A stretch of 62,603 bases of DNA, the filler included. It is 9 parts of 9 records of this genome, joined end to end, with 100 filler letters (N's around TTAATTAATTAA, not from the genome) between each part and the next. Parts side by side here need not be neighbours in the genome. Positions count along the whole stretch, not along the records: positions 1 to 5,890 come from SRR20825010_433; 8 more parts are not named here. The stretch is one strand, 5' to 3'. Both the position numbers and the translations under genes were made by a program. The notes below the pieces were generated by a model. It had not been told where the DNA came from. It saw nothing but the letters and a program-made list of their open reading frames with translations, and did not search any database. Below are positions 1 through 62,603 of the stretch, in pieces. The number at the start of each line of letters is the position of its first letter. Position 1 is the first letter of the stretch.

Positions 1-961
1 TTCCTCGGGCATGGTTGCCATTAAAGAACGCGAAGTAACGCAGGCCGATGTGGCGCGCGTTATCGAGACCGCGAAAGCAGTGAACATTCCGACCGATCAG
101 CAAATTCTGCATGTGTTGCCACAGGAATTTATTGTGGATGGTCAGGAAGACGTGCGCGAACCACTTGGAATGAGCGGTGTGCGTTTGGAAACCCGCGTAC
201 ACATTGTTACCGGCGCTGTTTCTGCTGCGCAAAACATCGTGAAGTGTGTGCGCCGTTGCGGCCTGGAAGTGCAAGACCTGATGCTGCAGCCTTTGGCTTC
301 CAGCATGGCGGTTCTGACTGAAGACGAAAAAGAATTGGGTGTGGTGCTAATCGACATTGGTGGTGGCACTACCGACATTGCTGTATTCACTGGTGGCGCA
401 ATTCGACACACGGCGGTTATTCCAATTGCGGGTGATCAAATCACCAACGACATCGCCATGGCTTTGCGCACACCCACACCCGATGCGGAAGAAATCAAGA
501 TTCGCCATGGCGTGGCCAAGCAAGTGCTTGCTGACCCACACGCAAAAATCGATGTGCCGGGGATCGGTGAACGCGATCCGCGCACTTTGTCCAAACAAGC
601 GCTGGCGGCAGTGATCGAACCTCGCCTTGAAGAGTTGTTCCTGATGGTGCAGCAAGTGTTGCGTGAATCTGGTTACGAAGAGTTGTTGTCGTCTGGCGTG
701 GTATTGACCGGCGGCACCAGCCTGATGCCAGGCATTGCAGAGCTTGGCGAAGATATTTTCATGAAGCCTGTGCGCATCGGCGTGCCCGATTACACGGGTG
801 GATTGGCGGACATGGTCCGCACGCCACGGTTTGCCACCGCAATGGGCTTGCTGCATGAAGCACGTGCACAGCACTTGCGTGGTCGCAGGGTGGCTTCGCA
901 GGGTGGTGGTTTGAAGCAGACCATGCAGAAAATGAAAGAGTGGTTTTTGGGAAATTTTTAA
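1..961 (+). CDS. ftsA: Cell division protein FtsA (5'-truncated)
   Basis: Actin-like ATPase motifs IDIGGGTTD and VLTGGTS; amphipathic C-terminus KMKEWFLGNF; directly upstream of ftsZ. Confidence 0.97.
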   Translation, partial: SSGMVAIKEREVTQADVARVIETAKAVNIPTDQQILHVLPQEFIVDGQEDVREPLGMSGVRLETRVHIVTGAVSAAQNIVKCVRRCGLEVQDLMLQPLASSMAVLTEDEKELGVVLIDIGGGTTDIAVFTGGAIRHTAVIPIAGDQITNDIAMALRTPTPDAEEIKIRHGVAKQVLADPHAKIDVPGIGERDPRTLSKQALAAVIEPRLEELFLMVQQVLRESGYEELLSSGVVLTGGTSLMPGIAELGEDIFMKPVRIGVPDYTGGLADMVRTPRFATAMGLLHEARAQHLRGRRVASQGGGLKQTMQKMKEWFLGNF

Positions 962-1025
962 TTGTAGTTTTTAAATCAAGTTTTTTTCGGCGATGTTAAT
1001 TTTTGCTAGATAGGAGGCAAACACC

Positions 1026-2195
1026 ATGTCATTTGAAATTCTCGAGACAGAAACCCAAGGGACTGTCATTAAAGTTGTAGGTGTAGGCGGCGCAGGCGGT
1101 AACGCGGTGGCCCACATGATTGCGCAAGGCGTGCAAAACGTTGAATTCATTTGCGCCAACACCGATGCACAGGCCTTGGCGAAAACCAAAGCAAATGTGC
1201 TCATTCAATTGGGTAAAACCGGTTTGGGTGCAGGTGCCAAGCCTGAAGCAGGCCGTCAGGCAGCTGAAGAAGACCGTGATCGCATTCGCGACGCACTGCG
1301 TGGCGCGCACATGGTATTCATTACTGCCGGCATGGGTGGTGGTACTGGCACAGGTGCTGCACCTGTGGTGGCCGAAGTTGCCCAGGAACTTGGCATTTTG
1401 ACTGTTGCAGTGGTGACCAAACCTTTCGAATTTGAGGGCACCAAGCGTTGCAAGGCGGCTGAAGAAGGTCTGGAAAAATTGTCCAGCAAAGTAAACTCCC
1501 TGATCATCGTTCTGAACGAGAAGTTGCTGGAAGTAGTGGGCGACGACGCAACTCAGGAAGACTGCTTTATTGCAGCCGACGACGTGTTGCACAACGCCTG
1601 TGCAGGCATTGCTGAAATCATCAATGTCGAAGGCAATGTGAACGTCGACTTCGAAGATGTGAAAACAATCATGTCCGAAGTGGGCAAAGCCATGATGGGA
1701 ACAGCCACTGCCAACGGCCCCGAGCGCGCGCGCGAAGCGGCCGAACAGGCGATTGCCTCGCCGCTGCTGGAAGGCGTTGATTTGTCGGGTGCCCGCGGTG
1801 TATTGGTCAACATCACTTCAAGCAAGAGCCTGAAGCTGAAGGAAACCAAAGAAGTGATGAACATCATCCGTGCCTACGCGGCTGAGGACGCCACCGTGAT
1901 TTTCGGTACGGCCTACGATGAAACCATGGGCGACGACTTGCGCGTAACCGTGGTCGCCACCGGTTTGGGTCGCAAGGCCGCCAAACCCACATTGGTACAG
2001 GCTGAGCAGTACCAACCCATGGCGCGCACCGGTACGTTCGACGCAGTGGGCGGGCAACATGGTGAAACGGACTACGCTATTCCAGCGGTGTTCCGCAATC
2101 CACGCGACAACGCAGCTTCACGCGTTCAAGCTTTGCAGGACAGCGGAATGGACCGGTTTGACATTCCCGCGTTTTTGCGTCGTCAAGCGGATTAA
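1026..2195 (+). CDS. ftsZ: Cell division protein FtsZ
   Basis: GVGGAGGNA, tubulin signature GMGGGTGTG, NVDFEDV, C-terminal peptide DIPAFLRRQAD; SD AGGAGG upstream. Confidence 0.99.
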   Translation: MSFEILETETQGTVIKVVGVGGAGGNAVAHMIAQGVQNVEFICANTDAQALAKTKANVLIQLGKTGLGAGAKPEAGRQAAEEDRDRIRDALRGAHMVFITAGMGGGTGTGAAPVVAEVAQELGILTVAVVTKPFEFEGTKRCKAAEEGLEKLSSKVNSLIIVLNEKLLEVVGDDATQEDCFIAADDVLHNACAGIAEIINVEGNVNVDFEDVKTIMSEVGKAMMGTATANGPERAREAAEQAIASPLLEGVDLSGARGVLVNITSSKSLKLKETKEVMNIIRAYAAEDATVIFGTAYDETMGDDLRVTVVATGLGRKAAKPTLVQAEQYQPMARTGTFDAVGGQHGETDYAIPAVFRNPRDNAASRVQALQDSGMDRFDIPAFLRRQAD

Positions 2196-2348
2196 TTGCT
2201 TCTGACATGAAGCAAGACACAAGCGATTCATCTTCCGAGAACGATTTCGGGGGGTGAGTGTCCTATCAGCACCCTTGGCGGTTTGCGGGTGAGGTTTGCA
2301 GTTTTGCCGAAGACTGTGAACTCGCGACCTGCCGGGGGCGCTTGTGTT
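2196..2348 (+). ncRNA. Putative structured RNA element (small hairpin plus three-way junction) in the ftsZ-peroxiredoxin intergenic region
   Basis: Hand folding: 7-bp hairpin 2196-2215; P1 2216-2225/2339-2348; P2 2226-2240/2245-2259; long P3 2272-2305/2310-2338; 14 G-U pairs on + strand. Confidence 0.6.
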
Positions 2349-2382
2349 GGTGTATTTTTAAGGTTTTAGCGGAGAAGTAAAG

Positions 2383-2886
2383 ATGACAATTCAGATTGGT
2401 GAAAAGCTGCCCAACGCAACCTTGTTCGAGTTCTTTCATGAGGAAACCGAGGGCTGTTCACTGGGCCCCAACAAGTTTGAGGTAGAAAAGGAACTGGCCA
2501 ACAAAACTGTTGCAATTTTGGCCCTGCCTGGGGCATACACCCCAACCTGCTCCGCAAAACATGTGCCTGGCTTTATTGATCACTTCAATGAATTCAAAGC
2601 CAAGGGCGTGGATGAGATTTGGTGTGTTTCCGTGAACGATGCGTTCGTGATGGGCATGTGGGGTAAGTCCCTGGGTGCCGAAGGCAAGGTTCGCATGATG
2701 GCCGATGGCTCTGCCGAGTTCACCAAAAAGCTTGGTATGGAATTGGATTTGACTGCCCGTGGCATGGGAGTGCGTTCCAATCGCTATTCAATGCTGGTTA
2801 AAAATGGCGTTGTTACCCAGTTGAATGTCGAGGCGCCCGGTGTATTTGAGAACAGCACGGCTGAGAAATTGTTGTCTCAGATTTAA
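2383..2886 (+). CDS. Peroxiredoxin, Prx5/redoxin family
   Basis: PGAYTPTCSAKH peroxidatic motif (PxxxTxxC), SVNDAFVM, ADGSAEFTK, RSNRYSMLV. Confidence 0.93.
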   Translation: MTIQIGEKLPNATLFEFFHEETEGCSLGPNKFEVEKELANKTVAILALPGAYTPTCSAKHVPGFIDHFNEFKAKGVDEIWCVSVNDAFVMGMWGKSLGAEGKVRMMADGSAEFTKKLGMELDLTARGMGVRSNRYSMLVKNGVVTQLNVEAPGVFENSTAEKLLSQI

Positions 2887-3032
2887 GAATTAACTGTAAA
2901 AGATGGGTAAATTGTGCGATTTTGCGACATTTTTACCCGTTTTTGACCCTTATTGGAGTTTGACCTCCACGAAAAATCTTGGGTTGAACAGTCCGGGTGG
3001 TTACACTTCGATGACAATTCAAGGAAATTTGA

Positions 3033-3953
3033 TTGAAACAGAGAACCCTAAAACAAGTGTTAAGTGCTACAGGCATTGGCTTGCATTCCGGCAAGCGAGT
3101 GACAATGACGCTGCGCCCCGCGCCCCCCGACACCGGCATTGTGTTCAGGCGCGTCGATTTGCCTGAGCCCGTGGATTTTCCGGTGAATGCGCTGGCGATC
3201 GGCGACACGCGCATGGCCTCTACACTAGAGAAAGATGGTGCCAAAGTTTCCACCATTGAGCACTTGATGTCCGCCCTGTGCGGTTTGGGCGTAGACAATG
3301 CGTACATTGATTTGACGGCTGTCGAAGTGCCGATCATGGATGGCAGCGCGATTTCCTTCGTGTTTTTGATCCAGCAGGCCGGCTTGGTTGAACAGTCTGC
3401 CCTGAAGAAATTCATTCGAGTCAAGAAAGCCATCGAAGTGCGCGAGGGAGAGGGTGCCAGCCTGAAGTACGCCAGCTTGAAGCCCTATGATGGTTTTCGT
3501 CTGAAGTTTGAGATTGATTTCGGGCACCCTGCCATCGACAAAACCGGGCAAATGGTGGAAATCGACTTTTCCCGCACCTCGTTTATACGCGACATCGCTC
3601 GGGCCCGTACCTTTGGCTTTACTCAAGATGTAGAAACATTGCGCAATCTGGGTTTGGCTTTGGGGGGTAATTTGGACAATGCCATTGTGATGGATGAATA
3701 TCGCATCCTCAATTCCGATGGCTTGCGATATGACGATGAGTTTGTAAAACACAAGGTGCTGGATGCGATTGGAGACCTTTATGTGATTGGTCACCCCATC
3801 ATAGGGGAATATCAGGCCTACCGCTCCGGTCATAATCTCAATAACCAGTTGATTCGGGCTTTAATCAATGATTCAACTGCGTTTGAAGTTGTTACTTTTG
3901 AAAGTGTCAGGGAAACTCCTACTGTATTTCGGGCCGATTGGGCGGTTGCCTAA
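3033..3953 (+). CDS. lpxC: UDP-3-O-acyl-N-acetylglucosamine deacetylase LpxC (TTG start)
   Basis: [46 protein letters not shown]. Confidence 0.98.
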
Positions 3954-4008
3954 CCGTGCATTCGTAAAATAGTATTAAACATGTAGCAATCTGGTAGTTC
4001 CCTTGTGG

Positions 4009-4458
4009 CTACTTGATGTTGTGGTGTTTGTTCAGGGCTTGGGTGGCCTCTTTCAGGGGCGAATCTTCAAGCCGGTTTTCCAGATCCAGCCATGCTTTTT
4101 TTGCGGCATCTGAGAAAACAGCTCTTTTGGGGCGGAGATCCAGTTGTTTCGAGACCAAGGGGTTTGTTTGTATTTGTAGCTGAATATCGTTTATATTCAT
4201 GCCCGAACCCTGCAGATGTTGAATCAGGCTGGGTAAAGATTGCCTCAGGCGCGTTAGCGCCGCCGGGGTCGACACGAAAATTTTTAGTTTGTCTTTTTTG
4301 ATTGGCCCCACGCTGAAAGTTACGCCACGTAAGGATGGCCAATTGTGGATGATCTTTTCCAGACGGCGAGATTGTGCCGCTTGGGTGATCAAGGAGCTGG
4401 TTTGTGGTTCCTGCATCAGGCTAGCCAAGGGAGATAATGCGGAATGCTTGGGTTTCAC
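4009..4458 (-). CDS. DciA/DUF721-family protein
   Basis: Size and antisense position between lpxC and M23/secA match the usual dciA position; AALTRLRQSLPSL helix; weak sequence support. Confidence 0.6.
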   Translation of the reverse strand: MKPKHSALSPLASLMQEPQTSSLITQAAQSRRLEKIIHNWPSLRGVTFSVGPIKKDKLKIFVSTPAALTRLRQSLPSLIQHLQGSGMNINDIQLQIQTNPLVSKQLDLRPKRAVFSDAAKKAWLDLENRLEDSPLKEATQALNKHHNIK

Positions 4459-4527
4459 CTTGTGTTCTCACTAAAACCCGTAAAAACGGGTGAATTCGGT
4501 TCGCTACGCGGATTGAGGAGGTTATAA

Positions 4528-5505
4528 ATGCAATTAATTCTTATGCGGGGCCCTTTTTCTCGCACCACTGTTTTAAGTGTCAAGGCCAGCCACATCGCGT
4601 TGTTTGTCACATTGCTGGTTCTTGTTGCTGCGTCATTCACTGCAACAGGTCTTTACCTGGCCGCGCGTTACGGTGAAGAAATTCCAGTCGTTCAAGACAT
4701 TGTATACGCCAAGCAGTTGGCCAGGCACCACAATGTTGCCGAAACCGGCAGCCCGCTAGACGCCATGGCAATCCGCCTTGCTGAAATGCGTGCGCAACTG
4801 GCCCGCCTGGATGCCGTTAGCGTGCGTTTGCTCAAGTCCAATGGAATGGATGCAAAAGTTACCTTGACTGAGCAATTGGGGCAGGGTGGTTTGCAGCAAA
4901 AAGATGAGAAGTCGCTGAATTTCAGGGAAGTCAACAATGCGATTTCCTCGGTGTCTACCCAAATAGAGCGTCAGGCCGACGTGTTCAGCATCATTGACAG
5001 TGATTTACAAAGCGCACGGGTCAAGTTTCTCAGCATTCCGAATGAATCTCCATTGACCGACACGATCGCGGTCAGCAACTTTGGCATGCGGATTGATCCC
5101 TTCACCGGGCGTCGCTCCACGCATGAGGGCATCGATTTCATTGCACCCACCGGAACCCCCATTTTGTCAGCCGCCGCTGGGGTGGTGGTTGATGCAAAGT
5201 GGCATCCCGGTTACGGCAATATGGTGGAAATTGAGCACAACAACAAAACCACCACCCGCTATGCCCATGCCTCCAAGCTACTGGTCAAGCCCGGCGACAT
5301 TGTGCGCTTGGGGCAGAAAGTCGCGCTGGTTGGCAGCACGGGCCGTTCTACCGGCCCTCATCTTCATTTTGAGGTGCGTGTAAACGGCGTGCCCCAGAAC
5401 CCCAACAAGTTTCTGGAAAAGAATGGCCTTCCCCGCCCGGGTCCCTCAACTGTGGCAGCACTGAATGGCTTATTCTCGGAAAGCGCTACGCCCCCGCTCG
5501 ACTAA
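4528..5505 (+). CDS. M23 family metallopeptidase with N-terminal TM and coiled coil
   Basis: HEGID (HxxxD), TRYAH, GSTGRSTGPHLHFEV; SD GAGGAGG. Confidence 0.93.
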   Translation: MQLILMRGPFSRTTVLSVKASHIALFVTLLVLVAASFTATGLYLAARYGEEIPVVQDIVYAKQLARHHNVAETGSPLDAMAIRLAEMRAQLARLDAVSVRLLKSNGMDAKVTLTEQLGQGGLQQKDEKSLNFREVNNAISSVSTQIERQADVFSIIDSDLQSARVKFLSIPNESPLTDTIAVSNFGMRIDPFTGRRSTHEGIDFIAPTGTPILSAAAGVVVDAKWHPGYGNMVEIEHNNKTTTRYAHASKLLVKPGDIVRLGQKVALVGSTGRSTGPHLHFEVRVNGVPQNPNKFLEKNGLPRPGPSTVAALNGLFSESATPPLD

Positions 5506-5604
5506 GCTTCGCGTGCTAAACTTCTAGGCTGTTTTTGGAATCGACCGGACCCAAACCCGGTCGATTGACTTTCAGGCCCCCAAAGGGTCGAACCAGCCGA
5601 CACT

Positions 5605-5890
5605 ATGATCACAGACACTCTGAAAAAGCTTTTTGGCAGCCGCAATGACCGGTTGTTGAAGACCTATCGAAAATCCGTAAACCAGATCAACGCGCTTGAG
5701 CCCGCCATTCAGGCTTTAAGTGATGACGCATTGCGCGCCAAAACCGTTGAATTCAAGGAACGGCTTGCAAAGGGCGAAGCGCTTGATGACCTGCTGCCCG
5801 AGGCCTTTGCCGTGGTCCGCGAGGCCAGCGTGCGGGTGTTTGGCATGCGTCATTTTGACGTGCAGTTGATCGGTGGCATGGCCTTGCATC
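5605..5890 (+). CDS. secA: Preprotein translocase SecA (3'-truncated)
   Basis: [42 protein letters not shown]. Confidence 0.97.
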
Positions 5891-5990
5891 NNNNNNNNNN
5901 NNNNNNNNNNNNNNNNNNNNNNNNNNNNNNNNNNTTAATTAATTAANNNNNNNNNNNNNNNNNNNNNNNNNNNNNNNNNNNNNNNNNNNN
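5891..5990. other. Artificial contig linker
   Basis: N-run + TTAATTAATTAA (stops in all six frames) + N-run; gene content and composition change across it. Confidence 0.98.
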
Positions 5991-6941
5991 CATCCAGCCG
6001 CAGGTGGTGAAGTAGAACAGCCGCTCGCCGGGTTCGAGCCCGCAATGCAGCCGGTGCTCCTTGAAATGCTGCAGCAGCGTGCCGCCGGTGGAATGGACGA
6101 TGCATTTGGGGATGCCGGTGGTGCCCGACGAAAACAGGATGTAGAGCGGGTGCGCGAACGGCAGCGGCTCGAAGGTTACAGGCCTGGCCGAATAATCGGC
6201 GATGAAATCAGACAGCGTGACGGCGCCTTCCACGGCGGCGGCGACGGCCTTGCCGTCATCGAGCATCGGCACGATGATTGTGGCCTTCGGCTTGAGCGAT
6301 GCCGCGATCTCGGTGAGCTTGGCGGTCACCTCCTGGCGCTTGCCATTGTACCAGTAGCCGTCGCAGGAGATGAACAGCTTCGGCTCGATCTGGCCGAAGC
6401 GATCGAGCACGCCCTTGACGCCGAAATCGGGCGAGCAGGACGACCAGATTGCGCCGATCGAGGCAGCCGCAAGCATGCAGGTGATGGTTTCGGGCATGTT
6501 CGGCATCATCGCGGCGATGCGGTCGCCCTTTTCAACACCGTGGGCGCGGAAGGCCTGCTGCAGCCGCGAGACCAGGGCGTGCAGCTCGTCCCAGCTCATC
6601 GCCGCCCGCGTCTTGTCCTCAGCGCGGAACAGCAGCGCCGGCTCGGCGCCGGTACGAGAGAGCAGGTTTTCGGCGAAGTTCAGCTGCGCATCAGGGAAGA
6701 ACCGCGCGCCGGGCATGGCGTCGCCGTTCTCGATGACCCGGTCGCCCTTCTCGCCGCGCACGCCGCAAAAGTCCCACAGCGCCGACCAGAAGCCTTCGCG
6801 GTCGGTGATCGACCACTCGTGCAGCGCCAGCGGATCCTCTAGCGCGCGGCCTGCCCGCTCTCCTGCAAACGCCGCAAACGCCATCCAGGGGCTCTGCTTC
6901 AGGTCCTGCTCATTGGGGCTCCACAGCGGGGTGTCGGTCAT
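5991..6941 (-). CDS. Acetoacetate--CoA ligase (3'-truncated)
   Basis: PLWSP N-terminus, FFPDAQLNFAENLL, SSCSPDFG, AMP-binding loop ILFSSGTTGIPKCIVH, FYFTTCGWM. Confidence 0.92.
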
Positions 6942-7062
6942 GATGTGCTCCTGCCAGATAATGCGGGTCAGGGTGTAGCATTGGCGCTGTCCGATGCAAA
7001 CAGAACTTCACGCCGCGACCGATCACAAAGGCCGCGCGCGGCAGTCACCAATTGCATTCGCC

Positions 7063-7078
7063 TTCACCAAGCTTTAAC
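7063..7078. promoter_or_regulatory. Candidate CtrA site upstream of the AsmA-family gene
   Basis: TTCA-ccaagct-TTAAC, one mismatch to TTAA-N7-TTAAC. Confidence 0.45.
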
Positions 7079-7125
7079 CAGAACCAGCAGCGCCGTTCGG
7101 GGCAACAGTCGGAGGGGTATCAGGA

Positions 7126-9000
7126 TTGGGGTTCATCATCGCACAGTGGTCCTTGCGACGTGCGGCGATTTCGGGTGCGCTGTTCGTGCTCGTCTCGGTC
7201 CTGGCCGTGTTCGCAAGCCTGCCGCTGGCGGTTTCCAGCGGCGTGGTGCGCGACCGGCTCGAGCGCGACATCAGCGCCTGGGCGGGCCATCCGGTGTCGC
7301 TCGGAAATGCCCCCTCGCTCGATTTCTGGCCGACGCCGACGATCCAGCTCGACAATGTCGAAATCCTGCCGTCGACCTTTGCCGGAAGCGATCCGATCCT
7401 GCGCGCCGACAGCATCGTCGCCAATTTCAACCTGTTCTCGGCGGTGCTCGGCGCACCGAGCTTCTCCGAGTTCAGGCTGATCCGGCCGACCTTCAATGTC
7501 GAACTCTACCCGGATGCAACGTCGAACTGGTCTTCCGCCTCCGGCGAACTGGCGCAAGGGGTTGCCGCGGCGGTGGCGCGGGACCTGGCGGCGCAATCGG
7601 GCGAAGACGCTCCGGCTACCGCGGTCATCCCCGAATCCGCCGCACTCGGCGCCGTCACCATCGAGGACGGCACCGTCAAATGGATCCGCGACCCGGGAGC
7701 CGCGGCGGAAAAGCTCACCGCGATCAACGGCACGGTGGCCTGGACCGCGCCGACGGCGGTGGCGCGCGCCAACATCACCGCGATCTTCCGCGGCGAGCAG
7801 GTGACGCTCGCCGGATCGACCGCGGCGCCGCTGTTGCTGCTTGGCGGCCGGACCGCGCCGGTGGACATCAAGCTGACATCTGCGCCGCTCAACATCGAGT
7901 TCGGCGGCTCGGCAAGCCTCGGGCAGAACTATTTCCTGTCGGGCGCGCTCAAGCTTTCGAGCGTCTCGGTGCGGCGCGCGCTGGAATGGTCGGGCGCCGA
8001 CATCAAGCCCGGCGAGGCGCTCGGCGCGCTCGACCTGTCGGCCAAGGTTACCGCCGAAAAGACCAAGGCAAAGCTCGACGACCTGATCATCATGATCGAC
8101 CGGAACCGCGGCATTGGCGTTCTCGACATGGCGCTGCGCGAAGGCGAGCCGCCGCTGATCGCCGGCACGCTGGCGTTCAACTCGCTCGACATCGCCTCGT
8201 TCCTGCAGGCGTTCACGCCGCTGCCCAAGGCCGGCAAGGACATCGCCTCGACCATCGACACGCGCTTCCTGCGCGAGATCGGGCTGGATCTGCGGCTGTC
8301 GGCGCAATCAGCCAGCTTCGGACCGGTGATGCTCTCCAACCTCGCCGCCGCGGCCCGCGTCGAGCAGGGCCGGGCCAATTTCGATGTCGGCGACGCCACC
8401 GCCTATGGCGGCAACCTGATCGGCCGCATCGGCATTTCCGAGCAGGGAATAGACGGCGGGGTCAAGGTTCAGCTTTCGGCGCGCAACACGAATTTCGGCG
8501 GCCTGTTCGACGCCATCGGGTTGACCGGGCCCCTGCCGCGCGGCACCGGATCGCTCGACATCGAAGTCACCTCGCCCTATCCGACCTGGGCGACCGCACT
8601 GTCGGACCTGACCGGCAAGATCGACCTGGCGGTGCAGGCGGGCATGGTGCCGGGCCTCAACATCGCCAAATTCCGGGAGCTGGCCAAGACCGAGCGCTTC
8701 TTCGATCTCGACCAGTTGGGCGAAGGCACCGCGTTCCCCTTCACCTCGGCACGGTTTCACGCGACGATCGCCGGCGGCGAGGCCAACCTCACCACCGCCG
8801 AGCTGATTGGTCCGCAGCAGATGATCTCGCTGTCGGGCGTCATTCCCTATTCGCGCTCGAGCCTTGCCATCGCCGGCGTTCTCGGACCCGCACCCGCCGC
8901 CGACGGCAAGGCCGCCGAGCCCGGCACCGGCCCGGAACCGCTGCGGTTCTTCATCGGCGGATCCTGGCCGCGGCCGGTGATTTCACCGGTGACGCCCTGA
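7126..9000 (+). CDS. AsmA family protein (start uncertain)
   Basis: N-terminal TM anchor, FWPTPTIQL, beta-rich body, C-terminal FFIGGSWPRPVISP; high-GC3 codon pattern in this frame. Confidence 0.8.
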   Translation: MGFIIAQWSLRRAAISGALFVLVSVLAVFASLPLAVSSGVVRDRLERDISAWAGHPVSLGNAPSLDFWPTPTIQLDNVEILPSTFAGSDPILRADSIVANFNLFSAVLGAPSFSEFRLIRPTFNVELYPDATSNWSSASGELAQGVAAAVARDLAAQSGEDAPATAVIPESAALGAVTIEDGTVKWIRDPGAAAEKLTAINGTVAWTAPTAVARANITAIFRGEQVTLAGSTAAPLLLLGGRTAPVDIKLTSAPLNIEFGGSASLGQNYFLSGALKLSSVSVRRALEWSGADIKPGEALGALDLSAKVTAEKTKAKLDDLIIMIDRNRGIGVLDMALREGEPPLIAGTLAFNSLDIASFLQAFTPLPKAGKDIASTIDTRFLREIGLDLRLSAQSASFGPVMLSNLAAAARVEQGRANFDVGDATAYGGNLIGRIGISEQGIDGGVKVQLSARNTNFGGLFDAIGLTGPLPRGTGSLDIEVTSPYPTWATALSDLTGKIDLAVQAGMVPGLNIAKFRELAKTERFFDLDQLGEGTAFPFTSARFHATIAGGEANLTTAELIGPQQMISLSGVIPYSRSSLAIAGVLGPAPAADGKAAEPGTGPEPLRFFIGGSWPRPVISPVTP

Positions 9001-9117
9001 ACCCGCACACCGGTCGGGCACACTTGCGAAAACACGCATATTTGGCGACAATCGCCGCAGCGGACTGCTTCGGCTATGCCGAGCGACCGCGGGGCTGATA
9101 TGGGGAACGCTCAGGGA

Positions 9118-9360
9118 ATGCTGAAACTGCTTTCGGCACTTGTCAAAATCGGACTGGCTTCGCTGATCACCGGCGCGGTTCTGTCGGCGCTCAACCTGTC
9201 GGCGGCCGAATTGCTGGCCGAGATCGGGCTGACGCCGGACCGGGTTTTCGAGGCGCTGCAGAACGGGGCGGCCTGGGCGATTCCCAACATCGTGCTCGGC
9301 TCGATGGTGATCGTGCCGATCTGGTTCGTCACCTATCTGCTGAGACCGCCAAGGAACTGA
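9118..9360 (+). CDS. Small two-TM membrane protein (DUF6460-like)
   Basis: KIGLASLITGAVLS and IVLGSMVIVPIWFVTYLLR pattern; ATG at 9118. Confidence 0.65.
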   Translation: MLKLLSALVKIGLASLITGAVLSALNLSAAELLAEIGLTPDRVFEALQNGAAWAIPNIVLGSMVIVPIWFVTYLLRPPRN

Positions 9361-9375
9361 TGTCCTAGCCTGCAG

Positions 9376-9404
9376 TTTTCACGCAATTCCGGACGCGAAA
9401 CCGG
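9376..9404. repeat. Fragment of a rhizobial intergenic palindromic (RIME/REP-like) repeat at contig end
   Basis: ACGCAATTCCGGACGCGAAACCGG resembles, from memory, a multicopy Rhizobiales intergenic element; contig breaks inside it. Confidence 0.5.
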
Positions 9405-9504
9405 NNNNNNNNNNNNNNNNNNNNNNNNNNNNNNNNNNNNNNNNNNNNTTAATTAATTAANNNNNNNNNNNNNNNNNNNNNNNNNNNNNNNNNNNNNNNN
9501 NNNN
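9405..9504. other. Artificial contig linker
   Basis: N-run + TTAATTAATTAA + N-run. Confidence 0.98.
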
Positions 9505-9625
9505 GATCCTTGACCTTGCCGTCGACCGGCTCGGTGGCCGATTTGAAAAGCGCGTCCGTGTCCACGCTGGTCTCGTGATGCTCGTGAGTATGGTCGTTGC
9601 CGTGGTCGTGATGTGAATGTTGCAT
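9505..9625 (-). CDS. N-terminus of a His-rich heavy-metal (likely Cu) P-type ATPase or YHS-domain protein (truncated; not in ORF track)
   Basis: Manual translation MQHSHHDHGNDHTHEHHETSVDTDALFKSATEPVDGKVKD; SD AAGGA; ends where a KDPVCGM motif would begin; CueR-type promoter upstream. Confidence 0.65.
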
Positions 9626-9652
9626 GGCGCCAATCCTTTTCGAATTGAAGCG

Positions 9653-9683
9653 ACCGTAATCCTTCCAGTCAATGGAAGGTCAA
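9653..9683 (-). promoter_or_regulatory. CueR-type (MerR family) promoter/operator
   Basis: -35 TTGACC, 19-bp spacer, -10 TACGGT; dyad ACCTTCC-attgact-GGAAGGA matches ACCTTCC-N7-GGAAGGT at 13/14. Confidence 0.85.
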
Positions 9684-9843
9684 GCGGCAATTCCCGGCCT
9701 CTCGACAGGGAGCCGGCAACAGCCCGGCGCGACCGATCATCGGGACGTCTCGTTGCCGAAAGTTCACGCCTATTGCCAAAGCCATCGGGGTCACAGGCAA
9801 GAACATTACCATATTTCCGGCTGATGGCCGAGGTGCTTGCCGG

Positions 9844-10089
9844 CTATTTCAGTTTCGCGGCCAGATAGTCGGCGGCCTTCGCCGGCGTCTCGATCTGGAC
9901 GTAATCATCCTCCGGGATGTCGATCCCGAGCCTGTGGTGAAGCGCCGCCACGAGGTTGAGCACGTCCATGGAATCAAGCTCCAGATCATCCTGCAGCTGG
10001 TCATCCTTGTTGATCGTGCCGGCATCGAGGTCGGGGGCAACATTGACCAGTTCTTCGATGAAAAGGGCATAGAGCGTATCGCGGTTCAT
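9844..10089 (-). CDS. Acyl carrier protein
   Basis: 81 aa, acidic, LELDSMD phosphopantetheine motif, LGIDIPEDD; ATGA overlap with E2 gene. Confidence 0.9.
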   Translation of the reverse strand: MNRDTLYALFIEELVNVAPDLDAGTINKDDQLQDDLELDSMDVLNLVAALHHRLGIDIPEDDYVQIETPAKAADYLAAKLK

Positions 10090-11438
10090 AGGGCCTCCGG
10101 GGCTTGCAGCAGCTTGTCGATCTCGGTGAGGAAGCGGGCGCCGCGCCGGCCGTCGCTGGTCCGGTGGTCGGCGGCAAGGGTGACGGCCACGACCTGGCGG
10201 ATCCGGACTTCGTCGCCCACGACCCGGGGTACGGGACGCGGCGTTCCGAAGGTGACGAGCGCCACCTGCGGCGGATAGATCACACCGGTCATCTGATCGA
10301 CACCGCGCTCGCCAAGGCTGGAGATGGTGATCGTACCGCTGGTCATCTCCGACGAGCGCAGCCGCCCCGCGCGGGCACGGGCAACCAGGTCGCGCATGGC
10401 GGCCATGACTTCGGCCAGGGTCTTTCCGTCCGTTGCCGCGATTGCCGGGGCCACCAGACCGCCGCCGCGCAAGGCAACCGCAACACCGGCATTGACCGTT
10501 TCGGAGGGGACATAGGCACCCTCTTCGAAATGGCCGTTGAGGCCATCGACCGCCTTTGCCGCCAGGGCCGTGGCCTTGACGAAAAGCGCGCCCATCAGCA
10601 GCCGGTCAGCCGGCGCCACATCGGCGTTCTTCTGCGTGAGCCAGTCCGTCGCCCGCTGCAGGTCCAGCTCGTGGGTCATGTAGTAGTGCGGGATTTCCCG
10701 CTTCGACCGGGTCATCGCCGCGGCGATGCCCTGGCGCATCGCCTCGATGTCAAAACCTCGGGTCGGTTTGGCCTGCGCCGCACGGGGGGCGGCGACATCG
10801 ACCGTGCCGCCGGCGGCACGCTCGACATCGGCGAGGACAATCGCCCCGCCCGGCCATGACCCGGTGACACCGGCAAGATCGATCCCCTTCTCAGCCGCCA
10901 GGGCGCGCGCGGCGGGCGATGCGGCCACGCGGCCCGAAGCAACGACGGCGGCCGCCTTGACGGCTGGCGCGGGCGGGGCCGGTGCGGCCGGCGGTTCAGG
11001 CACGGCGGCGGGAGGCATGGCGGCGGGAGGCATGGCCGGCGCCGGCTCCTCGGTTTCCGCGACCTTGGGTTCGGGTTGTGGTTGGGGTTCGGGTTCAGGC
11101 TTGGCGTCGGCGGGTTCCGGCTCAGCCGGCTCCGCTTGCCGGGCGGCGGCCGGTGCTGGCGCCGGTTTCAGCTCCGGTTTACGCTCCGGCGCGGGTGCCG
11201 ATGCGCCGTCACCGATCAAGGCCAGCGCCGCGCCGACGGGAAGAGTGGCGCCCAGTTCGGCCTCGAGCGACTGCACGATCCCGTCCTCGAAGATCTCGAT
11301 CTCGATGGCGCCCTTCTGGGTCTCGACCACGGCGACCACGTCACCGCGATGGACCGCATCGCCGGGCTTGACCAGCCATTCGACGAGCTTGCCGTCTTCC
11401 ATGTCGGCGCCGAGGGAGGGCATGACGAAGACGCTCAT
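10086..11438 (-). CDS. 2-oxoacid dehydrogenase E2 (dihydrolipoamide acyltransferase); true start 11438
   Basis: Lipoyl domain [18 protein letters not shown], Pro/Ala linker, binding domain [17 protein letters not shown], catalytic DHRTSDG; TGATG overlap with E1. Confidence 0.92.
11004..11036. repeat. 15-bp tandem duplication in E2 linker (AMPPA x2)
   Basis: GGCGGCGGGAGGCAT twice in tandem. Confidence 0.8.
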
Positions 11439-13440
11439 CAGCTCTTGCCCCTGCCCATCGCGGCACGGGCCGCGGCAACGATGTCGGCGACCTGCGGGAT
11501 CGAGGCGGCTTCGAGATGGCTCGGATAGGGGATCGGCACTTCCTTGGCGCAGACCCGGCCCAGCGGCGCGTCGAGATGCCAGAAGGCCTGCTCGTTGATC
11601 CGGGCGATGATCTCGGCGGAGATCGAGCCGCTGCGCCATCCCTCGTCGACCACCACCGCCCTGCGGGTGCGGGCAATCGAGGCCATGATGGTGGCGTCGT
11701 CCAGCGGCCTGAGGCTGCGCAGGTCGATCACTTCGGCCTCGATGCCCTCTTTGCTCAGCGCCTCGGCTGCTTCCAGCGTCTTCCACAGCGAGCCGCCATA
11801 GGTGATCAGGCTCACATCCCTGCCCTTGCGCCGGATTGCGGCACGGTCGATATCGACCGGTCCCGCCGCCTCGTCGAGCCGGCCTGTCATGTTGTAGAGC
11901 ATGACGTTTTCGAAGATCAGCACCGGATCGGGGTCCTGCAGGGCGGTCCAGAGCATGCCCCTGGCATCCTCGACCGTTGCGGGGGCCAAGACCCGGAGGC
12001 CCGGAATATGGGCGTACCAGCCCTCAAGGCTGTGCGAGTGCTGGGCCGCGAGCTGCTTGCCCGCTCCGGTCGCCATGCGGATCACCAGCGGCACGCCGAA
12101 CTGGCCGCCCGACATGTGGCGGATGGTGGCGGCGGTGTTCATGATCTGGTCAAGCGCCAGCAGCGAGAAGTTGACCGTCATCAACTCGACGATGGGCCTC
12201 ATGCCCGCGGACGCGGCGCCGATGCCAAAACCGGTGAAGCCCGATTCCGACAGCGGCGTGTCGCGGATGCGGGTCTCGCCGAATTCCGCCATCAGGCCCT
12301 TGGTCACGGCATAGCAGCCGCCATAGGCGCCGACATCCTCGCCCATCAGGAACACGCGCTCGTCGCGGATCATGGCGTCGCGGATCGCCTGCTTGACGGC
12401 TTCGCGGTAGGTGATCTCCTGGGTCCTGCCCGAGGGCGCGGCCGGGACCGGCGCCGGCGCCGGTTCATCCGAGACGACATGACGGGTCAGCGTCTCAAGC
12501 GGCTCCCAGGTTCCGGCCTCGGCGAAGGCCACGGCCTCGGATATCTCGGCATCGACTTCAGCCTCGATGCGGGCGATGTCGCTGTCCTTGAGAAGGTGGT
12601 TTTCAAGCAGCCATCCCTGGAAGCGTACGATCGGCCCCTTGGCCCGAAACTTCGCGATCTCCTCCTTGTCGCGGTAGAGCTGCGCGTCGAACATCGAATG
12701 GGCGCGGAACCGGTAGGTGCAGCACTCGAGAAAATAGGGCCTGCCGGTCTCGCGAATGCTGGCGATGGCGCGGCGGGCGGCGGCCTCGACCGCGACCACA
12801 TCCTGGCCGTCGACAACTTCCGACGCGATGCCGTAGGCGGCCGCCTTGGCATGGATATCGGTCTCCGATTCGGTGCGCGCCAGGGCGCTTCCCATGGCAT
12901 AGCCATTGTTCTCGCAGACAAACAGCGCCGGGACGTCCCACAGTTCGGCGAGATTCATGGTCTCGTGGAACTCGCCCTCGGCCACGGCCCCTTCGCCGAA
13001 GAAGCACACCGTGACGCCATCGGCGCCCGAAAGCTTGTCGCCGAGCGCCAGGCCTCCGGCCAGCGGCAGGCCGCCGCCGACAATGGCGTTGCCGCCGAAG
13101 AAATTGGACGGCGCATGGAACAGGTGCATGGAGCCGCCACGGCCGCCCGAGCAACCCTCGGCCTTGCCGTACATCTCGGCCATGACCTGAGGCATCGGCA
13201 CACCGCGGGCCAGCGCATGGCCATGTTCGCGGTAGGTGGCGACGATCCGGTCGTTTTCGCCGAGAACGGAGATCACTCCCATGGCGATCGCCTCCTCGCC
13301 GTCATAGAGATGCAGGAAGCCGCGGATCTTCTGCTGGGTGTAGAGCTCGGCGCACTTGTCCTCGAAACGGCGGATGCGGATCATGCCCTTGAGCAGCTCT
13401 GTGACATGGGCGTGGGTCAAATGGGTCTTTTCGGCCTTGG

Positions 13441-13444
<4 letters not shown>
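11438..13444 (-). CDS. Fused pyruvate dehydrogenase-like E1 alpha+beta
   Basis: Alpha: [20 protein letters not shown], ThDP motif [17 protein letters not shown]; beta: [29 protein letters not shown], in one 668-aa ORF. Confidence 0.93.
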
Positions 13445-14107
<663 letters not shown>

Positions 14108-14207
14108 NNNNNNNNNNNNNNNNNNNNNNNNNNNNNNNNNNNNNNNNNNNNTTAATTAATTAANNNNNNNNNNNNNNNNNNNNNNNNNNNNNNNNNNNNN
14201 NNNNNNN
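14108..14207. other. Artificial contig linker
   Basis: N-run + TTAATTAATTAA + N-run. Confidence 0.98.
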
Positions 14208-15137
14208 CGATACCTGCGGTGTTTCCGTGATCCGGATTGTCAGATTGCCCTGGGCGATCGCGACCGTGCTGATCCGCACATTCTCGCCCATCACGATAAT
14301 GCCCGTGGTCTCGTTGATCACGACCTTCGCGGCAATATCTGGGGTCACGCGCAGCTGTTCCACGTCGGTGATAAGGGCAACGGCATTGCCCCGGTAATTT
14401 TCGGGAACGATCATCCGGACCGAGGCGAGATCGTTCGCCTGGGAGATCGGCAAACCGATAAAGGCGTTGATGGCCTGGGAGATTCTGCGCGCCGTCGTGA
14501 AATCCGGATTCTTGAGAGCGATTGTGACGGTTTCCATGCTCTTCATCGAGAAGGAGATTTCCCGCTCGATGATCGCACCATTGGCGATCCGGCCGTTGGT
14601 TGGCACACCTTGCGTCACGGTCTGCCCGTCACCAGCGGCAGAAATTGCCCCTGTCGCGATTGGCCCCTGGGCGACGGCATAAACTTCCCCGTCCGCACCA
14701 ACCAGCGGGGTCACCAGCAAGGTGCCACCCAAGAGATCTTCGGCATCGCCGATGGCGGAGATGGAGACATCAATACGGCTGCCCTGCTTGGAGAAGGGGG
14801 GCAGGGTCGCTGTCACCATGACGGCGGCGACATTGTCTGTATCGAGATTGTCGTCGCGGGCATTGACGCCGAGACGTTCGAGCATGCCGACAAGGCTTTC
14901 CCGGGTGAAGATTGCGCTGTCGAGCGCATCGCCGGTACCGTTCAGGCCGACCACAAGGCCGTAACCGACCAGTATGTTTTCCCGAACGCCTTCGAAATCG
15001 ACGATGTCCTTGATGCGGGTCTGGCCATGCGCATGCTGCACCGGCGCGACAATCATCAAAGCTGCCGTGGCCAGAAGGCCAAGGATTGAGCTTATGAAAA
15101 GCGATGAGCGGGTCTTTTTGATTTCTTGGGGCCGCAT
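14208..15137 (-). CDS. flgI: Flagellar P-ring protein FlgI (3'-truncated; start 15137)
   Basis: Signal peptide then RIKDI..GVREN.LVGYGLVVGLNGTGD, NVAAVMVTATLPPF, PDFTTA. Confidence 0.97.
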
Positions 15138-15195
15138 CTCTATCGGTTCCTCGTGTTCTCGTGGGCCGCTTCCGGACCCTAGTCGATAGGCATTA

Positions 15196-15212
15196 TGCGA
15201 ATATCGTGCCAA
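15196..15212 (-). promoter_or_regulatory. Sigma-54 promoter of flgI
   Basis: TTGGCAC-GATAT-TCGCA with correct GG-N10-GC spacing, about 60 nt upstream of the start. Confidence 0.75.
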
Positions 15213-15357
15213 TCGTTGCGTGATGCTGGGCCGGACCTTCCGCCATGGCTATGTGACGGCTTCGCATCGGGTGAACAGGCTGAAACCGTGAGGCTTTATT
15301 CGCTATGACGCTGTCTTAACGATAGTGTATGACTCGGGAACAGGTAGGGTTTGCAGT

Positions 15358-15780
15358 ATGAAAATAGATCCATCACGCCGCGTCAGTACCCCCGCCACCC
15401 GCAAAACCTCCAAGTCGGGCGGTGCAAGTGGGACACAATTTTCCGGTCTTCTGGACGGTGCCGGGGAAAGTACGTCCGCGCAGGGCGGTAGCCCCGCTAT
15501 GTCCGTCGACGGGCTTCTTGCCGTTCAGGAAGCAAACGCTGATGGCCGGGGCCGGGGAAAGCAGGGCGCGGAACGCGGAGAAGACCTGTTGTCCCGGCTG
15601 GAGCGGATTCGCGATGGCCTTCTTATGGGCGCAATCCCGGAATCTGAATTGCGCTCACTTGCAACCAGTATCAGCACGACGCGAGAGCGAAATTTCACCG
15701 ACCCCCGGCTGGGCGAAATACTGGATGAAATCGAGCTTCGGGCGCGGGTCGAACTTGCAAAACTCGGCACTTTTTTGTGA
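15358..15780 (+). CDS. fliX: Flagellar assembly regulator FliX
   Basis: DGLLAVQE, RGEDLLSRLE, LDEIELRARVELAK; divergent from flgI as in Caulobacter. Confidence 0.88.
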   Translation: MKIDPSRRVSTPATRKTSKSGGASGTQFSGLLDGAGESTSAQGGSPAMSVDGLLAVQEANADGRGRGKQGAERGEDLLSRLERIRDGLLMGAIPESELRSLATSISTTRERNFTDPRLGEILDEIELRARVELAKLGTFL

Positions 15781-15956
15781 TTTGGCGTCCTGGTTTTAGA
15801 TTTTTTCAGTTATTTCAATGATTTGTGCGTTTAAAAAGTCGCGCGCTTAATCTGAAAACAGAGGGTTGAAACCTAGTGGGGGCCGGACATATACTCCGGC
15901 CGCTCGAAAAGGGCAGAAAGCTTGCCTTTCATCAGCCTTTGTCGTGGAGGACCGGG

Positions 15957-16373
15957 ATGAGCGTCACTTTGCCGCCGGACTATACGCCGTCGGAAGACGA
16001 AGAGTTTATGAATTCAAAGCAGCAGGAATATTTCCGGCAAAAGCTGCTGAAGTGGCGGGCTGAGCTTCTGCACGAAGCGAACGAGACGCTGAGCCACTTG
16101 ACCCAGGAAAATCTGCAGAAGCCAGATATGGCTGATCGCGCCTCGCTTGAGACGGATCATCAGATCGAACTGCGAACCCGGGATCGTGAACGTAAGCTGA
16201 TCAGCAAGATCGATGCGGCGATTCAGCGAATCGAGGACGGCAATTACGGATATTGCGAAGAGACGGATGAGCCGATCGGCTTGCGGCGTCTTGAAGCACG
16301 CCCGATTGCGACTTTGAGCCTTGAGGCTCAGGAGCGTCATGAGCGCCTTGAACGGACACATCGCGACGACTGA
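15957..16373 (+). CDS. dksA: RNA polymerase-binding protein DksA (one-Cys type)
   Basis: DEEFMN..YFRQKL, DMADRA coiled-coil tip, YGYCEETDEPIG..RLEARP.ATLSLEAQ. Confidence 0.95.
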   Translation: MSVTLPPDYTPSEDEEFMNSKQQEYFRQKLLKWRAELLHEANETLSHLTQENLQKPDMADRASLETDHQIELRTRDRERKLISKIDAAIQRIEDGNYGYCEETDEPIGLRRLEARPIATLSLEAQERHERLERTHRDD

Positions 16374-16399
16374 TTGCGATTCATCCGTATGACATCATA

Positions 16400-16435
16400 A
16401 AAAACGGGCCGTTCCTTTTGGAGAGGCCCGTTTTT
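16400..16435 (+). terminator. Intrinsic terminator after dksA (possibly bidirectional)
   Basis: AAAAACGGGCC...GGCCCGTTTTT. Confidence 0.75.
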
Positions 16436-16479
16436 GTTTTGCTTATGTCACTGGCGTGATCGATGCGCGATCAGAATAG

Positions 16480-16508
16480 AACCGGGCGGTAAATTTTACC
16501 GCCCGGTT
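16480..16508 (-). terminator. Hairpin after flgH
   Basis: AACCGGGCGGTAA / TTACCGCCCGGTT inverted repeat. Confidence 0.6.
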
Positions 16509-16516
16509 TTGTTGGA

Positions 16517-17281
16517 TCAGAAGGGCATCAGGATTTCGAGAGCCTGGGCACCGTAGCGCTGCTGCTGCAGATCGGAAATCTGGCCGCGGCCACCATAAGC
16601 GATGCGGGCTTCCGCCATTTCGTCATAACTGACGGTGTTCTCTGCCGTGATGTCTGCTGCCCGGATTACGCCACCGACAACAATCTCGCGCACTTCCATG
16701 TTGACCCGAACTTCCTGGCGGCCGAACAGCACCATATTCCCGTTCGGCAGCTGCTGCGTAACCACGGCGGCAACGCGCAGGCTGATGGTCTCGTTCCGGT
16801 CAATCCGGCCACGGCCGTCATTCGTCATGCTTGAGTCCAGATCCACAAGACCTGCCCCCGTGGTCCCTTCGGCGAAAACGTCGCTCAGCAGGGATTCGGC
16901 TCCGAACAATCCGTTCAGGCCCAGGCCATCCGAATGTGTGCGGTCATGCCGGGTGCGGTTATCGATCGCTGCTTCGTCCGCGATCTCGACAACCACCGTG
17001 ATGATGTCGCCGACCTGGCTGGCGCGCTGATCTTCGAAGAAAGCGCGGGAGCCTTCAACCCAGAGCGAGTTGGCCTGCCGGGTGGCTGTTACCGGGGCCG
17101 GCATCGGCATGGAAACCGGCCGGTAGTTACTCGCCTGCGTCGGGTTCTGAATTGCAGAGAGTTCCGGGGTTTTGCCGATGTCTGCAAGACGTTGGAAGAC
17201 GTTGCAGGCACTCACAGACATGCCAACCAGGGCAACAGCTGTGAGGCGGGAGAGCAGAGCGGGGAGGGACTTGTTTTTCAT
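16517..17281 (-). CDS. flgH: Flagellar L-ring lipoprotein FlgH
   Basis: Lipobox VSAC, NSLW..FFEDQRASQVGDIITV, LPNGN, AEARIAYGGRG. Confidence 0.97.
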   Translation of the reverse strand: MKNKSLPALLSRLTAVALVGMSVSACNVFQRLADIGKTPELSAIQNPTQASNYRPVSMPMPAPVTATRQANSLWVEGSRAFFEDQRASQVGDIITVVVEIADEAAIDNRTRHDRTHSDGLGLNGLFGAESLLSDVFAEGTTGAGLVDLDSSMTNDGRGRIDRNETISLRVAAVVTQQLPNGNMVLFGRQEVRVNMEVREIVVGGVIRAADITAENTVSYDEMAEARIAYGGRGQISDLQQQRYGAQALEILMPF

Positions 17282-17307
17282 TGTTCCGGTTCCTTTGAAA
17301 GGAGTGC

Positions 17308-18294
17308 CTAGTTCATCGCAAGACGCGGGCCAGCCACGGAGACGATGCCGGACTGGGTGATCGAGCCGACAACGGTCTTGCCGCTGGAAAGGTTCTTCAC
17401 GCGGATGGTGTCTTTCAGGGCGCCGTTCTCGAGGGCTTGGCCGCGCAGTGTCAGCGTCATGAAGGAGGTTCTGAAGACCATGGTCACCAGATCGCCCTTG
17501 TGGATCAGTTCGATCGGCTTCACATCGGTGCGCCGGATCACGCGGCCTGCGGTGATCGGGCGGCGGGCGCTCATGCCGATGAGCTGGTCGGCAGAAGTTA
17601 CCGTGTTGTAGTTGCTTCGGCGGGCACGCATTGCCGTCCAGACGATGTCGCTGGCATGGATCGTCTCGCCTGGAGCGGTATGCTTGCTCAGGACCGGAAC
17701 CTCGATAACCGGGTAGACTGCGCCCTGGGTCTGGGCGCGGATGATCTTGCCGTTACCGATCGGCACGGAGATAGAGGCCGCGAAACGCTGGTTCTGGCTG
17801 TTGTAGTCGATGGTATCGACCGAGATTTCCGGCGTCATGCCTGCCGGGATCATCAATGTCAGCCGGCGGTTGGTCAGTTCCACATCAATGTTATCGGCAA
17901 CATAATCCCGTTGCAGACGGTCTGTGATGGCTTCCCGGATCAGCTGCAGTGGTACCGCCCGGCCTTCACGTTGGACCGTGACACGTACACGATTGTGCTG
18001 CGGTGCCCAGTCAAGGTCGTGGACCGCTGCCAGTTTTTGCAGCGTGCCAAGCCGGACGACCATGTTCTCGCCAGGGAGCGGGGCATCGCCGACGCGAGCA
18101 TCCTTTCCGGCCGGCAGGCCGATGAAAAGATCGCTCAGCATCAACGAGTCGCTGTCGAGCATGACGGTCTCATTCGCAAAGAGCGGTGTGCCCTGGGTCC
18201 CGTTCGCCGCCACCGGCTGCGGGGTGCCGAGGGCAATCCCGAATAGCGCGGCGGCCGTGATGAGCGTCAGTGACTTCAGCATTTTGCGTGTCAT
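17308..18294 (-). CDS. flgA: P-ring formation chaperone FlgA
   Basis: Signal peptide, SAF-like domain, GQALENG..IRVKNLSSGK; between flgG and flgH. Confidence 0.9.
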   Translation of the reverse strand: MTRKMLKSLTLITAAALFGIALGTPQPVAANGTQGTPLFANETVMLDSDSLMLSDLFIGLPAGKDARVGDAPLPGENMVVRLGTLQKLAAVHDLDWAPQHNRVRVTVQREGRAVPLQLIREAITDRLQRDYVADNIDVELTNRRLTLMIPAGMTPEISVDTIDYNSQNQRFAASISVPIGNGKIIRAQTQGAVYPVIEVPVLSKHTAPGETIHASDIVWTAMRARRSNYNTVTSADQLIGMSARRPITAGRVIRRTDVKPIELIHKGDLVTMVFRTSFMTLTLRGQALENGALKDTIRVKNLSSGKTVVGSITQSGIVSVAGPRLAMN

Positions 18295-18328
18295 GTCGTT
18301 ACTCCCTGGTTTCCGGGTTCAGGCCGCA

Positions 18329-19114
18329 TTAGCGAACCTGATTGACCGTGGCCATCATCTGATCCGAGGTCTCGATGACCTTCGAATTCAATTCGTAAGC
18401 GCGCTGGGCCGTGATCAGGTCGGTGATTTCCTGAACCGGATCCACGTTCGAGGATTCGATGTAGCCCTGGAACAAACCACCGAAACCGGCGGTTTCCGGG
18501 GTTGCTGTGCTTGGCGCACCGGAAGCCTCGGTTTCGAGCAGCAGGTTGTTACCCGCATGCTCAAGGCCGGCATCGTTCTGGAATGTCGCCAACTGGATCT
18601 GGCCGACATTCGATTCCGCCGTCTGGCCGTCCAGTTTCACAAGGACCTGGCCGGACTGGTTGATCGTCACGCCGATGGCGCCGGCCGGAACGGTGATGCC
18701 CGGCTGCACGGTGTAGCCGTCAGCGGTCACCAGCTCGCCGGTCTGGCTCACCTGGAAGGAGCCATCACGGGTATATGCCGTCTCACCGTCCGGAAGCTGG
18801 ACCTGGAAGTAACCGTTGCCCCGGATGGCCAGATCGAACTGGTTATCCGTGAGGATCAGGGAGCCCTGCTCGTTGACCCGGTAGGTGGCGGCGGTACGTA
18901 CACCGACACCAAGCTGGATACCGGACGGGACAATCGTGCCCGCATCCGAGGAGTTAGAGCCAACCCGCCGCAGATCTTGATACAGCAGGTCCTGGAACTG
19001 GGCCCGGTGCCGCTTGAAGGCGGTGGTGTTCATGTTGGCGATGTTGTTGGAGATGACCTCGACGTTGGTCTGCTGAGCCAGCATGCCGGTGGAGGCGATG
19101 TTCAAAGATTGCAT
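18329..19114 (-). CDS. flgG: Distal rod protein FlgG
   Basis: IASTGMLAQQ, SNNIANMNT, YTRDGSF, ESSNVD, LITAQRAYELNSKVI. Confidence 0.98.
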   Translation of the reverse strand: MQSLNIASTGMLAQQTNVEVISNNIANMNTTAFKRHRAQFQDLLYQDLRRVGSNSSDAGTIVPSGIQLGVGVRTAATYRVNEQGSLILTDNQFDLAIRGNGYFQVQLPDGETAYTRDGSFQVSQTGELVTADGYTVQPGITVPAGAIGVTINQSGQVLVKLDGQTAESNVGQIQLATFQNDAGLEHAGNNLLLETEASGAPSTATPETAGFGGLFQGYIESSNVDPVQEITDLITAQRAYELNSKVIETSDQMMATVNQVR

Positions 19115-19138
19115 GGTTTTCTTCCTTCTTCCGGCAAA

Positions 19139-19864
19139 TTAAGCGGCTGTAGCGGTGCCGAGTTTACGGACCGAGGTGCGAAGTCTTTCAGCTTCCTGGT
19201 CCAACATATTCTTCACGCCTTCGTAGCTGCGTTGGATGTCGATCATCCGTGTCAGCTCCGTGATCGCGGAAACGTTCGATGTCTCAAGGTGGCCCTGGAG
19301 TAATTTTGAGTTTTCGGAAGGCCTGGGCTGTTCCGTCGTCTCAAAGGTGCTGCCGCCTCGCTTGTGCATCCGGGGCAGATCGTCAAACTCGACGATCTTC
19401 AGATTGCCGAGCACTTCCGGTCCGGCGCTGATGGTACCGTCGTTTGAGATTTCGATCTTGCGGCCGTCCTGCGGGATGAAGATCGGGTTGTCGTTCAGGT
19501 CCATGACCAGCTCGCCATTGCCGGTGACCAGCTGGTTATCCGGGTCGAGCTTGAAGTTGCCATTACGCGTGTACATCTGCTCCCGGCCGTTATCGACCGT
19601 GAAGAAGCCGGGGCCTTCGATGGCGACATCGAACGTGTTCTGCGTCGGCTGAAGCGTGCCGGGCTGATGGATGACGATGGTTCCGTGGTCGATCACGAAA
19701 TCCAGTTTTTCGTCCATCTTGGTGTCTGTTTCATAAGGCGAGTAGAGAGCGATTTCCCGCTTGAAGGCGGCGGTGCTTGAGTTCGCGATGTTGTTGGCGA
19801 CCAAAGACAGCTCGCGCCGAAGGGCGGATTGCCGGGAGAGCCCGATATAGATCGCATTTTCCAT
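19139..19864 (-). CDS. flgF: Proximal rod protein FlgF (start 19864)
   Basis: MENAIYIGLSRQ, ANNIANSST, YTRNGNF, LETSNV. Confidence 0.95.
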   Translation of the reverse strand: MENAIYIGLSRQSALRRELSLVANNIANSSTAAFKREIALYSPYETDTKMDEKLDFVIDHGTIVIHQPGTLQPTQNTFDVAIEGPGFFTVDNGREQMYTRNGNFKLDPDNQLVTGNGELVMDLNDNPIFIPQDGRKIEISNDGTISAGPEVLGNLKIVEFDDLPRMHKRGGSTFETTEQPRPSENSKLLQGHLETSNVSAITELTRMIDIQRSYEGVKNMLDQEAERLRTSVRKLGTATAA

Positions 19865-19923
19865 GACGATAATTCCCAACCAGTGTCAAAATCGCCGCTT
19901 TCTACGGCCGTTGCCGACTACTA

Positions 19924-19940
19924 AGCAGGTTTCATGCCAG
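19924..19940 (-). promoter_or_regulatory. Sigma-54 promoter of flgFGAH
   Basis: CTGGCAT-GAAAC-CTGCT with GG-N10-GC spacing. Confidence 0.75.
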
Positions 19941-19956
19941 TTAGAAAAATATGAAA

Positions 19957-19969
19957 AATCAAATGCTTG
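19957..19969 (+). promoter_or_regulatory. IHF site
   Basis: AATCAAATGCTTG = WATCAANNNNTTR, just upstream of the sigma-54 promoter. Confidence 0.65.
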
Positions 19970-20032
19970 GGTTTCACTGTAACGGGCGCTGGGTCGGGCG
20001 CGGGCTCCCTGAATGGCACGTCGGGCCAGGGG

Positions 20033-20049
20033 TGGAAGCTTTTGCCGGG
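20033..20049 (-). promoter_or_regulatory. Candidate FlbD enhancer (ftr-like)
   Basis: CCCGGCAAAAGCTTCCA about 100 bp upstream of the sigma-54 promoter; resembles Caulobacter ftr elements. Confidence 0.4.
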
Positions 20050-20319
20050 CGATGTTTTGGAGCGGAGCGGCCTCGCATACGGCATCTCAAGTCTTGTGCG
20101 CATGCGTCTTTAGAGTCTGGGTTCGCTCATTTCGCGAAGTTTATGATAAATATGGAGAATTAGTGGGCTATATGCTTTACTCTTTAACCGTGTCCGGTTG
20201 CCGATACTGGGACTGCGTGCATTATTTAATAAGCGCGCCGGTCGGGTCAGACTGAATGCGCTTTGCCATATTCAGCCCTTTTCGGGCTGTTGAGATGGGT
20301 TTGGAACAGGACGGAACGC

Positions 20320-20859
20320 ATGGCCGAGGAAGGCGAAGTCGTTGAGGACGGTGGTGACGCGGGTGAAGAAGAGAGCAGTCGTAAGCTAAGTCCCAAGAAA
20401 ATCATCCTGTTTGTATTGCTGCCTCTGTTGCTCCTCGTCGGAGTTGGGGCGGGGGCGGCGATCATGCTTGGCATGCTGGGCGGTGAAGAGCCTCCTTCTG
20501 AAGTCGAGGCTGGAGCGGAACACCAGGAAGTGGTGGAAGAGAAGCCTTCTGCCCAGGCGATTTTCTTCGAGGTGCCCGACCTTATCGTCAATCTGAATAC
20601 GAACAGTCGCAAAACGGCATTCCTGAAGATTAAAATCGCGCTGGAAGTCAGCGATCCGGCGGATGTGGATGTCGTTAATCAGAACTTGCCGCGTATCGTG
20701 GACAATTTTCAGGTATATTTACGTGAGCTTCGCGTGGACGACCTGCAAGGCTCCGCCGGCATGTATCGCTTGCGCGAGGAATTGCTCCGGCGTGTGAACC
20801 TCGCGGTTCGCCCGGCGCGGGTGAAAGACGTGCTGTTCAAGGAAATGCTGGTTCAGTGA
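20320..20859 (+). CDS. fliL: Flagellar basal body protein FliL (start 20320)
   Basis: KK + TM helix, LIVNL, PRIVDNFQVYLREL, LQGSAGMYRLREEL, DVLFKEMLVQ. Confidence 0.95.
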   Translation: MAEEGEVVEDGGDAGEEESSRKLSPKKIILFVLLPLLLLVGVGAGAAIMLGMLGGEEPPSEVEAGAEHQEVVEEKPSAQAIFFEVPDLIVNLNTNSRKTAFLKIKIALEVSDPADVDVVNQNLPRIVDNFQVYLRELRVDDLQGSAGMYRLREELLRRVNLAVRPARVKDVLFKEMLVQ

Positions 20860-20868
20860 GGAATTCGC

Positions 20869-21906
20869 ATGGCCGATGATGATCTCGCCGCCGAATGGGA
20901 GGCGATGGGTGAAGACGATGAAGATGATGTTGGTGGCGGCAGTGGTACAGGCGCCCGAGTCCTAAACCAGGACGAAATCGACTCTCTTCTCGGATTTGAC
21001 GAAGGCGCCGGCGGTGATGGCGATACCTCCGGTATCCAGGCCATCGTCAATTCGGCTCTGGTCTCCTATGAACGTCTTCCGATGCTTGAGGTCGTGTTCG
21101 ACCGTCTCGTCCGGATGATGTCGACCAGCCTGCGTAACTTTACCTCAGATAACGTTGAGGTCTCGCTCGACAACATCACCTCCATTCGCTTCGGCGATTA
21201 TCTGAACTCGATCCCGCTACCGGCGATGCTGAGCGTGTTCAAGGCGGAGGAATGGGACAATTACGGCCTGCTTGTCGTCGATTCGGCTCTGATCTATTCC
21301 ATCGTGGACGTGCTGCTCGGCGGTCGCCGGGGCACGGCGGCGATGCGTATTGAAGGCCGTCCCTACACCACGATCGAACGCAATCTGGTGGAACGGATGG
21401 TCACGGTTGTGCTGAGCGATCTGTCTGCCGCGTTCGATCCGTTGAGTCCGGTGACATTCCGGTTCGACCGGCTGGAAACCAACCCGCGATTCGCCACGAT
21501 TGCCCGGCCCGCCAATGCGGCGGTGCTGGCGCGCCTTCGTATCGATATGGAAGATCGCGGCGGGCGCCTTGAGCTGATGCTTCCCTATGCAACCCTTGAG
21601 CCGGTTCGCGAGCTGCTTCTGCAGATGTTCATGGGGGAGAAATTCGGCCGTGACTCGATCTGGGAAACTCACTTGGCGAACGAGCTGTGGGCAACGGATA
21701 TCGAGCTTGAAGCCGTGCTGGACCAGGTCGTCCTGTCGCTCAACGATGTCCTGAACTGGAAGCCGGGCACGAAGCTGTTGCTGAACGCCAGTCCGAAATC
21801 GACAATCGACATGCGGTGCGGCGACGTTCCGCTCTTTGTCGGCGGAATGGGGCAGAGGAACGGCAATATCGCGGTCAAGATCAAGCAGAAGCTGCGAAAG
21901 ATGTAG
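20869..21906 (+). CDS. fliM: Flagellar motor switch protein FliM
   Basis: VLNQDEIDSLL CheY-binding motif, YERLPMLEVVFDRL, GRPYTTIE, ETNPRF. Confidence 0.98.
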   Translation: MADDDLAAEWEAMGEDDEDDVGGGSGTGARVLNQDEIDSLLGFDEGAGGDGDTSGIQAIVNSALVSYERLPMLEVVFDRLVRMMSTSLRNFTSDNVEVSLDNITSIRFGDYLNSIPLPAMLSVFKAEEWDNYGLLVVDSALIYSIVDVLLGGRRGTAAMRIEGRPYTTIERNLVERMVTVVLSDLSAAFDPLSPVTFRFDRLETNPRFATIARPANAAVLARLRIDMEDRGGRLELMLPYATLEPVRELLLQMFMGEKFGRDSIWETHLANELWATDIELEAVLDQVVLSLNDVLNWKPGTKLLLNASPKSTIDMRCGDVPLFVGGMGQRNGNIAVKIKQKLRKM

Positions 21907-21915
21907 GCGGACGGA

Positions 21916-22527
21916 ATGAGCGAAACAATCCTTCCTCTTGTCCTTGATGGCCTCCTGGTGGTGCTGTTGCTGACCACCATCGTCTACGCGATGATCCTGA
22001 ACCGTAAACTGAACCGTCTGCGTGGAAATCACGACGAGATGGAAGTCTTTGTCGACAAGCTGAACGTCGCCTGCGCGCGGGCAGAATCGGCGACGGCGGG
22101 ATTACGGAATGCCGGAGAAAACGGGAAATCCGTATTCAGGGAAGCGGCCTCCAAAGCGGAAGCGCTTCGTGATGAACTTGCTTTTCTTGTGGAGCGTGCA
22201 GATATCGTTTCAGGGCGCCTTGCCAGTGTGAGTGAAGGCACCAAGGTTGTTTCCGCTGAAACCCGCTCTCAGGTTACCGCGGCCCAATCTGCAGCTCCCC
22301 AGTCCGTCGCGGGCCAATCCGCAACGGCAAAATCAGAACAGGGTCGGAAGCCGGGGGCGAAACGCCCGGCTCCCGCCCCGAGACGCGGTCAGGAGGCCGG
22401 ACGTGGCCATGAGATGGGCCGGGCCGGCGCGGGACGGGGAGCTCATCAGGCAGATGAATCAGCCTCAGGATCGCCCCGGTCGGAAGCTGAGGAAGAGCTG
22501 CTGAAAGCACTGAGGAACGCACGCTGA
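21916..22527 (+). CDS. Membrane-anchored coiled-coil flagellar protein (DUF6468-like)
   Basis: N-terminal TM, ILNRKLNRLR, coiled coil, C-terminal RSEAEEELLKAL. Confidence 0.7.
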   Translation: MSETILPLVLDGLLVVLLLTTIVYAMILNRKLNRLRGNHDEMEVFVDKLNVACARAESATAGLRNAGENGKSVFREAASKAEALRDELAFLVERADIVSGRLASVSEGTKVVSAETRSQVTAAQSAAPQSVAGQSATAKSEQGRKPGAKRPAPAPRRGQEAGRGHEMGRAGAGRGAHQADESASGSPRSEAEEELLKALRNAR

Positions 22528-23393
22528 TGGCATATGACAGACAGGGACGGAAAGCAGCTGCAGTGCAGCTGCCAGACGCAGATGAGCAAATCGCGACCCC
22601 GAATGCAGCCCGCGTGCAGGGCGGTCATGCCGTCAGGGGCAGGGCGCCGGCACGGCGCGCTGCGGGAAAGGCATCGGCTCCTCAGGAACAGCGTCAGGCC
22701 GGGACACCGCGCAAACTTGTCAGGCGCTCGGGTGCCTTTGTACGCGTTCTTCCGGTTGTGGTCGTCGTTGCCCTGTTTCTTATGGGCGTAAAGGTTGTTG
22801 GCATCTGGGACGTTCTCAAGAACGGGAAGTCGCCGGTCAGTGTCGCGGCTTTTGCCGAGGCGGATAGCCCTGCGCCATCTTCAGACAAAGCGGAAAATAC
22901 TCTCGATTCGCAACAGTTGGCCCAGGCAACGGAGCCGGCGAAAGGCGATGACGGAGACAAACCGCTCGACCCCGTTCTCTTCACACGCTCGGAAATCGAG
23001 CTGCTGCAGGATCTGTCCAAGCGGCGCAAGGAGCTGGATGCGCGCGAGCAGACCGTGATCCAGAAAGAAGGACTGCTGACCGCGGCTGAAGACCGGATCG
23101 ACAAGAAAATTGTCGAACTGCAGAAGGTCAGGACGGAAATCGAAGGTCTGATCAAGACCTACGACGAGCAGGAAGAGGGTGAAATCAAGGGACTCGTGCA
23201 GATTTACGAGAAAATGAAGCCAAAAGACGCGGCGCGTATTTTCGACGAGCTGGACATGGATATCCTGCTCCGGGTCTTTGATCGGATGAAGGCGTCGAAG
23301 TCCGCGTCCGTGCTGGCCAATATGCGGCCGCAAAAAGCCAAAGAAGTAACGTCGCGAATCGCAGAACGCAGAACTATCCCCACCACCAACTGA
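22527..23393 (+). CDS. motE: MotE family protein
   Basis: TM, coiled coil, LVQIYEKMKPKDAARIF, VLANMRP. Confidence 0.8.
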   Translation: MAYDRQGRKAAAVQLPDADEQIATPNAARVQGGHAVRGRAPARRAAGKASAPQEQRQAGTPRKLVRRSGAFVRVLPVVVVVALFLMGVKVVGIWDVLKNGKSPVSVAAFAEADSPAPSSDKAENTLDSQQLAQATEPAKGDDGDKPLDPVLFTRSEIELLQDLSKRRKELDAREQTVIQKEGLLTAAEDRIDKKIVELQKVRTEIEGLIKTYDEQEEGEIKGLVQIYEKMKPKDAARIFDELDMDILLRVFDRMKASKSASVLANMRPQKAKEVTSRIAERRTIPTTN

Positions 23394-23486
23394 TTATGCC
23401 GTACAAATTGTATGTCTATGAAGGCTGAATCAGACTTTGCTTGCCGAGAACGTCCAATTCGCAGTATTCCATCGGGATATCAGGCA

Positions 23487-23502
23487 TTAACGACCTTTTA
23501 AC
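23487..23502. promoter_or_regulatory. CtrA binding site upstream of cheY
   Basis: TTAA-cgacctt-TTAAC, perfect consensus. Confidence 0.8.
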
Positions 23503-23582
23503 AGGATTGCTGTTAGTGTCTGAGAGTTGGTTAATCGAAAGCTGGGCGGGGCCCGGCCTTTAAAAAAAGTGGAGAGGTGCCG

Positions 23583-23972
23583 ATGGCTGTCGACAAGGGC
23601 ATGCGGATTCTCATTGTCGATGACTACAAGACAATGTTGCGCATTATTCGGAACCTTCTTAAGCAGCTTGGTTTCAATAATGTGGATGAAGCAAGCGATG
23701 GCAGTGCCGCCTTGCAGATTCTGCGCCGCGGCGATGAATACGGTCTTGTGATCTCCGACTGGAACATGGAACCGATGACGGGCTTGCAGTTGCTTAAGGA
23801 AGTCCGGGCCGATGCAAAGCTGAAAAGCACTCCGTTCATTATGGTCACGGCCGAGAGCAAGACGGAGAACGTTGTGGCGGCGAAGCAGGCCGGGGTGAAC
23901 AATTATATTGTTAAGCCTTTCAATGCAGAGACGCTGAAGACGAAGATGACTGCGGTTATCGGAGCCTTCTGA
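23583..23972 (+). CDS. cheY: Chemotaxis response regulator CheY
   Basis: ILIVDD, ISDWNMEPMTG, MVTAE, YIVKPF. Confidence 0.95.
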   Translation: MAVDKGMRILIVDDYKTMLRIIRNLLKQLGFNNVDEASDGSAALQILRRGDEYGLVISDWNMEPMTGLQLLKEVRADAKLKSTPFIMVTAESKTENVVAAKQAGVNNYIVKPFNAETLKTKMTAVIGAF

Positions 23973-24016
23973 TCTGGCAACGCTCTGGTACCGGATTCCG
24001 CGCGGGGGATTTTTTT

Positions 24017-24487
24017 ATGAGTGAAAAAGAAATCCGCGAGGATCTGTTGCCGGAAGCGGCGCGGGAACTTGATGCCATGGCCTTGGTTGCCGAAGAGGCA
24101 GCCGAGAGAATCCTGACCGCCGTCGAAAAGATCGACGAGTTGCGGGACGGTATGACCGAAGCGGTTTCGGCAGCTGTGGGCGAGGCTATTGTCGAAATTT
24201 TCGAGGCTTGCGGTTTCCAGGATTTGACGGGCCAAAGGGTCGGCCGAATCCACAAGACACTTGATGGCGTCGCGGATCGGGTCGAGGCTGTATTGTCCCA
24301 TACGGGCCACGGTCACGGCGATCCTTCATCCGGGACGAAAAGAAATCGTGACAAGCACCCAGAAAATGTAGAAAAATCAGGCAGTGAACCGTTCTCAGAA
24401 GAGGGTTTGTTGAACGGTCCTCAGCTGCCTTCCGATGCTAAGACACAGGAAGAAATTGATGCGCTGATGGACCAACTCAACAAGTAG
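24017..24487 (+). CDS. CheZ-like phosphatase
   Basis: EACGFQDLTGQRV (DxxxQ), LLNGPQL, C-terminal TQEEIDALM; follows cheY. Confidence 0.8.
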   Translation: MSEKEIREDLLPEAARELDAMALVAEEAAERILTAVEKIDELRDGMTEAVSAAVGEAIVEIFEACGFQDLTGQRVGRIHKTLDGVADRVEAVLSHTGHGHGDPSSGTKRNRDKHPENVEKSGSEPFSEEGLLNGPQLPSDAKTQEEIDALMDQLNK

Positions 24488-24490
24488 TCT

Positions 24491-25132
24491 ATGGCGCAAG
24501 GCGAAGATAAGGCGCGTGGTGCAAGCCAGCTCGGTAGCTTGCCGTTATTTCTGAGCCTGTTCTTGCTCCTTCTCGCGTTTTTCATTTTTTTAAATTCAAT
24601 CTCTACCCGCCAGTCGGGCAAGAGTGACGACGTGCTCGATAGTGTGCGTTCGAGCTTTGCGTCCGTGCTGCAGGGCGGTACCGGAACAGGTGTCTTCGAG
24701 GGCGAGCCCGGCAAAGTGGATGACGCAGGGCTGCGGGATCAGTTGCTTGAAGCCTTCAACCCGTTGTTGAGCGAGATGCAAGCCGTTCGGGAGAGGACGG
24801 GAAATCCTTTTTATGTCGATTTTCAATCCGGCCGCCTGTTCGAGGGCGATCGGATCGATCCCGTGTTTGAGTTTCGCGATTTTGCAAAACGTGTTTCTGC
24901 CGTACTGGCATTGAAGACGGCGCGCGACGGAGTCGAGCTCCGATTCTGGTTCGATACACCGTCCCCCGGCGCCGAAATGGTTCTGGCCCGGCAGCGGGCG
25001 GCCCGGCTCGCCGAAATCATGATCGGCTCCGGAACATCCCGGGAGAGTGTTTCCATCGGATTCCGTGCGTTGCCCGGCCCGGGTACTGTGCGTTTTGCCG
25101 TTCATCTGGGTGCTGAAGGGCGTGCCCAATGA
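24491..25132 (+). CDS. Degenerate MotB-like protein
   Basis: TM LFLSLFLLLLAFFIFLNSIS, remnant OmpA-like LARQRAARLA; no Asp in the TM. Confidence 0.6.
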   Translation: MAQGEDKARGASQLGSLPLFLSLFLLLLAFFIFLNSISTRQSGKSDDVLDSVRSSFASVLQGGTGTGVFEGEPGKVDDAGLRDQLLEAFNPLLSEMQAVRERTGNPFYVDFQSGRLFEGDRIDPVFEFRDFAKRVSAVLALKTARDGVELRFWFDTPSPGAEMVLARQRAARLAEIMIGSGTSRESVSIGFRALPGPGTVRFAVHLGAEGRAQ

Positions 25133-25848
25133 GAGGGGCAGCGGCACGGCGAAACCGTCGTGGAGAGAAACAGGGCGTCACCTGGATGCTGACCTTTGTC
25201 GATCTGGTGTCGCTCTTGCTCGCGTTTTTCGTCTTGCTGTTTTCGATGACATCGCCGGACGCACCGCAATGGGAATCCTTCACGGCTTCCCTGCGGTCCG
25301 CCTTTTCCACCGAATCTAAAATACGGGCGCGCGAAGCGCAGATGCCGGAAAGCATCGAGGCCGAGGATCCTGGTCCGGGCTTTGATCTCGGCTATCTGCA
25401 GCGTCTTCTGGAAGTGGCAATGGCCCGCGATGCCATCCTGCGGGATGCGACGATTACGACGAAGAACGGCCGTCTCGTACTGTCCATGGCCAGCGACGTA
25501 TTTTTCCGGCCGGGGTCGGCGACGTTGCAATCCTCCGGTGAGAGTGCGTTATTCAACCTGGCTGTCGCGCTGTCCCAGATCGACAACCGGATCGACATTG
25601 TCGGTCATACGGACCCCCGGCCATTTACCTCTCCATCAGGGGAGTTCCGTTCGAATTGGGATCTATCGCTTGCCCGTGCTCTATCCGTTGCGGATACACT
25701 CCAGCGGTTCGGCTATCGAAAGCCTGTCGAGGTGAGGGGCGCTGCCGATGGCAAGTTTGGGGAGATTGACACATCATTGCCGCTCGAAGACCAATATCGC
25801 CGGGCACGGCGGGTGGATCTTGTGATCTATCACGAGAGGGACCGGTGA
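25129..25848 (+). CDS. motB: Flagellar stator protein MotB
   Basis: WMLTFVDLVSLLLAFFVLLFSM, GHTD, NWDLSLARA, RRVDL. Confidence 0.9.
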   Translation: MRGAAARRNRRGEKQGVTWMLTFVDLVSLLLAFFVLLFSMTSPDAPQWESFTASLRSAFSTESKIRAREAQMPESIEAEDPGPGFDLGYLQRLLEVAMARDAILRDATITTKNGRLVLSMASDVFFRPGSATLQSSGESALFNLAVALSQIDNRIDIVGHTDPRPFTSPSGEFRSNWDLSLARALSVADTLQRFGYRKPVEVRGAADGKFGEIDTSLPLEDQYRRARRVDLVIYHERDR

Positions 25849-28800
25849 TGATGCGGCAGTCTGAACAGGTGCGCACAAACCGCCGTTCCGGAAGCTGTTC
25901 CTGGATGGCGCTCTCCATGATTCGCAGCGTGGCGGTACTGTGTCTGATGCTGGCGACTTTGGCATCGGCCGGGGCGCAGACTGTCGGTATTTCCAGCGGA
26001 AGCACGAATGGCGTCGACAGCCTGCGGTTTGACTGGCCGGCCCGGGTTGGGTACGAGGCACAAAAATTCGGAAACACCCTGGCCATTGTGTTCGATCGTT
26101 CGCTCTCCGCCGATTTTGGGCCGGTGGCGAGCGGAGTCGGGGATTTTGTTTCCGGCGTCAGTCTTGATGACGATAACCGGACAGTACTGATCGACCTCAC
26201 CGGCAATCCGCGTTTCCGCTCGAGACGGGCCGGAAATTCGGTGATTCTGGAATTTTTCGACAGGAATGCTCCCGCTCCGGCAGCCGCGCCCGCGCCTGCT
26301 CCGGCCCAGCAGGCAGCTCCTGCTCCGTCCCCTGTTCCAGCTCCGGCTCGGCAGCCTGCCTCTACTCCGGCAGCAGCGCCCGCGCCGAATGCCCCTCCGC
26401 CGGCCAGACCCAGACCGCCGAACGTGCCGGAATTGTCGGTGCGCACCGGAACGCACGATAATTTTTACCGCTTCGTTTTCGACTGGACGCAACAAACGCC
26501 CTATAGCGTCTCGGAGCATCCGGATCGCGCGGTGATCCGGTTCGAAAACCCGGCCTGGATCAATGATGACGAGGTCCGGCGGTACATTCCGGAGCGCTTC
26601 AAGAGTTTCAGTTCCGTTCCGGGGAGTAACGGGATCGACGTCACGATTCCGCTTCAGGCGCGCGCAGGCGTCCGGCATTTCACGACTGGAACACGGATTG
26701 TTCTGGATGTGGTGAACGGGGGGGAGCCGAGCCGGACGGGGGTATCTGCCTCCTCTACGGAGCCTGCCGTGCCCACGCCCAGAGCTGCCCCGACGGCGCC
26801 GGTGACAGCGGCTGTTCCGGAAAGTCAGGCGACAGATTCCGCAAAGCAAGCGGCAGCTCAGTTCGGATTGCAGCCACAACCTGGTGCTCCGGCTGCCCTG
26901 CCTCCGGCAACTGCTGCGCCTGCGCAACAGGAGAATGCGGCAGATACCGGAGGTGCTGGACAGGCTTCGACGGATCCAGCAAACGCGGCGCCTTCCGCCG
27001 CGTCCGTGCGGGCACAGGATACGGCGCCGGGACGTTCAGGGGAGGTCGAACCCGAAGCTTTCGGAACCGCAACACGATTGCAGGATATCGACCTTAATCG
27101 CTCGGTGCAGAATGGCGAATCCCTGGTTGCAAGCCTGAGCAAGGGAAATCCGGCGACAATTGAAGGTCCGGTCATCCCGGTTTCGGCATCCCAGGATAAC
27201 AATGTTGTCTCGGTCCGTTTCGAATGGACCCAACCGGTTCCCGCTGCGGTGTTTACACGTGCCGGATATGTGTGGGTGGTTTTCGGAGCGCCCGCCCGCT
27301 TCGATCTGGCGGGTATCAACAGTGCCGACTATCAGTTGTTTGGCGAGAAGACCCAAATTCCCGTCACTGGTGGCTCGGCTGTTCGGTTTCCCACCGTCGA
27401 GGGTGTCAATCCAAGGGTCTGGCGTGACAACGCCGTCTGGATCGTTGACTTCCGTCCGCAGAACAGCCGTCCGGATGTACCGTTGCGGGTGGATACCCAG
27501 CTTGTCAGCGCACAGGGGCCGCGTGTTTTTATTCCGCTTGAGGATCACGGCTCGACCGTCATCATCAGGGACCCCGAGATCGGTGATCAGTTGTTTGTCG
27601 TCCCGGTTGCGTCTCTTAGCCGTGGCGTCGACGGCCTTCGGCAATTCACCGAGTTCAATCTTCTGAATTCGGCACAAGGCCTGGTCGTTCAGCCTTTGGC
27701 GGACGATGTAACCATCCGCTCCCTGCCGGATGGTGTTGCCATCACGAAACCCGATGGGTTGACGATTTCCCGCAATGTCCAGCAATCGGCTGATGATCAG
27801 GTCGCGCAGCGTATCGACGGATTGCCGCCAGGACTTGCTCCGGGCCGGATCTTCGATTTCAGCAGTTGGCGGAAGGGCGGGACGGATCGGTTCCTGCAGG
27901 AAAAGCAGGCGATCCAGAGGCGGATTTCGGAAGCGACAAGTATCGCGCGCAGTGGCCCCCGGCTTGAGCTGGCCCATTTCTACTTCGCGCATGGCCTTTC
28001 CGCTGAAGCCATGGGGTTGCTTCGCACCATTGAGGTCGAGGATGAGGACCTTTCCCGGCGCCCGGACGTAAAAGCTTTGCGCGGCGCGGCCCAGTTCATG
28101 CTGGGGCGCTACAAGGAAGCGGAAGAAGATCTGATGGACCGCAATCTGAGCGGTCTGGCGGAAGCGGAGCTCTGGCGCGGAGCGACGAAGGCATCCCAGG
28201 GCCGCTGGCCGGAGGCTGTTGAACACTTTGCTCGTGCGGGTGAAATACCGGGCGGATACCCACGGAACATTGCCACACAGATGGCTTTGCTCGCGGCTGA
28301 AGCGGCAATCCGGGCCGGCGATTATCGCGGTGCCGGCGCTTTCATCGATGTTGTCGCGGACGGCCAGCCAACACCTGGTGAGCAAGCCCGTTTGAATTAC
28401 CTGCGGGGGCGGGTGCTTTACGCATCGGGCGATATAGATACGGCGCTGGATTATTGGCGCCGCCTGTCCCAGGGGCTGGATCGCTGGTCACGGGTCCGTG
28501 CCGAGCGGGCGCTGATCGAACATGGCCTGAGAGCTGGCCAGATCAGCCGTATCGATGCCATCGCCGGGCTTGAGAGCCTGCGCTACACATGGCGCGGCGA
28601 TCAGGTAGAGTTCGATCTGCTCCGGGAACTCGGCAAGCTCTATCTGGAAGAAAACGAATATGTCGATGGCTTGAACGCGTTGCGTGAAGCCGTGACGTTC
28701 TTCCCTGAAAACCTCTACGCGGAACAGGTCGCGGAGGAGATGACGGACGCCTTCACCCGGATATTCACGGAGGGAGAATCAGACAAGATGACCCCGATCC

Positions 28801-29555
28801 AGGCACTGTCTCTCTACGATCAATTCCGCGAGCTGACCCCAGTTGGTGTTCGTGGAGACGAGATCATTCAGAGACTGGCCGACCGTCTGGTTCAGGTCGA
28901 TCTGCTGGATCGTGCATCGATTCTTCTGGAACGTCAGGTGAAGTTCCGTCTGCAGGGCGGCGACAAGGCGCGTGTCGGTGCCCGGCTCGCTTTGATCCGC
29001 CTGCTGGACCGCCGGCCGGAAGAAGCTCTTGCCGCTTTGGACGAAAGCGTTGCTCCCGGTATCGGCGCGGAGCTGGCGCTGGAGCGCAAACGTCTGCGTG
29101 CCCGTGCGGAGTTTGAGCTGGGAGATGCGGACGGCGCATTGAGGCTGCTTTCCCGCGATCAGAGCCATGATGCGGACTTGCTGCGTGCAGATATTTTCTG
29201 GCGGACCCAGCGTTGGGCCCAGGCTGCCGAGGTTTTCCAGCGTCTTGTCGGGCGATCCGGTCAGGACGGGCGCCGGATCGACGAGCGGGCGGCAACGCTG
29301 ATCCTGAATTGGGCCGTGTCTCTTTCTCTGAGCAACAATCTGGAGCAGTTGAGCCGGGTCCGGCAGATCTTCACCCAGCAGATGGACAACACACCGTTCC
29401 GAGAGGCTTTCCGGCTGATTACCAACAAGACCGAGGGGGATCTGGACGACTTCCGGACTTTGGCGGACCGGTTCGGAGAGATTGGCCGGTTTCAGGCTTT
29501 CCTGACGTCCTATCGCGATCGCCTTAAAGACAAGCCGTTGAGCTCGACCAACTAG
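25845..29555 (+). CDS. Large exported TPR-like protein with three repeated N-terminal beta domains (start uncertain)
   Basis: Signal-like segment ending ASAGAQ; LRFDW/FVFDW/VRFEW repeats; Pro-Ala linkers; helical repeats in C-terminal half. Confidence 0.8.
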   Translation: MMMRQSEQVRTNRRSGSCSWMALSMIRSVAVLCLMLATLASAGAQTVGISSGSTNGVDSLRFDWPARVGYEAQKFGNTLAIVFDRSLSADFGPVASGVGDFVSGVSLDDDNRTVLIDLTGNPRFRSRRAGNSVILEFFDRNAPAPAAAPAPAPAQQAAPAPSPVPAPARQPASTPAAAPAPNAPPPARPRPPNVPELSVRTGTHDNFYRFVFDWTQQTPYSVSEHPDRAVIRFENPAWINDDEVRRYIPERFKSFSSVPGSNGIDVTIPLQARAGVRHFTTGTRIVLDVVNGGEPSRTGVSASSTEPAVPTPRAAPTAPVTAAVPESQATDSAKQAAAQFGLQPQPGAPAALPPATAAPAQQENAADTGGAGQASTDPANAAPSAASVRAQDTAPGRSGEVEPEAFGTATRLQDIDLNRSVQNGESLVASLSKGNPATIEGPVIPVSASQDNNVVSVRFEWTQPVPAAVFTRAGYVWVVFGAPARFDLAGINSADYQLFGEKTQIPVTGGSAVRFPTVEGVNPRVWRDNAVWIVDFRPQNSRPDVPLRVDTQLVSAQGPRVFIPLEDHGSTVIIRDPEIGDQLFVVPVASLSRGVDGLRQFTEFNLLNSAQGLVVQPLADDVTIRSLPDGVAITKPDGLTISRNVQQSADDQVAQRIDGLPPGLAPGRIFDFSSWRKGGTDRFLQEKQAIQRRISEATSIARSGPRLELAHFYFAHGLSAEAMGLLRTIEVEDEDLSRRPDVKALRGAAQFMLGRYKEAEEDLMDRNLSGLAEAELWRGATKASQGRWPEAVEHFARAGEIPGGYPRNIATQMALLAAEAAIRAGDYRGAGAFIDVVADGQPTPGEQARLNYLRGRVLYASGDIDTALDYWRRLSQGLDRWSRVRAERALIEHGLRAGQISRIDAIAGLESLRYTWRGDQVEFDLLRELGKLYLEENEYVDGLNALREAVTFFPENLYAEQVAEEMTDAFTRIFTEGESDKMTPIQALSLYDQFRELTPVGVRGDEIIQRLADRLVQVDLLDRASILLERQVKFRLQGGDKARVGARLALIRLLDRRPEEALAALDESVAPGIGAELALERKRLRARAEFELGDADGALRLLSRDQSHDADLLRADIFWRTQRWAQAAEVFQRLVGRSGQDGRRIDERAATLILNWAVSLSLSNNLEQLSRVRQIFTQQMDNTPFREAFRLITNKTEGDLDDFRTLADRFGEIGRFQAFLTSYRDRLKDKPLSSTN

Positions 29556-29581
29556 GTGTTGTCTGTGTATCTGGCGCCTGG

Positions 29582-29669
29582 CTAAGAGGCGCCGAAACTG
29601 CGCACGAGACTGCCGGCGATCAGATACCAGCCATCGACCAGAACAAAGAAGATCAGCTTGAAGGGCAGG
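29582..29669 (-). CDS. fliP: FliP C-terminus (5'-truncated; not in ORF track)
   Basis: Manual translation LPFKLIFFVLVDGWYLIAGSLVRSFGAS*. Confidence 0.93.
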
Positions 29670-29769
29670 NNNNNNNNNNNNNNNNNNNNNNNNNNNNNNN
29701 NNNNNNNNNNNNNTTAATTAATTAANNNNNNNNNNNNNNNNNNNNNNNNNNNNNNNNNNNNNNNNNNNN
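29670..29769. other. Artificial contig linker
   Basis: N-run + TTAATTAATTAA + N-run. Confidence 0.98.
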
Positions 29770-29911
29770 TGTTCGTGATTATCTGGAAGGCGTGCCGGGC
29801 TGGAACAAAAAAGCGCCTGCGCCTACACTTCCACAAGAGATCATTGAAAAAACAGCGGCCAAATACCGTCAGGCCTATGAAATTCTGACTGGCCGCCTTT
29901 GGATTGGATAA
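29770..29911 (+). CDS. purC: SAICAR synthetase C-terminus (5'-truncated; not in ORF track)
   Basis: Manual translation [41 protein letters not shown]; precedes purE. Confidence 0.88.
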
Positions 29912-29915
29912 GCAC

Positions 29916-30440
29916 ATGATTGAAAGCACTCCACATCTGCACACCTCCGACCATCCCAAAGTGGGCGTGGTCATGGGTTCGTCTTCCGACTGGGAAGTGA
30001 TGAAAAACGCCGTGCAGGTGCTGCGCGACTTTGGCGTGGACTATGAAGCCCGTGTGGTTTCTGCCCACCGCATGCCCGATGAAATGTTTGCCTATGCCGA
30101 AACAGCAGCCACCCGTGGCATTCAAGTGATCATTGCAGGCGCGGGTGGGGCTGCCCACTTGCCCGGCATGCTGGCCGCAAAAACCATTGTGCCAGTGATG
30201 GGCGTGCCCGTGCCGTCCAAGTATTTGCGGGGTGAAGACTCCCTGTTGTCCATTGTTCAAATGCCCAAGGGCATTCCGGTGCATACCTTCGCAATCGGCG
30301 AGGCGGGTGCGGCCAATGCTGCATTGGGCGCGGTGGCTATTTTGGCCTTGACCGACACTGAACTGAATCACAAATTGCAGGAATTCCGCGTCAGCCAGTC
30401 CAATGTGGCGCGCGAAATGGAACTGCCCCCATTGCGTTGA
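29916..30440 (+). CDS. purE: N5-CAIR mutase
   Basis: [31 protein letters not shown]. Confidence 0.98.
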
Positions 30441-30457
30441 TTATTTAAACCACACAC

Positions 30458-31633
30458 ATGAGCAAGATCGAATTCAAAACAGCCAAACCCGGTCAATGGC
30501 TTGGCCTGTTGGGCGGTGGCCAATTGGGCCGCATGTTCTGCATGGCTGCGCAAAGCATGGGGTACCGCGTGCTGGTGCTCGACCCCGTGGCCAATGGCCC
30601 GGCCGGGTCTGTGGCTGACGACCAGGTGTTGGCTGATTACCTGGACGATCAAGGGCTGGCCAAGCTGGCTCAGCGTTGCGTGGGTGTTACCACTGAATTT
30701 GAGAATGTGCCTGCTTTGGCGCTCGATACCCTGTCCAAAAGCATTCCGGTCAGCCCGTCCGCTTTTTCCGTGGGTGTCGCGCAAAATCGCATTGAAGAAA
30801 AAGCCTACATCAGTGGTTGTGGCGTGCCTGTTGCACCGCATGCGGCCATTCGCAGCAAGGCTGACATCACAGACGCACTGGCTGATTTGTTGCCCGGAAT
30901 CTTGAAAACCGCACGCCTTGGCTACGATGGCAAAGGTCAGGTTCGCGTGAAAACGCTGGAAGACGTTCGGAAAGCCTTTGCTGAACTGAACGAAGTGGAA
31001 TGCGTGCTTGAAAAACGCCTTGCTTTGCAAAAAGAAATGTCGGTGATCGTTGCGCGCGATCACAAAGGTGAATGTGCCACCTTCCCCGTGGCGGAAAACC
31101 ACCACCGCAAGGGCATTCTGGCCACCACCATTGTGCCCGCCCGGATTGACGACGCCATGGCTGCCCAAGCCCGCGCCAATGCGATTGCAATTGCTGGCGC
31201 GCTTGATTACATCGGTGTGTTGTGTGTGGAATTTTTTGTGGTCGATGACTTGGGCCTGGTGGTCAATGAAATTGCGCCGCGCCCCCACAACAGCGGCCAT
31301 TACTCCATTGACGCCTGTGTAACCTGCCAATTTGAACAACAGGCCCGTGTACTGGCAGGTTTGCCCTTGGGCGACACCCGCCAGCACAGCCCGGCTGTCA
31401 TGGTGAATTTGCTGGGTGATCTTTGGTACGGCGAAGATGGCAGCGTGCGCGAACCTGCCTGGGAAAAAGTGCTGGCCATACCCGAAGTGAAGCTGCACTT
31501 GTATGGCAAAGAACAAGCCAGGGTGGGGCGCAAGATGGGACACATCACGGTGATTGCGGAATCCCTTGACCGAGCCCTGGCCGTTGCCCAAGAAGTGCGC
31601 GACATTCTGGGCATTGGCGATGACGACGACTGA
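30458..31633 (+). CDS. purK: N5-CAIR synthase
   Basis: LGGGQLGRM, TTEFENVP, GYDGKGQ, NEIAPRPHNSGH, HLYGK, RKMGH. Confidence 0.98.
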   Translation: MSKIEFKTAKPGQWLGLLGGGQLGRMFCMAAQSMGYRVLVLDPVANGPAGSVADDQVLADYLDDQGLAKLAQRCVGVTTEFENVPALALDTLSKSIPVSPSAFSVGVAQNRIEEKAYISGCGVPVAPHAAIRSKADITDALADLLPGILKTARLGYDGKGQVRVKTLEDVRKAFAELNEVECVLEKRLALQKEMSVIVARDHKGECATFPVAENHHRKGILATTIVPARIDDAMAAQARANAIAIAGALDYIGVLCVEFFVVDDLGLVVNEIAPRPHNSGHYSIDACVTCQFEQQARVLAGLPLGDTRQHSPAVMVNLLGDLWYGEDGSVREPAWEKVLAIPEVKLHLYGKEQARVGRKMGHITVIAESLDRALAVAQEVRDILGIGDDDD

Positions 31634-32651
31634 TTCACGCACGCAGCATGTGCATGCGGAATTACTGACAGCCAGTGATGCCCACATTCAACGCTGCGCG
31701 CTGGCCTTGCAACAAGGTCACTTGGTGGCTTTTCCAACAGAAACCGTGTTTGGTCTGGGTGCGGCTGTTACACAGCTGGGTGCTGTTGAAGGGATATTCA
31801 AAGCCAAGGGGCGACCCTCGGAACACCCACTGATTGCCCATGTGGCCCCCGGTGCGAATCTTCAAGGCTGGGTTGCAGAAGTAACACCCACCATGCAAAA
31901 GCTGATGGATGCCTTTTGGCCCGGCCCGCTTACCCTGGTGGTGCCCAAAGGTGAACGCATGCCGCTTGAAGTCACTGGCGGGCAGAATTCCGTGGGTATT
32001 CGCTGCCCATCGCACCCCGTGGCCATTGGGCTGCTGAAAGCAACCGGTGTGCCGGTGGCTGCACCTTCGGCCAACCGGTTTGGCAAGGTAAGCCCCACGC
32101 GCGCAAGCCATGTGCTGGCTGAATTGGGCGATCGAATTCCGTTCATTCTTGATGGTGGTGTGCCCGAAGTGGGTATTGAGTCCACCATCGTTTCACTGCT
32201 CAACGACCAACCCGCCATACTGCGACCCGGTGCCATTACGGCTGCGCAAATTGAAGCGGTGCTGGGTGTGCCCGTAAAAACCCATGGCGAGGTGTCGACA
32301 ACCCCCGGCGCTAATCCCCGGGTTTCAGGTGCGCTGGAAAAGCACTACAGCCCGGATGCGAAGGTGTGGGTATTGGAAGCCAGTGAATTGGTCGCATTGC
32401 CCGTTCAACACAAAACCTTGTGTGTGGGCTGGACCGATGCATTTCTGGCTCAGGCCGATGCACTGCGCGACCAACATGCCGATGTTTTGGTTGAAGCGCT
32501 GAACAACAACCCAGCTGACGTAGCCAAGGCACTGTACGCCACTTTGCGGCAGGCCGACGAATTGGCTTGCAAGCAGGTGTTATTTGAAAAACCCGAAGAA
32601 ACTACAGAATGGGAAGCGGTCAATGACCGGTTGAAACGCGCTTCCGCTTGA
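31620..32651 (+). CDS. tsaC: L-threonylcarbamoyladenylate synthase, Sua5 type
   Basis: VAFPTETVFGLGA, KGRP, FWPGPLT, AAPSAN, C-terminal HYSP..DRLKRAS. Confidence 0.93.
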   Translation: MTTTDSRTQHVHAELLTASDAHIQRCALALQQGHLVAFPTETVFGLGAAVTQLGAVEGIFKAKGRPSEHPLIAHVAPGANLQGWVAEVTPTMQKLMDAFWPGPLTLVVPKGERMPLEVTGGQNSVGIRCPSHPVAIGLLKATGVPVAAPSANRFGKVSPTRASHVLAELGDRIPFILDGGVPEVGIESTIVSLLNDQPAILRPGAITAAQIEAVLGVPVKTHGEVSTTPGANPRVSGALEKHYSPDAKVWVLEASELVALPVQHKTLCVGWTDAFLAQADALRDQHADVLVEALNNNPADVAKALYATLRQADELACKQVLFEKPEETTEWEAVNDRLKRASA

Positions 32652-32667
32652 ATTGACCGTTGTGGTT

Positions 32668-33047
32668 TTACATCTGCTGGGTTGGAATGTGTCCGCGCTG
32701 TTCGGCGATCACATTGTTGTCATCCACAAACACAAGCTTGGGCTGGAATGTTTTGCATTCCGTGTCGTCCAGCGTGCCATAGGCCGCAATAATCACCAAA
32801 TCACCTTTTTGGGCGCGGCGTGCAGCAGCGCCATTGAGGGAAATCATGCCGCTACCGCGTTCACCCTTGATGGCATAGGTTGAAAAACGCTCACCGTTGT
32901 CGATCACGTAAATATCAATGCGCTGGAATTCGATAATGCCGGAAGCGTCCAGCAGGTTTTCGTCAATCGCGCACGAGCCTTCGTAGTGAAGTTCGCAGTG
33001 GGTCACTTTGGCCCGGTGAATTTTACCGAGCAACATTTCACGTTGCA

Positions 33048-33048
<1 letters not shown>
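32668..33048 (-). CDS. panD: Aspartate 1-decarboxylase
   Basis: KIHRA, YEGS autocleavage site, [14 protein letters not shown]. Confidence 0.97.
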
Positions 33049-34737
<1,689 letters not shown>

Positions 34738-34769
34738 GGTGTGGGCTCTCGTGTTTTGGGTCTTGTGCG

Positions 34770-35417
34770 TTATTCAGACCAGTTGAAGAATTCGCGGCGG
34801 CCTTTCATGCCGTCGATCTGGTTCAACAGCAGCTCGAAGTCTTCTGAATGGTCAACCGGGTTCAAGTGCTCGGTGTTTACAATCAACAGGGGTGCGTCGT
34901 CGTAGTGGTAAAAGAAGCGGCTGTATGCATCGCTTAACTGCGACAGATAAGACTCGGTGATGTTGGCCTCGTAAGGCGTGGCGCGTTTTTGCACGCGTTC
35001 AATTAGCGCCTGCGGCGAAGCCTGCAGGTAAATGACCAAATCAGGCACGCTGGTTTGCGGGCGTTGGTGTTGGTAAATCTGCTGGTACAGTTTCAACTCT
35101 TCTTCGTCTAGCGTCAGGTTGGCGAACATGCGGTCTTTTTCCAGCAAAAAGTCGCTGATCACCATGTTCTCGAAAAAGTCGCGTTGGGTTAAATCCCGCA
35201 ACTGACCAATGCGCTGAAACAGAAAAAACAATTGCGTGGGCAGGGCATACCGGGCTGGTTCTTGGTAAAACTTTTCCAGAAACGGGTTGTCTTCAGGTTT
35301 TTCAAGCAGTAGTTCGGCCTGGAATCGCTGGGCGATCAAGCGGGCCAGCGAGGTTTTACCTACGCCGATGGGCCCTTCAATCACGATGTGGCGATACTTT
35401 TCTGACAACAAATTCAA
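34770..35417 (-). CDS. Deoxynucleoside kinase
   Basis: [33 protein letters not shown]. Confidence 0.92.
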
Positions 35418-35485
35418 TCTCCGGTGGGTGGCTTGCGTGCGGCCTCAGTGTAGCGCACGGGTGTAGCTGGTATTGGAAAAAAAGC

Positions 35486-35977
35486 TCAAATTGCCTTGAC
35501 GATCTGATCCTGTGTGGCGGGCAAATAATGCCGGGCGAAACCCAAAGCAGGAATTTGCACATTCGGGTTCAGTTGCAGCAGCGGTTCCAGCACAAAACGG
35601 CGCAGGTGCATGCGGGGGTGCGGCACTGTCAGGGTTGGCGTATTAACGGTTTGCTGACCAAACAAGAGCACATCCACATCAATGGGACGCGGGGCATTGC
35701 GCGTGGTGCGCACTCGGCCCAGTTGCGCTTCCAGGTCCAGGCAGGCTTCGAGCAATTCTTCGGCACTACCAAGCCATTGAATTTCCAGCACGGAATTGAC
35801 GTAATTCGGGCCAGTGGCATCCACCGGGGCGCTTTCATAGCGGGGTGATTCTTTGATATTCCGGGACAGCGGGTGGCACTGAAAATATTGCACCACCTCG
35901 TCGAACAGCGCCATGGGGTGGCCCAAATTGCCACCCAGACCCAAGTAACACGTGGTGCCATTGGAAGTACCGTTCAC
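35486..35977 (-). CDS. folK: HPPK (7,8-dihydro-6-hydroxymethylpterin pyrophosphokinase)
   Basis: YLGLGGNLG, PRPIDVDVL, LTVPHPRMHLRRFVLEPL. Confidence 0.95.
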   Translation of the reverse strand: MNGTSNGTTCYLGLGGNLGHPMALFDEVVQYFQCHPLSRNIKESPRYESAPVDATGPNYVNSVLEIQWLGSAEELLEACLDLEAQLGRVRTTRNAPRPIDVDVLLFGQQTVNTPTLTVPHPRMHLRRFVLEPLLQLNPNVQIPALGFARHYLPATQDQIVKAI

Positions 35978-37431
35978 TCGTCTTGCTGCCCTTGTTCAGC
36001 CGCGTCAGTGTTCTGGCCGCCTGTGCTGCTTTTGGGTTTTCTGCGGCGTCTTTTCTTCTTGGCCGTACCGTCTGTTCCGGCGGGTGTACCACGCAGGGCG
36101 TCCAGCATTTTCTCGCGGTTGTTCACTTCCCCGTCGCTGAATTCACGCCACCATTCGGCCAATTCCACGTCAGCGTCGATGTCACCCACCATGGCGCGCA
36201 GTTCATAGAAATCAAGCGACGCACGGAATTTTTGTTGTTCCAGCATGCGGAACGGTGCCTTGCCGGCACGTTTTTCAAAACGGGGCTGGAAGGCCCAAAT
36301 TTCACGCATATCGCCTGTCAGGCGGCGCGGAATGGCGGTGCGTTCGGCTTGCTCGGCCAGAACATCGTCCATGGCAGCAAACAGGGCGGGAAATTTCAAT
36401 TCGCCTTGCTCCAGTTTTTCTTCCCAGCTTTCCAAAACCAGGTGCCACAACAAACAGGCGAACAGGAAGCCAGGGCTGAGTGGTTTGCCTTCCTTGACGC
36501 GCTTGTCGGTGCGGGCCAGCGCCTCGGTCAGGAAAGGCTCGCCGCGCTCGTGTTCCAGAATGGCGTCGAGCAACGGAAACACGCCGTGGTGCAAGCCCGC
36601 CTCACGCAGACCCTTCAGGCAGGCCATGGCTGAACCGCTCATCAGCAGTTTCAGCATTTCATCAAACAGCCGGGAAGCCGGTACATTGCGCAGCAGGTCA
36701 GCCAGCTCCGCGATGGGTGCGTAAGTGGCTGGCTCAATGTCAAAGTTCAGCTTGGCGGCAAAGCGCACCACGCGCAGCATGCGCACCGGGTCTTCGCGAT
36801 AGCGCAGGCCGGGCTCGCCGATCATGCGCAGCAAATTGGCACGTAGGTCTTCCATGCCGTGGTGGTAGTCCCAAACGGTTTCAGTGCTGGGGTCGTAATA
36901 CATGGCGTTCACGGTGAAATCGCGACGCGATGCGTCTTCATCCTGACGGCCGAATTCATTGTCGCGAAGCACGCGGCCATGTTCGTCTTTCTCGTTGCTG
37001 GCACTGGCCATGGCACGGAAGGTCGATGTTTCAATGGTTTCCGGGCCGAACATCACGTGCACGATCTGGAAGCGACGCCCAATAACCCGCGCGCGGCGAA
37101 ACAGGCGCTGGGTTTGTTCCGGGCTGGCATCGGTGGCCACATCGAAATCTTTGGGGCGCATGCCCAGCAGCAAGTCGCGCACGGCACCGCCCACTACAAA
37201 GGCTTTGTAACCCTTGCTTTGCAGGGTTTCGCAAACGCGAATGGCGTTGTGGCTGACCAGTCGTTTGTCAATCTTGTGCTCGGCCACACCCCACACTTTG
37301 GGTTTGTGTACGCCATAGCTGGCTTTGACTTTTCTGGATTCGCCCATGTTCAGGTGGGCCGCCGGTTTCGGGGTTTCACGCCCCAATGTGGCGGGTTTTG
37401 AGAACATGCGTTTGAATAGTTTTTTGATCAT
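35974..37431 (-). CDS. pcnB: Poly(A) polymerase I
   Basis: VGGAVRDLLLG..PKDFDVAT, IGRRFQIVHV signature, RRDFTVNA, EDPVRMLR; upstream of folK. Confidence 0.96.
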   Translation of the reverse strand: MIKKLFKRMFSKPATLGRETPKPAAHLNMGESRKVKASYGVHKPKVWGVAEHKIDKRLVSHNAIRVCETLQSKGYKAFVVGGAVRDLLLGMRPKDFDVATDASPEQTQRLFRRARVIGRRFQIVHVMFGPETIETSTFRAMASASNEKDEHGRVLRDNEFGRQDEDASRRDFTVNAMYYDPSTETVWDYHHGMEDLRANLLRMIGEPGLRYREDPVRMLRVVRFAAKLNFDIEPATYAPIAELADLLRNVPASRLFDEMLKLLMSGSAMACLKGLREAGLHHGVFPLLDAILEHERGEPFLTEALARTDKRVKEGKPLSPGFLFACLLWHLVLESWEEKLEQGELKFPALFAAMDDVLAEQAERTAIPRRLTGDMREIWAFQPRFEKRAGKAPFRMLEQQKFRASLDFYELRAMVGDIDADVELAEWWREFSDGEVNNREKMLDALRGTPAGTDGTAKKKRRRRKPKSSTGGQNTDAAEQGQQDE

Positions 37432-38093
37432 TTGAACAACTCAAGTACGGGCCAGCCGCGGGCTTGCGCGATTTCTGTCAGTTTTTGATCGGGGTTTGCA
37501 GCCACGGGGTGGGTGACGCATTCCAGCAGGGGCAGGTCGTTAATCGAGTCGCTGTAAAAGTGGCTGCTCTCGAAGCTGTCCATGGTCCAGTGTTTTTCCG
37601 CCAGCCAGTCGTTCAGGCGTGTCACCTTGCCTTCCCGAAAGCTTGGCAAGCCGGCCACTTTGCCAGTGTATTCACCGTTCACCAGTTCAGGTTCGGTAGC
37701 AATCAAGGCTTCAATGCCAAAGGCCTGCGCGATGGGCTGGGTAATGAAGCTGTTGGTGGCTGTGATGATCACGCACACCGCATTGTCGGCCTGATGCTTT
37801 TTAACAAGTTCCAGTGCGCCGGGCTTGATGTTGGGGCGAATCACTTCGGCCATGAATTCATGGTGCCAAGTTGCCAGTTGTGTGCGTTTGTTGTCGCGCA
37901 GTGGGCGCAGCTGGAAGTCGAGAAATTCATCAATGTTCAAGGTGCCAGCTTTGTAGTCGGCATAGAACTGATCATTTCTGGCTTCAAATTCAGCGCGGTC
38001 CAGTACCCCTTTGTTGATAAGGAATTGCGACCAGCCGTGGTCGGAATCAATGGGCAACAGGGTGTTGTCCAGGTCAAACAGTGCGAGTTTCAT
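37428..38093 (-). CDS. HAD-IB (SerB-like) hydrolase
   Basis: LFDLDNTL, ITAT, FYSDSINDLPLL, ANPD. Confidence 0.9.
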   Translation of the reverse strand: MKLALFDLDNTLLPIDSDHGWSQFLINKGVLDRAEFEARNDQFYADYKAGTLNIDEFLDFQLRPLRDNKRTQLATWHHEFMAEVIRPNIKPGALELVKKHQADNAVCVIITATNSFITQPIAQAFGIEALIATEPELVNGEYTGKVAGLPSFREGKVTRLNDWLAEKHWTMDSFESSHFYSDSINDLPLLECVTHPVAANPDQKLTEIAQARGWPVLELFK

Positions 38094-38775
38094 ATTCTCG
38101 AATTACCAGACTTTCTCGTCGTTTCATCCAGTGTCGCAGCAAATTCACGCTCACTGGTTTTTGTTGTTCAAGGGAAAAGCGATCCAGCCCATCCATCACC
38201 GCCATCAGCGAACCCATGTCACGCTGAAAATAACGCAGAGCGTATTCAATCACTTCCTCGCTAAGCTGCAGGCCGCGCGATGTTGCCATGGCTTGCAGGG
38301 CTTCGTATTTTTCGTTGTCGCTCAAGGGCTGCACGCGCAGGCACAGGCCTGCTTCAATGCGCGTGCGCAAGTCGTCTCGCAGCTTTAATTCTGCCGTTGG
38401 AAACCCGCTTGCCAAAATGATTTTACCGGGTTTGTTCTCTGCCAGGCTTGAATTGAAGGCGTTGAACAGTTGCACCTGTGAATAAGGGGTCAGTTGTTCG
38501 ACATTATCGATCACCAAAGCCTGTTCGCTGGGCTTGAACACAAAGCGGTTGTTGCCTGCCACCACATTCACGCCCAGTTCTGCCGCTACACCCCGCAACA
38601 AGTGGCTTTTTCCGCAACCGGGTGGGCCGTACATATAAATAAAGGGGCTGGTGCCTTGTTTACCACGCAATTGCTGCAACTCGTGCACAAGCTGACCATT
38701 CTGCCCCACCAGAAAGTTGGACAGCGTGGGCCTTGGGGGCGTGAAGACATCGAGAAGCAACTGTTGCATGGGCAT
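38074..38775 (-). CDS. hda: DnaA regulatory inactivator Hda (start uncertain)
   Basis: Clamp motif QLLLD, NFLVGQN, GPPGCGKSHLL, DLRTR; divergent from purM. Confidence 0.9.
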   Translation of the reverse strand: MPMQQLLLDVFTPPRPTLSNFLVGQNGQLVHELQQLRGKQGTSPFIYMYGPPGCGKSHLLRGVAAELGVNVVAGNNRFVFKPSEQALVIDNVEQLTPYSQVQLFNAFNSSLAENKPGKIILASGFPTAELKLRDDLRTRIEAGLCLRVQPLSDNEKYEALQAMATSRGLQLSEEVIEYALRYFQRDMGSLMAVMDGLDRFSLEQQKPVSVNLLRHWMKRRESLVIREYETRTV

Positions 38776-38927
38776 TGCCAAAGCGGGGGGAGAATCAAGC
38801 AGCCCCCAATAATACCCTTGAATGGCACTTTTTAAGCCTTGTCTCGGTTAAAATAGGCCCACTCGCGCTTGCGGCCCAAAACCTGATGCAAGCACCTCAG
38901 CCCCACAATTTTTCGGATTGAATTTCA

Positions 38928-39968
38928 ATGAATTCTCCCTTGACCTACAAAGACGCTGGCGTCGACATGCAAGCCGGCGACGATCTGGTAGATGCCATCA
39001 AACCCTTGGCTAAACGCACCATGCGCCCCGGCGTGTTGGCAGGTATTGGCGGTTTTGGTGCCATGTTTGAAGTGCCCAAGGGCTTTAAAGAGCCCGTGCT
39101 GGTTTCCGGCACTGACGGTGTGGGCACCAAGCTGCGCCTGGCCTTTGAATGGAATATTCACAACACGGTGGGCATTGATTTGGTGGCCATGAGCGCCAAT
39201 GACATTCTGGTGCAGGGTGCTGAGCCCCTGTACTTCCTCGACTATTTCGCGTGTGGCAAGCTTGATGTAAAAACAGCAGCCAGCGTGGTGGGCGGCATCG
39301 CTTACGGTTGTGAACAGGCGGGTTGCGCACTGATCGGCGGCGAAACGGCGGAAATGCCTGGCATGTACCCCGACGGTGAATACGACCTGGCCGGTTTTGC
39401 AGTGGGCATTGTTGAAAAGTCTGAAATTCTGGATGCCAGCAAAGTGAAAGCGGGCGACATTATTCTTGGCCTGGCTTCTAATGGCATTCATTCCAATGGT
39501 TTTTCACTGGTGCGCAAAATTCTGGAACGTGCGCAACCTGATTTGAACCAGCTGTGCGATGGTATCCCGCTGCGTGAAGCCATTATGGCTCCCACACGCA
39601 TGTACGTAAAACCTGTGCTTGAGCTGATCAAGAAAGTACCTGTGCATGCATTGGCCCACATCACTGGCGGTGGTCTGGTTGAAAACATTCCCCGTGTATT
39701 GCCAGACAACCTGGTGGCCGAACTGGACCGTGGTACATGGCCGGAAACCGAGCTGTTCAAGTGGCTGCAGGAAAACGGCCAGGTACCGTTTGATGAAATG
39801 AACCGTGTGTTCAACTGCGGCATTGGCATGATTGTCGTGTTGCCGGCAGAACAAGCCACGGCTGCCATGGATTTATTGGGTGCGGCTGGTGAAAAGGTTT
39901 ACCAGGTTGGTGTGGTGCGTCCGCGTGCTGAGGGTGAAGCGCATACGATCGTGAAGGCTGCAAAGTAA
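38928..39968 (+). CDS. purM: AIR synthase
   Basis: [45 protein letters not shown]. Confidence 0.98.
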
Positions 39969-40044
39969 GCAGCAATCAATTAAACCTGAACCAGTCCAAT
40001 TCGCTTGGCTGGTTCGCCCGAAAATCCCCTTTCTTTCCAAACTC

Positions 40045-41130
40045 TCAGTTCAACCGTTCAAGCGCCCAATCAATGTGCTCGGTCAAAAACGCATCAGCAC
40101 TGGCCCGCATGCCAAGAAGTGCGTCTCGAATACCCGCAACCCCCACGCTGTTGCCTGCGGCCACGGCCAAATTCCTTCTAAACCGTTTGTAGCCAATTCG
40201 CCGAATGGCACTGCCCTCGGTACGTTTTAAAAACTCTTCCTCGGTCCAGCGCATCATGGCAAACCAGTCCGGCTGATCAAATTCCTCTCGCGGATTGAAA
40301 TCTGCGTATTCTGCCGGCTTTGCAAATTTGTTCCAGGGGCAGGCCAGTTGGCAGTCGTCACAGCCGTAAATACGGGTGCCAACCAGTGGGCGCAGTTCAA
40401 CGGGTATTGCGCTGTCGTGCTCAATGGTCAAATACGAAATGCAACGCCGGGCATCCACCAGGTAGGGCTTCACAATGGCGCGGGTAGGGCACACGGTCAT
40501 GCAGCTGCTGCAACTGCCGCAGTGGTTCTTTTCAAACGCATCGCTCACCGGCAGTGGCATGTTGGTGAACACCTCGCCCAGGAAAAAAAGCGAACCTTCA
40601 TCCGGGTGAATAAGCAAGGTGTGTTTGCCCCGCCAGCCCAGGCCAGCCTTGCGAGCAATTTCCACTTCAGCTGTGGGCGCGCTGTCCACGGCCACTCGAA
40701 ACCCGTAGCCGCCCACCTGGGTATTCACCGCATCGGCGAATCGTTTTAATCGCTGGCGAATCACCTTGTGGTAATCCCGCCCCCGGGCATACAAACTGAC
40801 ATAGGGTTTGTCGCAGGCCTCAATTTCACTCAGGGTTTTCTCGGTGAATGTCGCCGCATCGGGCTGGTTCAGCGTTGTTACAGGTACGTAGGGTACGCGC
40901 AGTGATACGATTCGAATCGCACCGGGAAACACCGTGTCGGCATTCAGGCGGTTCAGTCCATGGCGTTCCATGTAAGCCATCTCGCCGTGCATGCCCGCGT
41001 TGAGCCAAGCCTGCAAATGGGGTTCGCAGGCCTGTAAATTGGTGTCGCTCACGCCCATGCAGCCCAAGCCCTGTGCTTTGGCTACACTTTGCAACAATGC
41101 CCAGTTCTCTTGTTCCTGATGAGCCTGCAT
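40045..41130 (-). CDS. queG: tRNA epoxyqueuosine reductase
   Basis: YARGRDYH, VDSAP, CGSCSSCMTVCPT, CISYLTIE, GCDDCQLACPWN. Confidence 0.96.
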   Translation of the reverse strand: MQAHQEQENWALLQSVAKAQGLGCMGVSDTNLQACEPHLQAWLNAGMHGEMAYMERHGLNRLNADTVFPGAIRIVSLRVPYVPVTTLNQPDAATFTEKTLSEIEACDKPYVSLYARGRDYHKVIRQRLKRFADAVNTQVGGYGFRVAVDSAPTAEVEIARKAGLGWRGKHTLLIHPDEGSLFFLGEVFTNMPLPVSDAFEKNHCGSCSSCMTVCPTRAIVKPYLVDARRCISYLTIEHDSAIPVELRPLVGTRIYGCDDCQLACPWNKFAKPAEYADFNPREEFDQPDWFAMMRWTEEEFLKRTEGSAIRRIGYKRFRRNLAVAAGNSVGVAGIRDALLGMRASADAFLTEHIDWALERLN

Positions 41131-41626
41131 GAAAACCTATACCCGCTATTTACCTGATGACGCCGCAACCCACAGTGTAGGGGAAAAGCTGGCGCAACTT
41201 GTCCAGGCACCGCTTCGCATCTATCTTTCCGGGCCTTTGGGCGCCGGTAAAACGGCCTTGGTGCGCGCGTTTTTACGGACCTTGGGGGTACAGGGCGCGG
41301 TCAAAAGCCCCAGCTATGCGTTGGTAGAACCTTACATTTTCTCGAATTATTCTGTGTATCACTTTGATTTTTATCGATTCTTCGATCAGAATGAATGGCA
41401 AGAGTCCGGGTTCCGCGATTATTTTGAGGAAAATGCCGTCTGTTTGGTCGAATGGCCAGAGAAAGCCGGTGGTTTACTGCCCCAAGCGGATCTTGAAATC
41501 GAGCTGAGTTATCAGCTTGACGACAAGCCCGAAGCCAGTCCTGAAACAGCAGGCCGGCGCATTGAAGTGAACGCCCTTTCGCCGAAAGGGCAGGTGCTGA
41601 TAGAACAACTGAGCAAACAACAATAG
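41129..41626 (+). CDS. tsaE: t6A biosynthesis ATPase TsaE
   Basis: GPLGAGKT, VKSPSYALVEPY, HFDFYR, VEWPE. Confidence 0.96.
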   Translation: MKTYTRYLPDDAATHSVGEKLAQLVQAPLRIYLSGPLGAGKTALVRAFLRTLGVQGAVKSPSYALVEPYIFSNYSVYHFDFYRFFDQNEWQESGFRDYFEENAVCLVEWPEKAGGLLPQADLEIELSYQLDDKPEASPETAGRRIEVNALSPKGQVLIEQLSKQQ

Positions 41627-41629
41627 CCT

Positions 41630-42973
41630 ATGAATTCGCGTCGCGACTTGTTGAAAACCGTTGGGGCTGGAATGCTCCTGAAGCTGATCCCGGTGGGTGC
41701 CTTGGCGGCCGACCTGGTGAAGTTTGTTGATGTGCGCCTGTGGCCCGCCGATGAATACACACGGGTCACGCTAGAGCATGCTGGCGCCATCAAGTACAAA
41801 CACTTCCTGATTGAAAACCCTTGGCGCATGGTGATCGACCTGCTCGACATGCGGCTCGACAGCACCCTGAAAGACCTTACCAGCCGCTTGCAGGCTGACG
41901 ATCCTTATGTGCAACAAATTCGTGTTGCGCAGTACGATGCCAACACCGTGCGCTTGGTGTTCGACCTGAAAACCGAAGTGAAGCCGGAAATATTCACGAT
42001 CGACCCGATTGCGGAATACAAAAACCGCTTTGTGGTCGATTTTTACCCCAAGAACCCGACAGACCCATTGCTGGCCTTGTTAAAAAAGCCAGAAGACCCA
42101 GCCATGCGGGAGGATGAAATTTCCCGCGCTCTGCGTCTGGCTGAATCTGAAACCAATGGTGCCTTCAAGCTGGAAGGCATGGGCCCCGAAAAATCAACAA
42201 AAACCGATGTGGCCAAGGCCAAGCCCAATGCACCAGTGGACAGCAAACCGGCACTGGAAATGAAACGCATGTTCACCGTGGCCATCGACCCCGGGCATGG
42301 TGGTGAAGACCCGGGTGCCGTGGGCAAAGGCGGAACCTACGAGAAAAACGTGGTGCTGGCCATCAGCAAAAAACTGAAAGCCGAAATTGACAAAATGCCG
42401 GGTATGCGCGCCATGCTGACCCGCAATGGCGACTTTTTTGTACCCCTGAATACGCGTGTGCAGAAGGCCCGCAGCGTGAATGCCGACCTGTTCGTGTCGG
42501 TGCATGCCGATGCCTTCATACGCCCCACTGCGGGTGGCTCATCGGTCTATGTGCTGTCCGAGAGGGGCGCCACAAGCACCGCCGCCAAGTGGATTGCCAA
42601 CAAGGAAAACGCATCCGATTTGATCGGTGGCGTGAATATCAAAGGCACCGATGCACAACTGGCAAGGGTTTTACTCGATTTGTCCACCACTGCGCAAATC
42701 AACGACAGCTTGAAATTAGGCGATGCCGTGCTGGCCAATTTGGGCAAGGTCAACCGCCTGCACAAACCCAGGGTAGAGCAGGCAGGGTTTGCGGTGTTGA
42801 AGGCGCCAGACATTCCATCCATATTGATTGAAACAGCCTTCATCAGTAACCCGGCCGAAGAAAAGAAGCTGGCCAATTCTGCGCATCAGCAAGAACTGGC
42901 CGAAGCCATCGCACAGGGCATCGCCAAATACTTTGCCAAGAACCCGCCTGTGGCCCGCAACCCGCTTACGTAA
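41630..42973 (+). CDS. amiC: N-acetylmuramoyl-L-alanine amidase, Tat-exported, AMIN domain
   Basis: SRRDLLK twin-Arg signal, YTRVTLE, IDPGHGGEDPGA, SVHADA, ETAFISN. Confidence 0.92.
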   Translation: MNSRRDLLKTVGAGMLLKLIPVGALAADLVKFVDVRLWPADEYTRVTLEHAGAIKYKHFLIENPWRMVIDLLDMRLDSTLKDLTSRLQADDPYVQQIRVAQYDANTVRLVFDLKTEVKPEIFTIDPIAEYKNRFVVDFYPKNPTDPLLALLKKPEDPAMREDEISRALRLAESETNGAFKLEGMGPEKSTKTDVAKAKPNAPVDSKPALEMKRMFTVAIDPGHGGEDPGAVGKGGTYEKNVVLAISKKLKAEIDKMPGMRAMLTRNGDFFVPLNTRVQKARSVNADLFVSVHADAFIRPTAGGSSVYVLSERGATSTAAKWIANKENASDLIGGVNIKGTDAQLARVLLDLSTTAQINDSLKLGDAVLANLGKVNRLHKPRVEQAGFAVLKAPDIPSILIETAFISNPAEEKKLANSAHQQELAEAIAQGIAKYFAKNPPVARNPLT

Positions 42974-43003
42974 ATTGGGTGCTTAGCCACTTATAATGGG
43001 CGG

Positions 43004-44830
43004 ATGAATCACCGCCCAATATCCCTGTTGCCCGATGTACTGATCAGCCAAATCGCCGCTGGCGAAGTGGTCGATCGGCCTGCCTCCGTTGTCAAAGAGT
43101 TGCTTGAGAATGCACTGGATGCGGGAGCCTCTGAAATCACCATCCGCATTGACGGTGGGGGCATTCAGCGCATCTGCATTCAAGACAATGGAAAAGGCAT
43201 ACCCAAAAACGAACTTGAACTGGCCGTCATGCGCCACGCCACGTCGAAAATCCAGTCTTTGAATGAACTGGAAAGCGTGATGAGCCTTGGCTTCCGGGGC
43301 GAAGCGCTGGCATCCATCGCATCGGTCAGCCAGTTCGGTTTGAGCAGCTACCCGGCCGGGCAGGAAAGCGCTTACTGCATCAGCAACCACAGCGGAAGTT
43401 GGCTCGTTGAGCCATCACCGGCCAGCCCCGGCACCACCGTGGATGTTCAATCGCTGTATTTCAGCACCCCGGCGCGACGCAAGTTTCTGAAAACCGAGCA
43501 AACTGAATTTTTTCATTGCCTGGATGTGGTCAAGCGCATGGCCCTGGCCAACCCGTCCGTTACCTGGCTGGTGTATCGCGATGGCAAGCTGCAAAGCCGC
43601 TTTCAGGAAAGCAGCTGGAGCGTCCGCGTGTTCAGTATTCTCGAGCCCATGGCCAATGGCGCGTCAAAGCCCATTGAAGTACAGTCCGCCGACATGCAGT
43701 TGCATGGCGCTGTGGGCCTTCCCGACGCAGCCCGTGGAAAAGGTGACATGCAGTTTTTCTACGTGAATGGACGGTTTGTGAAAGACAAGCTGATCAATCA
43801 CGCCGTCAGGTCTGCTTACGAAGACGTGTTGCATGGCGACAAATTTCCATCGTTTGTGCTGTTTTTGAATTTGCCAGCCAATGAAGTGGACGTGAACGTG
43901 CACCCCGCCAAAACTGAAGTCAGGTTCCGCAACGCACGCGCCGTGCACCAGTGGGTGCGACAGTCCATTCAGGCTTGCCTGGCACCCTCCCGTGCAGTAG
44001 TGCAGCTTAGCGAGACCAGTAGCGGGCCAACTGCGGCAGGCAGCAATGTGTGGCGAAGCACGAACGGCGCGGCACCGGCTGTTCAGGTTCAGCCAAAAAG
44101 CGCGGCTTTGCCATTTTTGCGCGAAGAACTGGCCGATTACATTCAGGCCTACAGGCCTTTGGAGGCAGCACCCCGGCCCACGCAAATCACTGCGCAGCCA
44201 AAAGCTGTTTATACCGAACCTGTGCAACACACCGCAGATGACGCCGACTATTTGGGTCAAGCCATTGCCCAGGTACATGGCATTTACATTCTGGCCTTGC
44301 GGCCCGATGGCATGGTGGTTGTGGACATGCACGCCGCCCACGAACGGGTGCTGTACGAGCAATTCAAAAATGCGCTGGACAACCAGCAGACCATTTCATC
44401 GCAAGAACTGCTGGTGCCACTGTTGGTGCAAATCGACCCGCGCCTGGCCAGTGAAGTAGACAACGGCCAGCACCTGTGGGAAAAGCTGGGTTTCAGGCTG
44501 AGCTTGATTTCCACGCAGGAAATTGCCGTGCGCGCAGTACCCACCATGTTGGCTGGTCAGGATTTGTCGGCCCTGCTGCAACGGTGGCTTGAAGACCTGC
44601 ATCAGTATGGTGTGGCACATGTTCTGGAACGGCAACGCAATGAATGGCTGGCCGGGCTTGCTTGCCACACGGCGGTGCGGGCCAACCGCAAGCTCACCAT
44701 TCCCGAAATGAACGCCTTGCTGCGTTCCATGGAACGTACCGAACGTTCAGACCAATGCAACCACGGCAGGCCCACCTGGCGCCATTTCAGCCTGTCTGAA
44801 ATGGACAAGTGGTTCTTGCGCGGGCAGTAA
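43004..44830 (+). CDS. mutL: DNA mismatch repair endonuclease MutL
   Basis: IAAGEVV, GFRGEAL, DVNVHPAK, DMHAAHERVLYE, CNHGRP. Confidence 0.98.
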   Translation: MNHRPISLLPDVLISQIAAGEVVDRPASVVKELLENALDAGASEITIRIDGGGIQRICIQDNGKGIPKNELELAVMRHATSKIQSLNELESVMSLGFRGEALASIASVSQFGLSSYPAGQESAYCISNHSGSWLVEPSPASPGTTVDVQSLYFSTPARRKFLKTEQTEFFHCLDVVKRMALANPSVTWLVYRDGKLQSRFQESSWSVRVFSILEPMANGASKPIEVQSADMQLHGAVGLPDAARGKGDMQFFYVNGRFVKDKLINHAVRSAYEDVLHGDKFPSFVLFLNLPANEVDVNVHPAKTEVRFRNARAVHQWVRQSIQACLAPSRAVVQLSETSSGPTAAGSNVWRSTNGAAPAVQVQPKSAALPFLREELADYIQAYRPLEAAPRPTQITAQPKAVYTEPVQHTADDADYLGQAIAQVHGIYILALRPDGMVVVDMHAAHERVLYEQFKNALDNQQTISSQELLVPLLVQIDPRLASEVDNGQHLWEKLGFRLSLISTQEIAVRAVPTMLAGQDLSALLQRWLEDLHQYGVAHVLERQRNEWLAGLACHTAVRANRKLTIPEMNALLRSMERTERSDQCNHGRPTWRHFSLSEMDKWFLRGQ

Positions 44831-44841
44831 GGAGGTGTATC

Positions 44842-45801
44842 GTGGCTGATCAGGCAACCCACACCATTCCCGCACTGGCCGTGCTCGGCCCCACCGCCTC
44901 GGGCAAGTCAGCCTTGGGTTTGTGGATGGCCGACCAAGGCTTTCCGATTGAAATCATCAGCCTGGATTCTGCGCTGGTGTTTCGCGACATGGACATTGGC
45001 ACCGCCAAGCCCACGCCGCAGGAACTGGCCATGGTGCCGCACCATTTGATCGACATCATTACCCCCAGCGACACCTTCAGTGCAGCCGAATTCGTTGAGC
45101 AATGCCACACTCTGATTGATGACATTCGCGCCCGTGGCAAAGTCCCCATTATTCTCGGGGGCACCATGATGTATTACAAAACACTGGTCAGCGGGATGGA
45201 CGACCTGCCCGTGGCCAACCCCGCCATTCGGCAGGCCATTGAGCAACAAGCCGCAGTAGAGGGCTGGCCCGCAATCCACGCCCAACTGGCCTTGGTGGAC
45301 CCAGCCACGGCAGCACGCCTGAAGCCCAATGATTCGCAGCGCCTGCAGCGCGCGCTCGAGGTGTTTCAAATCACAGGCAAACCGCTGTCCGCTTTTCATG
45401 TGCGCGACCAGCAGGCCGATGCCACCATTCCAACACTGGCCATCGAGCCTTCCGATCGTGCAGTGTTGCACAAACGCATCGAAGCGCGTTTTAACGCCAT
45501 GCTTGAGCAAGGTTTGGTTGAAGAAGTGATCGAGTTGCGCCACAACCATGTGCTGGATGAAACCATGCCGTCGATGCGCTGTGTGGGCTATCGGCAAGTG
45601 TGGGAATATTTGCACGGCACCTGCACCTACCAGGACATGACGGAGAAGGGCATTGCTGCTACCCGCCAGCTGGCCAAGCGGCAAATTACCTGGCTGCGCT
45701 CCACTGCCAACAAGGAAGTTGTCGACCCCTTGCAGGCCGACTGGCTTTTGCGGGTGAAGCCCTGGATTCAGCAGCAAGTTGACTTGTTGATGCCGCGGTG
45801 A
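44842..45801 (+). CDS. miaA: tRNA dimethylallyltransferase (GTG start 44842)
   Basis: GPTASGKS, MDIGTAKP, HHLID, TRQLAKRQITW; SD AAGGAGG. Confidence 0.97.
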   Translation: MADQATHTIPALAVLGPTASGKSALGLWMADQGFPIEIISLDSALVFRDMDIGTAKPTPQELAMVPHHLIDIITPSDTFSAAEFVEQCHTLIDDIRARGKVPIILGGTMMYYKTLVSGMDDLPVANPAIRQAIEQQAAVEGWPAIHAQLALVDPATAARLKPNDSQRLQRALEVFQITGKPLSAFHVRDQQADATIPTLAIEPSDRAVLHKRIEARFNAMLEQGLVEEVIELRHNHVLDETMPSMRCVGYRQVWEYLHGTCTYQDMTEKGIAATRQLAKRQITWLRSTANKEVVDPLQADWLLRVKPWIQQQVDLLMPR

Positions 45802-45845
45802 ACCCCGACGAGTTGACGATATCAATCGGCAATTCCGCGCAGCAT

Positions 45846-46745
45846 TTACAACGGAAATCGCTGCACCGCTGCAAACACCAATGGCAATGTAAATGCCGCG
45901 CCTACAGTCGACATTGAAATGAGGCAGGCCACCAGCGGTGCGTTCCCACCCATGCGTGCGGCAAGAATGTAAGCACTGGACGCCGATGGAATGGCCGAGA
46001 ATACCAGAAGCACTACCGCCTGTTCTTCCGGCAAATTCATGAAGTGCGAATACAACACGGCCACCAAGGGTGCAGCCACCAGTTTGACGGTCAGCCACCA
46101 AATCGAAACAGCCCAATTTCCTTTCAAGCCAGAAAATACCAGCCCTGACCCCACTGCCAACAGGCCAAGTGATACGGCAGCTTGTGCAAGCCTTTCCAGG
46201 GTCAACATCATGGGCTCTGGCACCTGTACGCCCAGCAGCTTGGCTGCAATGCCCAGGCTGGTGCCAATAATGAGCGGGTTCTTCAAAATTTCAAGGAAAG
46301 CGGTAAAACGTCCGCCCTTGCTCATGGTGCCCACGGCCAGCACGTTGCACAGTGGCACACAAAGGGCCAGCAAAATTGCAATGTTCGCCACAGCCGATTG
46401 CCCGCCCAGGCGGCTGGCCAGGGCAAGGCCAATGTACGAATTAAACCGGTACGCCGTTTGCAGGCCCGACGCAAAATCCACTCGACCCATCTTGCTGACC
46501 AGCAGGCCCAGCCAACCCAGTACGAATGACGCGAAAATAACCGTAGGGCCACCCAATGCAAATGAGCCTACGGTGTTCACGTTTAAATTGCTGGATACCA
46601 CCGAGAAAAACAACAGGCAGGGAAACAGCACGAAGTACACCAGTTTTTCAATGGTGACCCAGGCCGCAGGTGCCATCCAGAATCGACGCAGAAAATAGCC
46701 CAGCGCGATGATGGCGAAATCAGGAAAAAGAAGTAGTGGAGACAC
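45846..46745 (-). CDS. AEC (auxin efflux carrier) family transporter
   Basis: Hydrophobic; LVYFVLFPCLLF, RFNSYIG, KNPLII, AYILAARMGG. Confidence 0.85.
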   Translation of the reverse strand: MSPLLLFPDFAIIALGYFLRRFWMAPAAWVTIEKLVYFVLFPCLLFFSVVSSNLNVNTVGSFALGGPTVIFASFVLGWLGLLVSKMGRVDFASGLQTAYRFNSYIGLALASRLGGQSAVANIAILLALCVPLCNVLAVGTMSKGGRFTAFLEILKNPLIIGTSLGIAAKLLGVQVPEPMMLTLERLAQAAVSLGLLAVGSGLVFSGLKGNWAVSIWWLTVKLVAAPLVAVLYSHFMNLPEEQAVVLLVFSAIPSASSAYILAARMGGNAPLVACLISMSTVGAAFTLPLVFAAVQRFPL

Positions 46746-46770
46746 TGGAGTGTATTTGTTTGGCCAATAA

Positions 46771-46794
46771 AAAACCCACCCTAGGGTGGGTTTT
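46771..46794 (-). terminator. Intrinsic terminator after erpA
   Basis: AAAACCCACC-ctag-GGTGGGTTTT, with U-tract on the minus strand. Confidence 0.75.
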
Positions 46795-46832
46795 ATCAAA
46801 CAGGCCTGAATTAAGGCCTGCCCGCTTCCGGT

Positions 46833-47189
46833 TTATACCGAGAAAGAAGATCCGCAGCCGCAGGTTGTTGTGGCATTGGGGTTCTTGATCACGAATTGAG
46901 CACCGTTGATGTCTTCTTTGTAATCAATTTCCGCGCCAGTCAAATACTGGTAACTCATGGAATCGATCAAAAGTGTCACGCCGCCTTTGTCCAAAGCGGT
47001 GTCATCTTCGTTCACGTCTTCATCGAAGGTAAAGCCGTACTGGAAACCTGAGCATCCGCCACCCTGCACGAATACGCGCAGCTTCAGGTTTGGGTTGCCT
47101 TCTTCATTGATCAGGTCGCGCACTTTTGCCGCGGCTGAATCGGTGAAGACCAATACGCTAGGTTGTTCTGTTGTAGTTACTTCCATCAT
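46833..47189 (-). CDS. erpA: Fe-S cluster insertion protein ErpA
   Basis: [31 protein letters not shown]. Confidence 0.95.
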
Positions 47190-47210
47190 GTCCTGCCTAT
47201 GTGCTGGATT

Positions 47211-47538
47211 TTACTTGCTTGATGCCAATGCCAGCCTTCCCGGCACCACTTCTTCATTTTCGTGATGCAAGGTGCCGTCTACAACAGCACCCGGATGCAT
47301 CTCCAATGCTCTATATCTTACGTCACCTGAGACATTTGCGGAAGGGTGAAGTTCCAGAAGCTGATTGGCTTCTATGGGACCTTCAATCAAGCCGCTGACC
47401 ACCACATGGCCCACACGCACGCTGCCCCGCACTTTTCCGGTCTCGGAAATGACCAAAAGTGACTGAGAACTGTCGTCTGCGACCACATTGCCATTCACTT
47501 CGCCGTCAATTCGAAGACCGCCCTTGAAGTGCAAATCC
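47211..47538 (-). CDS. Bactofilin (5'-truncated)
   Basis: LRIDGEVNGNV, LVISETGKVRG, VSGDVRY..GAVVDG beta-helix repeats. Confidence 0.88.
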
Positions 47539-47638
47539 NNNNNNNNNNNNNNNNNNNNNNNNNNNNNNNNNNNNNNNNNNNNTTAATTAATTAANNNNNN
47601 NNNNNNNNNNNNNNNNNNNNNNNNNNNNNNNNNNNNNN
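47539..47638. other. Artificial contig linker
   Basis: N-run + TTAATTAATTAA + N-run. Confidence 0.98.
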
Positions 47639-47671
47639 CCGGTGATCCGGTTTTCACCGGAAATGCTCCAG
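47639..47671. repeat. Tail of a rhizobial palindromic intergenic repeat at contig start
   Basis: CCGGTGA-tccggtt-TTCACCGG dyad followed by AAATGCTCCAG; resembles, from memory, the end of the element family seen at 9376. Confidence 0.4.
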
Positions 47672-47765
47672 TTGGCATCGCCCGATGCTCCAAATCCGTC
47701 TTTTGACGCGCCGGGTTAACGAAAAGCCGGATTCCACTTATTCGCCCGGCGCTCTGGCGTTGCGC

Positions 47766-47792
47766 AAAAAGGCAGGGCTATCCCGCCCTGCC
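47766..47792 (-). terminator. Intrinsic terminator
   Basis: GGCAGGGC-gggata-GCCCTGCC-TTTTT. Confidence 0.8.
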
Positions 47793-47915
47793 GCAATGTC
47801 CGTCACGCGATGTCGTTGCTGCGAGCAACCCCGGCACATCGGGGGATGATGTGCCGGGGCGGGGCGCACCCCCTTTCCAGACTGCCGGTTGAACCGGCAC
47901 CTTGGCGTGTCTGGA
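47766..47915 (-). ncRNA. Candidate small RNA (about 150 nt)
   Basis: Consecutive stems ending in a GC hairpin plus U5; no credible ORF; AT-rich region upstream. Confidence 0.55.
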
Positions 47916-48222
47916 TAGTGCCATAACGCGCCACTGCGCAAAAAGGATCAAAAAAAAGTAAAAAATTTAACAATTGGCGCATTGCGCCCACGTTTGGCGA
48001 AGATAGCTGACGGGCGCGCCCTCAGTGAAACAAGGCGCCGGCGTTGAGCGTGTCTACCTGAAGGGCGAATGCGGATTTCGGTTCCGTTGACCTGAAAATG
48101 CCGCATGCATCATTCCTTTTGCAAATTTCCCAAGTCACGAGGACAATTGGGAAACGCGCAATTCCTTCAAGGCGGGGATGCGAAAGCAACTTCGTGCCTT
48201 GGTATGAGCTCAGCCGAACATA

Positions 48223-49122
48223 TCAGGCCCGGGCATCGACTGCGTCTTTTTCCGGGATTGCCGGCTGGGCGCCGGGCTTGAGGCAGGCAAGGGCGCCGGC
48301 GACGGCGGCGCGGTGCGCGGCGTCCTCGAAGGACAGACCCTGGTCGAGCCCGCTTGCGAAATAGCCGCAAAAGGTGTCGCCGGCGCCGACGGTGTCGACC
48401 GGATCGATCTTCAGCGCGTCGATGCGGTGGAAGGCGCCCTCATGCATGGCGACTACGCCCTCGGCTCCGAGCGTGATGACGATGGTCTGGCCGGTTTCGT
48501 CATGGCGGGTTTTCAGCATGGCGATCCGGCCTTCGCTGCCCAGTTCCTCGGCGCCGACAAGCCTTTCGAACTCGGTCTCGTTGGCAATGACGATATCGGC
48601 GAGCGCGCCGAGTTCGGCCGCTTCCTGCGTGAGCGGGGCGGTGTTGAGGATCGTGCGAATACCTTTCTCGCGGGCCTTGGCGAGCGCCGTGCGGATGGCC
48701 GGGGCGGGTATTTCGAGCTGCAGCACGAGCGTGTCTTCGGCCGACATCCCCGCCACGACCGCCTCCGCATCTGCCTTGCTGACTTTGCCATTGGCGGCCG
48801 CATTGATGACGATGACGTTCTCGCCGTCGCCGCCGACCAGGATCATCGCCGTGCCGGTTGCGCCGTCGGTGGCCTTCACCGCCGAAAGGTCGACGCCGGC
48901 GTCAGCCAGAAGGGCGGTGGCGGAGCTTGCAAAATCGTCATTGCCGACGGCGCCCGCCATGGCGACATCGGAGCCCGCGCGACGCGCGGCAAGCGCCTGA
49001 TTGGCGCCCTTGCCGCCCTGGGCGGTGGCAAAGGAGGTTCCGGCCACGGTTTCGCCCGGCTTCGGCAGGCGGGGCGTGGTGGCGATGAGGTCCATATTGA
49101 TGGAACCGAAGACCGTGATCAT
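48223..49122 (-). CDS. rbsK: Ribokinase (PfkB family; start 49122)
   Basis: FGSINMD, GGKGANQA, ANETE, DTVGAGDTF. Confidence 0.92.
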   Translation of the reverse strand: MITVFGSINMDLIATTPRLPKPGETVAGTSFATAQGGKGANQALAARRAGSDVAMAGAVGNDDFASSATALLADAGVDLSAVKATDGATGTAMILVGGDGENVIVINAAANGKVSKADAEAVVAGMSAEDTLVLQLEIPAPAIRTALAKAREKGIRTILNTAPLTQEAAELGALADIVIANETEFERLVGAEELGSEGRIAMLKTRHDETGQTIVITLGAEGVVAMHEGAFHRIDALKIDPVDTVGAGDTFCGYFASGLDQGLSFEDAAHRAAVAGALACLKPGAQPAIPEKDAVDARA

Positions 49123-49300
49123 TGCATTTCTCCCATCGGCCCCACGTGGCTCACGTGAAGGCTTCCACCGGACCGCGCGGTCCGGGTTTCCCGCCACGGC
49201 CGATCCGACACACATGTAACATGGCACCGTGCCGACCGATTGCGAAACGGCTGTCGGTGCATTCTCCTCAGCTTTTATTGCCAGCGAGCGGCAATGGCAA

Positions 49301-50473
49301 TCAGTCCTCGTCGACGACGCGCAGTTTCATCCGGCCAAGCCCCTGTTGCTCGCCTTCCGGGCCGGAAGGTGGCTCCGTTTCGTTTCTGCCGGATTCGAAT
49401 TCCAACGTGGCGATCCGCTCGCCCCTCCGGGCGATCTTGCCCGTTGATATCCGAATCGTCTCGACATCCTGGCGGGCCTGGTTGAAGTGGTTTTCGAGCT
49501 TTGCCACGCGTTCGTTGAGGCGGGTCAGGTCGGCCAGAAGATGGGCAACCTCGCCCTGTATCAGATGCGCCTGTTCGCGCATGCGCTGGTCCTTCATCAC
49601 CGCCTGCACCACCTGGATCGACAGCAGCAGAAGCGTCGGCGAGACGATCACCACGCGTGCCGCATGGGCGCGCTGGACAACCGCTTCATAGTGCTCATGA
49701 ATATCGGCGAAAATCGATTCGGAGGGGACAAACAGGAAGGCCGTGTCCTGGGTCTCGCCGGGCAGCAGGTATTTGCCGGCGATATCGCGGACATGGATTT
49801 CGAGATCGCGGCGGAAACGCTGGCCGGCGCTGCGGGAAGCCTGGTCGCTTTCCGCATCGCGCATGGTGTTCCAGGCCTCGAGCGGAAACTTGGCGTCAAC
49901 GATCAGCGGCGGCGCGCCGTTCGGCATGTCGATCACGCAGTCGGGCCTTGTGCCGTTCGAAAGCGTTGCCTGGAACCGGAAACTGCCGGCCGGCAGCGCA
50001 TCGGCGATGATCGCCTCCATCCGTCCCTGGCCGAAAGCGCCGCGGGTCTGCTTGTTGGAGAGAATTGCCTGCAGGCCCACCACGTCCTTCGCCAGCGACT
50101 GGATATTGTTCTGCGCCGCATCGATGACGGCAAGCCGTTCCTGCAGGCGGCGCAGGTTTTCGTGGGTGGTCTGGTGTTGCTGGTGAAGCGTGGTGCCAAT
50201 CCGCTGCGAAAGACCGTCAAGACGCGATCCGAGCGCGGCATTCAGCTCGGACTGGCGGCTGCCGAACAGCTCCGCCATGGTCGCCATGCGCCCCTGCATC
50301 TCGCTCTGGGCCTGCACCAGTTGCTGCAGTTCGCGCTCCAGCAGTCTTTCCTGCCGCCCTCCGCCGCGACGGATCGTCAGAATGAAGACAAGCGCAATCA
50401 GGACGCACAACACAACCGCCATGCCCAGCATGACCGGGTTCATCGCCGCCAATTGTGCTTTCAGCATATCCAT
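49301..50473 (-). CDS. rmuC: DNA recombination protein RmuC (start 50473)
   Basis: TM + coiled coil, NKQTRGAFGQ, RPD..IVDAKFPL, FVPSE, VSPT. Confidence 0.93.
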   Translation of the reverse strand: MDMLKAQLAAMNPVMLGMAVVLCVLIALVFILTIRRGGGRQERLLERELQQLVQAQSEMQGRMATMAELFGSRQSELNAALGSRLDGLSQRIGTTLHQQHQTTHENLRRLQERLAVIDAAQNNIQSLAKDVVGLQAILSNKQTRGAFGQGRMEAIIADALPAGSFRFQATLSNGTRPDCVIDMPNGAPPLIVDAKFPLEAWNTMRDAESDQASRSAGQRFRRDLEIHVRDIAGKYLLPGETQDTAFLFVPSESIFADIHEHYEAVVQRAHAARVVIVSPTLLLLSIQVVQAVMKDQRMREQAHLIQGEVAHLLADLTRLNERVAKLENHFNQARQDVETIRISTGKIARRGERIATLEFESGRNETEPPSGPEGEQQGLGRMKLRVVDED

Positions 50474-50523
50474 CACGCCACCCCTCAATTTTTTCACCCT
50501 AGCATAAATTTGCTTGAAATAAA

Positions 50524-50538
50524 GATCAAAACGTGAAC
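50524..50538. promoter_or_regulatory. Candidate alphaproteobacterial LexA box upstream of rmuC
   Basis: GATC-aaaacgt-GAAC, one mismatch to GAAC-N7-GAAC. Confidence 0.45.
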
Positions 50539-50631
50539 AAAATGGATGGTGATCGATAAACAGAACGGGAGGCTTTATCGACAGTGTACGAAATGATTTC
50601 CCCCGGCGCGAACATGCGCTATGGGGAGGAC

Positions 50632-51147
50632 ATGACCACGATGCCATTGATTATCTTGCCGGACCCTCTGCTGCGCACGGTCTCCAAACCGGTCGAGCGC
50701 GTAGACGACGACCTGAAGAAATTTGCGAACGATATGCTGGAGACCATGTATGAGGCTCCCGGCATCGGTCTTGCCGCGATCCAGGTCGGTGTGCCTCGGC
50801 GCATGCTCGTTCTGGACGTTGCAAACAAGGACGAGGGCGAGAAGCAGCCCATGGTGGTGATCAACCCGACAGTGCTGCAGGCCTCGGATGAGCGCTCGGT
50901 TTACGAGGAGGGCTGCCTGTCGATACCGGAATTTTATGCCGAGGTGGAGCGTCCGGCGCGCGTACGGGTGCGCTATACCGACCTTGCCGGCGCGGAACAG
51001 GAAATCGAGGCGGACGGGCTGCTTGCCACCTGCCTGCAGCACGAGATCGACCACCTCGATGGCGCGCTTTTCATCGATTATCTCTCGCGCCTGAAGCGTG
51101 AACGGGTGATCAAGAAGTTCACGAAGACCGCAAGGCACAAGCTTTAG
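50632..51147 (+). CDS. def: Peptide deformylase
   Basis: [29 protein letters not shown]. Confidence 0.97.
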
Positions 51148-51357
51148 GGCAATTGCGCCTGTCCGGCCCACGGGTTCGTGTCCTTGTGTTGTCCGCGCGC
51201 CGTGACAGCGGTGACCCGGTTTCGCTCTTTGACTTGCGCGCTTCGGGCCGGATGTGCCTTTTGTGGAAAGGCATGCGCGTTCTATCTATTCGTTTTAACG
51301 CATTTTCGCAGATGGCTTCATCTGGCTGCGAAGTGCTCCGGGCCGGAAGGAGCGATG

Positions 51358-51727
51358 ATGACCCTCAGAATGATCTTTATGGGCACGCCGGAATTTTCCG
51401 TTCCGACCCTCAGGGCGCTGAAGGACGCGGGCCACGAGATCGCCTGTGTCTATACCCAGCCGCCGCGGGCGGCGGGCCGGCGGGGGCTTTCGGAGGTCAA
51501 ATCGCCGGTGCATCAGGCTGCCGAGCTGCTTGGAATGGCGGTTCGCACGCCGGAAAATTTCCGCGATGCCGGGGAGCGCGCCGCATTCGCCGCGCTCGAT
51601 GCCGATGTTGCGGTCGTCGTCGCCTATGGCCTGCTGCTGCCGGAAGCGATCCTGACCGGCACGCGGCTCGGTGCTTACAACGGTCACGCCTCGCTTTTGC
51701 CGCGCTGGCGCGGCGCGGCGCCGATCC
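51358..51727 (+). CDS. fmt: Methionyl-tRNA formyltransferase (3'-truncated)
   Basis: [33 protein letters not shown]. Confidence 0.96.
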
Positions 51728-51827
51728 NNNNNNNNNNNNNNNNNNNNNNNNNNNNNNNNNNNNNNNNNNNNTTAATTAATTAANNNNNNNNNNNNNNNNN
51801 NNNNNNNNNNNNNNNNNNNNNNNNNNN
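51728..51827. other. Artificial contig linker
   Basis: N-run + TTAATTAATTAA + N-run. Confidence 0.98.
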
Positions 51828-51833
51828 CATTCC

Positions 51834-53255
51834 ATGAATGAACCACAACAGAGCGGCGCCGTTCGCTGGCGCGAAGTTCTTAACCGGCAATACGGGATGT
51901 CCCTGGCCCTGGTAAGTCTTGGCATCTGGCTTCATGCCGCCGACAGCCTGCTGGTCGCTACCATGGTGCCGCAGATTGTCGCCGAGATCGGCGGGGCGGA
52001 GCTGATCTCCTGGACGGTGGCACTCTATGGCATCGGTTCCATCGTCGCGGGGGCGGCCAGTGGCTTGATGGTCCTGCAATATGGCCTGCGCGCGCCGATG
52101 ACGCTGGCGGCGCTTCTCTTCGCGCTTGGCTGCACCATCAGTGCACTGGCACCTGAAATGTGGGTGGTTCTGGTCGGTCGTTTGTTTCAGGGCCTGGGCG
52201 GCGGCGGCTTGATGGCCATGGCCTTTGTCGCCGTAAGCCAGTTGTTTCCACGCCGGTTGACGGCCCGTGCCCTCGGTGCGATCAGCACCTTATGGGGTGT
52301 CTCCGCTTTTATCGGGCCGCTCGTGGGCGGGCTTTTTGTCGAATACGGCACCTGGCAAGGCGGCTTCTGGTTTTTTGCCGTCCAAGCGCTTCTTATGGCG
52401 GTATGGATACAGTTCACGTTGCGCAAGAACAAAAAGCCGGCAGAACAAATCCGTGCCCGCTTTCCTCTTCAGCGGCTTTTCTGGTTATCTCTCGGGGTTT
52501 TCCTGATTGCGTACGGCGGAATCGAGATATCTGTCCTGCAAACCAGCCTGTTCGTTGTCCTGGGCATCGTGGCGCTCATTCTCTTTCTCTTCCTTGACGG
52601 CCAGCGGGCAGAAAGCCGCCTGTTGCCACATAAACCACTCAACCTCTTCACTCCGCTCGGCGCGGCGCTGGTCCTTGTCCTTGCCTTTTCGACGACGACT
52701 GTTGCCATCACCGTCTATGGCCCCTATCTGATCACCGAACTGCATGGGCGGGCGCCCATCGTTGGCGGCTATGTGATGGCCTGTATGTCTATCGGATGGG
52801 CTCTTGTTGCCTCCCTGGTGTCCGGTGTTGCGGAAAAGCACGACGGCCGGATGGTTGTCATCGGTATGATCTTCGTGACGATCAGCCTGCCGGGATATGC
52901 CTATAGCTTGCCCTATGGGCCGGTCTGCCTGATTGCCGTGTTCGCGGCCATGCAGGGCGGCGGCTTCGGCACTGCCTGGACCTTCATCCTCCGTCGGGCT
53001 ATCAAGCTCGCGCCGGATAATGAACATGAGCGGATTGCCAGCGCCATCCCGACCCTGCAACGGCTCGGTTACGCCCTTGGTGCGGCCTATGCCGGCATTC
53101 TCGCCAACGCCGCTGGCCTGACTGAGGAAGCGGACATTTCCGTCATCACTGTAATTGCCTGGTTGATCCCGCTTGCCTGCCTTCCGGCGGCGGCAATCGG
53201 ACTGGTTGCAACCTATCAGTTTGCCTGGCGGCGATCGGGCGATGCAAGCTCCTGA
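51834..53255 (+). CDS. MFS transporter (DHA2-like)
   Basis: Many hydrophobic segments, GRLFQGLGGG (motif B), GPLVGG (motif C). Confidence 0.88.
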   Translation: MNEPQQSGAVRWREVLNRQYGMSLALVSLGIWLHAADSLLVATMVPQIVAEIGGAELISWTVALYGIGSIVAGAASGLMVLQYGLRAPMTLAALLFALGCTISALAPEMWVVLVGRLFQGLGGGGLMAMAFVAVSQLFPRRLTARALGAISTLWGVSAFIGPLVGGLFVEYGTWQGGFWFFAVQALLMAVWIQFTLRKNKKPAEQIRARFPLQRLFWLSLGVFLIAYGGIEISVLQTSLFVVLGIVALILFLFLDGQRAESRLLPHKPLNLFTPLGAALVLVLAFSTTTVAITVYGPYLITELHGRAPIVGGYVMACMSIGWALVASLVSGVAEKHDGRMVVIGMIFVTISLPGYAYSLPYGPVCLIAVFAAMQGGGFGTAWTFILRRAIKLAPDNEHERIASAIPTLQRLGYALGAAYAGILANAAGLTEEADISVITVIAWLIPLACLPAAAIGLVATYQFAWRRSGDASS

Positions 53256-53507
53256 TATCACAGGCAATTTCAGCCTGATTTCCGCCCTGCGGCAACGGGC
53301 GAAAAGCCTAGGTTTCCAGTGTTCTCTCTGCTATAGTGGCGCATGGTCTCCTGCACCGGCCTGAATTTCGATTCAAGGTTATGAATCAAATTCTTAGGCT
53401 GTTGGCGGAATTGCCGGTTCCGGGGAGAATTATATTGATGTAACCGGCCTTTATCGGGCATAATGACAGCCCTTTTTGAGTAACCTATTTGAAGCCTGAT
53501 TGAGCCA

Positions 53508-54626
53508 ATGAAACTGACAATTGAACGCTCCGCTTTGCTATCGTCCTTGAGCCATGTGCAAAGCGTTGTCGAACGCCGCAACACAATCCCGATCCTCGCC
53601 AATATACTGATAAATGCGCGGGACGGGTTTCTTGGCCTGACGGCAACAGATCTTGATATTGCGATCAATGAAAAGGTCGCCGCGAATATTGGAACCGAAG
53701 GGGCGACAACCGTCCCGGCCCATCTCCTTTATGACATCATCCGCAAGCTGCCCGAAGGCAGTCAGGTGGAGCTTGACCACAACGCAGCGGAAGAACGGAT
53801 CTATGTGCGCTGCGGCCAGTCGAAATTCGCACTCGCCTGCCTGCCGCAGGATGACTTCCCGGTGATGGAAACCAATCAGCTGCCGCATAATTTCGTGCTG
53901 GCCGCGAATATCCTGAAGCGCCTGATCGACAAAACCCGCTTCGCCATCTCAACGGAAGAGACCCGCTATTACCTGAACGGGATCTATCTGCATGCGGCGG
54001 AGACGGACGGCGTGCCCATGCTGCGCGCGGTGGCGACGGACGGCCATCGCCTTGCCCGGGTCGAAACCCCGATCCCGTCGGATGCGGAAGGCATGCCGGG
54101 CGTGATTGTGCCGCGCAAAGCCGTGAGCGAAGTACTCCGCCTGATTGACGAGCGGGACGAACCGGTCGCGATTTCCCTCTCGGAGACTAAAATCTGCTTT
54201 TCCTTCGGCGATACGATCCTGACGTCAAAACTGATCGATGGCACGTTCCCGGACTATGAGCGGGTCATCCCGGAAGGCAACGACAAGGTGCTTGAGCTGG
54301 ATGGCAAGTCCTTCGCCCAGGCCGTTGACCGTGTGTCCACGGTTGCAACCGAGAAAACCCGCGCCATCAAACTCTCCCTGAGTGGCAATCTGATCACCCT
54401 CTCTGCGACCGGGGCAGAGGCAGGAAGCGCCACGGAGGAAGTTGCGGCTTCCTACGGGTCGGATGAAATGGAAATCGGCTTCAACTCAAAATACCTGCTG
54501 GATATCACCGGTCAGATCGATGGCGAGAATGCCCGCTTTCTTTTTGCCGATGCGGGATCGCCGACCATCGTCAAGGACAGCGCCGATGAAGGGGCGCTCT
54601 ATGTCCTGATGCCGATGCGGGTGTGA
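53508..54626 (+). CDS. dnaN: DNA polymerase III beta clamp
   Basis: VERRNTIPILAN, TEETRYYLNG, ATDGHRLA, KLIDGTFPDY, VLMPMRV. Confidence 0.98.
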   Translation: MKLTIERSALLSSLSHVQSVVERRNTIPILANILINARDGFLGLTATDLDIAINEKVAANIGTEGATTVPAHLLYDIIRKLPEGSQVELDHNAAEERIYVRCGQSKFALACLPQDDFPVMETNQLPHNFVLAANILKRLIDKTRFAISTEETRYYLNGIYLHAAETDGVPMLRAVATDGHRLARVETPIPSDAEGMPGVIVPRKAVSEVLRLIDERDEPVAISLSETKICFSFGDTILTSKLIDGTFPDYERVIPEGNDKVLELDGKSFAQAVDRVSTVATEKTRAIKLSLSGNLITLSATGAEAGSATEEVAASYGSDEMEIGFNSKYLLDITGQIDGENARFLFADAGSPTIVKDSADEGALYVLMPMRV

Positions 54627-54695
54627 TATGGCGGCCCTGACAGCACCGTGAGTCATCGGCCCGGGACAATGGGTGTCGCCATAGAGGAGCCATTT

Positions 54696-54971
54696 GTGTC
54701 GGCCTATGTTATTACGCGCCTGATTTTGACTGATTTTCGCAATTATACGCATTTGAAGGTTGAAGCGGATTACCGTCCTGTCGTTCTGACGGGCGCGAAC
54801 GGCAGCGGCAAAACCAACCTTCTGGAAGCGATCTCTTTCCTCACGCCGGGGCGGGGATTGCGGCGGGCAAAACTGACGGAGGCCGCGAATATAAAGGGCA
54901 GCGGCAGCTGGGCAGTGGCGGCGGATGTAACGTCGGATGCAGGAATGAGCACGCTTGGCACGGGTGTGATT
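54696..54971 (+). CDS. recF: RecF (3'-truncated, GTG start)
   Basis: LTDFRNY, GANGSGKTNLLEAISFLTPGRGLR; SD GAGGAG. Confidence 0.95.
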
Positions 54972-55071
54972 NNNNNNNNNNNNNNNNNNNNNNNNNNNNN
55001 NNNNNNNNNNNNNNNTTAATTAATTAANNNNNNNNNNNNNNNNNNNNNNNNNNNNNNNNNNNNNNNNNNNN
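54972..55071. other. Artificial contig linker
   Basis: N-run + TTAATTAATTAA + N-run. Confidence 0.98.
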
Positions 55072-55503
55072 ATCATGCCGGGCAAGGTCAACCCGACCCA
55101 GTCCGAATCCCTGACGCAGGTTTGTGCCCAGATCATGGGCAATCACACCACCATCACCGTCGCCGGTGCCACGGGGCATTTCGAGCTGAATGTCTTCAAG
55201 CCGGTGATGATTTTCAATCTGTTGCAATCGATCAGGTTGCTGGCTGATGGCACACGCAGCTTTTCCAACAACTGCGTGAACGGGATCGAGGCCAATAAAG
55301 AGCGCATTCAGCAACTGATGGAGCAGTCCCTGATGCTGGTGACGGCGCTTAATCCGCATATCGGCTACGACAAGGCGGCCCAGATCGCGAAGAAGGCCTT
55401 CAATGACGGCTCCAGCCTCAAGCAGGCGGCAACGGCTCTCGGACATCTGACGGCCGAGCAGTATGACGAATGGGTTCGGCCGGAGAACATGGTCGGGAAG
55501 TAA
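55072..55503 (+). CDS. fumC: Class II fumarate hydratase (5'-truncated)
   Basis: [35 protein letters not shown]. Confidence 0.93.
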
Positions 55504-55532
55504 GCTCAAGCGTCGCAGGATTGTTTCCGAAT

Positions 55533-55573
55533 AGTCGAGCGCCGGTGGGTTTCCCCCGGCGCTCGGCTTTTTT
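55533..55573 (+). terminator. Intrinsic terminator after fumC
   Basis: AGTCGAGCGCCGG...CCGGCGCTCGGCT followed by a T run. Confidence 0.75.
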
Positions 55574-56298
55574 CAGGCTTCGGCTTCTTTTTCCAGGGCG
55601 CGGCGCGCGACGAGCCAGGCACGCCAATAATTGAAGGTGCCGCCAAGGACGAACAATGCGCTGCCGATCACGAAAAGCCAGGCGAGATAGGTGCCGAGGA
55701 TGTACCGGTCGGCGCGGCTTTCCAGGGACCAGAGATAGGGTACGGAAGCAACGCAGAACAACACCGAGCCGATGACAAAGCTGATCGCCGTCAGGTTCAG
55801 AAGCTGAAGCGTCTTCATGTTTGCGGCGAAAACGATTTGCAGGACATTGATGACCGCACCGGCGACGAACAGAGCGGAGCCTACGAGAAAGCACCAGGCG
55901 CCACCTTCGATCCAGGCGATTTCCGACAGGAAGAAGGCGCTGCCGATGGTGAACAGGATGGTGCCCGCTAGATAGGCGAAAGCCGCCGAGAGGTCCAGCC
56001 TCTGGCGCAGATTTGTGCCTTTCTTACCGGCACTGCAAGTTTTCATGACCTCGGCAAAATCGTGCCCGGTTACCAGCAGATAAAGGACCGAGCCGAGTAG
56101 AAAGGCCGTGGAGCCGAGATCCTGCCAGTCCGAGAAGGCGGGAAAGAAAAAGATGCTGCCGAGGACGAAGACGGCGCCACCGAAGAGATAAACCACGGCA
56201 TTTATTGTCTCCCAGCGAAAGTGATGATGCGCGTCCGCCTCCTTTTCCTTGTGGAACAGGCCGAGGGCGCGTGGACGGTTCGAGAAGAAGTGGGGCAT
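55573..56298 (-). CDS. YrhK-family membrane protein (repeated helical-hairpin units)
   Basis: Three similar units: FVLGSIFF..FLLGS, FTIGSAFF..FLVGS, FCVAS..FVIGS. Confidence 0.7.
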   Translation of the reverse strand: MPHFFSNRPRALGLFHKEKEADAHHHFRWETINAVVYLFGGAVFVLGSIFFFPAFSDWQDLGSTAFLLGSVLYLLVTGHDFAEVMKTCSAGKKGTNLRQRLDLSAAFAYLAGTILFTIGSAFFLSEIAWIEGGAWCFLVGSALFVAGAVINVLQIVFAANMKTLQLLNLTAISFVIGSVLFCVASVPYLWSLESRADRYILGTYLAWLFVIGSALFVLGGTFNYWRAWLVARRALEKEAEA

Positions 56299-56558
56299 CC
56301 GGCCGATCCAGTACGCGGAAATGAAGGTTGCGGGAATTCAGCATTTGACGGCCAGGGGATCAATATTCGCCCCCTCGACAAAGGACCGGTAGGCTTCCGG
56401 GAGACAGTTTATCTGCCGAAACTTTGTCTGTTCAATATCTTAGCGCCTGAAATCAGGTGTCGTATTGACGATAGACCCTCCTCAAAGCTTGACCTAAGCT
56501 AAGTGATACACAACCGATGGGGGATTATTCCGTCGGAATATGAATAGGGGGTATCAGA

Positions 56559-56990
56559 ATGAAGTTAATAATCGGGCTGGATGGCCACGGTTCTGGCGAA
56601 CGCGCATTACAGTTCGGCCAAAATTTGGCTTCGGCGGGGGGGACCTGCGAACTCCTCGTGGTTTACGTGATCGAATGGTCACCCTTCTCCTTTCAAACAG
56701 CGGAAGAAAACGCCCAGCGTCATAAGCGGCGCGAAGAAGAAATCGCCCTGGCGATGGAACGGGTTGTCGCCCCGGCGGTCGACAGCCTGAAAAAGGCGGG
56801 CATGAACGCACGCGGCATGGTCCGGCATGGAAATGTCGCGGACACATTGAACGCCATCGCAAGCGACGAAAAAGCGGATCAGATCATTGTGGGCCGGACT
56901 TCGGAAGGGGGCATTGCCAGCCGCCTTTTCGGCAGTGTCACGGCAAATCTGGTCATGCATGCGGACGTGCCGGTAACGGTCGTTGCTTAA
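56559..56990 (+). CDS. Universal stress protein
   Basis: IIGLDG, IIVGR..RLFGSV..VPVTVV. Confidence 0.92.
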   Translation: MKLIIGLDGHGSGERALQFGQNLASAGGTCELLVVYVIEWSPFSFQTAEENAQRHKRREEEIALAMERVVAPAVDSLKKAGMNARGMVRHGNVADTLNAIASDEKADQIIVGRTSEGGIASRLFGSVTANLVMHADVPVTVVA

Positions 56991-57006
56991 AGGGAGGGGG
57001 CTCGTA

Positions 57007-58428
57007 ATGAAACGATTTAATCTTGGGGCAATGTTCGCATTGCTCGTGGGGGTGATCAGCACCCCGGCTCTGGCGCAGGAAGCTGAAAGCCTGGACGCAA
57101 AGGTGAATGCGATCTTCGCAACGGTAACCGGCCCGTTCGTCAGTCTTATCTTCGCCCCGATCCCGGGAACCAGTTTTCCCTGGATCGTGATGTGGCTTGT
57201 GATCGCCGCGACGATCTTCACGCTGTATTTCGGTTTCGTCCAGTTCCGCTTCTTCAGGCACTCCATCGAGCTTGTGAAGGGTGACTATTCCGACCCGAAC
57301 GATGCCGGTGAGGTCAGTCACTTCCAGGCCCTTGCCACTGCGTTGTCCGGTACGGTCGGCCTCGGCAACATCGCCGGTGTTGCCGTTGCCGTCGGGATCG
57401 GCGGTCCGGGGGCGACCTTCTGGATGATCCTGGCCGGTCTGATGGGCATGGCTTCCAAGTTCACCGAATGTACGCTCGGCGTGAAGTACCGGAACGAATA
57501 TGCGGACGGCACGGTCTCCGGTGGTCCGATGTATTACATCTCCAAGGGTTTTGCCGAAAAAGGGCTTCCAGGGGGCAAGATCCTGGCGGTCCTGTTCGCG
57601 ATCTTCTGCATTCTGGGTGCGCTCGGGGGCGGGAACATGTTCCAGGCCAATCAGGCCCATGCCCAGATCTCCGGCATCGTTGGCGATTTCCCGGGCTGGA
57701 TCACCGGTCTGGTCTTTGCCGCTGTCGTCTTCCTCGTCATCGTTGGTGGCGTGAAGTCGATTGCCCGCGTGACCGAGAAGGTCGTGCCGTTCATGGGCAT
57801 TCTCTATGTCACGGCGGCGATCATCATCCTGATCGTGAATTACCAGAATATCGGCTGGGCTTTCGGGCAGATCTTTGAGGGTGCCTTCACCGGGCTCGGG
57901 ATTGCCGGCGGTTTCGTCGGGGCCCTGATTCAGGGCTTCAAGCGGGCCGCTTTCTCGAATGAGGCGGGCGTCGGCTCGGCCGCAATCGCGCACTCCGCTG
58001 TCCGCACGAAGGAGCCGATCACCGAAGGCTTCGTCTCCTTGCTGGAGCCGTTTATCGATACGGTTGTCATCTGCACGATGACGGCCCTGGTGATCACGAT
58101 CTCCGGTCAGCTGATCTCTGACCCGGCAACGGGGAACTATGTGCTGGACGGTTCGTACATCGCGACGGTGGACGGGAATACGGGTGTTGCCCTGACATCG
58201 GCGGCCTTTGGATCGGCGATCAGTTGGTTCCCGTATGTATTGGCCATCGCAGTCATCTTGTTCGCATTCTCGACCATGATCTCCTGGTCCTATTACGGCC
58301 TGAAGAGCTGGACCTACCTGTTCGGCGAAGGGAAAACAGCAGAGCTCGTCTTCAAGCTCCTGTTCTGTGTGTTCGTCGTGATCGGGGCCGCGGCTAATCT
58401 TGGCCCGGTGATCGACTTCTCCGACGCG
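57007..58428 (+). CDS. Alanine/glycine:cation symporter (AGCS; 3'-truncated)
   Basis: FQALATALSGTVGLGNIAGVA, GGPGATFWM, GGPMYY, FSNEAGVGSA, PFIDT. Confidence 0.95.
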
Positions 58429-58528
58429 NNNNNNNNNNNNNNNNNNNNNNNNNNNNNNNNNNNNNNNNNNNNTTAATTAATTAANNNNNNNNNNNNNNNN
58501 NNNNNNNNNNNNNNNNNNNNNNNNNNNN
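58429..58528. other. Artificial contig linker
   Basis: N-run + TTAATTAATTAA + N-run. Confidence 0.98.
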
Positions 58529-59408
58529 ATGCCACCGCCTCCTGCAGCAGCGCGTCGAGCCGCGGCGCCATGAAAGCCAGGTCATCCTGATCCTTCAACG
58601 CCACGCCGATCGCCCGGGCAAAGGCGCGCGGCCAGGGAACGCCCTGGCTGTGAAGCAGCGTCGCGGCCTGGGCCCATTCCACCGTCTCGGCGACTCCGGG
58701 CGGCTTGGCGAGCGGCTCGGCCCTCAGGCCGCCGACCGCCGCGACCACCTTGCGCGCGGTGTCCTGCGCCACGGTCGACGCCCGCATCATAACGATCCGC
58801 GCCTCGAGTTCAGGCGCCGGGTAATCGATCCAGTGATAGACGCAGCGCCGGCGAAGCGCCTCGTGCAATTCCCGGGTGCGGTTGGAGGTCAGGACAACAA
58901 CCGGCGGCTCGCTGGCGCGGATTGTGCCGCGCTCGGGGATCGAAACCGTGAAATCCGACAGGAACTCGAGCAGGAATGCCTCGAACTCGTGATCGGCGCG
59001 ATCGATTTCGTCAATCAGCAAGACCCGTTGCGTCGGTGCCTGCAGGGCCTGCAGGATCGGTCGGGCAATCAGGAATTCGTCGGCGTAGAGATTGATGTGG
59101 TTGTCGCCCGCCTGGCGGATCGCCAGCATCTGGCGCGGGAAATTCCATTCATACATCGCCGCGGCCGCGTCGATGCCTTCATAGCATTGCAGGCGAACCA
59201 GTTCCCGGCCGAGCACAGAGGCCAGCGCTTTCGCCGCCTCGGTCTTGCCAACGCCGGGCGCGCCCTCCAGCAGGAGTGGTTTTCCCAATGCCAGTGCCAG
59301 ATAGGCGGATGTGGCCAGTCCCTCATCGGCAATATACTGCGCGTCGCGCAGGCCCAGCGCCAGCGGCTCGGGACCATCAAGGCCGAGTATGCTGGACCGG
59401 ATCGCCAT
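58529..59408 (-). CDS. MoxR/CoxD-type AAA+ ATPase (cut at or near its stop)
   Basis: LLLEGAPGVGKT, RLQCYEG, LLIDEIDR, LTSNRTRELHEALRRRC. Confidence 0.92.
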
Positions 59409-60433
59409 CAGAGCGCCTTGCGCGGCCGTGCACCGCCTATCGCCTTGAGCCCGCGCAAGACCTTTTCCGGCGTGACCGGCAGATCGTCGATGCGCACGCC
59501 GATCGCGTCATAGACCGCGTTGACCACGGCCGGCAGCACCGGATTGGCGCACATTTCGCCCGGGCCCTTGCCGCCATAGGGACCATCGGGCGCCGGGCGT
59601 TCCAGCACCGAGATGTGGTGTGGCGCCAGGTCACCCGGACCCGGCATCAGGTAGGAGTTGAAATCCTTCGGGCCATGTTCGCGCGACGGGTAGTAGGGCT
59701 CGGTGGTTTCCCAGATCGCGTGGCTCATGCCCATCCAGGCACCGCCGCGCAGTTGCTGCTCGACCAGTTTCGGGTTGAGCGCGCGTCCCACTTCATAGGC
59801 GGATTGCATGTCGAGGACTGCCACCTCGCCGGTCTCGTCATCGACCTCGACTTCCACAAGCATCGCCGCATGGGCAAAACAGGACACCGGGGTCATTTCG
59901 CCGGTCTCTGGATCGACTTCCGACAGGGGGATCAGGAAGATCCCGCGTCCGGCGATGGTGCGGCCCTGCTTGAACTGGGCCGCCTGCGCCGCAGCCATGG
60001 TGGTGATCGAGCGCGATGGCGCGCCCTTGACGTGGATATTGCCGCGCCCGTCGGTGACCAGGTCTGCTGCATCGACTTCCAGTTCCTCGGCCGCGGCCTC
60101 CAGCATCACCGAGCGCGCTTCAAGCGAGGCCTGGATGACGGCGTTGCCCATCCGGTGAGTGCCGCGCGAGGCGAACGATCCCATGTCGTGGGGGCCGGTA
60201 TCGCTGTCGGCGGTGTCGACATAGACATCCTCGATCGGCACGCCGAGCGTTTCGGCCGCGATCTGCCGGGTGACGGATTTCATCCCCTGCCCCAGGTCGA
60301 TTGCAGAGAGCGCCACGGTGAACTTGCCGTCCGGATTGGAATGAACCAACGCCTGGCTCGGGTCGCCGCCCAGGTTCATGCCGATGGGATAGTTGATTGC
60401 CGCGAAGCCGCGGCCACGGTGGAGTACCATCAT
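59408..60433 (-). CDS. Molybdenum hydroxylase medium Mo-binding subunit (NdhM-like; start 60433 or 60430)
   Basis: RGRG, DLGQG..QIAAE, GSFASR, QQLRGG, GGKGPGE (catalytic Glu); SD AGGAGG. Confidence 0.88.
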   Translation of the reverse strand: MMVLHRGRGFAAINYPIGMNLGGDPSQALVHSNPDGKFTVALSAIDLGQGMKSVTRQIAAETLGVPIEDVYVDTADSDTGPHDMGSFASRGTHRMGNAVIQASLEARSVMLEAAAEELEVDAADLVTDGRGNIHVKGAPSRSITTMAAAQAAQFKQGRTIAGRGIFLIPLSEVDPETGEMTPVSCFAHAAMLVEVEVDDETGEVAVLDMQSAYEVGRALNPKLVEQQLRGGAWMGMSHAIWETTEPYYPSREHGPKDFNSYLMPGPGDLAPHHISVLERPAPDGPYGGKGPGEMCANPVLPAVVNAVYDAIGVRIDDLPVTPEKVLRGLKAIGGARPRKAL

Positions 60434-62115
60434 CGCCTCCTGAAGCCGGATAGAGAGGAAAACCGCATCGCACCGGGTCGCGACGAAGCAGGCCTCGATG
60501 GCGACGCCGGATTTGGCGGCGCCGGCGGCGCGGCAGGCTGAGCCGGTGCGGAAGCCGACGGTGCGGGACGTGCGGGCGGTTGTTGCGTCACCGCCGATGG
60601 CGGCGGCGCTTGAGGCGTCCGCGCTGGCTGTGATTGCCGATCCCCGCCGGATGAGGTTTTCCTGGCGTAGGAGCCGGTGTCGAAACCCTCGACCTTTCCA
60701 TTCTGGTCGGTGGCCGTGAAATTGGGAATCCGCCCCCGCTCGCCGCCGCCACCGGTCAGCGATGTCGCCGCAAGCGCCTCGGCCGACAGTTTCACACCTG
60801 CCTTTTCGGCAACCACCTGGCAGCATTCAACCAGCGCGCAGTTCTTCGCCTCGCGCCGGTGCGCCTTCATGTCGCCATCGCGGTAGCTGTTGAGAATGCG
60901 CAGCTCGATCGGGTTGATCCCGACCGTTTCGGCCACCTTGTCCATGTGGTTTTCGATGGCGAAATCGACACCAGTGATACCGAACCCGCGCATTGCCGTC
61001 GCCGGTGTCCGGTTGGTGTAGACGCAATAGACGTCGGCATAGACATTGGGGATCGTATACGGCCCCGGCAAGTGTCCGACGCCCTTGATGATCGCGTAGG
61101 ACGAAAGCCTTGTGTAGGCGCCGCTGTCGAAATAGCCGATGAACTTGCGGGCGGTGATCCGGCCATCTTTGGCGACCGCATCCTTGATGTACCAGCGTTC
61201 GGCCCCGCGCGGCGCGCCGACCTGCATCTCCTCCTCCCGGTCCCAGGCATATTTGCAGGGGCGGCCCGTCAGCATCGCGCCGAGAATGGCCAGCGGCTCA
61301 TGGATCGAATCCACCTTGCCGCCAAACCCGCCGCCCACCGTGCCGCCGATGAAGTGCAGCTTTGACGATGGCGTTTGCAGCACCTTCGCGGCCGTCCCGA
61401 GCGAGAAGAACAGCGCCTGGGTGGAGGTGTAGCAGACATAGCGGTCGTTCTGCTCCGGCGCCGCAATGGCGCCGCAGGTCTCGATCGGCGCCTGCTCTAT
61501 CGGGGACATCTGGTAGCGGCCCTCGACGATATGATCCGCGGTCGCGAAGGCCGCCTCGACGTCGCCGAAGCGCAGTTTCTGGTGGTCATACTTGCCGTGG
61601 TAGATGAACTTGTTCTGCGGATAGACCTCGCAGACCGTGGGCGCGCCCGGCTTGATCGCCTCCTCGACATCAAGCACGTGCGGCAGCACCTCCCAGTCGA
61701 CGCGCACCGCCTGAACAGCCGCCCTCGCCTGAGCCTCGGTTGCCGCAATCACGGCCGCCACAGGTTCACCGCGGTAGGCCACCTTCTGGGTCGACAGCAA
61801 CGGTTCGTCATCGATGCCGAAATCGAGCAGGCTCAGCAAGGTGTTCAGATTGGTCGGCACATCACGCCCGGTCAGCACCTTGACGACGCCGGGCATCTTC
61901 TCCGCCTGCGAGGTGTCGATACGGCGAATGCGGGCATGGTGGTGTGGACTGCGTACGCAGCGCAGGTGCAACAACCCGTCAAACAGGTGATCGTCGAAAA
62001 ACGGCGAACGGCCGGTGACATGGCCAAGGATGTCCTGGCGCCGGGTCGGCTTGCCGACCTCGTTGAGATTGTCATCCCGCTCGTCGGCGAAAAACTCCTT
62101 GCGGAACTCGATCAT
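60430..62115 (-). CDS. Molybdenum hydroxylase large Mo-binding subunit (NdhL-like)
   Basis: RSPHHHARI, QAPIE, STQ, VGGGFGGK, GPYTIP, AMRGFG. Confidence 0.9.
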   Translation of the reverse strand: MIEFRKEFFADERDDNLNEVGKPTRRQDILGHVTGRSPFFDDHLFDGLLHLRCVRSPHHHARIRRIDTSQAEKMPGVVKVLTGRDVPTNLNTLLSLLDFGIDDEPLLSTQKVAYRGEPVAAVIAATEAQARAAVQAVRVDWEVLPHVLDVEEAIKPGAPTVCEVYPQNKFIYHGKYDHQKLRFGDVEAAFATADHIVEGRYQMSPIEQAPIETCGAIAAPEQNDRYVCYTSTQALFFSLGTAAKVLQTPSSKLHFIGGTVGGGFGGKVDSIHEPLAILGAMLTGRPCKYAWDREEEMQVGAPRGAERWYIKDAVAKDGRITARKFIGYFDSGAYTRLSSYAIIKGVGHLPGPYTIPNVYADVYCVYTNRTPATAMRGFGITGVDFAIENHMDKVAETVGINPIELRILNSYRDGDMKAHRREAKNCALVECCQVVAEKAGVKLSAEALAATSLTGGGGERGRIPNFTATDQNGKVEGFDTGSYARKTSSGGDRQSQPARTPQAPPPSAVTQQPPARPAPSASAPAQPAAPPAPPNPASPSRPASSRPGAMRFSSLSGFRRR

Positions 62116-62588
62116 GCCCGCACCCTCCCCTCGGCCACGGCAAGGATGGCCGAGATGATCGGCTCATACCCGGTGCAGCGGCACAGATTTCCCGAAATCG
62201 CCTCGATGACTTCGTCGCGTGTCGGGCGCGGATTGTGGTCCAGCAGCGCACGAGCCGATATCAGCATTCCGGGCGTGCAGTAGCCGCACTGGGCGGAGAA
62301 ATGCTCCATGAAGGCGGTTTGCAGCGGATCCAGCGCTCCGGCCGCCAGACCGCTGGCGGTGCGCACCGCCTTGCCGTCGACGGTTTCCGCCAGCACCAGG
62401 CAGGAAAGCTGTGTCTCGCCGTCAATCAGGACCGTGCAGGCCCCGCAGGCGCCCTGGCCGCAGCCATATTTCGGCGACAGATCGCCAACAGCGCGCCTGA
62501 GAAACTCCAGAAGGTTCTGCCCATCATCCGCGAAAGCCGCGCGGTCCTGGCCGTTGAGCGTGAAATTGACCGGTTTCTTCGCCATCAT
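62112..62588 (-). CDS. 2x[2Fe-2S] small subunit (CoxS/NdhS-like)
   Basis: GCGQGACGACTV..SC, QCGYCTPG, GNLCRCTGY. Confidence 0.95.
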   Translation of the reverse strand: MMAKKPVNFTLNGQDRAAFADDGQNLLEFLRRAVGDLSPKYGCGQGACGACTVLIDGETQLSCLVLAETVDGKAVRTASGLAAGALDPLQTAFMEHFSAQCGYCTPGMLISARALLDHNPRPTRDEVIEAISGNLCRCTGYEPIISAILAVAEGRVRA

Positions 62589-62603
62589 CCACGCTCCATC
62601 TGG

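Follow-up and report, generated by a model that had tools for sequence, protein, structure and literature searches.

We describe here a structured RNA of about 133 nt which lies between ftsZ and the peroxiredoxin gene prx and which folds as a three-way junction. The window in which it was found is the whole stretch of DNA analysed, 62,603 nucleotides with filler included, in nine parts joined end to end. The structure is real, belongs to the RNA level and is specific to the + strand, since covariation among its homologues exceeds that of the controls and the folding z-score is lower on the sense strand. Among the sampled genomes searched the element is restricted to the genus Limnobacter. The motif is new and well supported, and as a structured RNA it is of a familiar general kind, that of the cis-located bacterial mRNA elements.

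The dcw/ftsZ cluster is one of the most conserved and most studied operons of bacteria. In the window ftsZ is separated from prx by a spacer of 187 nt (Table 1). The prx product matches the Pfam domains Redoxin (PF08534, E = 9.6e-36) and AhpC-TSA (E = 1.7e-7), and the use of this protein as a query yielded 36 loci for comparison. By sequence identity the window is assigned to Limnobacter or a very close relative, because its prx is 96% identical to that of Limnobacter MAGs and its FtsZ is 100% identical to that of genome G001.

Table 1. Genes and RNA features around the ftsZ-prx junction (positions along the window).
Feature	Position	Strand	Remarks
ftsZ (389 aa)	1026..2195	+	NCBIfam TIGR00065, E = 3.1e-118; upstream of the RNA element
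7-bp hairpin directly 3' of the ftsZ stop	2196..2215	+	Folded; clade-specific, outside the conserved element
P1, 5' strand	2216..2225	+	10 bp with 2339-2348
P2 hairpin	2226..2259	+	2226-2240 with 2245-2259, 15 bp, loop ACGA
J2/3, single strand of 12 nt	2260..2271	+	Unpaired in the MFE
P3, long arm	2272..2338	+	Base helix, 5'-side bulge, tip, GCCG loop at 2306-2309
P1, 3' strand	2339..2348	+	Pairs with 2216-2225
U-rich linker with the prx Shine-Dalgarno GGAG (2371-2374)	2349..2382	+	Conserved, near-constant length
prx, Redoxin-family peroxiredoxin (167 aa)	2383..2886	+	Downstream of the RNA element
Terminator-like hairpin with flanking A- and U-tracts	2896..2946	+	From the MFE; just after prx
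lpxC, next gene 3' of prx	3033..3953	+	NCBIfam TIGR00325, E = 7.5e-118

Every structural detail that had been proposed in a sequence-only reading of this DNA, from the 7-bp hairpin through P1, P2 and the 12-nt strand to the long arm with its GCCG loop, is present in the sequence. The MFE of 2216-2348 contains 53 pairs (23 G-C, 16 A-U and 14 G-U), in exact agreement with the 53 pairs, 14 G-U, one mismatch and one 5-nt bulge counted there. The 28 pairs of P3 are broken by those two irregularities, the U/C mismatch at 2282/2328 and the bulge at 2291-2295. The predicted preference for the + strand was borne out by dinucleotide shuffling of 2196-2348 on both strands: the + strand folds at -79.5 kcal/mol (z = -6.83, with none of 200 shuffles as stable), against -44.3 kcal/mol for the - strand (z = -1.47, 17 of 200 shuffles as stable). 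The same holds in all six divergent homologues, where the sense z-score (-3.2 to -8.7) lies below the antisense one (-0.85 to -5.7), and the antisense fold is the poorer in all seven sequences compared. The hairpin next to the ftsZ stop is indeed where it had been placed, but it is found only in the window and its closest relatives (L001, L002 and L303) and forms no part of the conserved element. In this clade the 8 nt that follow the ftsZ stop (2196-2203) are also complementary to the 3' part of the prx Shine-Dalgarno region (2374-2381), and the MFE of the full spacer pairs these two segments instead of forming the local 7-bp hairpin; this pairing is clade-specific and predicted.

When the + strand of the window was scanned with 140-nt sliding windows, the element ranked third of 1785 by GC-corrected energy, after two windows over a canonical terminator pair near 16.4 kb. 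That pair, at 16374-16516, comprises two canonical bidirectional intrinsic terminators with G+C-rich stems and A- and U-tracts, placed between the convergent ORFs 15876-16373 (+) and 16517-17281 (-), and it is the most structured stretch of the window + strand (z = -6.3 for 16330-16600). It illustrates the form that terminators take in this organism.

In all Limnobacter-type loci with the motif, its homologues lie at the same place between ftsZ and prx. They were found in L001-L015 and, in the same context, in one more genome locus (L112) and in four metagenome loci (L211, L232, L296 and L303). A covariance model, R1, was built from ten close sequences (alignment A1) and used to align 15 elements, including the strongly diverged L011-L014 and L112, so that this alignment is fitted to the model. 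In it 94.3% of 696 cells form standard pairs, compared with 83.1% in shuffles, none of 500 of which reached as high a value, and 29 of 50 pairs are changed on both sides, compared with 12.9 in shuffles. Sliding the 3' partners by 1-3 columns lowered the pairing to 37-49%. Changes on both sides affect 5 of 9 pairs in P1 and 8 of 14 in P2. Because the 15-sequence alignment is model-fitted, the count was repeated, free of model fitting, on a MAFFT-only alignment (A5) of the junction strand and P3 in 17 sequences. Here 13 of 23 pairs are changed on both sides and 93% of cells are paired, whereas the slid controls give 34-52%. The changes concentrate in the base of P3, where they affect 11 of 13 pairs; of the 10 pairs of the tip helix, 6 show no variation. 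The compensatory changes above controls that generally mark a conserved structured RNA are thus present, as is the structural conservation in relatives that had been expected. P2 varies in sequence and length across the genus and appears to be absent in L012, whose MFE lacks it; judged from that fold P2 is dispensable. The model-fitted alignment also lets P1 overlap the end of the ftsZ coding sequence in L012, an overlap that we discarded, the MFE of L012 not reproducing it.

Only two features never change, while P1, P2 and the P3 base are rewritten between species. One is CCTATC (CCUAUC in the RNA; 2262-2267) in J2/3, and the other is C.GTTTTGCCGAAGACTG at the P3 tip (2299-2316, 18 nt); both are invariant in 17 of 17 sequences. 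Besides the GCCG loop the tip takes in base-paired positions, among them a fixed U-G pair, and the invariant unpaired letters are those of CCUAUC and of this loop alone. The 5'-side bulge below the tip helix is always present, with a variable sequence. NusB/E boxA, OxyR-box and sigma-54 patterns were compared by eye with J2/3 and the tip; none fitted, and their key positions are not conserved.

The two flanks of the element behave differently. In 13 sequences the stretch from P1 to the prx ATG measures 30-35 nt with a mean pairwise identity of 0.77, and that from the ftsZ stop to P1 measures 17-29 nt with a mean identity of 0.36. The element thus keeps a fixed register, 30-35 nt before the prx start codon, and its distance to the ftsZ stop varies, although the conservation of the 3' flank may merely reflect a ribosome-binding region kept for its own sake. 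Among the cis roles that had been suggested, a link to prx is therefore favoured over a pure stabiliser of the ftsZ 3' end, since the register with the prx ribosome-binding site is fixed and the distance to the ftsZ stop is not. As had been noted from the letters, no U-tract directly follows P1: the T-run starts at 2355, and in the window and 12 other main-clade sequences it begins 6-7 nt after P1. A consensus scan of 1700-4200 gave neither sigma-70-like promoter nor terminator, and by eye no conserved -10-like or -35-like strings were seen in or beside the element. Just after prx, the same hairpin with a T-run (Table 1) occurs in the window, L003, L008, L010 and L011 (5 of 8 Limnobacter loci), other hairpins taking its place in L012, L013 and L014. 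The transcript to which the element belongs probably ends at this predicted hairpin (2896-2946), which also suggests that no gene follows prx in that transcript and that the expression of lpxC is separate. The prx-lpxC spacer (2950-3032) holds blocks conserved across Limnobacter, with a short hairpin and a T/G-rich stretch, and these blocks may be an lpxC promoter or leader.

The element occurs once in the window. A second covariance model, R2, found exactly one match per genome in 5 of 5 Limnobacter genomes and matched 4 of 151 sampled family genomes, all at Limnobacter-type loci; the core-only model R3 matched 2 of 151 sampled order genomes, again all Limnobacter-type. Each Limnobacter genome contains a single exact copy of the tip 14-mer, and the one-mismatch matches of this 14-mer number 13, compared with 14 for the control. 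A dispersed repeat (MITE, REP or BIME) was rejected on this one copy per genome and on one-mismatch tip matches at the control level. Thus the folding z-score is strong, the structure is conserved and the copy is single, and none of the findings that had been named as contrary to the sequence-only reading was obtained. In a genome contig database of about 1.2e12 bases the exact 16-mer of the tip is also present in many unrelated phyla, among the matches listed; among those listed outside Limnobacter it sits in coding sequence without hairpin or junction motif, as chance predicts for about 1.2e12 bases. The same search gave at least eight loci with the right context (L042, L043, L048, L070, L075, L099, L112 and L145), and a metagenome search for the junction-plus-tip pattern gave, among the matches listed, six loci with at least four pairs of helix extension, four of them genuine. 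Two further loci labelled Limnobacter differ. L018 lacks the element and has instead a textbook intrinsic terminator (about locus 1440-1487), some 15 nt before the prx start, so that expression of prx there must rely on read-through or an overlapping promoter. In L033 there is only a hairpin with a bulge, similar to the P3 tip in its loop region; as a degenerate homologue it is borderline (13.4 bits, E = 0.086 in a 28-kb search) and was not counted.

The structure had not been recognised as a named family when it was read from the letters, and Rfam 15 (4227 covariance models) agrees. Between 1900 and 2700 nothing matched at the element with E <= 10, the search returning just two irrelevant weak matches outside it; there was no match in the whole window at the gathering threshold and none in eight related loci at E <= 0.1. 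Literature searches did not find a description of the element, and the motif name 'ftsZ-DE' had no occurrence in the papers listed by a whole-word search. The main text of PMC5737381 contains no mention of ftsZ, Polynucleobacter, peroxiredoxin, lpxC or Burkholderiales; its motif listings are placed in supplements outside that main text and may bear on novelty.

Other genera fill the same slot differently. Polynucleobacter-type loci (L016, L017, L019-L023, L025-L032 and L035) have another conserved element between ftsZ and prx, at about locus 1385-1500 (alignment A4). In 15 sequences it shows a 22-nt invariant core, forming a loop, inside a covarying helix, four of whose pairs have altered on both sides; outside this lies a short helix that stops a few nt short of the prx Shine-Dalgarno, and Rfam gives no match. 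It shares with the Limnobacter element the slot, the covarying helix around an invariant core and the end near the prx Shine-Dalgarno, whereas sequence and architecture are unrelated and models R1 and R3 do not detect it. We consider it a candidate for a separate RNA motif. The presence of an unrelated conserved element in the same slot hints that RNA-level control recurs at the ftsZ-prx junction within the Burkholderiales. In L168 (minus strand) a 387-nt ftsZ-prx spacer is filled by a very long near-perfect hairpin (MFE -247 kcal/mol, z = -10.95), which may be an inserted inverted-repeat element. L165 and L168, which belong to two genera, have in common a block about 60-75 nt upstream of prx, in which a -10-like hexamer is followed by a conserved leader; it looks like a dedicated prx promoter, and Limnobacter has none at the equivalent place. 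The L165 spacer has z = -2.4, and that of L172, 64 nt long, has z = -1.4.

Taking the above data together, we propose, with reserve but as a plausible reading, that the element is a cis-acting intercistronic platform within a dcw read-through transcript, where it would be recognised by a trans-acting factor that sets the processing, stability or translation of prx. A common message running from ftsZ through the element to prx, and ending at the terminator-like hairpin after prx, is the most probable arrangement; it is the simplest reading because of the pattern of the flanks, the lack of promoter or terminator matches in the 1700-4200 scan and the hairpin after prx. The covarying P1, P2 and P3 base would form a scaffold that presents CCUAUC and the P3 tip, with its U-G pair and GCCG loop, and that keeps these invariant features at an unchanging distance, 30-35 nt, ahead of the prx start codon. 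CCUAUC and the tip would be bound by a putative factor acting in trans, a protein being the likeliest candidate and a ribonuclease a possible one; once bound, this factor may determine how the prx mRNA is processed, how stable it is or how it is translated, separately from ftsZ. We favour specific recognition because a passive stabiliser or a generic RNase III site needs no invariant strand, no invariant tip and no constant distance to the start codon. Protein-binding mRNA leaders and operators, such as the ribosomal-protein leaders, offer a category for comparison. The element is similar to them in being a scaffold with few fixed positions, with a wobble pair inside a helix, just upstream of a ribosome-binding site; unlike them, its motif does not recur elsewhere in the genome and it matches no Rfam leader. 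A second site of the tip, which would point to a shared regulator, was not found elsewhere in the Limnobacter genomes searched.

Intercistronic hairpins that stabilise or direct the processing of mRNA are found in the Rhodobacter puf operon, in the malE-malF REP elements and in the RNase III sites of phage T7. Like them, the element is a stable structure between two cistrons, with long near-perfect duplexes at which an exonuclease could be blocked or RNase III could cut, and it likely has a role in giving adjacent genes different expression levels. It may accordingly be passive, an RNase III substrate and/or a barrier to 3' exonucleases which separates the fates of the ftsZ and prx mRNAs without a dedicated regulator, a possibility that we regard as real, if doubtful. 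P3, at about 28 bp, and P2, at 15 bp, are near-continuous duplexes, and P3 as modelled reaches the roughly two turns of near-continuous double-stranded RNA that characterise an RNase III substrate. Unrelated structures occupy the same spacer elsewhere (the Polynucleobacter element, the giant hairpin of L168 and the terminator of L018). In B. cenocepacia, as stated in the excerpted text of PMC7761207, no RT-PCR product joined ftsZ and the prx-like gene, even though a terminator is not predicted there; the junction is therefore also a transcript discontinuity or a reverse-transcription block in this relative, and separate transcription of ftsZ and prx is possible in relatives. However, a passive role leaves unexplained why the 18-nt tip, with its paired positions and U-G, and CCUAUC are invariant amid rewritten helices, and why the distance to the prx start is fixed. 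Moreover, structure at this site is not universal, as the low z-scores of L172 and L165 indicate. The known stabilisers are simple hairpins, often repeated and little constrained in sequence; the element differs from them in being a single-copy three-way junction with an invariant strand and tip at a fixed distance from a start codon.

The remaining explanations are less probable. A riboswitch or thermosensor leader, in which a small molecule bound at the junction, or melting of the junction, would alter the accessibility of the prx ribosome-binding site, is quite unlikely, even though the element resembles three-way-junction aptamers in having a junction closed by P1, directly upstream of a ribosome-binding site at constant spacing, and a junction strand that is conserved. 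In 7 of 11 main-clade sequences the U-rich linker is paired in the MFE to the purine-rich Shine-Dalgarno region, but this masking is weak and is missing from the window, L002, L010 and L011. Likewise, GGUGU after P1 could pair with ACACC at the J2/3-P3 boundary, with variants on the junction side compatible with wobble pairing, but the changes in this putative pseudoknot are transitions on one side alone, apart from one in L008 that breaks it. Just 6-8 unpaired nt are conserved, little for a ligand pocket and fewer than is typical, though compatible with a riboswitch. No Rfam riboswitch matches at E <= 10, and an expression platform of mutually exclusive pairings with the Shine-Dalgarno or a terminator gains no support: the masking hairpin and the pseudoknot both agree with the sequences but show one-sided changes only. 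J2/3 pairs with the Shine-Dalgarno no better than shuffles do in 15 sequences, and the anti-SD model, in which J2/3 would pair with the prx ribosome-binding site, was discarded (the fraction of shuffles as good was 0.05-0.93, and pairing in the window is poorer than the mean of the shuffles). We give little probability, too, to the idea that the element is cut from the ftsZ 3' UTR as a trans-acting sRNA with the invariant single strand as seed. The relevant comparisons are the enterobacterial sRNAs derived from 3' UTRs and UpsM, the dcw-associated sRNA of Rhodobacter, which derives from the 5' end of the dcw cluster and not from downstream of ftsZ. Similar to these, the element is linked with a strongly expressed mRNA or with the dcw cluster, lies directly 3' of a highly expressed gene and carries a short single strand, here of 6-8 invariant nt, which is flanked by stable hairpins like an sRNA seed. 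Unlike them, P1 encloses the whole molecule and in the window clade no terminator or U-tail follows it. Sites complementary to the seed at ribosome-binding-site distance numbered 15 in five genomes, compared with 10 for the reversed control, in a test limited to exact 8-mers and ATG starts; just one site recurs in distant species, and it is no target, being the reverse strand at the start of a conserved gene. In the window clade the terminator hairpin with U-tail of Hfq-type sRNAs was not found, nor were their conserved targets, the target test being narrow. Of the sequence-only reading, a genuine conserved RNA structure was upheld, and the narrow test of the excised sRNA showed no conserved target. 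The junction-strand 8-mer also occurs in L318, L319 and L321 (about locus 1500) at codons 3-5 of a conserved gene whose N-terminus looks AcnB-like; this is probably a coincidence. It is highly unlikely that the element acts as an intrinsic terminator or attenuator and closes the dcw transcript behind ftsZ. In L013 and L014 a T5 run follows P1 at once and an A-rich stretch precedes it, L112 has an extra hairpin with a T-rich tail between the element and prx, and L018, without the element, has its terminator at the same place. A G+C-rich stem with a U-tract within 0-2 nt is, however, present only in L013 and L014 and in the separate L112 hairpin, and not in the window, where, as in 12 main-clade sequences, 6-7 nt intervene; the 1700-4200 scan found nothing, though this genome does use canonical terminators (16374-16516). 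Where a terminator is present it lies less than 30 nt from the prx start, with no room for a separate promoter, so that read-through must feed prx. Finally, a DNA-level feature, such as a protein-binding palindrome or a promoter, or else a dispersed repeat, is hardly conceivable and already largely refuted. The P3 tip is an imperfect DNA palindrome, and in other genera L165 and L168 have their promoter-like -10 motif, with similar letters before it, upstream of prx; against this, the 14 G-U pairs among the 53 turn into A-C mismatches in the complementary strand, the antisense folds worse in each sequence compared, the compensatory changes keep the RNA pairing and not the DNA sequence, no sigma-70 consensus appeared in the scan, and the copy is single in each genome.

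Confined to one genus, the element is a solid new RNA motif and not a general principle. It is a covariation-supported, single-copy RNA at exactly the ftsZ-prx junction, the distal end of the dcw cluster, and its two invariant features give a concrete handle for its study. A further and unlikely reading would make it the founding member of a new cis-regulatory RNA class, a protein operator or a riboswitch, which would sense a cellular signal through CCUAUC and the U-G/GCCG tip and gate prx at the end of the dcw transcript, the Polynucleobacter element being analogous and independent; if true, the transcription of the division operon would be linked to peroxide defence in Burkholderiales. Returning to the platform that we propose, if a factor does bind the invariant features, the element would show by what means a gene for peroxide defence is tied to the expression of the division genes or kept apart from it.
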